Of a stretch of 64,000 nucleotides of DNA, positions 1 to 64,000 are shown in pieces. Made by a program: the position numbers and the translations under genes. Position 1 is the first letter of the stretch, and the number at the start of each line of letters is the position of its first letter. Below the pieces are notes generated by a model that was not told where the DNA came from, did not search any database, and was given only the letters and a program-made list of their open reading frames with translations. The stretch covers positions 438,581 through 502,580 of the forward strand of contig BCKZ01000003.1 in assembly GCA_001600815.1 (NCBI GenBank), read 5' to 3'. The DNA comes from Alloascoidea hylecoeti. Taxonomy: Eukaryota.

Positions 1-83
1 GGGTCACAACATTGGGCGAGGTTCCTTTCCTTGACCCTAACTCTACAGGAAGAAGGGAAGCCCTTGGATTATCACTTGATTGA
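1..83 (+). CDS. 3' end of a TauD/JLP1-family dioxygenase paralog (5'-partial, runs off the window)
   Basis: From base 3 it reads VTTLGEVPFLDPNSTGRREALGLSLD*; 78 of 83 nt are identical to 3257-3339. Confidence 0.9.
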   Translation, partial: VTTLGEVPFLDPNSTGRREALGLSLD

Positions 84-2130
84 GGGATAAATATACATAA
101 TTCAATCTTTGATATAATCTTTTCTAATTCCATAAGTGGTTTAGGTCAAGTTTTAGTTCACAATTTAAAATTTAAAATTATGGCACATGGTATCGATACC
201 GTAGCAGAATGTAAGCTCGATAGTATGGCTATAATTTTATTCGATCTGGATTATGTATTTTGCACCCTGGAATATTAGTTGCTACCCATTAAAGGATTTA
301 ATCAATTAATGTATCTTTCTTTACACAGTGTTTTTACTTAATATCGGCCACTTGATGAACTTTAACTTCGTATTTCCTCCCTTTTTAAACTATCTAGTCA
401 ATGGATGTACTAATTCTCTACTCTGTTGATAGATATTTATCGATCATACATATGTGAAAGACTGAATAGACTGAATATTCGGCTATGTTTCGCAACTATT
501 ATACCACGTAATCTAAGTATAGGACAGTAGGCTTTCAGGGTTTTAATTATGTAAAATGTCATGTAATCCGTCCGTCCGTCCAAATTTCGGCGTGGACGAA
601 TAAAACAACAAAGAAGCGTATGGGTGTTAAGCTTGTTTTAAGCAATCTTTTGGGGACAAAAGTTACTCTATTTTATTTCAAGACTAGTTATGTAATTTTT
701 ATTACGCAACTTACTATGCAGGTATTATGTAATACCGAATCCGTCCAGAATTTTTAGCGTAGTATCTTCTGAACGAACAACCCTGATATACTATTGATAA
801 CACAGATTTATTGTTATCTAATTACCCTACCTTTAATTAGTTCTATATAGACTGTTAACCACATTTGTTTAACTATAATTTGTTTCTAATATATAATCAT
901 TATGACGTCATGTGATTTAATATTGGAATATTTAGTTCATCATATGGCCGATAAATACTTACTAATTCCCTGTATACTCCTTTATATCCATTTAATTTCA
1001 TATCTTTCTATAATATTTGGGTTTGTGACATGGATGAAAGCTTAAGTATAAAATGAGAAAAAGAAATAATAAAATATTATATTGTAAAATAAGACCTCAA
1101 AAATAGATTCATTTTCCATTATTCATTGAAAATGTCTTCTTTGTATAATCTAAATATTTCCTATTAATCAACAAATGAATACCGGTATATAATAATACTT
1201 ATATTTATAAACATACAATAAACATATTATACAACTTAGAAATTCATGCATTAGCATAAATTATGACAATTAAATTGAAGTGTTAATGTTACTATAAATA
1301 ATTGGTTATAAGCTAAATAAACTTGTGGGATGCATAGGAAAAGAATAAATCATAACAATAATAATATCTCCATTGAAAATTTTGAATACATCATATAAAT
1401 TAGAATTGAAATGAATAACTAGTTATACACATATTGTAAATACCGTTATTGGAGCCACAAATAAGAGGTCTGGCCTAGGGATCACTTTAATTGCAACTCA
1501 ATATCAGCTGCCACCTAGTATTTATGAAATGGAAATAGCACATCGATATCGTTATATCGGCGCGACTCATGATCAGAGATTCAAAGCACTTGTACTCAAA
1601 TGCACATAATGCCACATGTGCATAACTTTATCAAGACCTATATCAGAGAAATATAAAATCGATAACCTATAAGTTATTAATAATGATGTAAAATATCGCA
1701 ATTAATTGTAAACTAACCCCGCAAACCTCGATTAATATCAGATATTATTTATCCACAGAACCAATAAAAACTGCAGCATTATTGAGAAGCTTAATTATAT
1801 TCACTTCCAATCAATCTATTTCCACCATTTAAGAATTTATAGCTTAACCAGTTTTTGATAGCTATCTATAATTACTAATTACTAATTAATATTACTAATT
1901 GGATGATTTGATGATCTTCTATTCGATGATATCAATATCACCTCTCTTGATAAGTTTTTGCGTTAGTTTTTACCTTTATCACGTCAACATCAAGCACGTC
2001 ATTAACTTAATTGCGATATTTGTGATAACCCATATAAACGTTGATCTTTATAAGATGTGTAACTATATGATATAAGGCATACAAATTTCCCCATTTTAAA
2101 TATCAATTACAAGATTTTTAACCATAAAAA

Positions 2131-3339
2131 ATGTCACCAGTTCCATCAGAAGCTCTTCAAAATCTTTCAATTTCAAGTGGTCATGGTACTATTAACGTGG
2201 ATCCAGCTGCTAGAGTTAAGAAAATAGCAGGATCTAATTCATCATGGATTGAAAAACTTCCAGCTCCTACAAGAGCTAGATTTGAAAGATATAATGTTGA
2301 TTTATCTAAAGGTTATCCAATTGGTAAACAAGCAAGTGATATTCCAATTTATTTAGATGAAGCTTTAAAGATTCGATCAACACCTTTAGAAGTTGTCGAT
2401 AGAGGAACATTTGCAGATCCAGAAAAGAAAGCATTGTTTGGAGCAGCAAAAGAAGTTATTGATTTAACAAAACATATTGGAACTGAAATTGTTGGATTAC
2501 AATTATCAGAGCTTTCAAATAAACAATTGGATGAACTTGCTTTATTGATTGCCGAACGTACTGTTGTTTTTTTCCGAGATCAAGATTTATCACCACAAAA
2601 ACAGTTAGAAATAGGGAAATATTATGGTCCTGTTGAAATACATCCATCAGCCGCATATGTTCCTGATTTACCAGGAGTTGAACTTATTTGGCCTGAATAT
2701 ATTGCTAAAAATATAGAAAAACAAGCTTTCAAACAACTAATTAGTCCATGGCATACAGATCTAACTCAAGAAATCAATGCACCAGCAATTACTCATTTAC
2801 ATAACGATACAATTCCTTCTGTCGGAGGTGATACTTCATGGGCATCTGGATATGGAGCTTATGATAAATTATCTCCAGCATTTCAAAAGTTTTTAGAAGG
2901 CAAGAAAGCNGTTTNNAGATCTGCNCATNGTTATNTNGANAGGNATGATCCACTTTCTGGACCAAAACATATTGAAAGAGAACATTATCTTGTCCGTACA
3001 CATCCAGTCACAGGNTGGAAATCTTTATTTGTTAATAGAAAGTTTACAGTTAGAATTGTTGGATTGGAACCAGAAGAATCTCGAATAATCTTGAATTATT
3101 TANNTGATATTTACGAAAAANNNCTNGAAATTCAAGTCAGATTTAGATGGCAACCAACCAAGCCTGGACTTGGAACCTCCGCATTATGGGATAATCGAAT
3201 TTCTCAGCATGCTGCCATTTGGGATTATGAAAATGAAGAGCCTAGGCATGGAAATAGGGTCACAACATTGGGCGAGGTTCCTTTTCTTGACCCTAACTCT
3301 ACAGGAAGAAGGGAAGCTCTTGGGTTATCAATTGATTAA
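2131..3339 (+). CDS. JLP1: Alpha-ketoglutarate-dependent sulfonate/taurine dioxygenase (TauD family)
   Basis: 402-aa ORF with IGTEIVGLQL, the WHTD HxD iron motif, GGDTSWAS, HPVT and WDNR..QH..R motifs. Contains ambiguous n bases. The symbol is a family-level call. Confidence 0.9.
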   Translation: MSPVPSEALQNLSISSGHGTINVDPAARVKKIAGSNSSWIEKLPAPTRARFERYNVDLSKGYPIGKQASDIPIYLDEALKIRSTPLEVVDRGTFADPEKKALFGAAKEVIDLTKHIGTEIVGLQLSELSNKQLDELALLIAERTVVFFRDQDLSPQKQLEIGKYYGPVEIHPSAAYVPDLPGVELIWPEYIAKNIEKQAFKQLISPWHTDLTQEINAPAITHLHNDTIPSVGGDTSWASGYGAYDKLSPAFQKFLEGKKXVXRSXHXYXXRXDPLSGPKHIEREHYLVRTHPVTXWKSLFVNRKFTVRIVGLEPEESRIILNYLXDIYEKXXEIQVRFRWQPTKPGLGTSALWDNRISQHAAIWDYENEEPRHGNRVTTLGEVPFLDPNSTGRREALGLSID

Positions 3340-3856
3340 GTGATATATTATGTGATAAGCCTCTCGTATAGTTTTTCCGTTTCCTTTAATAAAAGAATAT
3401 TATAATATGCGGTAAGCTTAAGCTTCTTATTCATTTAAAATTCATTCATTTCTCATAATAAATTTTCGAGTTTTTCATTTAATTGAGTGATGAAATCTTA
3501 TAATATGTGCCAATATCTTCATAAGTTTCTCTCAGTTGTAATAAATCTTTAACCATTTTAGACTAGAAATTCGGAGATTTTACATCTACTTTTAATTATT
3601 ATAATATTGTGCGATAGCTGGAACACACGTACGAAACCTGCAATATTATGCAGGGACCATTGGTTGTCCTATAAATATTATAATTAATTTGCCAAATATG
3701 GCAATGTCTCTGTCAAAATAATATTTAAAAAATTACTTAAAAGAACCGAAAATATAAGAATGAAAAAATAAAATATCAAAAATAGACGTCAATATAAATA
3801 TCTCTCATTCTATATTTTTGTTTTTACTTTTATTCTTTTTCTCATTTTTATTCTGT

Positions 3857-5437
3857 ATGAGTTGGAAAGTAAGAGCTTCCAGATCATCTTTATTCAGTTT
3901 TCTATTTGATCTTGATAATGAAGAAAATCAACCATATATACGTATCGGCTACACTGTAACTGCAGATAAAGACCGTGATAAAGAGCTCAACAACACAACA
4001 GGCATTGCGCCCCTTGAGCTCGAAACTAGTACTTACAAGAATCAAAGCAACTCACCATCAACTGATAATAAACACGAATCATATGAAAACCACCACAAAA
4101 CAAGGAGTAGTATGATTGGTGATACTAGTAATATCAGATCACTTGTGACAAGTAATGCTAATTGTGGCACGGTTGTAACATCAACTGGTCGTCATCGTCA
4201 TTCACAAAAATTAAACTCACGTCCCAGCTCTTCATGTGTTAGATACATAGAGGCATCATCATGTGGGATGGATATTACTACAAAAGTTAATAGAGTTCAT
4301 CGGTGGGCTAATTCTTTGAAGTCAAACTCAATCTACACAAAACTTCGAAGTTTGAGATCTTCAAATCACTATAAAATTAGGAATAGATTATCAAAATTAT
4401 CAGACCCACAATCACAATCAGTTAGATCAAAGCTGAAATTTAAAACAAAGTCGAAATTAAGAACCTTTTTCAATAATGATGAATACAATGGAGATAGAAA
4501 TGATAATTTTAGATATACAAACAATATTTACGAAAATGGTAGGAATTCGTTGGAAATCGATTTAATTAACAATTGCAATCATAATTTTAATATCAATGAA
4601 ACTCCAATTATTAAAGAGCTCAATGAATCAAGTTATTTACTTCCAATAACTTATTCCGATGATAATATTTACAACTACAACAATATCAATGAAACATCAA
4701 GTATAGGTGAAAAGGAGAAAGATGGTGTTCATGTTCATTTTAATAATTCAAATTCAAATTCAGAAAATAGAAACGCTTCGGTCAAATTGGAATTAAATGA
4801 ACTTGATGAAAGTACCAAATTAACAACATTAGCTTCATTGTTACAACATAAACAAGCCGAATTCGAACTTAGTTGCAAGGACACATCCGAAATAGATCGA
4901 GATTCATCTGAAATAGTAATAAAATCTCCAAACAATTCTATCACAACAGTGAATTCCATGTCTTCATTTGGATCGAAATCTCCAAATTCTTCAATTTCAT
5001 CTATGTCAACACCATCTTCAAGTACAGATTCAGACTTACCCAATGAGGGAAATAATATCTTGTCATTTGAATGTAAATCACGACACAAAAAGAAGCTCAC
5101 CATTAATACAAATACAACCTTTCCAAGCAGCCATGCATACGAAGAATTTACAGTACAATCGGTTGCAGGCTTGAGTGAAACTCCAACGAATAAAAATGGT
5201 TATAAATATATCGATAAATATACAGCTGGAGATGACGATGAGGATGAAGATACAGTATTGAAAGGTATCGAAAAAGATAAAGTAACTAGAGCATGGAATA
5301 TGTACTTAAAAAGAACCTTTATTGCAAAAATTCAACAGAGATTAAGTGTGGATGCGGATAAAACCAAGTTTAGGTTGTATGAAGATGAGTTAGAGCGCGT
5401 TAACTATATTGAATATGATCTTAGATGTTGCAACTAG
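3857..5437 (+). CDS. Ser/Asn-rich protein of unknown function (possible AIM44 position by synteny only)
   Basis: Long ORF; first ATG at 3857 (the track start at 3818 is TTG). Mostly low complexity, with a helical C-terminal block RAWNMYLKRTFIAKIQQRL. Confidence 0.65.
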   Translation: MSWKVRASRSSLFSFLFDLDNEENQPYIRIGYTVTADKDRDKELNNTTGIAPLELETSTYKNQSNSPSTDNKHESYENHHKTRSSMIGDTSNIRSLVTSNANCGTVVTSTGRHRHSQKLNSRPSSSCVRYIEASSCGMDITTKVNRVHRWANSLKSNSIYTKLRSLRSSNHYKIRNRLSKLSDPQSQSVRSKLKFKTKSKLRTFFNNDEYNGDRNDNFRYTNNIYENGRNSLEIDLINNCNHNFNINETPIIKELNESSYLLPITYSDDNIYNYNNINETSSIGEKEKDGVHVHFNNSNSNSENRNASVKLELNELDESTKLTTLASLLQHKQAEFELSCKDTSEIDRDSSEIVIKSPNNSITTVNSMSSFGSKSPNSSISSMSTPSSSTDSDLPNEGNNILSFECKSRHKKKLTINTNTTFPSSHAYEEFTVQSVAGLSETPTNKNGYKYIDKYTAGDDDEDEDTVLKGIEKDKVTRAWNMYLKRTFIAKIQQRLSVDADKTKFRLYEDELERVNYIEYDLRCCN

Positions 5438-5719
5438 CATTGTATATACTATATATTATATACTTTTATGATTATTACTATTATTTAGTAGGCTCTGGAG
5501 GGCCTTATTAATATTAATATTAATGGAGCTCTCATAATTATAAAATAGGTTGAGGTTTGGAGAACACCGAGAACGGGCGAGATTGTGGACAACATCCGTG
5601 CACCCGCACGTTCCACTCCTCCAAATTTTATCACTTCTCATCTTTTTTTACCCTGTTTTTTCCCTTGTTTTATAGAAAACCCTATTTTTGCCTTACATTT
5701 TTCCCAGTGGATATAAATC

Positions 5720-6658
5720 ATGTTTTCCAATTTATCAACAGTTGCAAAGATTTCTTTGACATCATCTATTCGTTCGTCATCTCCATTTTTACTGAAATCT
5801 CTCACTACTTCAATATGTCCCCAGATTCTCCGATTTTCAAGTTCTTCTAGTAGTTCCGGACCAACGCCACCAATAACTAGAAACAAGCTTAAGAGGTCTA
5901 TTTCTGGTGTCAAATCTCCAAAGATCGCCGAATCACCATCAGAAGGTCCATTAGGATCAACAGAAAAAGAGGCTATGAATCTAGCCAATGACAGTGCACA
6001 GGAAGGTAATAATAGTAACCTTCAACAACAAAAGCTCAAGACAAATGATAAAATAAAACAAGAATCAAATGATTATTCTTGGTTACCAAAAGTCCCAGAA
6101 ACCGATTATATGAATAATTCTGAATTTTTAACACAATCATTATATTCTGGTTATAGGCCAGTTACAATTCAATCACCGAATATGAATAAACCTTCATCAT
6201 CATCAAACCGAGATTTATATAAAATTTCAATGTATAATTTAGATAATTCATACCCACAACCATCTCGTTGGTCAACATCTGCAACTGGTATTGAATCATA
6301 TCCAGAATGGAATAATGTTCCAAAAAAGATTGCAAATAACCTACGTCCATATAAATTATCGATACCAAAATATAAAATCGTTACATCAAATGAAGTAAAT
6401 AAACAAATGGAAGAAAGAGAAGCGGCTTCATTTTTTAATAATGAAGAAAACAATATCAACAATAATAATATTAAAGGCAGGAATAATTTTAATGAAACAA
6501 ATGGGGTTAGTTATAGAGGAAGATTTAGATTCACAAGAACAGTTGACAGTATTACTGGAAGGAAAAGAATACAATTACAACGAAGAAGAGTTTCAAATAC
6601 TATAAAACATAATAAACATAAAAATAAAAATGATCATGATCATGATCAAAATGAATAA
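5720..6658 (+). CDS. PET20: Mitochondrial Pet20/Sue1-family protein
   Basis: Ser/basic presequence-like N-terminus; motifs LPKVPETD, LYSGYRP and WSTSATGIESYPEWNNVP..LRPY typical of the family. Confidence 0.75.
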   Translation: MFSNLSTVAKISLTSSIRSSSPFLLKSLTTSICPQILRFSSSSSSSGPTPPITRNKLKRSISGVKSPKIAESPSEGPLGSTEKEAMNLANDSAQEGNNSNLQQQKLKTNDKIKQESNDYSWLPKVPETDYMNNSEFLTQSLYSGYRPVTIQSPNMNKPSSSSNRDLYKISMYNLDNSYPQPSRWSTSATGIESYPEWNNVPKKIANNLRPYKLSIPKYKIVTSNEVNKQMEEREAASFFNNEENNINNNNIKGRNNFNETNGVSYRGRFRFTRTVDSITGRKRIQLQRRRVSNTIKHNKHKNKNDHDHDQNE

Positions 6659-7172
6659 AGGAATCCAACACGATAAAACCGAACAAATTCAATAATATCA
6701 GACCAAATAAATAAACATATGAAAGGACCAAAGGAAAACGAAAGAAGATAGAAAGATCATTGTTTCTATGTTTATAAATATTAATGATTCTTTTAATTTT
6801 TATAGTTGATTTATTTGTTTTCTATATGATTTATTTATAACACACCACTTATATTAATTTTGTTTTTTGTCAAACACCAGTTTAAAAATGTCAATTTATC
6901 CCATTATTTGTTTGTTTGTATTTTGATATTAGATCAGATTAAGCGATTTATACTTGTTTACTCTCATATACATATTTATATTTATATTTATATTTATATC
7001 TATTTTTGTTTAAAAAGTGTAAATAGTAGGGTATAGAAAAAAATAAAAAATATAATTATGCTTAATAAGCATCATCACACATACACACACACACACACCA
7101 ACAACTATACACTTCTTCATACTTCGATATTCTTACATAGTAATCGCAACTAAGTCTTACAACAATAACAAA

Positions 7173-8297
7173 ATGTCGACGGATAATAATGAAGAGTCAT
7201 TTTTTTTCGAGCCATCAAAGAGAGTATTAACAAAAGAAGATCTTGCTAAGTTTATAGTTTCCTCGACCCATGAAGATATTATCAATTTCATCCAAGAACT
7301 TGCTGAATCAGTACGTGGTAAAGTAGTTTCCGCTCCAATTGAAACAACACCATTTATTGATTCATTATTATCAGTATTGGATAAAATAGATGATTATATT
7401 AAAGAATTTCCTGTTGTTGATGATACAACTTCAAATAAAAAAAATAGATTTGGAAAGCCTGAGTTTAAATTATTTTATGATAAAGTCGAAAATACAGCAC
7501 AAAAATTATTATTATCATTATCATTACCAAAAGAATCAATAATTGAATTGAAAACTTATCTTGTTGAATCATGGGGAAATAGAACTCGTATTGATTATGG
7601 ATCAGGTCATGAACTAAATTTTTTATCATTTTTATTATGTTTAAACAAATTAGGTAATTTATTTACAACAAATGATTATTCTGCTATTGTTTTACGAATT
7701 TTTGTTAAATATTTAAAAATAATGAGAACTTTACAGACTACTTATTGGTTAGAACCAGCTGGTTCACATGGTGTTTGGGGTCTAGATGATTATCAATTCT
7801 TACCTTTTTTATTTGGTGCATATCAATTATCAACCCATGAATATATGAGACCAAAATCAATTCATGATAATGAAGTTGTTGAAATGTTTAAAGATGATTA
7901 TTTATATTTTGGCTGCATATATTTTATAAATCAAACGAAAACAACTGCCTTATTAAGATGGCATTCTCCAATGTTGGATGATATATCTGGTGTCAGAACC
8001 TGGGAAAAAGTAAGTGAAGGTATGACTAAAATGTATAAAGCAGAAGTCTTAGCAAAATTACCAATTATTCAACATTTTTATTTTGGTTCTTTATTACCTG
8101 CACCTGAAGGAGTTTCACCCCTAAGGGATCATCAATTTGAAGTTGAAGATGATTGCGGCCATATTCATAATACTGAACAAATAACTGGAACATGGGGTGA
8201 TTGCTGTGGAATTCCGGTTCCAAGTTCTATTGGAGCTAGACAAGAAGAATCTAAACAGAAATTAAGAAAATTACCATTTCCATTACCATTTGATTAA
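7173..8297 (+). CDS. RRD2: Protein phosphatase 2A activator (PTPA)
   Basis: RIDYGSGHELNF, YWLEPAGSHGVWGLDDYQFLPF and HSPMLDDISG; the WGDCCGIPVPS tail fits Rrd2 rather than Rrd1. Confidence 0.92.
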   Translation: MSTDNNEESFFFEPSKRVLTKEDLAKFIVSSTHEDIINFIQELAESVRGKVVSAPIETTPFIDSLLSVLDKIDDYIKEFPVVDDTTSNKKNRFGKPEFKLFYDKVENTAQKLLLSLSLPKESIIELKTYLVESWGNRTRIDYGSGHELNFLSFLLCLNKLGNLFTTNDYSAIVLRIFVKYLKIMRTLQTTYWLEPAGSHGVWGLDDYQFLPFLFGAYQLSTHEYMRPKSIHDNEVVEMFKDDYLYFGCIYFINQTKTTALLRWHSPMLDDISGVRTWEKVSEGMTKMYKAEVLAKLPIIQHFYFGSLLPAPEGVSPLRDHQFEVEDDCGHIHNTEQITGTWGDCCGIPVPSSIGARQEESKQKLRKLPFPLPFD

Positions 8298-8378
8298 ATC
8301 AATTATTTAAAAATATACATTCATTAGTTAGTCTATATAGGTGATGTTTATCAAGGATTCTTCCTTTTTTTTAATGTA

Positions 8379-9829
8379 TTACCATCCAAATCTTAGTTGA
8401 GATGCTGTAAAAACAGGTGGTTTCCAAATCAATTTATCAGGATCAATCTTTTTCTTTTTCTTCATCTGCTGTTTATTGAACTGTTCCTGAACAGCTTCAG
8501 TTATACAAATAATATGTTGACCCTTATAATATTTTAAAATGTTTAATGTTTGAAGTGTGTGTAAAATATCAGTCGTAGTCATTGCAGTTGCAGATGATAT
8601 TTCTTCGATTGTTATATCACCTTTTTCATTATTCTCAACTACTAAATTCGTTATTGTTTCTGCCCAAAATGCTCTATAACTTAATAAACCCAAATCAGAC
8701 AATGGCTTTTCTGGAGAACCAACCTTACCTTCCTTTTTTGATAATTCGTAGGAAAATGCGATCAACAATTTACCAAATCCATGTCTTTGATATTGTGGTA
8801 ATGTTAAAATACAAGCAACATTATATGATTCAGCAGATTCCTTCTCTTTTGAAAAATAACCGACTAAATGGTGACCCATTTCATCCCTTACTGTCATACA
8901 ATAAAATAAAAATGGATCAACATCATAATATAATGTTTTATGATCCAAGAATAATTTCGATAATAAACATAAATTTCTGCACCAAACTCTTTGTTTCCTA
9001 CCATCGATTTCAAAAAATGATACATTTTCATCTCTATAAATTTCATTTCCTGGTGGATGTCTTAAAGTTGATTTTAATCTAAATCTTTCAAATTGTTTTT
9101 TCGATCCAAAGAATGATAAAGTATACTCACATATATAAATTGAATCCTCTTCTGTTAACTCGATTGGATATGGTGAAAAATACCAAGGTTCAATTATGTA
9201 CTTCCCCATTATAATTTGAGAGATATTTCGAACTCTTGCAGTTTCATGACTAAAATTTTGAGCCATACTACCACCTGTTCTTAATTTTTTGATTTCATCT
9301 TCACGACTAATTCCTTCTTTTGGTAAACCTTGTACATTTAAATTATCAAGATCCATTATATCACCAGTTGGTGTGTTTACTCTACTACTACTATTATTAG
9401 TATTTGGTGACGTTGATCTTATTCGAGAATTTCCTTTCTTGCCTTTTTTCTTCTCATTTTTGGCTTTTCCTCTGGCTGCTGCACCAGATAATTTCTTTGG
9501 TGGATCAGGCTTTGGAAAGTCAACTGGTCGTGTGAAATCAATCCGGGATGCTTCAACCCATTCATCCAATCGCTATTCAATTCTTAGTTAGCTATCCATT
9601 TATCAATAATTGATATAGTCTATTAGTATATAGAACATACCTTATTAAACTCAACATAATGAACATAAAAAACAATTTTCCCTTTCCTTAAATGCTGTGA
9701 TAAAATTTCAGCCTGTCTATACCTTGTGTCTTTTTCAACATAGCATTTACATCCTATGATAAGTTCCTCTGCACCAGAGATTATCCGTGTATAATCAGCT
9801 TGATTAATAGGGACTGGTGTTCCTGTCAT
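8379..9829 (-). CDS. ESA1: MYST histone acetyltransferase, NuA4 catalytic subunit; exons 9829-9641 and 9572-8379 (460 aa)
   Basis: Intron 9640-9573 (GTATGT...GCTAAC...TAG); splicing restores the chromodomain motif YVHYVEFNK|RLDEW. MYST motifs WYFSPYP, HPPGNEIYR and GSPEKPLSDLG present. Confidence 0.96.
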
Positions 9830-10210
9830 TAATAATACGGTTTTGTTCTGTTTTTGTGTTTTTCATTTCGATAAAACAACACAAAATCAAAAGGTGTATG
9901 GATGTAACAATATACCTTATTACCCTTCCGAAACAGTCTTGTAGCAGAATCTCTTTGATAACATATCAGAATGTATGAGTTAGTAAGTAATACTGAGAGC
10001 TCGGAAGAGAGGAGTAATTAATCAATTATAGTCACCGATGAATCTGCCAGAAGTTTTGAATCTTATAATTTTAGAAGTCTTATGTATATGGCATGTTTTG
10101 ATTTTCATTGCATTTGATCTTTGGTAAGCCGTATACTGCCGATTGTTCCCCCAACTAGTGACCAGTTATTTCATCAACTGACTAACGAATATTTATTGTA
10201 CATTCATGTT

Positions 10211-10282
10211 GCCTCCTTAGCTTAGTGGTAGAGCGTTGCACTTGTAATGCAAAGGTCGGCGGTTCAATTCCGCTAGGTGGCA
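10211..10282 (+). tRNA. tRNA-Thr (anticodon TGT), intronless
   Basis: Cloverleaf: GCCTCCT/AGGTGGC acceptor, GCTT/GAGC D stem, TTGCA-CTTGTAA-TGCAA anticodon arm, GGCGG-TTCAATT-CCGCT T arm; T-runs follow. Confidence 0.97.
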
Positions 10283-10901
10283 TTTCGTTTTATTTTTTCA
10301 ATCGTTGTGGTTGAATCTTTTGTGTCACTCAAAACCAGCAATTGCCGGTTATATTCTTGTGTACGCATTATAATTTCTTCAAGTTCCATATAATAGTACA
10401 GACAAGTTTATTTGCGTAAGAAGGATTCGTAGTGGGTATGGCTCAAGGAAATTGAATCACACACTGTTGAACAAAACGTTTGTTATAATAATTGGATTTA
10501 CATGTACTTCCTAATAACCCAAGGTATGAAGGAAAAAAAAGATTCAACTTTCAATTTTTACAAGTGCTTGATTAAGAATTTGAAGTAGGCTAGTTTCATT
10601 TTACACAAAACTTTACTAGAAGGCAATTAGATGGAAGGAAATATTTAATTTCTGTGTTGGCTATATTAAATTTTCAACCATATATCTACTCCATAATTTA
10701 TCTGTGCCCAATTGTTTATTGAACTTTTTTTATTATATAATCATAATCTATGCATATAAGAAAGTATTAATTAAGTATTACACCGAATAAACGTTAACAG
10801 TGTTTCAAATTTAGAAAACAAAAAGAACCAAAGAGTATACAACTACCCTGTCATAATATAGATATCATTAACAACTCATCAAAATTTATAACTTTGACGG
10901 T

Positions 10902-11720
10902 TTAAGCATTTTTGGAAAGGAAAAGCTTCTTATTAGACGGCATACCAATTGGATGAGGAACAAAATACGAATTCTGTGGATCTGCAACACCGGCATAGGC
11001 ATTATAGAATCCTAAGAAACCAGACAGAAGGCCAAATATAGCTGAAGCTTTTTGAACTTTAAGATTTTGAATAAAGACTGCAATTGTTAATAATAAAAAT
11101 AACATATCAACACATACGAAGAATAAAAAGAAAATCCATGTTGATTTTAATGTTGTCAGTGTGATTAAGAAAACAAAAAATGTCCAACCTAATAGATAAA
11201 ATCCCAAAGCATTATTAAATTCTTCAGTAGTGTCATAAGCATCTTGAATACCGAAAGAAGGTGTTAAAATAGCAGCATATGATAGCCAAAACCCACAGAA
11301 AGATCCAAGAACAGTAGCTCCGAAAGTATTATTACAAGCAAATTGCCACATAGAACAAGCAAACATAATAGCACCAGAATAAAAATACGCAAGTCCAACC
11401 ATAATATTAGGTGTTGTCACAGATCTAGCGTTGACATTGACCAAACATAATACAATAATAGTAATTGAGTATGAGCAAAGTCCCAAAGGAACAGAATTAC
11501 CAAACTGATAAGAAGATTTTTCTTGTAGACCAGGAACTAATGTACCTCCAAAAGCTTGTGCTAATTCATCTGTTCTGTATTTTTTATCCCCAAAATAAAT
11601 AAATTCATTGCTAGGACCTGATGTTTTAATATGCGAGAGTTCTAGGTCATCCCTGTTATCTGATTGATATTTGTCTGAAGCTTGACTAGAGGTTACTTGT
11701 CGCTCTAAATCTGCCTCCAT
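10902..11720 (-). CDS. ADY2: GPR1/FUN34/YaaH (ATO) acetate/ammonia transporter
   Basis: AFGGTL motif, NSVPLGL signature variant, NTFGATVLGSFCGFW and about six hydrophobic segments. The symbol is a family-level call. Confidence 0.85.
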   Translation of the reverse strand: MEADLERQVTSSQASDKYQSDNRDDLELSHIKTSGPSNEFIYFGDKKYRTDELAQAFGGTLVPGLQEKSSYQFGNSVPLGLCSYSITIIVLCLVNVNARSVTTPNIMVGLAYFYSGAIMFACSMWQFACNNTFGATVLGSFCGFWLSYAAILTPSFGIQDAYDTTEEFNNALGFYLLGWTFFVFLITLTTLKSTWIFFLFFVCVDMLFLLLTIAVFIQNLKVQKASAIFGLLSGFLGFYNAYAGVADPQNSYFVPHPIGMPSNKKLFLSKNA

Positions 11721-14700
11721 GTTAAACCTGTCTTTTTATTTAATAAATATAGTAAGTATTAGTTATTAAAGTATAAATATATGTTCAAATTCAGTGAAAT
11801 TTGATTGTAATTATATGAGTAAAAGCACTTGGAAATCCACTCTTTTATATATTTTTAAAAATGGTGTATACGCAGTCCTTCTTAATATTTTTCCATACAA
11901 TATTAAATCAGTTTAAACGGTATTACAATCATTTAACCCAAATTAAGAACTTGTTAACAACAAATTGTAACTTCTTTTGAAACGCTAGCTTATATAATTA
12001 TAAGGTGATAGATATGCATATATGCCTTTAAAATTTAAAAAATACCTAGAAGTTATGACTACTGCTATAGGCTAATACGATAGCTAAGACTCAGAGATGT
12101 TCGGCGGCTTCCTAATATTAATATGATTTAGGAAGTTAGGATAATGATTCATGCAGGTTTAATGAAATATAGACATGACCCAATAGAAATAAAAATAGGA
12201 TATTGCAACTATTCCCTGCATAAGTTCATATAAATCGGATGCTTTTCACTTCCGAATATACGCCGTGCGAAACTACTAATATTAACAGTAACTAACTGAT
12301 ATATCGATGTATTAATAATATAATATATTATATACTCTTATAAAGTAACTAATTTTTCATTTGTAATATCCTATATGTTCTTGTTCATTTTCATTTTTTC
12401 CTTGTTCTTTTTAATCGTAATTGCTCGCATTAAATCATAGCTAGCGATGTTAATATTATTGTATACGTAATCGTGTAGTTTTATCACTTGTATTTAAGTT
12501 GTACATGTATACCATAACGTTAACTTATAAGTTATAGCTATAGCTAATATGTTACTTTTCACATATTTATTAGCCACTTATAAGTTTCTTTTGCATCTAG
12601 ATCTTATATTGATTTTGAGCTTCTACAACTGAAATATAATTAAATTATAGTTAGTAAAGTGGCAGGCGATCAGGACGATATCCATGGTCAATAGCATATA
12701 ATCAATCAATTTTATAAAGTTAATTATACTGTGAATAAATTTATGGTGATACTTTTTAAATAACTGGCGACGGATATAGTTATAGACTTATAGTACGTAT
12801 ACTATATATTATAATTATAAGAATTATATAATAGCTGGATAAATCTTCATCATATACATACGCGTACGGGGTATGGACTATGGAGCAATCTATACATATG
12901 TCATGTTTATATTATTTAGTCAATTGCAAGGCTACTTTGAAACCTCTCTAAATATATGTGCGTATCTACCTATATAGGCCTATATATTTTAAGTTGGCCA
13001 AAAGATATACACCAATACATCTGTAACCAATATATAGGTCTATAGCCTAGCATTTGAATTCTACAAATAATAAAATAATTAAAATAGGATTGTTGATCCG
13101 TTAAAATCAAACATTTTTCCGAAATGAAATTGAAGCTTATAATTAAGGTATAAAGTTTTACAATATTATTTCTCTTAAAGAAACAAGGAATTAATACATA
13201 ATACATATTTATAAGAAGACTCAAAATAATGACTACTAAAATCTGAATCAAAACCTAGCCCTATTTAAGCTTGTGACTATAATGATAGTCGTATAATTTG
13301 TTTTATGCAAGTAATACGCATATGCATAAAACTTTTTATAAATAAATCACCATTCTAGATTTTTATTTCTTTAAACAACTCTGTTTTTCTGATAATTTCT
13401 ACTTCAATATATATAAATAGTTTCAGCTGAGATAACGAGACCTGATATAAGACTTTTATGCCTTCTGGTTTAATTTTATTATTATCCATATATCGACATC
13501 GTAGCTAGCTATAGCGCTCATTTATTTGCTTTCTATATTCATTCTTATTGATTTTATTTCACTCCATGATTAAGTTTATAATTTATTAATCATATTCTGC
13601 TGTTTAATCTATTTTAATTAATTGCATGTAGCATCGATAAATTTAAAATTAATTATGCAATTAGTTTAAGAAGTTAACTCTCATTTCGGGAATATATCGC
13701 TGGCCGTGAACAACCATATATAAATGACAATCATTATTGTACAGATTTTATAATAAATATTGTAGGAAATATTAATAGACTACTAGTACCGGGTATAGTC
13801 ATCTCTAGATCTAAATCTAGCATATCATGATTATTCACGATATACGCACATGGGAATCATTATAGATATCTAAAGGCTACATAGCTTATTTTGTATATAC
13901 TATATATATAGACAGGCATTCTTTACCCGGTATATAATTAATTGTAAAGAAACAGAATGGAATCATTGCAATTGGAATGTGATATACATAGATAGCTGTT
14001 ATAACTATATAGGTGATAAAGTTTATAATCATATAAAATATGATAGCTACATGTATAGTCATACTTATAATTATACATTAAGATTTTTATATGTAGTAAT
14101 TATAACATGTTGCTGCTTAACTTTACAACGTTAGTCAAATAATATTTCGAAATATAGCTACTACATGTATAAAGTTTATAGCAAATATCGTGAGTAAATG
14201 TACCACCGTTAAGTGTTTGGAAGTACTAGCTCAAGCTATAAACTTATATGCTATTTAATATATTGTTGTATGATATTATTATATAATTATCGCACTTATA
14301 ACATAGCTAATAGCTATGGATTCAGGATCGGGAGTATAAAAGAAAATATGTTATTCAATTATTCTATTGATTTATACTAGCAAATGAAATCCCAATACTA
14401 TGATATTTTAGCGAGCGAGTTCCACTTGTATATACTGTCTAAACATCGATCAGCTAACCTCGAATCGTGATACCTGTTGCAATCAACAGCTTGTGGAGTA
14501 AGCTCAAGGAGTAATAGTTATCAATTGATTAAGCTCAACCCTTCAGGATTCATAAATATACACAGAAATCACGCTATCAATAGCTAAGACTCGATATCTG
14601 TATACGCATGTTTCGTTATCTTCCCTGAAGCACAAACTTTATAATTACAGATTTTGAGGACTTACTTTCCCTATAATACAGTTCCAGTCCATCCGATATA

Positions 14701-15217
14701 TCATACGCCTTTAGATTTTATTAGCTTCTTAGGGATCTTTTGATCTATTCCCTATTAATAGTTTTGTTATAATTATTTAGCAATAGTCTAGACAAAATAG
14801 AGTGTCGCTTGCTGATCAGGAAAGAACCAGCCAAAGTAATATGCTTATTGAGCACCTATTCACCCTCAGATGTCTCTGACCAAATTACCCAAAGTGTTGA
14901 ACCAGACTCGACGCCGCCACAAAAAGAACTTGGATATGCAATCTTAATACCTTGCCTCTTAATATATATATTCTTTGCCAATTCATCATTTTATACGGGT
15001 TACTTACCATTGATGGAACAGCTTCTATTACCTTTTTAGAATATTGATTGGTGGTATGGGGGGTAATGGTTTGAATTGCTTCACATATATTATCAACTGT
15101 GACATTATATCTTTAAGACCTGTAAGCTCAGCTACATTGATACAACCAATAACACTATAATATTATATTGCCATTCATTGTACTTCTATTATATCAAAGG
15201 TAGCTATATATTATAAC

Positions 15218-16115
15218 TTATTTACTACATGTGGTATATGTGCAATATCTGGCCATTACATTTTCAGTAGCACAATTCTGAATTCCAAACGTAAACCATT
15301 CATGTCCTAAGGCTTCTTTGGCTGTTATTCTTTTGCATGGGTCAATGATAAGTAATTGTCTTAGAAAATCCTCCATTGAATCTAAAAGTATAATTGAAGA
15401 TTGATACTTCATTAATGATGATGATCCGATTTAGTAAAATATTTCATTTAAAGTCTTTGTCGCCCATATTCGTCGCTTGAACTTCAATGATATATCTTTA
15501 GTAGGGAATTCAAGCCCATATTTAAGAGTAGGTATTGTTCCGGTTGGATCATAATCAATATTAGAATCCTGCGAAATCTCTGGATTCATCTGCATCGCCT
15601 TTAGGATCAAGTTGTTGTCTATTTTGGTTGACAATTGTTTTTACATCATAGCCAAATGGAGTGCATCTTTACCTTTATGAATATCAAATGGATATTCACT
15701 AGTCATTAATTCATACATGATACATCCAATAGACCACATATCGTCAGGATATGACCATCCTGTGCCAAATATATCTTCGGGAGATTTGTTGAAAATGGAA
15801 GATGCACCCTGAGGACGTTCTTCATTTTCAAATACGGCCTGGTCAAAATCGATAAGAGTTAGTGATGAATCAGCAAGAATTTTTTGTTTACTGCATGCAC
15901 ATCCATTTTCTTGTACAATAATTGATTTGGAGTTCTTCAATAAAATGCTCTCTAAATTAAGATTATTATGGATAATACCCATATCATGAACAAATGCGAT
16001 GGAATGGATCATTTGTTTCATGATAGACTGAACCTCTGGGAGACTAAATACTGGAGTCGTTAACAAGAAAATATTCATCCAAAGTTTTTCTCATATACCC
16101 ATACAATGAATCTTC
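15218..16115 (-). pseudogene. Degenerate LAMMER (Kns1/CLK-like) protein kinase pseudogene
   Basis: Three track ORFs lie in one frame, separated by TAA at 15641-15643 and 15431-15433. HLAMM* is the LAMMER remnant; GWSYPDDMWSIGCI and DPCKRITAKEALGHEWF are retained; the catalytic loop reads HNNLNLES and DFG reads DFD. Confidence 0.85.
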
Positions 16116-17786
16116 CCTCAATAATTCTATCACAATGCAGATATATATATAAAAAGAGCCATAGAAGTTTTATCTTCATCTTTTATAAATATCTATGTGC
16201 AATTGCTTAAACTTATAATTACAAGCCATTTGTTTAGATTTGGAATAATCATTGTTATTGATCATATAAATATTAAATATTAATATAACTAAGCGGATTA
16301 GAGTGTTATTTTAGAGAAATATTGGTGATGATCAAAGTGTTAGGTTTTTAAAAAGATACTAAATAAATTGATGTTAGGGAAATTAATTAGTGTGGTATTA
16401 GAGTTCTTACACTTGATTTCGCCCACGTGGTAGATGATATTTTCGGCAGAGACGAATTAAGAGGAAAAGAGTATCGCAAACACAAACACACACTAAAAGA
16501 GAGAATAGAGAAGAAGAAATTCTAATTGGGCTTGAAACCAGTTGGAATTGGGCCTGAGAGCGAAGCTATATCACAGGGACTAACGATCCTCATCCCAAAA
16601 AGGAAATAAGGGGGTTGCGAAGTCGAATTTAGTAATAGTGCGCTTGTTTCGGTAAGATTGTAAGAAATATTTTTTGGTGTCAAAATTATAACTTAATTCG
16701 CTTGATAACATAAACTTAATTGGTATAACATAAATATAAATATACATGTAAGTAGGTTACTTCGCGATTCTATATTTCAGAACAACCATGAATATACAGA
16801 ATGAACTAGTTTTGTACTAAATTGAAAGGTTAAAGCTCACGAATATCAATATTCAGATTCTTTGAGAATGTCTAGGTTCTTCTAGAAATCCATCTTAAAA
16901 AATTTGATTCTAAATTTAAATATCTAGATCTGAATAACAGTGACTATTCCAAGCTATTACATAACTGCAAAGTGACCAGTGAATGGTATCGTGGTAAATT
17001 TCGGCTGAGTTCAACGTCCAATAGCTAGTTATTGGGTTAATTGTAATATCAATAGGTTCAAATTATAAATAGCTTGTTACATGTATTGTCATAGCCTCAC
17101 GATCATGAACCAAGAATGAGGGTCCAATATTATAATATTTTATTTGACCTTCCATAGTCTTGATAATGAGTATTTTTAGAAGCTTTTTAATTCGTTATGA
17201 CGCGACAGAAGAATTATGTAACATCAATCTCTTTGTTTCCCATTTGAGAATAACATAATATTATTAACGTACTAGTCATGCAATTGAGTTCAGTTGATAT
17301 ACTCAATTCTTTTATAAATTACTTAAATTAGTTAAAGATTTTCAAAATATGGTACGCGACATATTATTAATGAAATCTAAAGTATAGATAAAGTAATAAA
17401 AAAACCAACCCGCACGCGTTATCAATATTAGTTTTGACTTTCAAAAGAGTTGAATCCTAGATCAATTAGTTTCATTCATATATGCAATTGTAAAATTATA
17501 AAGTATTTTGTAAGGTTTTTATTTACTTCAACTTTATATATAGATTTATGCTAAAATATATTTTATATATCGAGCGGAAAAATAAGATATGATGATCATC
17601 AATCAGGTTTAAGTCAATTAACTATTTATGTCATTGAATTGCAATTAAATAATAAAAATAAACATGAATACCAATTGCAATTGCAAGACTAGTCTAGTTG
17701 TGTTTTTGTTGTAGCCATCGTTTTATTATTGTATATATCACATAGCTAATAATTATTTATATTTATTTTGTGAATGTATGCATAAA

Positions 17787-17830
17787 AACAAACAAACAAA
17801 CAAACAAAGAAAGAAAGAAAGAAAGAAACA
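17787..17830. repeat. Compound (AAAC)n(AAAG)n microsatellite
   Basis: Seen directly in the sequence. Confidence 0.85.
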
Positions 17831-18475
17831 AAATTTAAACAAATAATGAGAAAAAAAGCAAAATAACAAGTAAATAAACGAACAAACAAATAAATAATTA
17901 TAAATAACTTAAATACAATTTAAAATTAAAATTTCTTTTTTCATTCTCTTTTACAATTGATTGATTAATTAAAAGCTAAAAGAAAGCTAGAAGAAATAGA
18001 AATATGAATTGATCTTTGAAATTATAACTAGAAAACAAATGCATGGAACAAGATGAACAAAAAAAGACCACCCACAATCAACTTCAAAAAATACCTTATA
18101 TATATAGGGAGTATATAATTTGTAAATAATAGTATAATGAAACAAACAATTGCATATTCGAACTCAAAATGTGTAAAAGTGTAGGGAAAGGGAAAGGTCA
18201 AAAAAGAAGTAATAAAAAGTATAAAGATGAAGATGAAGATGAAGATGAAGAGGAGAATGAAAATGAGGGTAAGAGATACTTGCTTTTTAATTGAATCTTC
18301 CTTTTTTTTTGATTTGGTTGATTGTAATTATTTGCTTTTTTAATGCAATTGTTCGTTTGTTAGTTTGTTTTTGTTTTATTATTTGTTTAATGATTCAAAT
18401 GCTACTATAAAAAGTTCATTATTTAATATAAAGAAGAATAAAAAAAAATTATTATAGAATTTATTTCTTTTTTCT

Positions 18476-19999
18476 TTATCGCCATATTTTAATTGTAGAA
18501 TCAACACTACCAGTAGCAACAACACATTGAATTCTCCGTATTTCATCATCATTTAAATCATTTTCATTATTATTAATTTTATTATTATTATTATTATTAT
18601 TACCATTTTTTAAAACTCCATTGATATTATTATTGCTATTTCCATTTCCATTACTCTGTATACCATTTAATAATTTTTCATTTGTTGAATTTGAATTTGT
18701 TGTTGAAGGTTTTAAATTAACCCATTTTATACAAGTTATAAATCTTTCATGAGCATCATCAATTGTTCGTATACATCTACCGCCTTGATTTAAATCCCAA
18801 CATTTTATTGATTTATCATCAGAACATGATAAAATATATTGACCAGATGGATGAAAAGTTATACCTCTAATCCATGATGCATGACCTTTTAAAGTTAAGA
18901 TACAAATTCCTTGAAAAGAAGATAATCTTGAAGCTTGTGATGGAGTTGGTAAATACCAAATTTTTAAATCGTTATCACGAGAACCAGTAATTGCATATTT
19001 ATAAGGTAATAATATATTCGAATCAATTGTTGATGAATCATGAGGTATTAAAGAAGAAGCAATTTTATCAAGATAAGACCAAGAATTTAAAGGTATAAAA
19101 GAACAAGTTTCAATAACATGAGTGTGACCAAGTAATGCAATTAAACCATTACCAGAATTAATATGAGAAACTCTTGCAGATTGATCGTTTGAACATGATA
19201 ATACATATTGACCATTTGGAGATGGATCAATACATCTAACCCAATCACTATGACCAATGAAAGATTTTAAACACCAACCTGATTGAAAATCCCAAACTCT
19301 TATTGATTTATCTCTTGAACAAGAAATTAATTGTAAAGGTTGAGAATTAGGTATAAATTTAACACATGATATAGTATGATCATGACCCATTAAAGTTCTT
19401 ATATTATTAAAATCCGAATCCCAAATTTTAATATATAAATCAGAAGAACAAGTTGCTAATAAATAAGAATTTGTTGATTGTTCAATAATTGGGGAAAAAT
19501 CAATTGAAGTAATTGATTTTGTATGAGCTTTTATAGTTTTTTCTAAATCAGATAATTCCCAATCCCACACTTTAAAAGTTCCATCTTCACAAGCAGATAC
19601 AAATATAGAATAAATTGGATGGAAAGCAATTGCAGTTACAGGAGCTCTATGACCAAGCAATGAAGAATTGTGTGCTTTTGAAGGTAGCCAGGTAAGGGCT
19701 GATTTAGGAGTTGATAACATTGAAGTAGGACTTGATTCTATGACATCGGATAGTTGGGACACTTTTGCTTCCAAATCAATGATTTTTTTCTGCAATCTAA
19801 CTATTGAAGACCATTTACGTTCCAAAATGTTTTTATTATGAGATTTGTCGGGCTCGAGTGAGTCAGCTTGTTTGGGAGTATTGAGATGATGGCACAGATC
19901 GTCTAGCAGATCGGGAGGGACTCTGTCCTGAAGATAGGCCACGATGGCCGAATGCAGGTCATTTCGCTGTGAGGAGGAGAGAAGAGAGATTCTGGACAT
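18476..19999 (-). CDS. PAC1: LIS1/NudF dynein regulator (LisH, coiled coil, WD40), 507 aa
   Basis: Likely start [23 protein letters not shown] at 19999; [19 protein letters not shown] coiled coil; multiple GH...WD repeats. Confidence 0.93.
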
Positions 20000-20226
20000 T
20001 TTGGCGGTTTTGTGGGAAGCGGATTTGCCCAAAGTGTGGGTGTGGCCGGGGGTGTGTGGGTGTATGCACCCGGCTCCAAACGGACGTGGGATCTGCATGC
20101 GGCTGCGGCTGTGCATGTGCAATGATAATTATTGATATTTGCATTGCTAGCTCTCCCGCTGCTATATATAGTGTTCGAAGTCTCTTTCTTTTCCATCCAG
20201 TTCCTCCCCATATCTCAATTAGCACT

Positions 20227-22407
20227 ATGGTCTTCCTGTCCTCCCGCAGAAGGTCCGACAAGCTCTCCCAGCAGGCCGCCTCTCCCAGCCCAGCCGACCC
20301 ACACGCCCGGATGGCCCCCCGGATGGCCCCCCGGACAGACCCCCGGACAGACCCGCGAACCGACTCCCGAACCGACTCCCGAAACCCCCGTTCCGCACCC
20401 GCACCCGCACCCCTACAGCTTCGCGAGAGACACTCCACCCCGGCCCTGGGCTGCGGAGCCCCTAGCCCCCACTTCCCGCCCCCCGCCCTCGCCGTCCCCC
20501 AGCGAGCCCACCAGTCCCCAGCCTCCTCCTTCTCGTCGCAGTCGTTCCTGGAGTTCAGACGCTTTTTCAGACCTTCGCGGAAACCATCCAACGACTCTCC
20601 TAAACTGGAGAAGAAGCGATCCTCTTTGTTCCAACGTAGCAAACACTCGCACTCTCAATCGTCGCTTTCAATGCAGCAGCTTCAGCAGCAGTCCCAACCT
20701 CCTAAAAATATCAGAAATGCAAGATCATGTCAGTATCTAAACATGTATAACTCAAATTATAATTATAGCAACGTCAATAGGAAATCATCAAATACTCAGA
20801 ATTATAGTTATAACGTTCATACTCATACACATGAGTCAATTATCTCGTCTCCGCAATCAATTCAATTTCCCGAATCTCCAATATCAACAAATTATACTTC
20901 AACAACTGTTGCTAGTAGTACTTTATCGTCAAATTATTTCCCCCCTTCAAATTCAATGCATATGCCAAAATGTTCAGCTTATCCAAATTTTAAAAATAAA
21001 CTTTTGCCATGTTCTGAAGATATGACCCTTGAAACAACATCAATTCATTCAACTTTAGAATCAAAATATGGTAAAATTGGTAAATTATTAGGTTCAGGTG
21101 CCGGTGGTTCAGTATCTTTAATAACCCGTCAAATTGATAATAAAATGTTTGCCGTTAAACAATTTAGATCAAAACATGAACATGAATTAGAAAGTGATTA
21201 TTTGAAAAAAATTTCTTCTGAATTTTATATTGCATCAACAATTCATCATCCAAATATAATTGAAACATTAGATATAATTAATGAAAATTTCAAATTTTAT
21301 CAAATTATGGAATATTGTCCATTTGATTTTTTTGCAATTGTAATGAGTGGTAAAATGTCAAGATTTGAAATTTGGTGTTGTTTTAAACAAATTATTAATG
21401 CAATTGATTTTTTACATGATAATGGTTTAGCCCATAGGGATTTAAAATTAGATAATTGTGTTATCACTTCAAATGGAATATTAAAATTAATTGATTTTGG
21501 TTCTGCTATTATATTTAAACAATCTTCATTTGATAATAAAAATTCAATTACTAATTATAATAGTAATACAAAAATTATAAAAGCAACTGGAATAGTTGGT
21601 TCTGATCCATATTTAGCACCAGAAGTTTTAAATGAAAATGAAAAATATGATCCACAACAAACTGATATATGGAGTATTGCAATTATATTTTGTTGTATGA
21701 CATTAAGAAGATTTCCATGGAAAGCTCCAAGACAATCAGATAATTCATTTAAATTATTTACATCAATACCATCAACATTAGAAGAAATTAAAGAAAATGA
21801 AGGAAAATCAATTAAAGGACCATATCGTTTATTACGTTTATTACCACATATTACAAGACCATTAATTTCAAAAATGTTAGAAATTAATCCAAATAATAGA
21901 GCTACATTAGAAACAATTAAAAATGATGAATGGTTTAAATCAATTTCAATGTGTACTGTTATAAATGGTATACATACACCTGCTATTGGTCATGAACATA
22001 CAACTGTTAATGAAGAAGATGCACATCTTGAAAGTTATAAAAGAAAAGAAGAAGAAAAAAAAATTTTAAAAAATAAACAATCACAATTAAATTTACAATC
22101 AAAAACTCAAACAAAAAGAAATCAGAATTCATCATCATCATCATCAAGTACAACATTACCATCTGCATCTCATCAAAAATCTCCAACTCAAACTCAAACT
22201 CAAAATTCGAATAAAGTGCAAACTCAAACTCAAAACCAAATTATGAATATTAATGAGCAACAACAGCAACAACAGCAACAACAAAAAGAAGCTCAAAATG
22301 AACAACAACATTCATTTGTTAAAGAAATTGTACCACATATTATTGAAGTACAAGAAACTGAAAGAGAAACTAATTATACGAAACAACAACAACAACAAAT
22401 AAACTAA
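20227..22407 (+). CDS. HRK1: Hrk1/Rtk1-type (NPR/HAL family) Ser/Thr kinase, 726 aa
   Basis: [56 protein letters not shown] and RRFPWKAP. First plausible ATG is 20227. Confidence 0.88.
20308..20385 (+). repeat. In-frame 12-bp GC-rich tandem repeat ([24 protein letters not shown])
   Basis: cggatggccccc x2, cggacagaccc(c/g) x2, cgaaccgactcc x2. Confidence 0.85.
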
Positions 22408-24100
22408 TGTTATTAAAATGATAAACAAATAGTTCTATGATGATGAGATTCCTAATTACACATTATAATTATACATTAATTTTACCATATTTATTCAAAA
22501 TTAGTACGTATATACTTTTGAAGTGGAAAACATACATATTTGCATCTTTTATTTTTATACTTTTTGTTCTGTTAATTTTTTTTTTTTTTTTTCATCTTTA
22601 TTCTTATAACTATAGTAACATTAATTTATCTCTCTTATAAACTTATCAACACTCATTTATCTTCATCTTTCTTTTAACTTTTTAACTTATGCATAATCAC
22701 TCACTCAATTATTAATTCTATTATTTTGAAGGGATTATATTCATTTCATGTTATTCATTTTTTTAAAATTCATTCATTTTATTTCAAGTTATATATACTT
22801 ATTTCATTTCATTTCATGTTACAATTTTATTCATTTCATTTTATAATGCCAATCAATTTCATGTTATTCATACAACTTTAATAACTAATTTTTTTTGTTT
22901 GAAAAACCATTACTATTATTATATACTATTAAAGTTCTTATATATTATATATTACATATCATATATATTATAAGTTTCTAAACACATTCATTACTTAAAT
23001 TATATAGAAAGTTTTTTTTTTATGTATAAAATTTTATATAGTAAATTAATTTTTCATTTTATGTGTCATATGATAGCAATTAAACTCTAAATTTTTATAT
23101 GAATTTTAATGTACGGCTGAGAATAATAGAAGGGATTGGAAATTCAAGGGTTTTCATGTTGATTTAATTGTTAAATTAAATTATTACTAAACACATCCTT
23201 GATGTAATTCTCATTGTGAATCAAGAATTAGTTCCAGAAGAAGGATTTTAATTTGTTACTTTTATCATTTCATGTGAAAACTATGTCAAATATAGATTCA
23301 TTACAAACCATTGAAAGATTGAAACCAATCATAAATGTCGAATAATTCTCCTATCATCAATTCTGTCCCACGTCATTCCACTTATTTTCGGCGACACGGT
23401 GGGGCTGGCGGTAAATGTTCCGGCTCATTGCAGATTACCCAGCCACCAATGGTACCCACCTCCCGCTAACATTGTAGCAAAAAGGTTAAGTATTCGATAT
23501 ATCAATGCATTTAACTAGAATTACTTTTTAAATATTTAGAAGTAAATTCACTAATGTGGCAGTAGATAATGTAATACTGCTCAATTGGGATATATTTAAC
23601 TCCACTTCTGTCTTTCAAACGGCTGTTCCAAGATCCATTTGGTAATCATCTGAATTTATCTCCACGGTGCGAACAAAGAACTCACTGTTATTTTGATCAA
23701 AAAAGGTTCCCATCTTCATCTCCGTATATTTGTTATAAAAGGATTCTGGAGTATAAACAGCAAAAATCTAGTGCAACAGATACCCGAGAGATTTTGATCT
23801 AAAGTTCCGGAAATAACTCCATAAAATCAACAAAACAAAATCACTTTTGCTAGAGTAATATTTAACTTAAGTGAGAAATAAGCGTTGTGTGTCTGAGTTA
23901 AAAGGACAATTGTTTACGATTATAAAAAGTATATTATTAGTGATTGAGAGATAGAGCTTACAAGTTATCTACACTTTCTCATATACATGTAGTACATGTA
24001 AAAAGAATCATTATCTGGAAAGTTACTAACTTATGATTAGTTCATATTTAATATTAAGCGATATCCGCTTATCTTTACGACATTAAGTTGTTAAAATCGA

Positions 24101-25435
24101 TCATAACTTATTTCGGAAATGTGGTACCAGTAGATCTGCTGTTTCTCTGTCAATATTATGCTTATTTCGTATATGTTTATATAATCGACTGGTTGCACCT
24201 CCACCTATATTTAATGAACCAATGACATGTGAACAGCCTTCAACTCGGCAATGGCCTTCTTTCTTTTCCTCGTCATAATTGTAAAAAAACCAACTAGAAC
24301 TTGATAGATTAGCAGTGTTAACATTCATACTAGGGTACCTAGGCTTTAGTGTTGGAATAGTTATACTGTCCAATGTACGTTTTTCTCCTGAGTCATTTGT
24401 TATCATTTTCTTGGGTGATTTAGCCTTATCATTATTCAAAGGGGATGGTTTAACCTTATCGTTATTCAAAGTGGGTGGCAACGATAAATACCGTTCAAGC
24501 AGCTTGAACTGATTAGTATCAACAAGTTTCAGAGAGCAATCACATTTAGAAATCATGTTCATAACAAGTTTATGAATTTTTTTCTGAGGAGTAATAGAAG
24601 GTGCTCTCTTGAAATAATTAACAATTGTTGGTTGAGTTTCGGATGATGATATATTTTGGAAATGTGATACTAATTCATCTGCTGCTTCTTTTTCAATATT
24701 ATGCTTAATTCGTAGATGTTTATATAATCGACTGGTTGCACCTCCACCTGTATTTATTGTACCGATGACATGTGTACAGCCTTCAATTCGGCAACGGCCT
24801 TCTTTCGTTTCATTGTCATAATTGTAAAAAAACCAACTAGAACTTGATAGATTAGTGGTGCTCAAAGTAGAGTCCCTAGGCTTTAGTGTTGGTATGATTA
24901 ATGTATGTTTTTCTCCCGAGTCACTCACTGCGGTTTCGTCGGATGATTTATCCTTAACGTTATCCAAAGGGGGTGACGACAATAGATATCGAATAAGCTT
25001 TTTGAACTCTTTAGTATTAACCAGATTCGAGGAACAAGTACATTTATCGATAATATTCATAACAAGGTCATAAATTTTTAGCTGAGGAGTAGGAGGAATT
25101 GTCTTAGGTCTCTTGAAAGAGTTACCGTTGATTGATTCAGTTCCAGATATACTTTGGAAATATGATACCAGTTCATCTGCTGCTACTCTGTCAATATTAT
25201 GCTTAGTTCGCAGATGTTTAAATAATCGAGTGGTTGCACCTCCACCTGAATTTAATGAAGCCATGACAAGTGGACACCCTTCAATTCGGCAATGACCTTC
25301 TTTCTTTTCATAATCATAATTGAAAAAAAACCAACTAGAACTTGATAAATTAGTGGTGTTCATAGTTAGGTCTCTAGACTTTAATGTTGGTATGTTTATA
25401 CCGTCTAATGTATGTTTTTCTCCGATGCCACTCAT
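24101..25435 (-). CDS. Triple BED zinc-finger protein derived from a hAT transposase N-terminus; no catalytic domain
   Basis: Three repeats of SSWFF.NYD...EG.CR.EGC...GGGAT.RL.KH.R.KH. The first two are each followed by an LVMN.I.KC.CS..LV.T..FK.L.RYL block resembling the hAT post-BED dimerisation helices. Confidence 0.8.
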   Translation of the reverse strand: MSGIGEKHTLDGINIPTLKSRDLTMNTTNLSSSSWFFFNYDYEKKEGHCRIEGCPLVMASLNSGGGATTRLFKHLRTKHNIDRVAADELVSYFQSISGTESINGNSFKRPKTIPPTPQLKIYDLVMNIIDKCTCSSNLVNTKEFKKLIRYLLSSPPLDNVKDKSSDETAVSDSGEKHTLIIPTLKPRDSTLSTTNLSSSSWFFYNYDNETKEGRCRIEGCTHVIGTINTGGGATSRLYKHLRIKHNIEKEAADELVSHFQNISSSETQPTIVNYFKRAPSITPQKKIHKLVMNMISKCDCSLKLVDTNQFKLLERYLSLPPTLNNDKVKPSPLNNDKAKSPKKMITNDSGEKRTLDSITIPTLKPRYPSMNVNTANLSSSSWFFYNYDEEKKEGHCRVEGCSHVIGSLNIGGGATSRLYKHIRNKHNIDRETADLLVPHFRNKL

Positions 25436-28373
25436 TATTACTCGAACACAAAGAAATATAAATAGTTATTCAAACCCAAGAATTTGTAGCAAATGAGATA
25501 GTATTTAAATTAAGAAACAATAGAGAAGCAAAACTAAAATAAGTGGATTTGATTTTATCTATTATTACTATCAGAAATTGAGAATTAAAGATGTGATCGG
25601 GGTAGGTCTCGGAATTTTCTGACACGAAACCGAGACATAAACATCCTAACGCCCATAACATTATGTCACATGATCACTCATATAATATTAATATTAACAT
25701 GTATTAACAGAAGAAGGGCAAATAACATGTCTAAAATTTGTCTTTTAGTTATTACAATACAAAATCTTAGTTTCCTGACACCTAAGTTTCCAAAACTCGT
25801 GAGACGTCTTGGGTGAAATTTTCAAAAACAATTACCCGACCGGATCTTTAATACTAGGCTCGCATCGGCAAAAATGTTTGGGGACGCTCGAGCGATCACG
25901 ACCGGTCTTGGAAAATTGCATACTCGGCTCTACATCGGTATACGTATTTTCATTGCTCTTGACTTGACTCTTAGGTAATTCGGCCATAAATTATTTCTGA
26001 TTTTTTTATAAATTGAAAGTATGAAATGTTTGAATCCGTTAATTATAAGATTTATCATGATTATTAATACGGTACACACATTTATTATTATTATTAAATA
26101 CTTGGATGTCCATAGTCGACCACTCGAGGACAATTTGGAACTTTCAGCGAGCATCGAGGCGAGTTGTAGGACCCTATAATTATTATTACTACAGTAACTA
26201 CTACACCCATACAGCTGAAAGGTCATAACCCAAACCTTCAAGATACAATTGACCCCTTCGAAAATATCAAGATTCTATTTCAGACGCTTCAGCTGGGAAT
26301 GGAATGTTTATAAAATGACTTCAGTCTAGTCTGAACGATCCTAATGATAGGGTCATATTCTCCCTTTCACCCATGAATTCTACAAATGTCTGTTAGAGAA
26401 CGGGGAGTTCACTTTTATTGATCACATCCGAAAGTTGCCAAGGGTTGCTATTATTGTTATTTAAAGAGAAAAGGTGATAACATTAATATTAATAAGAGTG
26501 GCCATTCCCCACAATTGGAGCATTCAGATATCTAGATGTGAAAAAGTCAAAAAGTTCTAGTGCTCCTGCCATATTTGTACACATGTTAATCTTATAATAA
26601 TTATAAGCTTAATAATACCAATCATAATAGATAAAGTATTTTGGTAGTAATGTCACTTCTAGGTTGTAATTTTTTGTCCAACTTCTTTATTATGGTACTT
26701 TCTGATTATCACAAGATTCACAAATAATCAATCTGATTCATCCAGCTCGACCCCAAATTTTTTGCCTATAATGTATAATAAGACCATTATAATAGAAGCT
26801 TATGGATTACCATCATTTATAATCATAACTAAGCAAAATAATTAATTATCGGTACTAAGTTACTACTAACTAATTACAAGTTTTATCGAACTTGGAAACC
26901 GATACTGCGAAACTTTATCAGATCTTACTTGTTTTCAACTATCTCTGAATATACATGTAAATACTGCATCTGACACTATAATTGGTATTGATAACTCGAC
27001 TCTTGTGAAACAGTCATTATTCTCAATCTTAGACAATATTCCTATAGCGCTAATTTGCAAAAGATCACCCATTAAACTTTCCAGACCCATGCTTAAAAAT
27101 TCTGAATGCCTTTATGATTCCACGAACATCGACGTTATTAATTGATTCATTTAACTTCCAAATAGATGACATTAATTTCTAACTACCCCTTCACTCTCAT
27201 ATATTTATAATGATATTCGGATATCTGAATACAATTAAATAAAATTATCACATCATTTTTAGAAGATCAACTCTTATTGTAGAACTCCAAATATTATTGA
27301 TACATTAGATGACAGCGCTAGCTTGAATTTTCCAATATCAAGGTTTAATTTTTATTGCAATTAATACTTTTAGTGGAAACACTGGAAAGACTATTATAAA
27401 TTCATAAGCCTATTATATTAAAATTAATATATAAATATTGTCAGGACTCAGGAGCCAAATTTATTTTCTAAAGTTCATTCACCTTTAAATTTCTTGCAAT
27501 TACTGAGATCGATGTTGATAATTCTGAAAATTACAATTTTACAAAGTAATATTTCTAGATATAGCTTTGACTAACTTTATTTCACATCGTTATACAATTG
27601 TAAAACAAGTTATGGCTTAGCTACTTTTACACAGTTGCAACTCTTTTAAGTCATATTTGCGACAGGTCAGGAAAACGAGGCGAATATCAACACTATACAA
27701 TACTCATCATGATACATTTTTCGGGTGGCAATAACCAAGTTTCTTCAATATATTTAATCATAAGCTTGATATATAAAATCAAATCAGTCGGTTTCCTGAA
27801 GTTTGGCGCCAATTGGTCAATTAACATTAAATGCTAACATGTTAGATGCATTTCTAATAATCCGAGACCACATTGCTTGTTAAATGCAATTACAAGCTTA
27901 AGGCTCACTCATTATAAGTTATGATGGCAATCCGACAATTGCAGTATTTTAACATACTTAATTTAGTTTGGGTACTGTTATATTCCTAGACTAGCGGCAA
28001 AAGTGATATCATAATATATATATTCATGATCATACTATTTTTAAAAGAAGATTGATCATAGATTTAATATAAAAACAGTAAAGCATATTAATGCATTGGT
28101 TATTCGATTATTCCTTTTTGTCGTGTCACGCATTGTATCTAAAAAATATATCTTGCCTTCGGCTCAAACTAATAATAATGAGACATATAAATAATACCAT
28201 GAACATTTTTATATATTCTCTAAAACTCCTCTAGTATCAACTTCTTTCTCCGCCATCTCGCTGCTTATTGGTGCTTAATACCAAAACAATATATGGTTGC
28301 AACATAAAACCAAACGTTGGAGTAAACATTTATAAATCTAAATCAATATATGCTATAAATCATAGGAATCATA

Positions 28374-29549
28374 ATGCCTACTAATAATTATAAAACAATT
28401 TCTTCACATTCATCTGTTACCCTGGTTAATCAAGAGGCTTTAGATTCACACTATCATCCAACGGTTTCCAATTTAGAAGATGAATATAATGAATACAATA
28501 AAATCAACTATGAACCATTTACATATACTACATCAATAGAATCAGAAGAAAAAATACAAAAAAGAAAAAAAGCTGAAGAAATACTTCGTCAAAAACGGGA
28601 ATTAAGAGTTAAACTCGGTCTAATAACACAACAAGAATGTGATGAAGCAGATGCTAAAATTAAGCTAAGAGAATCACAATTACAATCACGGTTACCATCT
28701 CATTCACAACTTTTAAACAACAATAGCATTAATAATAATAATGATGATTATGAGATTAGTGTTAATCTTTATAATTATAACAATAATCTTGATCTAAATT
28801 TTAGTAAGTCCAGAATGTTTAATCAACAAAAAAATAATATTAATTATAATAATGAACAAGAAGATCAAACACGTGCCAAAACTCCAAATTTAACAGATCA
28901 AGATTCTCAAAGTATTAATACCATTACTAATTCCATTCATCATAAAACTAGTGATTATGACATTCCAATAATAACAGAAGTTAAAGTTGATGATGTCCAA
29001 GATCATGATTTTGATTATAGTGATGAATCTATTAATCCTTGGTGTGGCTCAACAGAGCCTGTGGCTAGTTCTTCTAGATCGAATTATAAACATAATAGAT
29101 ATTCAGAACCAATCATGAATATGACAGGAAGAAAATATCAATCAGAAGTGAATTTAAGCTTTAGTAGTTATAACAGGAATCTTAGTGCTGATCTTGATCA
29201 TGATATTTGGAATAAAAGAGGTATTGAATTTGAAGAAAAAAGAGCAAGTTTTCGAGTTAGTAATAAACCATCTATTACTGAAGAACAATTATTAAATGAA
29301 TTGAAATATATTGATGACGAAAAAGTTAAAAAAACAATTAAAAAAGATAATGTTGATGATAATGATGATGATAATAAAAATATAAATATAAATGAAAATA
29401 AAAATATTAATGATATTGATAATAGCAAAATTAACAAAAATAAGCAAGAACTTTTTGGAATCAAAACTAATATAAATCATAAAGGTAGATTCAATTTAAA
29501 GAAAAGAGTTTCTTCATTTTTTAGAAATAAAAGATTTATGGTGGTTTAA
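28374..29549 (+). CDS. Asn/Asp-rich hypothetical protein
   Basis: 391-aa ATG-initiated ORF in very AT-rich DNA; no domain recognised. Confidence 0.6.
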   Translation: MPTNNYKTISSHSSVTLVNQEALDSHYHPTVSNLEDEYNEYNKINYEPFTYTTSIESEEKIQKRKKAEEILRQKRELRVKLGLITQQECDEADAKIKLRESQLQSRLPSHSQLLNNNSINNNNDDYEISVNLYNYNNNLDLNFSKSRMFNQQKNNINYNNEQEDQTRAKTPNLTDQDSQSINTITNSIHHKTSDYDIPIITEVKVDDVQDHDFDYSDESINPWCGSTEPVASSSRSNYKHNRYSEPIMNMTGRKYQSEVNLSFSSYNRNLSADLDHDIWNKRGIEFEEKRASFRVSNKPSITEEQLLNELKYIDDEKVKKTIKKDNVDDNDDDNKNININENKNINDIDNSKINKNKQELFGIKTNINHKGRFNLKKRVSSFFRNKRFMVV

Positions 29550-30636
29550 TTATTGACTATTTCTTTATCTTTCAATTTTTGGTAATCATAATTATAATTA
29601 TTATCAGTAAACCTTAACGTTAACAATATAAATGGTAAATGATTTTTGTTTCAATAACTACACATATATTATTGTATTTTTTCTTTCTATTCTCTTATTT
29701 TTTTATTATATATTTTCATTTTATTTTACTACAAAGAAAATAATTAATTTGAACAAAGTAATGACTGAAAAGTATATTAAAGAAATTATATTAATCTAAA
29801 TTAAATGTAAGTTTTAGTTCAATGGGAATTATCAACGAGATCATCATATGAAGATGCAAGTAACTAATTTGAAAAAGGAGTAAGTTTATTGAGCCTTTAT
29901 AACCATCAGAATATAGGCTTATAGAAACTTGGACTACTCTTTGAACATTCTTTATTGGGATTTGTTCATAGAGTGCTACTTTCGGTGTAATGGCCCTCTT
30001 AACTCTATAGACAGCTTCTATCATACGAGGCATGAAGTCAGTCAGCTTAATAATGTTAATGAAGAGTCCAAATTCGTTGGAAACTTACGACAACTTCATG
30101 TATCGTCTCGTGTATTCAACGGCTGGGAATATGGGCCTGATTTTATGATCCTTCTACTTCATTAAAGTCCTTGTACGTGCCTTTTTAAATTATGGTGGTG
30201 GATTAGTTTTAATTGGATCCTTTCCGTTGCAGTGATTTAGGAACTCTCTTGTATTTTGGGGTGGCCGCCCTGAATTATATGATTAAGTAGATTTTGCTGA
30301 TAGTATTTATATTCTTTATTGCTGGGTTTTTAATTCGTCGTTGCAACAGAAGTGTTGTGGCATCCGACTATATATGCATATGCATTGTTTACACGTCCAG
30401 GTTCTTTGACGGTTTAACTTAACGGAAGATTATTCCAAAATCAACTCGAAATACAGAACAACAATCTATGGAATATAGCTAGCAGAAGTTTATATTTAAA
30501 TTATTTATATTACTTATCGTTAATATTTTCATATAGGTAACAAACGAAATGGTAAAACCTGGAAATTTCAAAACATAAAACATTAAGTTTAAGTTACATC
30601 ATCTATTTTTTTTTTCTAATTAATTTTTTTTTCTAA

Positions 30637-33600
30637 TTAATTTTTTTTAAAGCTGTTCTCTGTTATACCTGATTTTTCACACATTTGTGAAAATACTGAA
30701 TTTTTATCTAAAAATAAGTTTAACGGAGTATCAAACTCTTGAATCCCACCATTATCAAGCACCATAATTCTATCATAGTTTAAAATTGTTCTCAACCTAT
30801 GAGCAATACATAAAATTGTACAACTTGAAAATTGATTACTAATTGCATCTTGGATTTTTATATCTGTTTCATAATCCACTGATGAAGTTGCTTCATCCAA
30901 AATTAAAATTTTAACTTTCTTGATAAGTGCTCTAGCTAAAGCAATTAATTGTTTCTCACCAAGACTAAAATTACTTCCACCATCTTCAACAATTTGATCG
31001 AGATGAAATTTATGAAGACTTTTCGTGTCGATTTTACCATCTATTTCTTCAACGTTTTGTGATCTCACATATTCGAAGGTTTTTTGATCCAATAAGTTTC
31101 GAATAGAATTCCATAATTCATCATCTTCGAATTCATTGAAAGGATCTAGATTTGTTCTTACTGTACCTAAAAACAGCGATGGATCTTGAGGAATAACAGC
31201 CATTCGAGATCTCAGTTCATACAGGCCAATAGTGGATGTATCAATATTGTCGATGATTATTTTACCTTTACCAATCTCTGTCAATCGATACAAAGCACTC
31301 ATAATGGTAGATTTACCGGCTCCAGTTCTACCACAGATACCAATCTTTTCATGTGGTTTAATTTTAAATGACAGATCATGTAATACAAACGGAAGGTTAG
31401 CTCTATAATTAAGAAAGACATTTTCAAATTCAATAGTTCCCACCTCAGGCCATGAATCCCTAGGCTTCGTATCTTCAATATGATAGGCTGCTTCTGATTT
31501 TAATTCAAATCCGTAAAAGTACAGTCTTTCTACCGACACAAAGCAATTTTGTAACTGTGTCAGGGATCTGATTATCATTACCAATAAACCACCAATTTGA
31601 GTTATATTTGAAAGAAGCAAACCAGTTGAAGATGCACTTATTTTGAAAACACTATTAACACAGAGAATAGCAACTAAAAATGATAAAAATGAGGCTAATA
31701 TATCAAGACGAAGAGATAACCATCTTTGATTTGAAGTTGTTATAAAATATGCAGAATTCATGTCATTAATCAATTTACAATTTTTTTTTTGAAATCTTTC
31801 TTCTTGATGAAACCCTTTAACTGTATCAATACCAGAAATAGTTTCAGTTAAGTTACTGTAAACAAGGGATCTATTCAATGATTCTAAACGTTTAACTTCC
31901 CTTGATGACTCGATATAGTATTGAAAATATGAGTAGTATATTATAAAAAATATTGGGACACAAATAAGAATCCATGGAAGATAAACTGCTGCCATTATTA
32001 AAGTACCTAAAACATTGAAGGAAGAATTTATAACCATTTTAAGCATTTCAGTTAACTCATTATCAGCAACATCAGTATCTTTAGTAAATCTATTAAGAAT
32101 CCTTCCAACAGGTGTTACATCAAAAAATGACATCGGAGAGTAAAGAATGGATTTTGCGGCTTTTCTATAAAGATTCAAACTAGAGCGATTAAACACTAAA
32201 TTTTTAAAATTAAAATAAACAAAAAGGTTAATAATAATAGAACCATTTGAATGAAATTTTCAACTTACAATATGAGGCAAAATAATATGCACAAAAAACA
32301 AAAACCGAAGAAAGAATACCAAACATAACATAAATACCAATATAACCGCCAGAAGATAAATCGTACCTTCCACTAGTCCAAAAACTCAGCCAAATGCTAC
32401 TAAAAAGTTGAACAAAATTTGATAATGATGATAAAAACACCAATATAACAAGTGCAAAATAACCCATATCCCCACTACCAAGTAGAAAGAATTTTTTATA
32501 AATTTCATTTGAAATTGAACCTTCATCTCTATCTTCTTGCTCAATAAGTTGACCATTAGCCAATCCTTTATATCTAGCGTTTTTGACTTCTTTTTTATCT
32601 TTTTTTGTAGTGTCGGTATGATTAAGGATATCGAAATCGTTTTGATTTTTCTTTTCCTCTTCAAGTTTTTTCTTCTCTTCTTCATTATATCTATTAATAT
32701 TACTTTCAACTAATATTTTAAATTCGGGTAGCTTCTCAAATAGAACTTCAGGTTTATCAAAATGAACTTGCTTATCATTTAAAAATATAACCTTATCAGC
32801 ACTATTGATCAAGGATAACTGATGAGTTGCCAGAATTCTTGTTTTATCTTTCAAATAACCTAAGATACATTCTTTCACGATCTTTTCACCAACTGTAGCA
32901 TCAACAGCACTTAAAATATCATCTAATAATATAATATCATGATTTGAATAAACTGAGCGTGTTAAAGCAACTCTTGCCTTTTGACCGCCTGATAAATTAA
33001 CACCACGCTCACCAATTTCAGTCATATCACCAGCAGGTAACATATCAAGATCGTCATTTAATTGACAAACATCAATTACAGTATTGTATTTATCTTCGTC
33101 AAATTCAGAACCAAAAGTAATATTCTCACGAATGGTTGTGTTTTGAATCCAGGGATATGAACAAAATACTAATTTACCATCGGTTGATAAATTTCCCGTT
33201 GTTTTCTTCATTAATCCAGCCATTGCGTAAAGAAGACTCGATTTTCCGGTACCAATGGAGCCAGTTAGAATTATGAACTCTCCCTTTTTAATTGATAGTT
33301 TAATGTTACTGAGACCTACAAAATTTGAAATTTCAGGATTCTCATGCTTTTTCTCGTCTGAGCTATGATCAGAAGGAGGGACATGGATTTCGTTGAGATC
33401 ATCAGGTTTTGAATGTTTTTCATTTTCTTCATCTTTAGCTTTCTTTTTCTTAACAAGTTCAGCTAAGAAATCTCTACTTTCTGTTTTCTTTTTTTCTTCT
33501 TCTGTTGCCGTTTCCCAAATAAATGAACCGTTTTCAATCACAATTGCATTATCACCAATATTTTCGTGACCATGTTCAGGCTCTGTTTCACTTTCTTCAG

Positions 33601-34975
33601 CTTGTAAAAATAATGATATTCTATCAAAAGCCACTAAACCATCAGCTGTTGTGGCAATACTCATTGGTAGCATCATCAATGGTAGCCTAAACATATTGAA
33701 AAGAGTCAAGGATGAAAATATATTTGCCGGATCAAGACCTCGACCTGTTTGAGACATCACAACAAATGATAGCATTGCTGCTATAATTGGAATACAATTA
33801 ACCAAAGCATTGATAAAATTTCTTAAACGCTGTAATTTTAAAATAATATCCATTTCATTGGTTCTGATAGATGATAAGATCTGATCGAAGGCTTCTTCCC
33901 AAGCATAAAATTTAATCATTTTCATGGAGTTTAAAACTTCATTGACTGTAGTTACTCTTTTATCGGTATACTTATTAATTTTAACTCTTAGTTCTATAAA
34001 ATTTGAAGCATTAATAACAATACATAGTAGTGCAACAATAACAACCGCAACTCCGACAAGTGCTGATGGACCCAAATTGACTATCAGTAAAGCAATTGTA
34101 ACGGCAACGGCAACTGGAAATGTATAATTAAAGTGAAATAATTCAAAGGCAAAATCCAAACGTGATAAATCTGCACCAACTAATGTTGATATTTTACCAT
34201 TTGTGTAAATTGTTCTTGAACGATTAGATAACTTCATTGATTTTTGATACATGACATTTGTTAAAACAGATCTAACCTTTGCACCAGTTAACATCGAATT
34301 ATAAAATGAATGATTCATCGTAAATGCTAAAGCAAGAATCATTCCAATTAAACCAAAAGAATATCCAATACCTTTACCTATAGGATATTTTTCAGGATCT
34401 ATTAATCTTCCTTCAACGAATGAAATAAGCTTTTTTGTGACAAGTGACTGTAAGGTTTGACCAACATCTGTTAAAGCGATAAGTAATCCACCAATCCAAT
34501 ATCGTACCCCAAAAGTGTCACTTACAGAAAATAACAATACAGATTTTGGTATGTCTAAATCTTTAATTTGTTCTTCGGAAAGCCCTTGTTTCCGCTTTTT
34601 ACTAAGATATTTTTCAGTTCTATTTTCGTAATTTTTAAGAAATCGTTCTGACATATGCTCTACGGAGATATCTCCATCCATGATAAATAGGTCCGTATTT
34701 TCCAACCTTCTCATAAATCCAACCCTAACAATTCCACCAACCCATGAAAACATTAAGTAAGAGTACCAGCTTGGTCTGGGAAACGAAACGGTTCTTTTTT
34801 CAGGAACAGGAGGAGGCTTCCCTATAAACTTTGCCAAACATCTTGATATTAAATTTCTTTTTGCCTTTGTGGTTTTAGATTTCTTATCAGGGTTTGACTC
34901 AATGTCCTTTGAGTCCGTATCCGTTGAACTAATCTCTTTTATAGCTACATTTCCAGAATTGATGGATTTTGCCAT
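30637..34975 (-). CDS. YOR1: ABCC/MRP-type ABC transporter (Yor1-like); exons 34975-32269 and 32195-30637 (1421 aa)
   Basis: Two NBDs (GSIGTGKSS/LSGGQKAR and GRTGAGKST/FSLGEKQ). Intron 32268-32196 (GTAAGT...TATTAAC...TTTAG) joins the two track ORFs in frame (SY-L-FNR). Confidence 0.9.
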
Positions 34976-35894
34976 GTTGATATAAATATCGATGAGTTTG
35001 GGTAAGAGAACAAAATAAAATAAGAGAAAGAGACAAGTATCGATTAACACACTTAAAGTTATTCGCTTAAGCCGTCCAATATTATATAATATTATTAAGA
35101 TTTATCATGGCTTGGTAATAGTGCAACGCAATTATTGGTGCTAACTCTTTAGTTATACATAGTTGGTTGCAGCGAACCTTAATTATGTTGAACCCGTTAA
35201 CCCCGGATTTTTCATGATCAGTAAGCTCAGTCGAAGAGACTCACACTTCAGAAGTTTCTTTAAATGAGTATAGTGTAACATCTTAATTTCGGTATCAAAT
35301 TCATAAACATTCATTATTTATTTATAGAGACAAACGGTTGGTATGCGGATAAATGTATGTTTTTCATTATGTATGTTAAGCTTTTACCAGCCATAACCAG
35401 CCGATATTACAAATATTATTTCTAAATACCAGTGATACCACACGTACAGAAAGCCACTTACCGGAATAGACACAAAAGACAACAAAAAGATATATATAAG
35501 GATGTTTTGAAAACATCTAAAAAGAATTATGTCACTGGCATGCAACCAATATGATTTCAAATTAACAAGAAAGCATAATAAAGAAGGAACCGAAGTAGAA
35601 CGGAAAAATTGGCGGGAACCTCTATAGATTCAATAAACGCTTACGAAAAGGCGGTGTATATTTCTCACATACGTAAACCAATTCTAGAAAATTACAGACG
35701 TCATTGCAATTGGGCTCAAATATCATATATTGAGAATAAAACCCATCAAAATTACAAGTGGAATGGGAGAATATACCAGTGTATTAGAGCTCAGATCGCT
35801 CATTTCAGAGGGTAACTCATGAGTTTTGAGCGGCCAAAATCAGGTTCACTAGTGTGAGCTAAGACATCCATACACCCTTACTCATTCTGTCACA

Positions 35895-36387
35895 ATTTTT
35901 TTTTTTTTTAAATAAAGCAAATAATATTAAATTATGTAATGTTATATATAGGATGAGTCACGGTAAATTTCCACTTTGATTTTTTGGTTGTTTGGTTGTT
36001 AGCATCTTGGTTCCTTCTTTTGATCACATGGAAGTCACCTGATTATTTGGTAACATTTTCTCCAGTTTTCACTTAGCTTTGTTATTGTTGACCTCAATAG
36101 CTGGGGATTACACCCTTGTGGGCACGCTGATGCCGAATGGAAGATATTCACCCTATCATTTGCAATTCCTACCATTGAGGTTTTTGTTTTTTGCACTTTT
36201 ATATTTCAATTGTGGCTTTGATGATGAATTGTTGTAGTGCCTGCAACCCCTCTTCTGTTTGAATTAAGTCGGGGTAGTTGAAATTTGTTATTCCACTTTC
36301 CTCTCTTGCTGTTTTGTTTATGTTACACTTTTGAATTATGTGGTGTAGTGTTTGTTCTTCGCCGCATTCACATGGTGTTAGAGGCTG
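35895..36387 (-). mobile_element. 5'-truncated non-LTR retrotransposon (LINE) copy
   Basis: ORF2 tail with CCHC finger (CECGEEQTLHHIIQKC), stop at 36199, ~290-nt 3' UTR, A14 tail (35896-35909), and a 12-bp TSD CATTCTGTCACA at 35883-35894 and 36388-36399. Confidence 0.9.
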
Positions 36388-37744
36388 CATTCTGTCACAT
36401 GATCAGCAATATTTACTTTTTCTCAGTTATTATTAGTATATTATTACATAATCAATGAAATATGAACGAGCTGATCAAAAATTTGACTTTCTGAGCCGGT
36501 GTTCACCAGCTGCCCGTTTCAAATTTTCGGATGAACACATCTCTACGATGCATGCTGTGCCAGTGTGCCCTCAGCCAGAGAAGCTTAAAGAACTAAGACC
36601 AATCTTCTCTGTGCTCATAGTGGCCTAAATTAAGTAGAAACACTGCAATAAAACTTCAAGAAGGAGGAGAAACACTGATATAAATAATACTCCACCAACT
36701 GAAAGGTCACGGCTCTTTGCCAACACATACACACATGTTAACGTTTCTACACTCTTAAATTCTCTACATAGAATAGAAAATCAATATCCGTATTTTACTA
36801 GAATTAATATGTTGAGTCTGTGAGGATTATAATATTATATAAATATCACTAATATATTGTCTAAGTTCTAAAGCCAACTGCTTATAAATATTGAAGCGAT
36901 GAACGTAACTCAATAGCTAGCTACAGGATTGTAGTCACTTGGTGGAGGTAGGCATCAAGTGACCGATATTTTGTGTTAGCGTACCCGAATATTACTACAT
37001 CAGGTGGTCGATACTTATTCATCACCATGGCCAAACATTAGTGTACCATGTGGCCGATTATTTTAAACTGGAAAATTATTATTGCGTACAACACAAAGTC
37101 AACAAAATTTTAGCTTCCAGCTATGGAGACCAAATTAAAAACTTGGATGGCAAAAAAAATCTGCCTCCCGAGTGAAGCCCCCATGTCAGGATTTCCAAAA
37201 TTTCTATCTATATGAAGATTTCAAAATAAATTGTCGGACGTTATCGCACCCTTCGTACGTGAGTTTAGCCGTACGCGGGTAGATTTGTACTTTATGATCT
37301 AGATTTATTTTCAGGTGAATATTATTCACAACTATTCGTGTCGTAATATCTCTAACCAGTTATGGCCATTGGTTTACATATTTATATGTTTTGTTGAAAT
37401 ATATCTCAACCCATAACATAATGATTTTAATCAAATAGAGTTAGGTTTTAAGAGTCAAACCTAAAATACTATCCTTTATTGTAAGAAAATATTTAACCCC
37501 TGTAGGAATTGCTATTAATATTTTAAACTCTTCTATTTCTTAGACTTTTGAAAAATAATTCCATTATTGTTAAAGTTTGGTTTAGAATTTTATTTAATTA
37601 AAGAGAGGACTATGCTTTTTTAGGTTGTCATTTTGAACAATTCTGGAACAATTCTTGAAAAACGAAAAAAAATGCATCAGCTTCAAAACTCATCTATGCT
37701 TACTTAATTATCTGGCTTCACCTTTAAAAAATTCTTCACTGACC

Positions 37745-40700
37745 ATGTCAAGTTCACTTAAAGAGCTTTCTAAAGAATTGGTCTCTTGGCTCACCAAAAT
37801 AAACTGGAATGCTGAATCGGATGGAGACAATCCATTGCAAGCAACTTCCATTTCCCCTGTATCATTTCTTTCTTTCCCAGAATCAATCAAAATATCCCTT
37901 GAAAATTATTTTCAAAAACATGATATCGATGATCCTTCAGATAATGAGTGTTCAAAATTAAATGATGAGTTGATTTTTATTCAAAAGAAACTAATGGAAT
38001 CAGAAACTGCACTGATTGCACATATTGGATTAGTTTTATCCCCAACCGATAGTAATACAACTTTTTTTTATAATTTTGAATATCCATTACTTGAAATTTT
38101 AATGGTTTTGTATCCTTTTTACGTTTCTTCGAAGGGTATAAAATATTGGACTGACCGCTATAAAAGATTAGCTTTGGATTCTGCTGGAATCAGTAATACC
38201 CTCGTTTCTGCATCTCGTAAATTTCTCAATACCATTTTAACTGACTTACAGCCTTACAAAAACGAAGAAATTCAATTGTATATAAACCAAATGAAACAAG
38301 ATATTATATCTGATTTAATATTAATTTCAATTAAAGATCGAAGCTTATTAGGTGAATGGGAAGATCACTTAGTGTACGAAGAAAGAACGAGATTTATTCT
38401 TCAAAATACAAGATCAGTTTTAGAAGAAGTTATACAAAGAGATGCTAAATTGTTTTTTAAAGTAATTAATGAAAGTTTCGTTAGATCAGAATCAAGATTA
38501 CAATCATTAAATTTATTATCGTCAATGATATCTAAACAATCACATTATTTATTTGGAATTTTAGAAACACCATTATTTGAAAACTTACTTGATTGCTTGT
38601 TAAAAGATACATCATCGTCCGCCATTTCAATAGCATGTTCTATACTTATTATGCTATTACCCTATGTTTGTGATAAATTGACCATAGATATACACTTGCC
38701 GAAGTTATTAATGATATTTACAAGATTGCTATGTTGGAACAAAACATTTCCTGTAAAGAAACTTGAACCTCCTCGGGGTATTAATATTGATATGACCAAG
38801 AATGATTCAAATGAGGATGTTGATACTACAAAACTTGGTTCCGTATCTCTCAGCCTTAAAAATTCAGTTATAATTGATCAAGGATGGAAAAACTATTCAT
38901 CAGAATTTGATTTTTTAGCTAGTGAACCGACTGAACACACAAGGCTATTTACATTTTTATATGGTTTGTTTCCCCTTACCATTGTTGAATATGTTAGGAA
39001 TCCAACTCTAATATTATTAATGTTTAATCCAATTTCAAATCAAGCAAATGATTTATCTTTTACTACTGAAATAAAACAAAAATCAAGCAAGATTTTACAA
39101 CGACATCTCCTGACAGTGGATTTATTAGGGAAGAATGCCAAGGAAGAACAAGAAGATACTTTAAGGTGGAAATCATATGATTCCCCACAGGCCATTGGTG
39201 CTATGTGTCTTCGGCTGGATGAGATAACCTCCACATATAACCCCGTTCGTAAGGTCGGAAGTCAGGATTATTATAATGATAATAGTTCGAGGAAAATAAG
39301 TGAAGCAGCCATCGATAATGAAACTGCCTATTCTACTCCAACGACCTATAATCATAATGATAGTGATGTTCTTGAAAACGAACATCTGAACGATAAAGAA
39401 ATACCCCACAATCGAGCACGGGAAAATGTAAAAATGACAGCTTCAACTGGTTATAGTAGAAATATTTCAAATTCCAGAACTCGATCATCACGAAGAAAAT
39501 CTTCTGTTACAATTGCAAGTGGGGGGTTTACTCCTAAATTTACTTTTCTTACAGATGATTATCCCATGCAGGACCCTGAGACATCAGTATTACTTGATCA
39601 ATTCCATGAGAATAGAAGATGCACATCGTCATCACCCGCGCCCGTAACAAAGACAAGAAAGAGATCTTCTACTGTAACTAGTGTAGCTTCCTCAACGTCA
39701 ACATCTGTTACCAACTCGAATGATGGAATGTCAAATATCTTATTCTCACATCGATACTTGATTACGAATTCATCAAGATCAACCTCCAACACAAAACGAA
39801 CAAGTCTCCCCAAGCTACAGACATTAAGATTGAATCCTCCTGATCATGATGAATTAAATAGTAATAATATTGATATTAGATCAGCTGGATCAAATTACGA
39901 AGAAAGTTGTATTGTATCACCAGTGAACATTCAAAATCAAGATACTCCAGCTACATTCGCAACAATAAATACAATACCTGAAGTTAAAACATCATCTTTA
40001 AATACATATAATGATAAGAGCACCTTTATATCGGACGCTACATCACCATCCTATGATCCCTATTACCTAAACCTGAAAGTCCACCAACATGAGCTATATC
40101 TTGTAAAATCTGAATTGAATTTTATGAAATACATTCAACTATTACATAAGGTTAATTATAAAGCTTATAAATCGGTTGTCAAAAATAAAGAGGTAGCAAG
40201 TAGTTCAATTAAAAATCTACAAATTACAAATGATAGATTACAAGAAAGAATTGAAACACTCGAAAGTTTAATTGATGATATTAAAATTGCATTAGATGCT
40301 CAAAAGAAATACCGATCAACTAATGAAAATAAATTATATTTAGAGAATACAGAAATAAAACGTGACATTGAAAATATGAAGAATTTACTATTAGCTACAG
40401 AAGATAATAAAAAAACAACAGATGAAAATTTAAAAAATTGTTTTGAAGATTTGAAAAATACTATATCGAAGAAAGAAAACTTGAAGATGCGAATTATACT
40501 AAAAAATAATGAATATCAAAATTTGACAATAAATAAATCAATACCAATTGATACAGATACCAGAGTCATTGGGGAAAATGCTAATCCTATGAATCATAAT
40601 TCCGAAAACCAAGAGAAATTGGAGACCTCAATTGAAATGGAATTAAATATATCTGAAATTAAGAATGAGATCATAAATACTACAGAAAAACGATCACAGT

Positions 40701-40939
40701 TGATTGAAGATTTAAAACAACAAAATACAAATCTTAATCTTAGGTTACAGATAGCTAAGGATAATTTACAAGAGCCACAAATATTAAATCGCGATTCTTT
40801 AAAAGAATATATTGATTCAATGGAAAAAAAAATTCTGGAATTAGATGATCATATTACTTTTTTGGAATCTTCAATTAAAAAGAAAGACCAACAAATAAAA
40901 GCAAATAAATTAATAATAAATAAAGAAACGCATAAATAG
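37745..40939 (+). CDS. TSC1: Hamartin (TSC complex subunit 1)
   Basis: LFENLLDCLLKDTS..ILIMLLP..IFTRLLCW and LFTFLYGLFP motifs, a Ser-rich middle and a C-terminal coiled coil. ATG at 37745. Confidence 0.85.
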   Translation: MSSSLKELSKELVSWLTKINWNAESDGDNPLQATSISPVSFLSFPESIKISLENYFQKHDIDDPSDNECSKLNDELIFIQKKLMESETALIAHIGLVLSPTDSNTTFFYNFEYPLLEILMVLYPFYVSSKGIKYWTDRYKRLALDSAGISNTLVSASRKFLNTILTDLQPYKNEEIQLYINQMKQDIISDLILISIKDRSLLGEWEDHLVYEERTRFILQNTRSVLEEVIQRDAKLFFKVINESFVRSESRLQSLNLLSSMISKQSHYLFGILETPLFENLLDCLLKDTSSSAISIACSILIMLLPYVCDKLTIDIHLPKLLMIFTRLLCWNKTFPVKKLEPPRGINIDMTKNDSNEDVDTTKLGSVSLSLKNSVIIDQGWKNYSSEFDFLASEPTEHTRLFTFLYGLFPLTIVEYVRNPTLILLMFNPISNQANDLSFTTEIKQKSSKILQRHLLTVDLLGKNAKEEQEDTLRWKSYDSPQAIGAMCLRLDEITSTYNPVRKVGSQDYYNDNSSRKISEAAIDNETAYSTPTTYNHNDSDVLENEHLNDKEIPHNRARENVKMTASTGYSRNISNSRTRSSRRKSSVTIASGGFTPKFTFLTDDYPMQDPETSVLLDQFHENRRCTSSSPAPVTKTRKRSSTVTSVASSTSTSVTNSNDGMSNILFSHRYLITNSSRSTSNTKRTSLPKLQTLRLNPPDHDELNSNNIDIRSAGSNYEESCIVSPVNIQNQDTPATFATINTIPEVKTSSLNTYNDKSTFISDATSPSYDPYYLNLKVHQHELYLVKSELNFMKYIQLLHKVNYKAYKSVVKNKEVASSSIKNLQITNDRLQERIETLESLIDDIKIALDAQKKYRSTNENKLYLENTEIKRDIENMKNLLLATEDNKKTTDENLKNCFEDLKNTISKKENLKMRIILKNNEYQNLTINKSIPIDTDTRVIGENANPMNHNSENQEKLETSIEMELNISEIKNEIINTTEKRSQLIEDLKQQNTNLNLRLQIAKDNLQEPQILNRDSLKEYIDSMEKKILELDDHITFLESSIKKKDQQIKANKLIINKETHK

Positions 40940-41263
40940 CTTATATAGACTATAACTTATATTTAATTTAGTGTATCATTAATTACTTTTACATTTAGGG
41001 GGTAATTGCGAAAAATCTTTGTATCTTAATCAACACAATCCGCCTAAATTCACCCTACGTTTTTTTACATTATTACTAATCAAACTTAGTGTTTAAGTTA
41101 AGTCCAATTCATCAGCTCCCATTCTATCTTTCTAAATTCCAAGATAAATACTATCATCATTAATATCAGTTGGAGAGTTAAATTACTGGTTAACATATAT
41201 AAGTTATAATACATCTTCATGATAGAAATATATATATGCATTAATATATTATCATAAATAAAT

Positions 41264-44200
41264 CTAAAACAATGACATTTGCTGAAATATTCTTGCTGTT
41301 GTATCATTTTGAATCTTTTTCTGTATAGCGGTTGGATTATTTAATGACTCTAAACTATGTGATAAATTTATGTCCAAAATATCATTTTTATGTGTACTAT
41401 AATAATTTATCTCCCAATTCTTTTTCGCTTCCAAGAATAAAATCTTTAGCGCTTCAGTATCATTACAAAGGTCTCGAAAGTTATATATTATTTCTTGAAA
41501 TGTAAGTTCAGTTTTTTCTATTGAATACGGCGACGCACTAGTGCCTAATCTTGATAGATGTGAATTATTAGGGCCAACAATAAATACCCCATCCTTTGTT
41601 AGTTCAGCAATAGCAGTCCCAGATCTATGAATATATTGAAAATATTGATAATCCGGGATACCCCAAGTATAAACCAAACGAACAGGACTTGAGAATATTG
41701 TTTCTGCCGGTGTTGACTCGACAACAAACCCAGATTTGGCCAGTATATATTTATGATAAAAAAATGGATCTTTATTTATTGGGTCCTTAGAAAGACTTTT
41801 CAATGATGATATCGAACTGGATAAATCATCTTCAACCAATAGATCAAAAGTACTTGGATCTATTGTTAATTTTGTAGTGATCTGTGAGTGAAATGGATTC
41901 CTTATCATCAATTGACTTAGTTCGTTCCAAGGGACCTTAATTAACTTTAAACCATAACGATCACATACCCTCGACCAATTGGTTATTGTATTCTCAATAA
42001 ATTTAGAAGTTGTGTTTACCCATTCTAGCCTTATGTGATATCCATGCTCGGGGTTATGGACACGATCATAGTGTACTTCAACAACTTCTGGTCTTCTAGA
42101 AAACTTCTGTGGATCAACATCAAGTAGAATCATACCGCTGATTTCAGCAATTGGTTTTACCTCCGGAGAAATTTCTGTTGGAGTTAGTACCCGTTTTTTG
42201 GAATGCATTGCGCTTGAAGCTCGAAGTGTATCTGTAGCGCTATTTGTTAATTTTGTAAGAGTTGACAGTGTCGATAATGTTGTAGTAGACTCGTTTCTCA
42301 TTATGCTCAAGTCACTGGTAGATGTAAATGAGCTTAATGAAGGCTTTTCATCACTAGGTATGGGAGTAGATGGTAATCCTGAATTCGAACCATGGGTATG
42401 TAAATCCTTCTTATTCGTGAACCAATTAGATCTTAATATGGTGACATATTCTGTATTCAACTGATAAAAATAATGTCCATCCAGAAAAGCATGTCTATTT
42501 TCAACATGACGAAACAACCCTTCTTTCATTAATTCATTCCCAAATATTACAGCGTCTTCCCTTTTATCAATATCAGTGAAGTACTCAATTAACCAAGTAA
42601 CCAACTCCATCCCTAGGAAGCAATGCCGATGAACTTTCCAGTGCCATCTTCTATCAACAAACTTTATTCCTTTAGAACATTGAAGTTCATGTGCCAATTG
42701 GGTCAGTTTAATATTTCTATTGAAACGCTCTCCACTTCTGACAAATAAGGATTCCTTCCTTTTAGAGCCATACCTTTCATTTTCATCCACATGTTGAGTA
42801 ACAAAAGTTGTCAAATCACCAGTATAAAAATTTATAGTTGGAACAAGTTCGTTATTTGGATCAATATTTCTTCTTTTGCCTTCCTTAGTAAGATGTCTGT
42901 TTTTATAAATCAAAGAAATTAGATAACGTATTCCTTCTAAATTTGTTTCCTCTATATTTAGCTTTTCATGTTTTTCTTCGGGTATCACACCCCATTTTGT
43001 TTGCTTTGGTAATGTTCCAGTTGGCAAAATAATAAACCTAGCTCTATTCTCTTGACTCTTGTCAACCATTGCATCATCATAACCACCAAGAACTTGATCC
43101 ATTTGGTTCCAGTTGAATTCATCCTCATTCTTTTTATAAACATCATATTTAGTTTGCCTATATGTTTCATCAAATCTAGTTTTCATGTATGGAAAATATG
43201 ATGCTTCTTTAGAATTATTATTTGAAACTTCAAACTGATCTTTCTTTGAATTTTTATAGACTTGAACATTAACATTTCCATAATAATCACATGATATACG
43301 ATGAATTTGTTCACCTTTGAGCATGTATAATCGACAACCATGATATTCTTCAGGTATGAAAGTTACCAAAGCTTTAGGATTACCATCTGGTTTTCTTCTA
43401 CCTTCAACCTTCCTAACATTTAAATCTACACAAATCTGAAATCCCATTACTAATCTCAGTTCAACTAACTCGCATAATAAATCTCTTGTTGTGATTTCTT
43501 CAGCTTTATCAGAATCTAATATAACATCATAAATTTGAAAAGTATAGTTTAATTCAAAATCTGCAACGGATGGGAATGTTAATGTTGTTATAGGCAGAGA
43601 TGCAGGAGTTGATAACGATTGCCATTTAATAGTTGTTCTTTTAATATTGGGTGGAAATGCATGCTTCCATCTCCCTTGATTATAAATTGCTAATAAATAT
43701 TCCATTACTGGTTGTGAAGGGTTTTCAATAAATGTAAGCATTGAACTAATAGTATCGGATTGCACTTGCAATGAATCCTTTGTTAAAGGAGATGAACCAG
43801 AACCAATGCTTCTTTTAACATCATTTGCGATTTGATGAGATGAAAATGAAGTTTTTCTATTAATTGGTTCGTGAAAAAATTTAGATGGAGATCTTTTTGT
43901 TTCCGAAATAACCATATTAACATTGTTTCTAAACTGTGATCCTAAATTGTTGGAAAGCTTTCCATCAAAGGGAGAAGAATTTATAATTCCCATAGACTTA
44001 CTATGAGCTAAACGGTTTGCTTTTGAAATTTTTATAGTGGTAGAATGATCTGAAGCATAGCTAGTGGTATTTTTCACCCGTGGTACAGGAACAGATTTAG
44101 TAGAAGCTCCCGAATCCACTGTTGAACCATCGTTATCCTTGTTAGTCTTCTGAAGATCCTTGTGGTTTGTTAGCGATGGGGTCTGCAAAGATAGGAGAGA

Positions 44201-46090
44201 CGAAAGCGCTGATATATTTGGTCTTGTGTTATTCACTTCGCCAAAGACTTGAGAAGTAGTAGTACTTGGATCAACCTTTGTAATCGACAATATACCCGGA
44301 CTGTATGGTTGAGGTCCATACTTTAAAATAGATGATTTATGATATGAACCAGATCCCCTGCTCTTTCCCTGGAACCTTATAGCTTCACTAGAAAAGAAAT
44401 TATGCCTAGTATATTTCCTATTCACTAATTCGGTGCCATACATTTCGTTTAAAGACCGCGCAGGTTTAAAGACATCAGCATCATAATCATCAACGGCATC
44501 TTCAATTGTTTTTGGTTCTTTACCATTTGAACTCATGAAAAAAATATTATCAATACTAATTTCACTCATTTCATTTTCCATTAAATCCATCATTTGAATT
44601 TCATAAATTTTACATCTTGGTATCCATTGATTATCCATTTTATCCACATTATTCCAAAAGGATATGTCAATCCAATTTGGTATACTATGAGAAATTGATT
44701 GTTTCGAATCTTTATATCTAAATAGTGGGACGACATGTAATGGTGGCCGAGATAAACAAACAATATCAAAAACACTTTCTAAAGACAACATTTTTTTAGA
44801 AGTATACCTTAATAAATTATAATCAACATCAAAAAGTCCAGTACCTGGGGAGATAATAATAAAATGATTATTTGTGTGTCGTAGATCTAATTCTCTAAAA
44901 ACGCCATTATTATCATTTGTGATAAGAGATGTTCCTAAATTTATAGCCTCTAATATATTTCCTTTAACTGAAGGTAGTATAGTCACATTTGAATCTGACT
45001 TCTCCTGATAGAACTCTAATAAAACATTTTTAACAAATATATTAAATTCATATCTTAATGCTGACATTATTTCGTCCCATCTGGTAATATGAACTTGGTC
45101 AACAACAACTCTGTAGTAATCCCTTGTTAATTTTGGTCTTTCGCCATGATCTAACAATGTTCCATTATCATTGTTCAGCTTAATACTCGTAAATAAAACA
45201 ATTGTAATTAAATGATGAACATCTAACTCTTTCCATCTTTTTAGAATTTCGGGAAATAATGAATTGATCATTTTATCAAACATAATTTCACCTGTTTCTT
45301 CAAAATGCCACATTTCTGATGACATTTGAATAAAAAATAAGATCCTTGAAGATTCTGATCTAAAAACAGTTTTTGTGTTTGCACCAACATACCCAGAAAA
45401 TTTTTTTTTACCATTCTTATAAATTTCATTCACCGAGCATCTTATTGTCTCCATAAAGATAATTCTTTGGGTTTTGTAAACACATTTTCCTTGGAGAGAC
45501 GATGTCAACTGCCACATATCTCCCCTAGACAGATAAATATCCTTAACATAAAGTTCAACAATATCTGCTTCTACATCTTCTTTTTTTCTCTATATTGGTT
45601 TTAATTAGATATGGTCAGTTATATTCGAATTTGAGGTTTAACATACAGGTTTAATTAAAACTGGAGTTCTAGGAGCAATGTCAAATAATGCTGGGAGATT
45701 GCCAGATAATAAAGAAATCTAAACCAAAGATTAGCAATTAATGAAGAAAACTAAATACAGCAATAATAAATGTCATAAACATACCTGAACATTATGTAAT
45801 TTCTTTTGAATTTCTGGAGATATTTTTTTAATTATAAATAATAACTTTCTTCTTTTTTCTTTAACCTGTTGATCTAAAGAAATTAACTCAGCAACATCCC
45901 CTTCCTTGGCGCCGGGGATTAAGTCCATATCGATAATAACATCCTCTTTTGATAGTCTCGTCTCATGAAACCATACTAATAATTGTCTAGACTCAAATCC
46001 TATCGTTGCTTTTCGAGATTCATTGTTTCCGTGTTCCATTTGAACGCGGCTTGCCCATGGAGGTGAAGTGGAGATTTGCAAATTCGGCAT
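41264..46090 (-). CDS. IML1: SEACIT/GATOR1 subunit Iml1 (DEPDC5); exons 46090-45785, 45718-45647, 45589-41264 (1567 aa)
   Basis: YLSRGDMW, FRSESSR..FIQMSSEMW, KGNILEAIN and a DEP domain (DRRWHWK..CFLGMELVTWL). Introns 45784-45719 and 45646-45590 are GTATGT...TAG and keep the frame. Confidence 0.93.
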
Positions 46091-46352
46091 TGTATTTTAT
46101 AGTCCTTGATTCTGTTGTTATCGATGGACATTATATAATGTACACTAGTTCCGTTGACAAAAAGAGAACTATAAATTCAATCAGGATTACGTAAGCACGA
46201 TAGATAACAATATTGGAGATAACTGGGTAACTTCCATTATAATACGTTGTGCATAGAAATAATATTAAAAATAATATTAAAAATAATAATCAATTACTAT
46301 TCATCAGCAATATTAAGATATAACAATTCATATATAATAAATAAAAATATAA

Positions 46353-48320
46353 CTAAACAATACCTGGTTGTTGTCGGGTAGTAGCCTCATTTTCAGTTGT
46401 TGGCTTACCATCCCAATGAATGAAATCAGCAACTCTGTGTGCATATAAAGGTGGTGGAAATTTAACATCTCGTCGAAATACACTCTTTTTAGTTTGCAGC
46501 CAAAAGTTCTTAACTTGATATTTCGCATGGGTTTGTGTTGGAACGGCAAATATGGTATCTAATTCTTCTAAAGTTAAGTTCTTTGTTTCTGGTAAAAATA
46601 ATAAGAACAATACCCATAGGATAAAATTCCAGGCAGCGTACCAACCGAAAGCACCTTGAGGTTTAAAAGCTTCTAATAATGATGGCCATGTAACGGATAA
46701 TATAAAATTGAAAAACCAACAGGTTGCTGTAGCCCATGCCATACCTAAATCTCTAATGTATAATGGAAACGCTTCAGCAGAATAGGTGAATGGGACGGGA
46801 CCTTCACCACAAGAATATACTGCAGAAAACATATAGATACCAAAACTTATAACACCAACCCTTGCATGCTGATGTTCATCTTTATCAATCCAAAATGCAA
46901 ATCCAGCAATTAATAGAAATATACCCATTAATGGAAAGGTAATTAATAGTAATGTCCTTCTACCAAGTTTATCGATAGTAAAAACAGCAGGTAATGCAAA
47001 TACAAAATTAACCATACCAAAACCCCAAGAAGCAAGCAGAGCAGATATTTCACTAAAACCTGATTCAATAAAAATACTTGATGAATAATAAGCAATAACA
47101 TTGATACCACAAAATTGTTGACCAAACATAACTAACCATGAAGCTAATGTTGCATTTCTATTTCTCATAACTGTGAACATTTCAACTAGTCTATTTCTAC
47201 CTTTCTTTAGAGTGTTTTCTTGTTCCAACAAAAGAGATGTATAAAAGCAGTCTCTTGCAGCTTGTAAAGGAGAATTTCTTAATCTCATCAAACTTTTGAA
47301 TGCATCTCTTTCTCTACTTTTCGAAATTAACCATCTTGGAGATTCAGGACAAAACAAAACCTGTGCACAAACAAATATTGCAGGTAATAAGGCAGAGCCA
47401 AGCATCAACCTCCAATTTAATCCCGTAATATTGTGTCTATCCTTAACATAATAAAATGCCAATGAAGATACATAACCAAACATAATACCAAACGCTGTCC
47501 ACATTTGCCACATCATGACCAAAGCACCTCGAATATTTGCGGGAGCACATTCAGCCGCATAAACAGGTATGGTAGCCGACTTTGGACCAATACCAAAGCC
47601 AAGGAAAAAACGAGCAACAAATAAGTGATACCAAGTTGTTGTGAAGCCTTGCCAAAAACATGTAGCAAATGAAATAATTGCAGTGATAAATATGGTACCT
47701 CTTCTTCCCAATATTTTATTCATAGGATCAGCTAACCAGCAACTTATACAACTAGCGCATAAATATGGTGCAGAATTAACCAAACCTTGTAGCCATTTAT
47801 CACGACTTGAGTTACTACCAATACCGAGATCGTGTGGATAAAATAAGTTTGCACCATTTATGACAGTTTCATCCATCCCCTGAATAGCAGCACCCATAGA
47901 ACACATAATAACCAACCAAAATAATTCTTTCGGTTGCTTCCATTTATTATGAATTTCATCTCTTAAATAAGTTTTATCCTCTTCATCTAAAAAGCTCATT
48001 GATTCAAAAGATTTTGGATCTCTTGCTATTGCACCACCTTTGCGAAAGGTTTCCACATATTCAATTAAATCATGATCGGTTGCGTATTTTTCAGCCATAT
48101 CCATAATCTCAGTTTCAGAAAATTGTTGTAAGATATTATCAATATCTTCTCCTGCGCCTGAAGCATCTTTACCTCCACCTAATTTTTTTTCAATAGCGCC
48201 AGCAATTGTCAAGTCTCGGTTTTCTTCAATAATATTATCATCCAAAGAACCGCTTGGCTTTTCTGATACATTTGTATTCGAAATAACGGAATTCGAAGCA
48301 ACAGAACCTATATCTGCCAT
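46353..48320 (-). CDS. MFS sugar porter (myo-inositol/polyol transporter-like), 655 aa
   Basis: GMDETVINGAN, PVYAAECAPANIRGALV, PESPRW, QQFCGINVIAYY, IDKLGRR and PETK; ATG at 48320. Confidence 0.9.
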   Translation of the reverse strand: MADIGSVASNSVISNTNVSEKPSGSLDDNIIEENRDLTIAGAIEKKLGGGKDASGAGEDIDNILQQFSETEIMDMAEKYATDHDLIEYVETFRKGGAIARDPKSFESMSFLDEEDKTYLRDEIHNKWKQPKELFWLVIMCSMGAAIQGMDETVINGANLFYPHDLGIGSNSSRDKWLQGLVNSAPYLCASCISCWLADPMNKILGRRGTIFITAIISFATCFWQGFTTTWYHLFVARFFLGFGIGPKSATIPVYAAECAPANIRGALVMMWQMWTAFGIMFGYVSSLAFYYVKDRHNITGLNWRLMLGSALLPAIFVCAQVLFCPESPRWLISKSRERDAFKSLMRLRNSPLQAARDCFYTSLLLEQENTLKKGRNRLVEMFTVMRNRNATLASWLVMFGQQFCGINVIAYYSSSIFIESGFSEISALLASWGFGMVNFVFALPAVFTIDKLGRRTLLLITFPLMGIFLLIAGFAFWIDKDEHQHARVGVISFGIYMFSAVYSCGEGPVPFTYSAEAFPLYIRDLGMAWATATCWFFNFILSVTWPSLLEAFKPQGAFGWYAAWNFILWVLFLLFLPETKNLTLEELDTIFAVPTQTHAKYQVKNFWLQTKKSVFRRDVKFPPPLYAHRVADFIHWDGKPTTENEATTRQQPGIV

Positions 48321-51300
48321 CTTAAGATTTAGAATTTTTCGCAAATATCTCAGATCTGTTATATTCTTACAGGGAAAGGTAAGAATCTGGGGAAATTAAC
48401 CCCCTTATATATAAAATCAATTAAATCAGTTTCAGTAAAGTTCAATAATTAAGTTAAAATCCATTATTTATTTATACATTTAGTTATGAATTTAGAGTTC
48501 CGGCGTAAGCTAGGGTGTATTACGTCACACAGTCACGGGTGATACTGATTACAATTAGTAGTAGAGATCTGCACACACTTTTACATTATTTTTTATTCCC
48601 AATCCTCTATTGATTCAAGCTGAAAATATAGAATAGTTTTTGAAGAAAAAGACCCTGGATGGTTAGAATGTGTATGCATAATTCGGATAATTACATGTTA
48701 TTCAGTTCTTCCTTTTCCTGTATTTGGAACCTGCATTTCAAAACGTCCCCAAATCTAGATTTTGCCATGTGGGGTAATCTATAAATGACCTATAAAATTT
48801 TTAATATATTACCACAACAAACCCCTTTAAAATTACGTAGCTTTTGGAATGTTAAATATGCTTCATAAAATATGATTGGCTGGGAAGAATTCCTCAGCTG
48901 TACACTGTTTTATATATATTTTATTGAAAAAAATGATTAATATAGTATGTGGAATACATCAATTGTATAAGATTATATAATCTTAATGTGTAACTCATAA
49001 TTTCAGATGGTATATAACCTTATGCTTATCAAAAAAATAATTCAGAGAATTTCATGATCGATTTTTAATTACATATTAATTAAAGTAAGAGTTTGTTTCA
49101 AATTTCATCCTTAAGTATCAAATCCAACAATAAACTTTCAAGCTAGAGAAAATTAATCAATTATAATATGGCTATATGATTTTTCATACTGCACATCAAG
49201 AAAAAATATCAGCTATCGGAACTTTAATATTGATATTAAGTTTTGTCGTATATGTTCATGCATAATAAGTTAGCAAACTGTTAGAGATATATATTCCATA
49301 AGGAGTACTAGTAGAACAGGAAATTGAACCAGAAGTTTTAAATTAAAAGAAATGAATTGAAAATATTTATAGAAACAAACCGGTTTTCAGAAATGCATTG
49401 TTAAGAAATAAATTTGCAGAGGCGCCAGCGGACACCAATATATTAATTTCTGTATTATTAAACGATCTTATCCACTGGTATTAAGCCTTCGAAATGAAAG
49501 GCATTGATACTTACTAATCAATATATAAAGGAGAAAAAGATCATCAATTATGTTAATACCTCTTTCATAAAGGAAAGCTGTATTGCTATTTATATCTAAT
49601 AAGAATGATAAATCCGTATATGCATATATGATCCATCATTTGCGTTTCATGTGGTAATTTATCCCCATAAGTACAATGTAAGCATTTAAGCTCACTATGG
49701 CTATTGGCTTACAATAGCTTTGGGAATTAAATAGCGATCATCCTCAAAAATTTATTTATTGAATTGTTTGAGGTATCATTAACGGTTTGTCTACCATATA
49801 AGTTTTTTTTAAGTCATCAATGTTTCACACAGAAGAAAAGAATAAACCTCTTGATAAGTTTTATTTGAAATCTCATCGAAACATTAATTATTTTTGACTA
49901 TTTGAAGTGTAACTCGGTTGACTACAGGGAAAAAATAAGATCTCGCTCATTTGGTAGGAGTAGGTCATTCCTATCCCGATACTGGGTTTTTAATGAAGCC
50001 AGGCATATACTGCGAGACGCGTTTAACTTCATTCCAAAACAGTTCAACTATAAACATCTGATATGGCTATTAGAGAGAGGTTTCAAGGAGGGATTAATTC
50101 AAAGGTGTACATGTGTACATGTAAATATATCAATTGCGAAGAAAGTATTATAACGGACAGCCCCACCTTTTATTCAAATTCCAATCTGCAAATCAAGCAA
50201 TTATAACCATAAGTAAAATCAATGGGAACCGCTGTGACTCACAATTGATCTAGTTAGTTACAATGAAAGGTGGTGTCAAGAATGTCAAGAATCGTCTTTA
50301 AGATGTAGGACGACCAGCTAGATAAATCGCTTTTTGACCGATTCATCGTATTCATGGCAAAGCGACAAAAACAAATTGTTGTCACAATCCATATGGAATG
50401 CAACTACTAGAATTTCTTCTAGTGATACTTAGATAGATTAGTGAACTTGTATATTTCCTTGAGAATTAATACTTTATATAATCAAGGTTTTATATCTATA
50501 AATTGTATATTTTTCCGTTTGGGCTGTAAGCCTATAACTTTTACCTTTCCCCATAACTCCTGATGATATGTTATAACTAGTACTATATGGTGGGGGCGGG
50601 GATATAATACTTATAGTTCATGCGGATGGAAGTCGTAAATTTTCATGCACATAATTACAGGCTAAATTAAGTCACATATAACATTCTAGAAATATATTAT
50701 AACGGTTCATCAACCTAACATTAATAAAAATTTAAAAAAATAATTTAAAAATTTTAAATGATCGAATTAGATAATAAAATTAAGCCCAGTGCCCCACGTA
50801 ATCATTAATTAATGTACTTACTTCTGTGGAGCTATAATCAGTTTGTTTTATAATTATTTATTTTATTTAATTTATTGTCAATTTATGTATCTAAGATTCT
50901 AAATCGTTAAATAAATATGCTCAATTCGAGTACGTGCCGGAGGAAGATTAACAATTGCTGTTCCACCGCGTACTGGTACCCGAGGAGTAGAGTGTTTCTA
51001 CTTAATTTTTCGGCTACTTGGGGATTAAATATCCAGCCGTATGTTTAACTAAATCATCGACCACATTGCGCTAGTTTCAGTACAACAGAATCCATAGAGC
51101 CAGCATAAACAATTCGTTTAGTCCCTTTAGCTGTAACAAAACATATGCAGGGGCTACCACCAAATGTAAATGGAAACAGAATAAAGCCACTCGAAAAAAA
51201 TGCCTGGTCGAATATGCAGTTCCAAAAGTTGCTTAATATTTAGTGTAAAATATGACCGAATATTCATTTCCCATGTGACCGAAATTAAGTAGAAAGACTG

Positions 51301-51858
51301 TTATGTGCTGGATAATTACAAGGTGGGGTACTAATTGGAAACCCACATGAGTGGGCGAAAATGTTGAAGCGGAACAATGGAAACAACGGAGTGAGATTGG
51401 AGAAAGTTACAGCTATGTGTATCTAACTACACGTCTACGGAATTGTACTCAGATGATCAGTTAACGTACCCGGATACACAATATTGTTATGTTGCAACCA
51501 CGCAGTACAAAATCAGCAATAACAGATATATTACTATAAATATTAAGTACTATATCACTAAAGTCTAATCTCATGGTTCTGGTAATATTTGTTTAATTTT
51601 CTCTTTTTTATGTTTTGTTGTGGTGTGAAATGTCTTTTACCACTAATCCAATCTCCCCACAACACATTTTTCTTTGTAGGTGAATTATATGTAATCACGG
51701 CTTTCCCCTCTCTTGGATGTCTTAATTATACCTCAAATAGTAGTAACGGAACTTTTTTTCATCCGTACAACCAAATAACATTTTCACTTATATATATAAC
51801 CTAATATTGATTCCGAATTGAAATTCCAGCTATATATTTATATATAGTATTTAATAAT

Positions 51859-51949
51859 TGTTAAAGTTCAAAGTGCCTGTTCTCCCAGTTGCGCCAAAAA
51901 GCCAATCGACTCTCTAGTGAACTGTTCCAAGAGTGTAATATATCCAACA
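51859..51949 (-). repeat. Intact LTR (91 bp)
   Basis: 51878-51949 is identical to 54531-54602 (72 of 72 bp); 51859-51868 (tgttaaagtt) recurs at 52142-52151. Confidence 0.9.
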
Positions 51950-52130
51950 CACCCCCAACCTTAGGCAGGTCACTTTACTAATCGCCATATCTGCTCACGC
52001 CCGTGATCTTTCGAGTTTCGGACTTCTTGCATTTTACTTTCGGGCCATTTATGTGTTACCCTACTAAGCCTCAACTAGACTGATGTAAACTACCATCCTA
52101 CGGCGGACTCGAACCTGTCTCTCGTGACCG

Positions 52131-52141
52131 CGCCGCTACCA
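52131..52141 (-). other. Primer-binding site, initiator tRNA-Met type (TGGTAGCGGCG)
   Basis: Directly follows the LTR-terminal CA on the minus strand; shares TGGTAGCG with the Ty1/Ty3 PBS TGGTAGCGCC. Confidence 0.8.
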
Positions 52142-52149
52142 TGTTAAAG

Positions 52150-54525
52150 TTTTTTTTTTTTTTTTCAAAAAGGCTCTATATTAAACTGCTTTTTCTATAA
52201 ATACTATATTTATAACAACCAAAAAATTGTGAAAATAAAAATACCTCTTACTAATGTTGGAGGTTCACCCATTTGTTGAGTAATGTTGTTACTTTTTATA
52301 GTAGTTTAGATGCATTAGATCATTGGATATCAGATGGCCGGGTTCAAAGGATGAGAATAATTGTGTTATAGCTCTATCGTCAATTTTCTTTTCATAAAAC
52401 ACTTTTTTGGAAAAATATTCAACAACTATATTTTCCATTTCGCAATGGTCATCCGACCCATTAAGTGAGGCTATTTCCATCCTTTTGTCCGATATTTTTG
52501 GAGACGTAACAGGTCATTTAATGATTGCCCTTGAATGTTAGTTTTTGTTATAAGTTGAGCTTTTTCTAATTTATTTTGATTTATGGACCAGACCCCTTTA
52601 TTCTTAATTATAAAAGTCAGTTCCCCCGCACGTTTCTTTATTTCTGATTTTTTAACCATCCAGTTTTTATATGCTGGAAATTTTTCCGCCAATCGAATGT
52701 GTCCTTTATAAATATATCGAACGTTATCAGCATTGGTTAGCAGAGATCGGCTAATGGAAAAGGGTCTATTGTTTTGAGAGAGATTAGAAGTGGGGTTCAG
52801 GTTCATATAGATCGCAAAGTGCGTAGAGTGTTTCTTATTGGATATTGAAGCTTTTGTAAGATCGTTTGTTAAAGATGAGGATATATAAAATTTGTCCAGT
52901 CTTCTGCTTGCTGATAATGCAGATTGGCTATCGGAAATTTGTTTCTTTGTTGGGTTTAGTTCCCGAAAGGAATCGATTAAAGAAAATTGACTCAGAATTT
53001 CTTGTAGTTGACTGACGCCTTGATCTTTAATTCTAGAGGGGATCGAAGATTCGAGAGAAGGTATTTCAACACAGTTGAAATCACCTCCCCATATTAATTG
53101 CTGTTTTGAAACACTTTGGATAAAAGGTTACATTGATTTGAAATATTCTATTCTTTCCATGCTGGTGCATAGTACATAGGAATTTATGATGGTTATTAGA
53201 TTATTTTGATATTCTATGTGAATAAGGGAAGTGTTTGCTTGAAAAATATAGCAAAATGGTTCTTTAATCTTTTGGGCGATAAGTTCCATATTTGGTGTTT
53301 TTATATTTTTGTGGACACATCTTTTAACTAGGATCATAGTCAGGCTTGAATAAACCATCTCAATTTCTATTTCGTGTAGCTGTTTTCGTAAGCTGAGGAA
53401 GTCACAGCCTCGGGTTTCTTGTAATAATAATATTTTTAAATTGTCATTGTGTATAAACCAGTTAATAATTAACGATTAAGTGGATTTTGAGAATCTTCCC
53501 ACATTTTGTGAGGCAAATTATATATACTCAGGTATTAATAATTTAAAGGAGATAGTGGTACATCCCAGGTATTGGACCCTTTTGTATTGTTGAATCGGTA
53601 TTTAATTTATTAATATGAGAACTATTGTTCCCTTTAGAAGGGCTTGAGTGATGACCGCTAGAGCGTAGAATTCTGATATTCCCAGGAGATTTCTCGGGGA
53701 AAATTGAAGGCCTCGCAGGGATATGATTAGAATCATTGAAAATGTTAGATTCTGTTACCCGTTGATTGACAGTAGACGTATGTTCAGGACGATCACTAGT
53801 GTCTGATACAACATCAGAATCCAATGAATCGTTATCAGGGTACCCTTCAGCTTTGGAATCGGTGATATCCATTGCGTCAGCCGCCTCCATTTGGTTTGGG
53901 ATACGAGGATCAACCGTGTTAGATGATGGTAGGCTTAATTGGATGGTTATCTGATTTCAAATCTTCAGCAAAGGCAGCATCTTCATTATCAGAAGAATCA
54001 TCGGTCACGGAATAATCATCCGAGGATTCACTATAGGTGCATCAGTAGTAATGACCGCCATCTTTAACAAGGGGTTCATCCTCTCCTCCATGGGAAGGAT
54101 TTGTACTAACGCGTAAAATGGTAATGAGTTCATTACCTTGATGATAGCGGACGCGTCAGGTCCTGCAAAGGCAACCAGTTGGTCACCTCTGTTAAAGAAA
54201 TAAAGTAATTTGGCCATTTTACCAGTAAGCGTTTTGTCCACCTCGTTTTTAAAGTCATCAATGGTCTTGTTATCAGAGATGATTAGTCTATACGGTAAGA
54301 ATCCGGGTTGTTTGCAGCAACTTCGGCATGGCGCAACATACTATGCACCTCATTAACAATGGGGGCAAAAAGGGGGGCTTTGATCACTGTTTCCCTGTTG
54401 GGAGGGCCAGTGACAAGATACGGTTTAGTTTTAGGTAATTTAAGATACATTTCAAAATTGTTGTCGTTTTTCTCACGTTTTCTTCAAAATAGCCAGCTTT
54501 TTGAGTGAATCAAAGTCAAGAAAAT
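52150..54525 (-). mobile_element. Degenerate L1/Tx1-like LINE derivative: ORF1 remnant, AP endonuclease, no RT, poly(A) tail
   Basis: Frameshifted ORF1 from ATG 54450 to 53543. ORF2 APE motifs in one frame: SQNV, LLQET, GGDFN (53088-53074), IDSFRELNP, RRLDKFY, STH, with in-frame stops. A16 tail at 52165-52150. Confidence 0.85.
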
Positions 54526-54602
54526 CAAAGTGTTCTCCCAGTTGCGCCAAAAAGCCAATCGACTCTCTAGTGAACTGTTCCAAGAGTGTAATATATCCAA
54601 CA
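54526..54602 (-). repeat. Main part of the interrupted LTR
   Basis: Matches 51869-51949 apart from a 4-bp (tgcc) indel. Confidence 0.88.
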
Positions 54603-55546
54603 ATAATTACAATATTTTGTCTGCACATTTTGGTCTAATTGCGTTTCTACGAGATAGCCAGCCACCGTAAACTGTATATTGGATTAAAGTCTGAAGAAGG
54701 TGCTCATCAATCAGGCCACGAAAACGCTTTAGATTAGATAGAAATCTTTGTGAGCCTTGTATTGATAATTTACCATGAAGGATCGATTTTGAGATACAAA
54801 GGTGTTGACAACTTTCGCATATGACATTTGCACTCCTAGTTTCTTATATTCAAAAGCTATGAATATGAGCCTAATATTATGATGGTTATCCTTCATTTGA
54901 GTCCTTCTACGTGCTATTTCAGTCTCTGGTAGTGATTTAATGGTTGTTCTAAAAATGGAACTTTTAAGTTACAATGATATGGAATCCCCTTTCATTTTTT
55001 GGGGGTGGTCTTCCAGAATTTATTTAGATCTTCTCAATTCTCACAATACACCACGATAACCACTTTAAGAGAACATCGACACTATTATTGGATCATATGG
55101 ATATCTATGATGTCAATATGGCAGCTTCCAATTAAACATGCCATAATGAGAAATTGGGTTTTATGAATATTGGATCCACTGAGTTCAATTTAAAAATTCA
55201 AAGAAAAATTTCAAACAGAAAACATTGAACATATATTATCAAATAATGAGATTAAATAGATTTTAGTGACATTATTTATAACAATATATATTTGTCTCTG
55301 GTTTGTAATTCGTGGTTGCAACATAGCGATGTTGTGATATCCGAATATGCTAGCTTATCTGAGTACCATCTACAGTACATCAGGTAATTTCATTCCTGAT
55401 AATTTGCGGCTAAAGAAACGTATATGACAAGAAACATCATTTGTTGTTGTAAGATCATTCTCAATCTCGCTGGCTTTGTTGTCATCTTTACCAATTTTAG
55501 ATTTAGTATGCATATCAATTAATGTATTAAACTTGTTATAGATATC

Positions 55547-57038
55547 TTGATATATACTACAGCTAGATTTATACCTAGGACTGGGAATAGATGGAAAACG
55601 AACACAAAAGCAATAGGATCAATTAAAAGTATACTCATTATACTTTTATATATTGTTGGACTTGGGATCTCTCAATTACTCAGTATTCCCATTCTGTATG
55701 GAACTAATCCTGTGTTCATCTTACCAAACCCAGAATCAGATGAATATGGTGATAAAAATTATGTAAATGAAACGGGAAATTCTCTTTTTAATATCCAATT
55801 TACCAACAGAATGTACCCATGGGCTCATTTTTATGATAAATTTCCATTACATCCTAATGGATTACCTAACAAAATTGATGGATCATTAAGTACTAGTGAA
55901 ATTATGATGGGTCTTTATGCAACGGAAATGGCAAAAAGTTTAGAAATTGAAGAGGAATTAAATACCGAAGAAATATCTTTATACAATCTGTCATCGGCTG
56001 AGCCATTGGCTGAAGCTTTATTCTATCATAGCAATCATTCATTTATTGATACTGGATTTTCCTCAATATTTACAACATATAATAACTTAATTGATACTGT
56101 TCCGGTGCCAATCATTTCAATTCCTAATTCTACATATACTTCAAGAGTATCATCTATGTTCTTAGCTAAGTATGCTAAAGACGGACATCCTAATTATACA
56201 ATTTCTACTATTTTACGCCAATTATTAATAAACAAAGAATATTTTAAACTCGAAACTTATGATCCAAAAAAAAGGAACTACTATAAAATGTAGTATATTG
56301 GAACTTTTGATTTTGGTGATTTACCGATAGAATACGGCTACTCCTAATGTTGATCTATTCAACGGCTCTATTAAAGATAATATATTGACAACCGAAATGA
56401 TTCATTCTTTTGATGTAAAGCAAGCAAATGACACAAATCTTCATTTTGAATTTACTGATGGTTTGATCAACGGTGTTCCATGGCTTGATTTACTCCATAC
56501 CCCATACATGTATACCACCACTGATAATTACTCATTTACTTAACAGACTTTTATCTTTTCAGTTGTGATAATAATGGTGAACATGAAACCTATGTGTATA
56601 ATTTCTCTCCTAGTAATTACTTTGGCACTAATATCACAATAGAAGATTTTGTCAATCCTCTCTTTATTAGATATACTTGGTTACATGAACATAAAACCAT
56701 AAAAGTGGATAAACAACTTATTACTGAGACAAGTGGGTTTTCAAGTAAAGCACTCTATTTGAATCCTATTAATAGGTTCAAAAAGGTATTTTCTCCCTAA
56801 AAATAGCAAGTGTACCAATATTGAGAGCAGATATATCATTCACAATGGACTTATAGCTTTAATGTGCTTTGTTATACTAGTTTGGGTTATAATGTTAGTT
56901 ATTCCTACACTGAAAAGATCATCAACTATTATTTTCGTTGAAGAACAAGCTGAAAAATCTTCGAAATCATTCCTTCATACAATTTTTGCAAAATCAAACA
57001 ACCTTTCAGGTCTTGAATTATTCTCAATTTGGTCATAA
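55547..57038 (+). pseudogene. Disrupted gene for a membrane protein with a large N-glycosylated loop (family not recognised)
   Basis: 248-codon frame lacking an early ATG; coding-like sequence continues past the stop at 56293 through several frameshifts to a second hydrophobic segment (GLIALMCFVILVWVIMLVIP) and a stop near 57038. Confidence 0.55.
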
Positions 57039-57765
57039 GTTACAATTAAATCAGGCCAATATGATGGCAGATGAAAGTGAGAGGATTGTTAATAAATTCT
57101 CATATTGAGCAGAGTGAAAGTCTCAGAATGCAGGCCACATTGCAGAACTTATACATATTCTGCTAATTTGTCGTTGCGTTGATTGTGTCAAAGAACTAAA
57201 TAGAAGAGTGATTTTGATCTAAATAAGACCATCTATATATGTATATTGTAATTAATTATAAGATTACTTGTGTGTTTTACTTGCCATATCCATATTCACT
57301 CTTAATATTAGTCAGTCTATTTTTATTATAACTTAATCCCCATATTGGCGAACAATAAGATGTTGTACAATCAGACCATTTCATATTTATTAAGAGACTA
57401 TTTGTATTTTGTTCACCACAATTTATGTGAGTTCATTACAGTCCAAATGTAGTGTGTTATGCGGACAAATTTTTGATAGCTACGTTTATTTCTTGCCTCT
57501 GGGTCAACTTGTGTGAGACCAAATCAACCCTCCAGGGATGCAATATACCGGCGGTATAGTATTACGTATACATTTAATTACAACCGTGTAAGTTGTGATT
57601 CATTCGCCCTGTACTTGAGTTTTATTATCACCACCTGTAACTGTTCTCTAGCGATCATTAAATACTGTCACTTGCCAATACGAGCTAGTTCATATATAAA
57701 TAAATGATATATGAAGTAGTTTGACAATTTTGTGGAATAGTATTTGATTTCTGATGAGAAGGCTG

Positions 57766-57782
57766 CCCCCCCCCCCCCCCCC
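57766..57782. repeat. Poly(C)17 tract
   Basis: Seen directly in the sequence. Confidence 0.9.
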
Positions 57783-59240
57783 ATTGCACATATTTAAGTC
57801 TTATCAGCGGTAAGTTACTTAATACGTGCCAGAGCTACAAAAACACTCAACTCACTGGAAAACTTGGATGTGCCTTCTTCTAAAATTAATTTAGAGATGA
57901 GGTGAGTCCCCAGATTACATCTATACTTAGCATTAATGAAAACGTGGAATTGGTGAAGCATGGGAACATGCCTCTATGTTTACCAAGTATAGTTTTTCCA
58001 TTCTGAATTCGTTACGTAGATTGCAAGGTTTCGCTTTTTTGGTGTGTGTATTTTAGGCACTATAGATATTATAACTTGGTAAACAAAGTGACCACTTATT
58101 TAGTTATCTTTCTTTAATTTAATTCGTCCCTCAATTCAACATTTGTATGATTGTAGACTAATAAATTCGTAGAGTGAGCTGTTCTGCGACACAGTCACAG
58201 TGTGGCACATAGCTTTCATGTTTGTTCAATTCGACTATTACGTCATATCTAACGAAAAATTTAGGTGTCTCGTTTTAGATGATATATCGCCAAGTCTTCT
58301 TCACACAGAGCTAAACAGGTGTTTTGGTTGATTTTGACATCCGGGAGTTAACGATTCCCGAATTTATACCCTAGATTCTATTGAGTTATAACTCTTTTTT
58401 TGATTTAATCAATTTATTAAAAACTACAAACTATTCGGTTCTTTCAATATTCTAGATAAAAACACATTATCATATTTTGTCAGTGTGTGGACCACTGGTT
58501 TGCCTTCAACTCTCTCCTGAATGCTATCTGTCTATATATGTATACATATATCTAAAAATTTGAGAACAAAAAGTTGTTCTTACACTTTTTCTAATTCATT
58601 CATGTGCTTATACGTGCTATTTTATATTCTAGTGGTGGTTCAGTAGTGGCTGAAAGAAGAGGTACACTTTACAACTTAATTACGAAATTTTATTAAACGT
58701 ATAAAAAAATATAGGATTTAAGTTTATACTACATGTATGTGTGAATTCAAATGTTTCGTGGCTTGGAGCGGCCAAATACTTATAAATCTTCTTATTCTCA
58801 CACCTTACCGATAAAAGTACACCGAAAGTATTGTACAAACTTTAGCTAGGCGCATCCATGATACCATATGATACCCATAAATATAATATCCGGTCAGTAG
58901 AGATACTGAAAAATAGCGTTGAAGTATTGGTAAACTACATCGGAGAAGAAATCTCACTCCACAACAGAAATTACAAACATTATAACTTATATTTAAAACC
59001 CCATTATCAGAATCAAGAGATTAAGCAGATTTTAGTGATATCATAGTATTTAATTTAATTTAATTTAATTTATATTCGTTATTGGTTTAGAAAATCGTGG
59101 TTGAAGTTAACAATTTTTCACGGGTAATGTTACAACTGTAGTTGACACCGTTGACAATAAAAAAATTTCACAAGGAAAAAAAACGTAAATATTATATTAT
59201 GTAATGTCTTATTTAATTATATATATTAATATATAGTAGT

Positions 59241-61271
59241 TTAAGCTAAGTAAGTTGAAGCAGAAACGTTACCTCCTCTTCCAGTCCAGTTAATATGAAT
59301 ATCTTGGCCTTCAGGTAAGTTTTTAGATGCAAACTCTGGTAATACCTTGAAAGTATGAGCACCGAAGTAATCTCTTTGGGCTTGTAGTAAATTAGCTGGT
59401 AGACGAGCAGATCTGTAACCATCATAGAAACTCAAAGCAGTTGAAAAAGCAGGCGTTGGAATTCCCCATAATGCACTAGTTGCAACAATCTGTCTCCAAG
59501 AATCTTGAGCTTTTGTAATAGCATCTGAAAAGAATTTATTGAAAAGTAAATTTTCTAAATCAGGAGTTTCACGATAAGCACTTGTAATTTCACCCAAGAA
59601 AACAGATCTAATAATACAACCTCCACGCCACATCAATGCAATAGCTGGGTTATTTAATTTCCAACCATATTCTTTTGCAGCTTCACGAATCAACATAAAT
59701 CCTTGAGCATAAGAAATGATTTTTGATGCGTACAAAGCTTGTTCTAATTGATCAACAAATTTTTGTTTATTACCATCAAATTTAGGAGTAGGACCAGGTA
59801 GGATGGTAGAAGCTCTAACACGTTCAGGTTTAATTCCAGATAAACATCTAGAAAAGACAGCTTCACCAATCAAAGTGACTGGCATACCAAGATCTAAGGC
59901 ACTAATAGCTGTCCATTTACCGGTACCTTTTTGACCAGCGGTATCTAAAATCTTCTCAACCAATGGAGTTCCATCTACATCATCGTATAGTAAAATATCT
60001 CTGGTGATTTCAATTAAGAATGAATCTAAGACACCTGTATTCCAAGTAGTGAAAACAGCGCCGATTTCCTTGTCGGTAAAACCGGCACCTCTCTTTAATA
60101 AATCATAGGCTTCGCAAATCAATTGCATATCACCATACTCAATACCGTTATGAACCATTTTAACGAAATGACCGGAACCGGCTTCACCAACCCAGTCACA
60201 ACAAGGCTCACCATCTGATTTGGCAGATACAGCTTGAAAGATCTCTTTAATATGAGGCCAAGCATCGGGATGACCACCAGGCATCAAAGAAGGACCATAT
60301 CTAGCACCTTCCTCACCACCAGAAACACCGGAACCAACAAATAGAATTCCTTTGTCATTCAATTCAGTGTATCTTCTATTCGTATCTGGGAAATGTGAAT
60401 TACCACCATCTATGATGATGTCACCTTTCTCCAAATAAGGAAGTAATTGGTTGATAAAAGCATCAACAGCAGAACCAGCCTTAACTAAAAGGATGATACG
60501 ACGAGGACGTTTCAAGTTATCGACAAGTTCCTGGACGGAGTGAGCACCAATGATGGATTTACCTATAATAGGGTTTTTTGAGTTAGGGATGACTCAGACA
60601 AATAATAATATCATAAAATGCATACCTTTTGCTTCGTTATCCAAGAAATGATCAACCTTTGAAACGGTTCTATTGTAGGCAACAACGGTGAAACCATGAT
60701 CAGCGATGTTAAGGATCAAATTCTAATTGGTTTACGGGATTAGTAATTGTAGCAATCTAAAGAAATAAAACCCGCATATATTGACATTGAAGAACGTAAA
60801 AGAATAACGAGATCTAGAACGGCATGATTCTATATAGAAAAAGTATCACTTACTTGTCCCATAACAGCAAGACCAATAAGGCCGATATCTGTAAAAAAAA
60901 TTGTAGATCATGTTAGCAATTGGTCATTTGAAAAGTTAAAAATTGAAGTTTCGACGGCAAATATGAGGCATACCTCCACTATAAAAGAATAAGTTAGTAA
61001 TTTATAGGTATAGAAGATGAGCAGGGAAGACTCAGGGAGTGGGCAATAGAAAATACAAAGCAAGAGAAAGAGGCCAAAGTGACATACACTGGGAGAGGAT
61101 GTAAATGTTGGGCAATTGACTTTACTCTGGTACTTTTGGGATGTTGGCATCAAAGATCATTGGGGGATAAGAACACGACTCTTGGAGACGACTCTTGGAG
61201 ACGACTCTTGGAGACAAGGAAAGGAGGAAAAACAAGAAATGGAGGACTTCTACTTACGTGGGTTCAGACAT
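59241..61271 (-). CDS. GND1: 6-phosphogluconate dehydrogenase; exons 61271-61258, 60978-60974, 60888-60854, 60722-60626, 60562-59241 (490 aa)
   Basis: Spliced N-terminus MSEPTGDIGLIGLAVMGQNLILN; GVSGGEEGA, VKMVHNGIEYGDMQ and QRDYFGAH motifs; four GT-AG introns with branch sites; exons total 1473 nt. Confidence 0.96.
61175..61215. repeat. 13-bp perfect tandem repeat x3 (acgactcttggag) in GND1 intron 1
   Basis: Seen directly in the sequence. Confidence 0.9.
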
Positions 61272-62369
61272 GATTAATAGATAGATTCAATTGAGTAGAA
61301 TTGAGGAGTGGAGAAGAGATGAAACAGCAGAAGGACGTCTTTTAAATCCTTAGGATCCGTCCCAATTGGGGCGTGGGGTTACCCGCATTCAGCCTGATCA
61401 GTAATCCGAAAACCCGTTTTTCATGTGCACGGAGACCCGAGTGACCGAGACCTCAGGTGAAGCACCCGGACTTTCACCGCTAATGCTTATTAATAATAAA
61501 ATTTATTATTTATAACCAATTATCTATGCATTTTACTCTTGTCTTCCTTCTCTTCCGGCTCGCCATTGCTGCCTGGATAATTACAAGGCCTTATACTGCT
61601 ATTCGTAGAGCCCTTGGTATTGATGTTGATTTTTTATGAACGTTAACATTTAAGACTATTCCATATAAAGTTTAAAGAAATTGATTTACGTTGGATCCTA
61701 ATTAGTCAAGAGATTTATAATAAAATAATTTCTATCTTGAATTATAATGATCGTTATCATTTAGTCTTAACTGGCTGGTTCAGGTGAGTTTTCTTACGCT
61801 TATATAATCTACTTCTATAATTATTTTGGGTTCATTTTGGCAGATGAAGACATAAACGTGGGGTGTCGAATGTCTTTTTTGTAGGATCACAGCTTGTCCT
61901 TAGAAAATAATACTTAGTTTCATTAATATTATAGGCAAAGATATCGCATCTTCATATGAATATGGAAGTGACTATTATAGAATGGTAATACATGATGTCT
62001 ATTATATCTAACTCAAAATCTGCTTTCAACTTTCTTATACTACAAATATGTATCCCCTCATCTTAATCTTTCCTCATTCTGACTTTTTTTATGGAAGGAC
62101 TTGGGAGAAATCCGCCTTTTAACATAATATTTTCTACGTGTTTATATAACTTATACTGTAGAGGCCTAAAAACGCCCAGGAAGAATCGTGTATCTCATCA
62201 CAATCCCAAACCGAATGCTGCTATCTCAGAATGAACAACATTAATAATCAGATTCAAAATAATCATCCATAAAAGAGTAATTAGATTTAAGAGATACACA
62301 CATCATTAACGATAGAAAACACAAGTTATTTTATTAAAAATCTCTAAACTAATTCTCCAAAATTCAAAC

Positions 62370-64000
62370 TCAATGGCGTGTAATACTTCGGTTACGGCTA
62401 AGGGATCGTGATAAATTTAATCCTCTTGGGCTTCGGCTTCTACTCCTTCCAGGTGCACCGGGCGACAGTGTCAATGGCCTCAATTCAGGCTCCTCGGGAT
62501 CCAAGCCACCTGGGCTCGTGGGCTTTTGAGTAGGTGTTTGCAGTGGTGATCCTGAGATTATCTTAATTGGTGGGGATTCCGATTCATCCCTATTCGGACT
62601 GTGAACTCCTTCCCAAGTTCGATGTTTGGCCTTCTCAGTTTGTTCCTTATCGGCTTGTTCCCGTTTCTGTCTCAATTCCTCAAGTTTTTGCTGTCTAGCG
62701 TGAAATTGTTCACTTGCTGTCTCTAACAATGGTCGGAATAACGAATCTCCAAATGTCAATAGGTCTGTTAACAGTGGAATTAAAACTCGTTCTTTAATGT
62801 TCAGCCCATTAACCACTGAATCTCCATTAATAATTCGTGGTCTCATGATGAAATGTCCGAATTGTGTTTGTTTTGAGAAAACCTCAATTAAATTGATACT
62901 AAAAATATCATCGTCATCGTCATTTTTGGAATCATCTTCCTTTTTTTCTCCTTCTTCTGCCTTCGCCTTTGATTTCCCCTTTGTATCTCTTAATCCAAAT
63001 ACCTTATTTAAATGAGCAATTATGGTATTTAGTGTGGCAAGATTACTCCATGGTAACTGAGCCAAAGTTTTGGCCAACACTTGTCGTTTTTCAACTTCAT
63101 CTATGACCTTGACATCATCCGACTCATAAATAGATTTAATTTTATCATATAATGTAAAAGGAATCAATGAATCAGGTAATTCTAACAGATACAACTCTAA
63201 AATACCCACAATTAAATGAAGTTTAACTTCTTTAAATACCTTACTTGGTTCAAATATTCCATCGTTCTCTTTTATCGAATTAACAGTTTTATTTTCTAAA
63301 TTATGAACCTTTTGTAATGATTTTTCAGAAATATAAGTTTTCCAAATTTCAGCAAAACTAATTTCACTTTTAGACTCTAACTCTTCAAGATATTCTAATA
63401 AGGTAATTAAAAATTCAGGTATTGGTGGATCTCTTCCTTTAGTTAAACTACCAAGCTCAACACCGAAAATTTCTAGATTTTGCTTTGATGAATTATAGTA
63501 ATTAATATACGTTGCTTTCCGTGGTGAATAAAATCCTAATCCATAAGTCTTAATTAATGACTCAAAACCAAGTTTATTATTGACTAATGGTATAGGTTCA
63601 CCCATAATTTCATAGGCATTATGAAGAAGAGGTGTTTGATTTTTAATGATAAGCATGATTTGTTGCATAACTGTTTTAATTGCTTCTAATCTGCTAATCT
63701 CACATTTCTCCATATATTGAAAATGTGACAAAATTGATTCCTCTAAATCTTGACGCCTAAAATTTAATTGGGAGATTTGGGTCTGATAAAATGTATCAGA
63801 ATCGTGCATTTCTCGAATTAATTTATCAGAATAGCTTTCACCTGGTAGAGTACCACGTAATGAATTTGAAATTTTATCAAATACACTAATATTTGTGCCA
63901 TTTACGGTTGTAGTAGGAACGCGAGTACTAATTGAATGAGAGCTTGGAGATGTAGGTTCATTAGAAGATGTAGTTGTTCTTCTCTTAACAAAGCTTTCCA
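62370..64000 (-). CDS. RGD2: Rgd2/Rga8-like RhoGAP (5'-partial)
   Basis: Frame is open to the window edge; RQDLEESI..YMEKCEISRLEAIK coiled region, IFGVEL, YLLELPDSLIP and NLATLNTIIAHL RhoGAP motifs. Confidence 0.7.
   Translation of the reverse strand, partial: ESFVKRRTTTSSNEPTSPSSHSISTRVPTTTVNGTNISVFDKISNSLRGTLPGESYSDKLIREMHDSDTFYQTQISQLNFRRQDLEESILSHFQYMEKCEISRLEAIKTVMQQIMLIIKNQTPLLHNAYEIMGEPIPLVNNKLGFESLIKTYGLGFYSPRKATYINYYNSSKQNLEIFGVELGSLTKGRDPPIPEFLITLLEYLEELESKSEISFAEIWKTYISEKSLQKVHNLENKTVNSIKENDGIFEPSKVFKEVKLHLIVGILELYLLELPDSLIPFTLYDKIKSIYESDDVKVIDEVEKRQVLAKTLAQLPWSNLATLNTIIAHLNKVFGLRDTKGKSKAKAEEGEKKEDDSKNDDDDDIFSINLIEVFSKQTQFGHFIMRPRIINGDSVVNGLNIKERVLIPLLTDLLTFGDSLFRPLLETASEQFHARQQKLEELRQKREQADKEQTEKAKHRTWEGVHSPNRDESESPPIKIISGSPLQTPTQKPTSPGGLDPEEPELRPLTLSPGAPGRSRSRSPRGLNLSRSLSRNRSITRH

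Follow-up and report, generated by a model that had tools for sequence, protein, structure and literature searches.

The locus at 51854-54607 of the 64-kb window (the whole stretch of DNA analysed here) raises the question of what kind of element is bounded by its two short direct repeats, and how a unit of this size could have moved. The earlier note had read it as a miniature non-coding LTR element whose 5' LTR is split by a nested insertion, and every feature listed for that structure was re-found in the sequence.

Anatomy of the element and its nested insertion

Read on the minus strand, the order of parts is ATAAT, a split 5' LTR, the primer-binding site (PBS), a 192-nt interior, a G-rich tract, a 91-bp 3' LTR and ATAAT again, with the following features:

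51854..51858, no strand: target-site duplication ATAAT, left copy, directly outside TGTT..AACA
51859..51949, minus: 3' LTR (LTR-A), 91 bp, intact, TGTT..AACA
51950..51962, minus: G-rich plus-strand primer tract AAGGTTGGGGGTG (plus strand CACCCCCAACCTT), adjoining the 3' LTR
51950..52141, minus: non-coding interior, 192 nt, 50% G+C vs 32% for the window
52130..52141, minus: PBS TGGTAGCGGCGC, 12 nt, touching the 5' LTR with zero gap, its complement ending at 52141
52142..52151, minus: final 10 nt of the 5' LTR, reading ...AACTTTAACA in the sense direction (plus strand TGTTAAAGTT), identical to 51859-51868, the first 10 nt of LTR-A
52152..54525, minus: nested non-LTR (LINE-like) retroelement fragment, 2.37 kb, with a poly(A) tail, frameshifted ORFs and no RT, its 5' edge uncertain by up to ~10 nt
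54526..54602, minus: first part of the 5' LTR
54603..54607, no strand: target-site duplication ATAAT, right copy, same 5 nt as the left

Without the insert, the unit amounts to 91 + 192 + 87-91 nt, or about 370 bp. The reported identity of the LTRs over 72 bp was reproduced in full (51878-51949 vs 54531-54602, 72/72), a perfect repeat far beyond chance, and the 5-bp duplication with TGTT/AACA ends is likewise present as described, the 5/5 match of the flanks having a probability of ~0.002 by our own estimate from base composition. Both edges of the LTR are fixed, because many family contigs of differing flank stop exactly at 51859 or 51949. The split LTR, given earlier as 87 bp, is there, but its exact length is not firm: the inner edge is ambiguous by up to ~10 nt, since the motif ACTTTGA occurs in the LTR and also twice at the 5' end of the insert, so that this LTR carries either a 4-nt gap (87-88 bp in total) or a short target deletion. 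The proposed PBS does adjoin the 5' LTR, but the stretch in common with the commonest family form is limited to 12 nt; similarly, the G-rich PPT lies next to the 3' LTR as claimed, albeit with T's in the tract.

No ORF of at least 60 aa was found inside 51859-52151, with stops in the frame translated. One plus-strand ORF (51586-51804) ends before the element. The predicted fold of the interior was not more stable than that of shuffled sequences (z-score +0.57). BLASTN detected no further LTR copy or remnant elsewhere in the window, where the best local score for the LTR was 25 vs 23-32 for 20 shuffled LTRs.

The insert splits the 5' LTR 10 nt before the PBS and has a 16-A tail (52152-52167, seen as 16 consecutive T on the plus strand). 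The sole relatives of its ORFs are endonucleases of LINE-like elements: the ORF at 52471-53127 has 31% identity to residues 141-261 of protein P0002, which carries Exo_endo_phos and RVT_1 domains, and the only PDB matches were four LINE-1 endonucleases with weak E-values of 0.17-0.57, while Pfam gave no significant family for the six insert ORFs. In the family contigs the insert stood at ~2-3 times the single-copy depth. The view that 51859-54602 is a single element whose interior measures 2.6 kb was rejected, because the second LTR is split exactly at the poly(A) tail and family contigs cross this point without the insert.

The family in public contigs of the same organism

The survey covered public contigs of the same organism from four runs (X1, X2, X4 and X5, the last of low coverage) belonging to three studies. 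By summed depth, a rough measure that adds up unitigs and may count overlaps twice, the LTR position 51914/54567 reached ~23,850 in X1, 1,690 in X2 and 4,150 in X4, and the interior position 52054 reached 1,600, 195 and 143, respectively, against single-copy contig depths of 58-62, 6-11 and 5-11. In these three runs the LTR thus reached ~170-490 times, and the interior 17-27 times, the single-copy depth, with LTR depth ~10-20 fold above interior depth. Such an excess is expected from LTR-LTR recombination leaving solo LTRs. It was absent from X5, whose LTR to interior ratio was only ~2:1 (22-24 plus 4.8 vs 14.3).

The copies are dispersed. Loose ends of unlike sequence (agreement 0.53-0.58) started exactly at 51859 in 5, 5 and 8 records of X1, X2 and X4, and likewise exactly at 51949 in 1, 5 and 4 records, which makes 5-8 different left flanks and 1-5 different right flanks per run. 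A contig of 328 nt in X5 (record 27, depth 14.3) covers 51883-52117, followed by 27 letters of other sequence that close with the PBS complement and by 49 LTR letters from 51859; reading from the PBS complement directly into the LTR, it crosses the point at which the window copy is interrupted. The same uninterrupted PBS-LTR junction recurred at a joint of X2 (side 25) and in loose ends of X1 and X4. High depth of both LTR and interior in the three well-covered runs, varied flanks at both LTR ends and the uninterrupted interior-PBS-LTR junction bear out the earlier proposal of a multi-copy family. With no further copy in the remaining 61 kb of the window, a family of a few hundred copies would require either a sufficiently large genome or clustered insertions. 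A scan with two 22-nt LTR words gave zero matches in the collections of metagenome contigs, viral contigs and prokaryote genome contigs.

The window copy differs from its relatives at several points. After 51951, within the G-rich tract, roughly half of the family depth carries an additional C on the plus strand. The majority contigs align up to 52117 and family copies differ from 52118 on, with the 12 nt of the PBS in common with the commonest form. Both LTRs of the window copy have C at 51914 and 51928, where T accounts for 81% and 85% of the depth of the family in X1; this sharing of minority letters is what copying of both LTRs from a single template would give. The LTR variants listed against the family majority are at sense positions 13, 22 and 36. 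Next to the G-rich tract, the X1 interior was ~3 times deeper than the rest (5,116 at 51999 vs 1,744 at 52011), a step that was weak or absent in X2 (241 vs 216) and 2-fold in X4 (304 vs 152).

Recent mobility, proposed earlier for the family, is not established by this copy: the 72/72 match bounds divergence only loosely, the nested element is itself degenerate, and no empty-site joint for the locus was found among the eight joints listed in the family contigs. The locus is likely occupied by the element in other strains as well. Contigs with its flanks in X1, X2 and X4 reach just 23-28 letters into the LTR, below the 31-letter bridging rule.

Proposed mobilisation in trans and the alternative readings

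With its TG..CA direct repeats, target-site duplication, PBS starting with TGG beside the 5' LTR, G-rich tract beside the 3' LTR and dispersed copies, the unit is built as an LTR retrotransposon, and its size far under 1 kb, short interior and lack of coding capacity are those of the TRIM/SMART type. The window element is therefore most probably one dead copy of a ~370-bp non-autonomous family of this type, presumably primed by initiator tRNA-Met (iMet) and moved in trans. The element RNA would start in the 5' LTR and end in the 3' LTR, with its packaging provided by Gag protein from an autonomous partner, probably one of Ty1/copia type. The minus strand would be primed by the 3' end of the initiator tRNA-Met on the 12-nt PBS and the plus strand at the G-rich tract, after which insertion of the cDNA by the integrase of the partner would produce the 5-bp duplication.

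The predicted iMet primer rests on the implied U72-A73-CCA end of the tRNA: the PBS start TGGTAG implies a tRNA ending in ..CUACCA, with U72 and A73, and an A1:U72 pair marks the eukaryotic initiator tRNA. Set against the complement of this PBS, the initiator tRNA of Saccharomyces cerevisiae has a different base at 1 of 12 positions, a point against this assignment. The only tRNA gene in the window is a tRNA-Thr. The zero-gap PBS and the TGTTG start are Ty1/copia-like traits (PMC4139406), and together with the 5-bp duplication they point to a copia-type partner by generic traits only. No RT, IN or Gag-like ORF was found within 48.4-59.2 kb of the window, and Pfam gave no retroelement domain for 15 ORFs at 49.9-59.0 kb plus the two bordering genes; the only weak match, PTEN_C2 (E 0.0009), fell below the curated cut-off.

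That the structure arose by chance or mis-assembly and is not a retroelement at all is practically negligible as an explanation: the 72/72 repeat, the matching 5-bp flanks and the placement of PBS and G-rich tract each at the correct LTR end, and the recurrence of the LTR edges and the PBS-LTR junction in contigs of all four runs from three studies, all speak against it, and nothing in its support was found. A more serious competitor, possible but on balance rather unlikely, is that the short form is an internal-deletion derivative of a coding Ty1/copia-like element with the same 91-bp LTRs, in which case most of the several hundred LTRs would be solos of that coding element, and the short form a minor hitch-hiker that did not drive the family. 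The large excess of LTR over interior depth in X1, X2 and X4 agrees with this, and the deeper interior beside the G-rich tract in X1 hints at other elements sharing that end; moreover, for the 292-bp SMART of rice relatives the partner put forward is a coding element of copia type whose LTRs measure 76-90 bp (PMC3281118). Against it, the depth step at 51999 is hardly reproduced in X2 and is only 2-fold in X4, the loose ends listed at 51949 are AT-rich flanks and not a second interior, and the short form has been amplified in its own right, since it stands at 17-27 times the single-copy depth.

A further reading concerns transcription and would make the unit a Pol III-transcribed miniature LTR element like the proposed 'TRIMp3'. 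It builds on two motifs:

51885..51896, minus: A-box-like motif TGGCGCAACTGG, at sense positions 54-65 of the LTR, right after a 5-T run (sense 50-54)
52105..52115, minus: perfect match to the B-box consensus, GGTTCGAGTCC, 27-37 nt downstream of the PBS start

Together with a TATA-like ATATATTA at LTR positions 7-14, these would make a promoter with its TATA-like motif and A box inside the LTR and its B box past the PBS, 27 nt into the interior; the transcript would end at the 5-T run of the 3' LTR or at T runs in the flank. With the B box outside the LTR, a complete promoter would exist at the 5' LTR alone. Across both strands of the 64 kb, the strict B box GGTTCGANTCC is matched once (0.04 expected), and this match falls in the element on the sense strand. 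The A-box-like motif is on the same strand, 65 nt upstream from start to start (the boxes of the tRNA-Thr in the window are 43 nt apart), no difference from the family majority is listed inside either motif, the sense strand of the interior has no run of at least 4 T, and TRIMs with Pol III promoters have been proposed (PMC10886601). The motifs were, however, noticed post hoc, and the loose A-box pattern turns up in the window about as often as chance predicts (6 matches vs 5.5 expected). The lack of TTTT is predicted by the composition of the interior, 77% of shuffles also being free of it. ARAGORN found no tRNA in a model of the unit at the default, 90% and 80% settings and one match at 70%, against matches in 54 of 100 shuffles, and Rfam over 51700-52300 with E up to 10 gave four chance-level matches, none of them a tRNA or 5S. 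Pol III could also be stopped early by the 5-T run, which lies past the expected start site and ahead of the A box. We consider Pol III transcription of the unit improbable. The split internal promoter that it entails, for which transcription is predicted only where a 5' LTR precedes an interior, with solo and 3' LTRs silent, is similarly improbable. If true, it would be a new answer to fitting U3, R and U5 in a 91-bp LTR, and no Pol III-type TRIM would have preceded it in a budding-yeast-like genome.

Comparison with known elements and significance

The repeats of typical TRIMs are 100-250 bp long, which puts the 91 bp of the present family at or just under the lower end. Otherwise the preferred reading, a trans-mobilised miniature element, agrees with the definition of TRIMs: two short terminal direct repeats, a short interior with only PBS and PPT, no coding capacity and mobilisation in trans (PMC6934838, PMC10886601). 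A close likeness by description is SMART/FRetro129 of grasses, a non-coding element of 292 bp with 85-bp LTRs (vs ~370 bp with 91-bp LTRs here), TG..CA ends, a 5-bp duplication, PBS and PPT, and solo LTRs of ~80-90 bp; unlike the present family it has a plant host (PMC3281118). It also differs in the share of solo LTRs, with 8 solo LTRs against 27 complete copies in O. brachyantha, compared to the 10-20 fold LTR excess in three of the four runs here, and in having a proposed partner, FRetro64, whereas none was found for the window element in its window (PMC3281118).

The earlier statement that TRIMs are known mainly from plants and animals is true of most described examples, but they also occur in fungi, as Helenus TRIMs, reported from the rust fungi (Pucciniales) and a few Agaricomycetes (PMC10886601). 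Helenus/'TRIMp3' resembles the window element in being a fungal TRIM with a 5-bp duplication, and its sense-strand boxes A and B may have counterparts in the two motifs found here; the size of our element is within the Pol III range of 311-1263 bp discussed by the author. The Helenus LTR, however, contains a tRNA-derived sequence with both boxes, whereas the window element has no detectable tRNA-like fold and its B box lies outside the LTR past the PBS; most fungal Helenus have a PBS for the tRNA anticodon loop, in contrast to the predicted 3'-end PBS here (PMC10886601). Rfam and ARAGORN found no tRNA- or 5S-derived sequence in the LTR of the kind present in Helenus/TRIMp3, the LTR having only the A-box-like motif.

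Ty1 of S. cerevisiae is autonomous, ~5.9 kb long, with LTRs of ~330 bp. It has in common with the window element many solo LTRs, a short plus-strand primer tract rich in G and T and, directly past the LTR, a PBS for the 3' end of the initiator tRNA, a pairing that is predicted for the window element. The TGTTG start and the 5-bp duplication are also common to both (PMC4139406), a likeness in features and not from sequence alignment. Non-coding LTR elements of kilobase size are known in budding yeasts: Tca1, Tca9, Tca10 and Tca13 of Candida albicans (PMC4139406), the LARDs of Scheffersomyces stipitis (PMC8546629) and Ty5.L of Wickerhamomyces anomalus (PMC12711049). They are alike in the lack of gag/pol, in the intact PBS, PPT and duplication and in their presumed trans-activation, but their elements or interiors measure 2 to 5.6 kb (PMC4139406, PMC8546629, PMC12711049). 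The tabulated LTRs of C. albicans are 127-780 bp long with 3-30 copies per family, vs 91 bp and a depth ratio in the hundreds here (PMC4139406).

The family represents a common type of genomic parasite, set apart chiefly by the small size of the element and by a host that resembles a budding yeast. In the literature searched, budding-yeast LTRs are 127 bp or more and non-coding elements are kilobases long (PMC4139406, PMC8546629, PMC12711049), and the one paper retrieved for TRIMs in Saccharomycotina is, by title and abstract, a Saccharomyces genome resource unrelated to TRIMs. Among 47 literature matches for the PBS string and its complements, the 15 listed were unrelated, judging by title and abstract. 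The 292-bp SMART was called the smallest LTR retrotransposon in 2012 (PMC3281118). At 370 bp, with 91-bp LTRs, the present element would rank among the smallest known, and this at a depth ratio in the hundreds within a yeast-like genome that is compact and AT-rich. It would offer a natural minimal substrate for defining the cis sequences that packaging, priming and integration by a Ty-like particle require. LTR finders that assume at least 100 bp miss 91-bp solo LTRs, which matters for annotation. As to the host, a protein atlas pointed only to a broad eukaryotic family, and a homologue search to one distant relative (44% identity across 31% of the query). The gene content of the window, which includes Pet20, Iml1, a MYST acetyltransferase, PTPA and a Gpr1/Fun34 protein, fits a budding yeast.

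Anatomy of the interrupted element and of its insert

Sequence reading of 51600-54900 and a repeat search bore out the anatomy described in the earlier note, a miniature LTR unit with its sense strand on minus, split by other DNA, and delimited the following features.

Features of the locus
51854-51858, + strand reading: left copy of the target-site duplication (TSD), ATAAT
51859-51949, + strand reading: 91-bp LTR unit from TGTT to AACA; 3' LTR on the minus strand
51950-51962, + strand reading: tract CACCCCCAACCTT adjoining the 91-bp unit; AAGGTTGGGGGTG on the minus strand
ending at 52141: 192-nt interior, with the + strand end ..GCGCCGCTACCA
52142-52151, + strand: TGTTAAAGTT, matching the 10 nt with which the 91-bp unit begins
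52152-52167, + strand: run of 16 T
after 52167, + strand: about 2.36 kb of other DNA
ending at 54602, + strand reading: remainder of the split LTR unit, up to AACA
54603-54607, + strand reading: right copy of the TSD, ATAAT

The repeat search found 72/72 identity between 51878-51949 and 54531-54602. On the minus strand the order is 5' LTR, primer-binding site (PBS) TGGTAGCGGCGC, interior, AAGGTTGGGGGTG and 3' LTR, the PBS adjoining the 5' LTR with no gap. ACTTTGA is present within the LTR and again, two times, where the insert begins, which leaves up to about 10 nt of ambiguity at the split LTR's inner edge; therefore, either the second LTR is 87–88 bp long with a 4-nt gap or a few bases were lost upon insertion. 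No coding capacity was found in the interior by ORF listing and translation; its G+C content is 50% against 32% in the window, and its fold was no more stable than those of shuffles (z +0.57). BLASTN detected no further LTR copy or remnant in the rest of the window, where the best local LTR score was 25, compared to 23–32 for 20 shuffled LTRs.

The 2.37-kb insert, oriented on the minus strand, has a terminal 16-A tail and contains several short ORFs frameshifted relative to one another. The longest of them (52471-53127) matched two long Exo_endo_phos plus RVT_1 proteins (E 1.1e-4 each), aligning at 31% identity with residues 141-261 of one of the two, the GDFN-to-SDH half of an apurinic-type endonuclease, and the only solved structures matched were four LINE-1 endonuclease sequences, weakly (E 0.17–0.57). 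No Pfam families were reported in six insert ORFs and no reverse transcriptase (RT) region was found in the insert. Because of the endonuclease-type matches, the frameshifts, the missing RT and the A tail, the insert is, judging from its sequence, a degenerate LINE-like element, truncated or internally deleted. In public contigs its depth was about 2–3x single-copy, and its other copies differed by about 10%. Budding yeasts do not commonly carry non-LTR retrotransposons, and this LINE-like family may merit attention in its own right.

Family copies in public sequencing runs

Four public runs containing the stretch were aligned to 51000-55600: two, from separate studies, were labelled isolates of a single organism, while the other two were wood-decay metagenome samples from a third study. 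Three (X1, X2 and X4) were well covered and one (X5) had very low coverage.

Contig depth in X1, X2 and X4 (values sum unitigs, and overlaps may count twice)
Single-copy: X1 58–62; X2 6–11; X4 5–11
LTR position 51914 summed with its counterpart 54567: X1 about 23,850; X2 1,690; X4 4,150
LTR position 51928 alone: X1 25,084; X2 2,883; X4 3,487
Interior position 52054: X1 1,600; X2 195; X4 143

By these summed values the LTR reached roughly 170–490x and the interior 17–27x single-copy depth. Contigs with unlike continuations ended exactly at 51859 (5, 5 and 8 records in X1, X2 and X4, respectively) and at 51949 (1, 5 and 4 records), shared stop points that define the LTR edges and show many insertion sites. 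Uninterrupted copies, the main test proposed by the earlier note, were recovered in contigs rather than in an assembly. In X5, a contig of 328 nt (record 27) starts within one LTR, crosses the interior, continues with 27 letters ending in the PBS complement and then with 49 LTR letters from the first base, and spans the point where the window's copy is interrupted. The same PBS-LTR junction was present as a joint in X2 (25-letter side) and as loose ends in X1 and X4. The core of the earlier note's interpretation, that a nested insertion hides a member of a TRIM-like family, is supported. In X5, LTR depth was 22–24, with a further 4.8 at the twin position, and interior depth was 14.3, a ratio of about 2:1, so there was no solo-LTR excess in this run. 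If several hundred copies were scattered at random over a genome as large as that of an ordinary yeast, one or two would be expected in the other 61 kb of the window; no other copy lies there, which counts against such a number.

Both LTRs of the window's copy have C at 51914 and 51928, whereas the X1 family depth has T (81 and 85%, respectively); two LTRs agreeing against the family majority is what reverse transcription from one template gives. Compared to the commonest form, the interior of the window's copy showed five listed differing positions and a 14-nt insertion after 52029, and the stretch just inside the PBS also differed, while the 12-nt PBS itself was common to both. Recent mobility, as proposed in the earlier note, would be no more than a possibility for the window's copy: the 72-nt LTR identity limits its divergence only loosely, and the element that inserted into it afterwards has itself decayed. 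Single LTR unitigs at very high depth mean that many copies share exact 31-mers, an indication that the family is not an old one. No empty-site joint was among the eight joints listed, and no insertion polymorphism was seen. The X1, X2 and X4 contigs with the locus's own flanks extend only 23–28 letters into the LTR, which falls short of the bridging rule of 31 letters. The three well-covered runs probably all carry this same insertion.

Mobilization, transcription and related elements

The anatomy, the dispersed copies, the LTR excess in three runs and the inactivating insertion 10 nt from the PBS were observed; the steps of mobilization would follow those established for LTR retrotransposons. 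The RNA would span from 5' LTR to 3' LTR and be packaged by a partner's Gag; a tRNA on the PBS would prime minus-strand synthesis and the G-rich tract plus-strand synthesis; the partner's integrase would insert the cDNA, creating the 5-bp duplication, and LTR-LTR recombination would produce solo LTRs. The PBS start TGGTAG implies a tRNA ending in ..CUACCA. The A1:U72 pair is a mark of the eukaryotic initiator tRNA, the putative primer in this host; in S. cerevisiae the initiator would match the PBS at 11 of its 12 positions. A gapless PBS-LTR junction and a TGTTG start are Ty1/copia-like traits according to a Candida albicans element review (PMC4139406), and because of them a partner of the copia type would be favoured. 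No RT, integrase or Gag-like ORF was found in the gene-poor 48.4–59.2 kb around the element.

Four motifs bear on how the element might be transcribed.

Promoter- and terminator-like motifs, sense strand
LTR positions 7-14: ATATATTA
LTR positions 50-54: run of 5 T
LTR positions 54-65: A-box-like TGGCGCAACTGG
interior positions 27-37: box B-like GGTTCGAGTCC

Transcription by Pol III, of a unit complete only where a 5' LTR precedes the interior, seems improbable. The box B-like motif is a perfect consensus match and the window's only one on either strand (0.04 expected), and the motif geometry would permit a unit complete only at 5' LTR plus interior, with the A-box-like and B-box motifs 65 nt apart, start to start (43 nt for the boxes of the window's tRNA-Thr gene). 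However, the A-box-like pattern is common in the window (6 found against 5.5 expected), the promoter-like motifs were noticed post hoc, Rfam found no tRNA-like sequence, and relaxed ARAGORN did no better than with shuffles, 54 of 100 giving a hit at the same threshold that first yields one in the element. Furthermore, the run of 5 T is positioned where Pol III could be stopped, and the interior's composition accounts for its having no TTTT. There is a modest chance that the element is a new Pol III-type variant.

The element fits the TRIM class (PMC6934838, PMC10886601), and its closest match in form is the grass SMART FRetro129, with 292 bp, 85-bp LTRs, a 5-bp TSD and solo LTRs of about 80–87 bp, whose proposed copia-type partner has 76–90-bp LTRs (PMC3281118). 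The Helenus TRIMs of rust fungi and some Agaricomycetes are described as having tRNA-derived sequence within the LTR and mostly anticodon-loop PBSs (PMC10886601); the defining tRNA-derived LTR was looked for in our element and not found. Budding-yeast non-coding LTR elements thought to be mobilized in trans, namely Tca1, Tca9, Tca10 and Tca13 of C. albicans (PMC4139406) and the LARDs of S. stipitis and W. anomalus (PMC8546629, PMC12711049), are, in contrast, kilobases long, and the 34 C. albicans LTR families measure 127–780 bp (PMC4139406). None of the openly licensed papers and preprints inspected describes a TRIM in Saccharomycotina, though one may be in print elsewhere.

Surroundings of the locus

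An inverted repeat with diverged arms of about 175 nt (51442-51616 and 55205-55369) brackets the whole locus. The arms show 71% identity by BLAST and 79% mean column identity in alignment and would be about 830 bp apart if the retroelements were removed. These flanks had about 2–4x single-copy depth, and several joints of the 'opposite strands' or 'skips' type involved 51522-51599 and 55067-55302. The insertion site of the miniature element may itself lie within a different repeat of low copy number, perhaps a foldback or a unit resembling a DNA transposon. The gene-poor 11-kb stretch (48400-59200), flanked by genes for a sugar transporter and for 6-phosphogluconate dehydrogenase, includes a row of short + strand ORFs without significant Pfam family (55523-57105) and sub-threshold Pfam matches in four ORFs (ETR1_N, Otopetrin, PCI and PTEN_C2, the last in the minus-strand ORF 55373-55618); a decayed gene or further remnants of repeats may lie there.

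In the 6-phosphogluconate dehydrogenase gene (59241-60593, minus strand) the frame is open for 450 aa stop-to-stop, the longest ATG ORF has 347 aa and the NAD-binding domain begins at profile position 37; the gene start may be in an upstream exon. Two adjacent minus-strand ORFs of 915 and 498 aa within 30637-34975, 94 nt apart and each with ABC_membrane and ABC_tran domains, may together make up one full-size ABC transporter that a frameshift, an intron or an error in sequencing has split. Sixteen scattered N letters are present at 2910-3126 within a TauD-family ORF.

Follow-up and report, generated by a model that had tools for sequence, protein, structure and literature searches.

Genomic context of the locus

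The assembly examined here is 24.8 Mb long and AT-rich, and the genes of the window (the whole stretch of 64,000 nucleotides that was analyzed, to which positions given without a locus name refer) are intron-poor and include one match to the Pet20 family. The best PDB chain for the 6-phosphogluconate dehydrogenase encoded in the window is 2p4q, which we take to be the budding-yeast enzyme (822 bits versus 644 bits for the next chain), and the host is regarded here as a budding-yeast-like fungus. Two sets of repeats lie elsewhere in the window. Three 253-nt repeats (79-86% alike) are found on the minus strand at 24105-25398 within a 454-aa frame that has no Pfam family over the cut-off, and a 92-nt direct repeat (92%) occupies positions 1-92 and 3257-3348, the latter extending over the last part of a TauD-family gene; this pair possibly represents tandem paralogs. 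The locus under study is a TRIM on the minus strand (54602-51859) with 91-bp TG...CA LTRs, an ATAAT duplication and a 192-bp interior, whose 5' LTR contains an L1-type LINE insert of 2.38 kb (54530-52150, minus strand). The features are listed below in the direction in which both elements read.

54603-54607, unstranded: right copy of the TRIM TSD (ATAAT), the same 5 bases as at 51854-51858
54531-54602, minus: first 72 bp of the TRIM 5' LTR, identical to the corresponding part of the 3' LTR
54553-54549, minus: T5 run in the TRIM 5' LTR, read from the sequence
54549-54538, minus: A-box-like 12-mer in the TRIM 5' LTR, likewise read from the sequence
54451-54530, minus: 5' junction of the LINE with its putative 5' UTR; no frame in the ~80 nt ahead of the ATG at 54450
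53535-54450, minus: ORF1 remnant, broken by three small frameshifts and lacking 665 nt near 54035
52800-53534, minus: ORF2 APE endonuclease remnant with 3 stops
52304-52799, minus: ORF2 linker with one frameshift, near 52485
52301-52303, minus: 3-nt microhomology at the joint of a 2,347-nt deletion (RT, C-terminal domain and first part of the 3' UTR)
52166-52300, minus: LINE 3' UTR remnant, common to more than 40 tRNA-linked copies
52150-52165, minus: A16 tail, read from the sequence
52142-52149, minus: final 8 bp of the TRIM 5' LTR, between the LINE tail and the PBS
52130-52141, minus: TRIM PBS, 12 nt, complementary to the 3' end of tRNA-Met(CAT) with CCA
52105-52115, minus: B box matching the consensus perfectly, 34 bp past the LINE tail and 26 bp into the TRIM interior
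51950-52141, minus: 192-bp interior of the TRIM, with a G-rich stretch resembling a polypurine tract at its end (51960-51950)
51859-51949, minus: TRIM 3' LTR, 91 bp, TG...CA, the partner in the LTR pair
51854-51858, unstranded: left copy of the TRIM TSD (ATAAT), matching the right copy

The host element and its copia-like partner

The host element shows the features by which TRIMs are defined (a length below 1 kb, two LTRs, a PBS, a PPT, a TSD, noncoding sequence and many copies), and its copies without interruption measure ~320-396 bp. The LTR pattern has 163 matches in the genome, many of which are solo LTRs with 5-bp duplications, and 19 interiors with a B box were detected by a genome-wide pattern search (~0.03% of the genome). 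The tRNA-Met(CAT) gene of this genome that matches the PBS is probably the initiator. Locus L173 carries a copia-type gag frame (Retrotran_gag_2, E 3e-7) behind the same LTR and PBS, implying that the short LTR belongs by origin to a copia-like partner instead of being the product of a chimera with the LINE. We could not find a B box after the PBS in the copia-like partner loci L173 and L175; since the A-box-like motif is also present in the copia-like LTR without a B box, conservation of this motif is no evidence of Pol III use. An Rfam search of the TRIM gave no tRNA-like match at E values up to 10. The motifs of the TRIM may be taken as hinting at its transcription by Pol III.

The two LTRs of the window TRIM differ by 0 substitutions over 87 shared bases, and seven other TRIM LTR pairs carry 0-3 substitutions. 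The earlier note had stated that the interrupted LTR still matches its partner, which holds for substitutions but overlooks a 4-bp gap at the LINE 5' junction. At eight loci (L006, L011, L015, L016, L019, L020, L029, and L173), TRIM or copia-like copies are joined to long inverted flanking duplications that stop at or near the PBS or LTR, which may reflect aberrant integration or else an artefact of the assembly or the library.

Structure and lesions of the LINE insert

The anatomy previously read from the letters alone (an apparent 5' UTR, a frameshifted ORF1, an APE domain with stops, a linker and an A16 tail) was confirmed on the minus strand, and no RT motifs were found in the insert. The insert does adjoin the PBS end of the LTR, at a distance of 8 bp instead of the 10 bp given earlier. 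The first 6 bases at its 5' junction are either LTR-derived, which implies a 4-bp target deletion, or LINE-derived, which implies one of ~10 bp. Among the family copies found, the window copy alone covers the first 93 nt of the LINE. The APE domain retains the motifs LLLQE (53430), GDFN (53085), and STH (52827), contains stops at 53520, 53478, and 53130, and aligns weakly with the human L1 endonuclease (E 0.17-0.57). STH had been regarded as a decayed SDH; however, the C5 copy also has STH, so it is not a lesion of the window copy.

In comparison with its siblings, the insert lacks 665 nt of ORF1 (C5 copy as reference), including a zinc-knuckle-like segment present in the C5 copy, and, with the C19 copy as reference, a further 2,347 nt that reach from the linker into the 3' UTR; from these missing pieces the parent LINE is estimated at ~5.4 kb. 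Microhomologies of 3-5 nt are found at the joints of these two large deletions. The last 323 bp of the linker show 95.7% identity to the RT-bearing C19 copy. Besides the large deletions, the LINE lesions comprise 3 stops and 4 small frameshifts. The 9-mer aatcaaagt is repeated at the junction and no TSD of the LINE is evident, both as reported earlier, but the lack of a TSD is not peculiar to this copy: across the family junctions (28 of 30 scored), the mean shared flank word was 5.0 versus 4.5 in shuffled controls, and clear TSDs are absent family-wide, with at most short or occasional ones.

Contigs of the public runs X1, X2, and X4, which come from three studies, confirm the ORF1 joint as well as the three stops; those of X1 and X2 also confirm the window sequence at the linker frameshift. 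None of the public runs listed as holding the locus is an RNA run. Assembly error as the source of these lesions, which the earlier note had named as a possible objection, is thereby excluded by independent runs. The RT joint is bridged by none among the contigs listed from public runs, and the LINE 5' junction is bridged by a contig from them by 30 letters only, one letter below the threshold applied.

The LINE family and its internal deletions

The hallmarks of the L1 clade, namely ORF1 and an ORF2 with APE, RT, and a C-terminal zinc finger, are found across the window copy and the C19 sibling (RVT_1 over the cut-off and zf-RVT weak in the latter), and the poly(A) tail and 5'-truncated copies characteristic of this clade are present in the family. 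The best database relatives are APE-RT proteins of 1,100-1,200 aa with ~30-34% identity; the RT tree was built by a quick search in which 60 of 64 database rows were kept, Microbotryum rows among them.

With up to 3 mismatches allowed, a 22-mer spanning the RT joint of the window copy occurs only once in the genome, the two siblings spanning the ORF1 joint (C5 and C7) retain the missing piece of ORF1, and none of the three stops and four small frameshifts was detected in siblings covering those positions. Internal deletions that differ from copy to copy were seen in C5, C7, a C20 copy, and a C2 copy. Thus, a search for copies sharing the stops, frameshifts, and RT deletion of the window copy found none, and several copies with the same internal deletion, as expected of a non-autonomous family, were not seen. 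Neither did we find an intact parent among the RT and APE matches scored in the assembly, the numbers of which are lower bounds. The 5' truncation points of the family in the last 570 nt are clustered, as 8 of 33 lie within 30 nt of the RT joint of the window copy (p 0.0007 under a uniform distribution and 0.003 given local density, with the 30-nt span picked post hoc). The location of the joint at this cluster fits stalling of the RT there followed by a jump, as reported for Zorro3; repair after insertion may also account for it.

Several other arrangements were observed in the family. In C19, a long copy breaks a short copy at the 3' UTR position equal to the RT joint of the window copy; family copies are stacked or nested behind one tRNA gene at L031 (2134-5207), L034, L091, and L109; and the C7 copy (L032 1840-2224, G000:C7) contains pieces of SSU and LSU rRNA inside ORF1 (E 1.3e-12 and 4.2e-9).

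Relative ages of the LINE and the TRIM

The earlier note had seen an age paradox in a decayed LINE within a young LTR. Compared with C19 and C7 over 321 common sites, the window LINE carries 3 substitutions of its own and one three-way site (C19 has 9 private substitutions). In the TRIM interior, 2 of 192 sites bear a private substitution once one end-alignment artefact is dropped; a 14-bp gap in the interior was not used as a clock, since it may not be private and a related contig seems to have it. A model with one age for the stops, LINE sites, interior, and LTRs was not rejected at 1.0-1.2% (p 0.13-0.21). When the LTR pair is tested alone, with its 4-bp gap ignored, it looks younger than the LINE (p 0.03-0.04). 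Stops counted by eye in the alignment number 4 in C5 and 2 in C7, copies whose private divergence is 2.2-2.6%, and a stop clock calibrated on them gives ~2.4% for three stops, in which case 0 LTR substitutions would have a probability of 0.015. The tension between the LINE and LTR ages is mild; 87 bp are too few to make a paradox of it, and a single age of ~1% suits the LINE and TRIM together.

The LINE family lies downstream of tRNA genes

Loci for this count were chosen by LINE similarity and not by the presence of a tRNA. In the first set, a tRNA gene on the same strand ends 10-313 bp before the LINE 5' end in 41 of 41 loci, with a median distance of 48 bp over 43 tRNA-LINE pairs; L074 and L102 resemble one duplicated insertion. 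A pattern search with the 3' end gave 47 genome matches, 9 of them new, and a tRNA gene lies 30-425 bp upstream in 8 of these 9, the exception being a 37-nt match of 84%. Outside the window, the family therefore has a same-strand tRNA gene 10-425 bp upstream in 49 of 50 loci, whereas none of the 24 TRIM loci and 20 LTR loci used as controls holds a tRNA. Genome-wide tRNA scoring took in 63 candidates, which is not a genome total. The window copy is the one clear off-tRNA insertion of the family. Literature searches, mostly of open-access main texts, found no description of a tRNA-targeting LINE in fungi.

An old LINE fragment (L158, 75%) lies ~80 bp behind a weak 5S-like piece (L158 373-681, E 2.2), and a weak 5S-rRNA-like piece (L167 1962-2322, E 0.1) adjoins an off-tRNA fragment of the second LINE family described below; these hints suggest that dispersed 5S genes are possibly LINE targets as well. 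At L069 (1209-2023), a LINE 3' piece lies between two inverted copies of one tRNA gene. The matches listed include no member of the downstream family at the sole tRNA gene of the window (Thr-TGT, 10210-10283).

A second LINE family lies upstream of tRNA genes

In 27 of 31 loci of another LINE family (L102 type: L102 on G000:C8, ~614150-616140, and L125-L154), the copy precedes a tRNA gene and faces it head-on from the opposite strand. The spacing is mostly ~60 bp, and 15 of 28 tRNA pairs fall within 51-71 bp. Its RT is 31% identical to that of the window LINE family, and the two are not sisters in the quick tree. At L164 (2054-2531, G000:C45), a LINE of this second family stops ~13 bp short of a solo LTR that is of the TRIM type but diverged and has its own 5-bp duplication; 57 bp separate the LINE end from the +1 predicted from the A box of this LTR. 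The 7-kb locus contains no tRNA. For other off-tRNA copies of the second family, the feature that follows is a 5S-like piece, a gap, a decayed stretch resembling a tRNA, or a further LTR element; two cases fit no such neighbor.

Proposed history of the locus and alternative explanations

We consider it reasonably probable that the locus as a whole arose by insertion of a TRIM and then a LINE, with a Pol III lure, deletions at reverse transcription, and later decay. A copia-dependent TRIM inserted first, making the 5-bp duplication still seen at its ends, and a copy of an L1-clade family of ~5.4 kb then entered its 5' LTR with a small target deletion and without a TSD. The position within the 5' LTR bears out the earlier statement that the LINE is younger than its host. 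Factors of Pol III that guide the family to tRNA genes would, with fair likelihood, have been bound on the split A-box/B-box of the TRIM and drawn the LINE there. For the two large deletions, which are plain in the sequence, we lean slightly towards template jumps at the 3-5-nt microhomologies during reverse transcription, although microhomology deletions can arise after insertion too. The RNA template would have come from a working parent, and the copy would have been dead on arrival, making a non-autonomous lineage unnecessary. The stops and small frameshifts were very probably gained in place over ~1% divergence, as in the TRIM interior.

We infer that Pol III factors on the TRIM may have attracted the window LINE from its site, which lies between the A-box-like motif and the B box, 34 bp upstream of the latter, and from the fact that the sole clear off-tRNA copy falls in one of the elements represented by the 19 B-box interiors. 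However, the family normally lies behind the gene and here lies between the boxes, and this is a single post-hoc case. No LINE of either family was found in 24 other TRIM loci (0/24), and the window family is absent from 20 more LTR loci, so that the earlier proposal to look for further copies in this LTR yielded none.

The earlier note had proposed that the copy was already defective when it moved, as a member of a non-autonomous family mobilized in trans. In this account, a decayed RT-less genomic copy was transcribed and moved by an active member, and some lesions predate the insertion, which we regard as unlikely. It would explain why an LTR pair without substitutions encloses a LINE with three stops and four small frameshifts (the p of 0.03-0.04 for the LTRs alone) and why only the window copy, of the copies found, keeps its 5' end, as a transcribed donor would. 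Against this, no donor or sister was found, the RT joint is unique, the lesions are not in the covering siblings, and the ages agree once the TRIM interior is counted; in addition, an internally deleted Zorro3 construct is reported to have given no trans-mobilization (PMC1965478). What survives is that the copy may have lacked the RT at insertion, whereas trans-mobilization of a non-autonomous family is unsupported. Lesions unique to this copy, at a divergence consistent with decay in place, were the outcome named beforehand as speaking against the proposal, and this is largely what we observed, with the mild LTR tension remaining.

It is similarly improbable that a full-length copy landed off-target, with Pol III irrelevant, and that both large deletions were made later by microhomology repair. 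The non-canonical position relative to the B box in a single case (n=1) would suit such an accident, and TRIM copies likewise carry short deletions; but the family is on target in 49 of 50 loci, TRIMs make up only ~0.03-0.06% of the genome, and the RT joint coincides with the position of the truncation cluster.

A tandem TRIM (LTR-interior-LTR-interior-LTR) would restore the usual orientation and side of the family: the LINE would have inserted canonically downstream of the B box of the first unit, into the middle LTR behind its T5 run, before LTR recombination removed the first unit and homogenized the LTR. This would account for the young-looking LTR, and the distances involved (193-425 bp) are seen in 4 of 51 tRNA-LINE pairs. 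Nevertheless, two additional events are required and 0 tandem TRIMs were detected in the 44 TRIM/LTR loci read, which makes this course of events quite doubtful.

The LINE-LTR chimera of the earlier note, with the short LTR formed by deletion, is refuted by the copia-like gag-pol element bearing the same LTR and PBS and is extremely improbable, since the LTR has its 163 genome matches, many of them solo with 5-bp duplications, and the LINE is absent from all other LTR loci read. The repeated 9-mer at the junction and the missing TSD favored it, but the LINE family as a whole lacks clear TSDs.

Comparison with known tRNA-targeting and TRIM elements

According to PMC5911963, TRE3 of Dictyostelium discoideum is a non-LTR element placed under L1, and insertion downstream of tRNA genes was stated in 2018 to be exclusive to dictyostelid genomes, with no fungal non-LTR case given; tRNA-targeting non-LTR retrotransposons are listed for dictyostelids only in this paper and in PMC5006619. 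The yeast family resembles TRE3 in lying behind tRNA genes on the same strand at a median of 48 bp, the window copy excepted, but its host is a budding-yeast-like fungus and 13 of 43 pairs are closer than 40 bp. The second yeast family, which is not that of the window insert, resembles TRE5 and NLTR-B of dictyostelids in its upstream position on the opposite strand. Both yeast families are likened to TRE3 and TRE5 by behavior, not by descent. TRE5-A is reported to hit A/B-box loci that have no tRNA context (PMC5391098).

Zorro3 of Candida albicans is a yeast L1 with a zinc-knuckle ORF1, a short 5' UTR, no TSD, and template switching (PMC3956500 and PMC7175516), and it is reported to target poly(A) tracts without a link to tRNA genes (PMC1965478). 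The window family, compared by description only, shares with it a zinc-knuckle-like ORF1, a short putative 5' UTR, and the lack of a clear TSD; in contrast, no 5' poly(A) flank is present at the junctions here, and a poly(A) target with A tracts on both flanks was not encountered.

A yeast with one LINE family behind tRNA genes and one before them would be a second example of the same pair of solutions, and in a host group with good genetics a TRE3-type mechanism would become testable. It is conceivable, although we hold it to be somewhat less than probable, that this yeast evolved, apart from social amoebae, a TRE3/TRE5-like pair of L1 elements that read Pol III complexes and not sequence; the off-tRNA insertions (the window and L164) would then be footprints of the TRIM as a Pol III unit whose promoter is split between LTR and interior. 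The window locus is the exception that joins a yeast LINE targeting tRNA genes with a TRIM possibly driven by Pol III, and it may be an in vivo sign of the TRIM binding Pol III factors. It also supplies the only recovered 5' end of the family. Little is gained from the age paradox and the non-autonomous family in their original form.

Helenus elements have A and B boxes within tRNA-like LTR sequence, with fungal reports from Pucciniales and Agaricomycetes (PMC10886601, Kojima 2024). The window element is similar to Helenus (TRIMp3) and Cassandra in being a TRIM with A and B box motifs, a 5-bp TSD, a copia partner, and a tRNA-Met primer. It differs in that its B box is located in the interior beyond the PBS and that Rfam gives no tRNA likeness; because the B box is outside the LTR, the window TRIM does not fall under Helenus as defined there.
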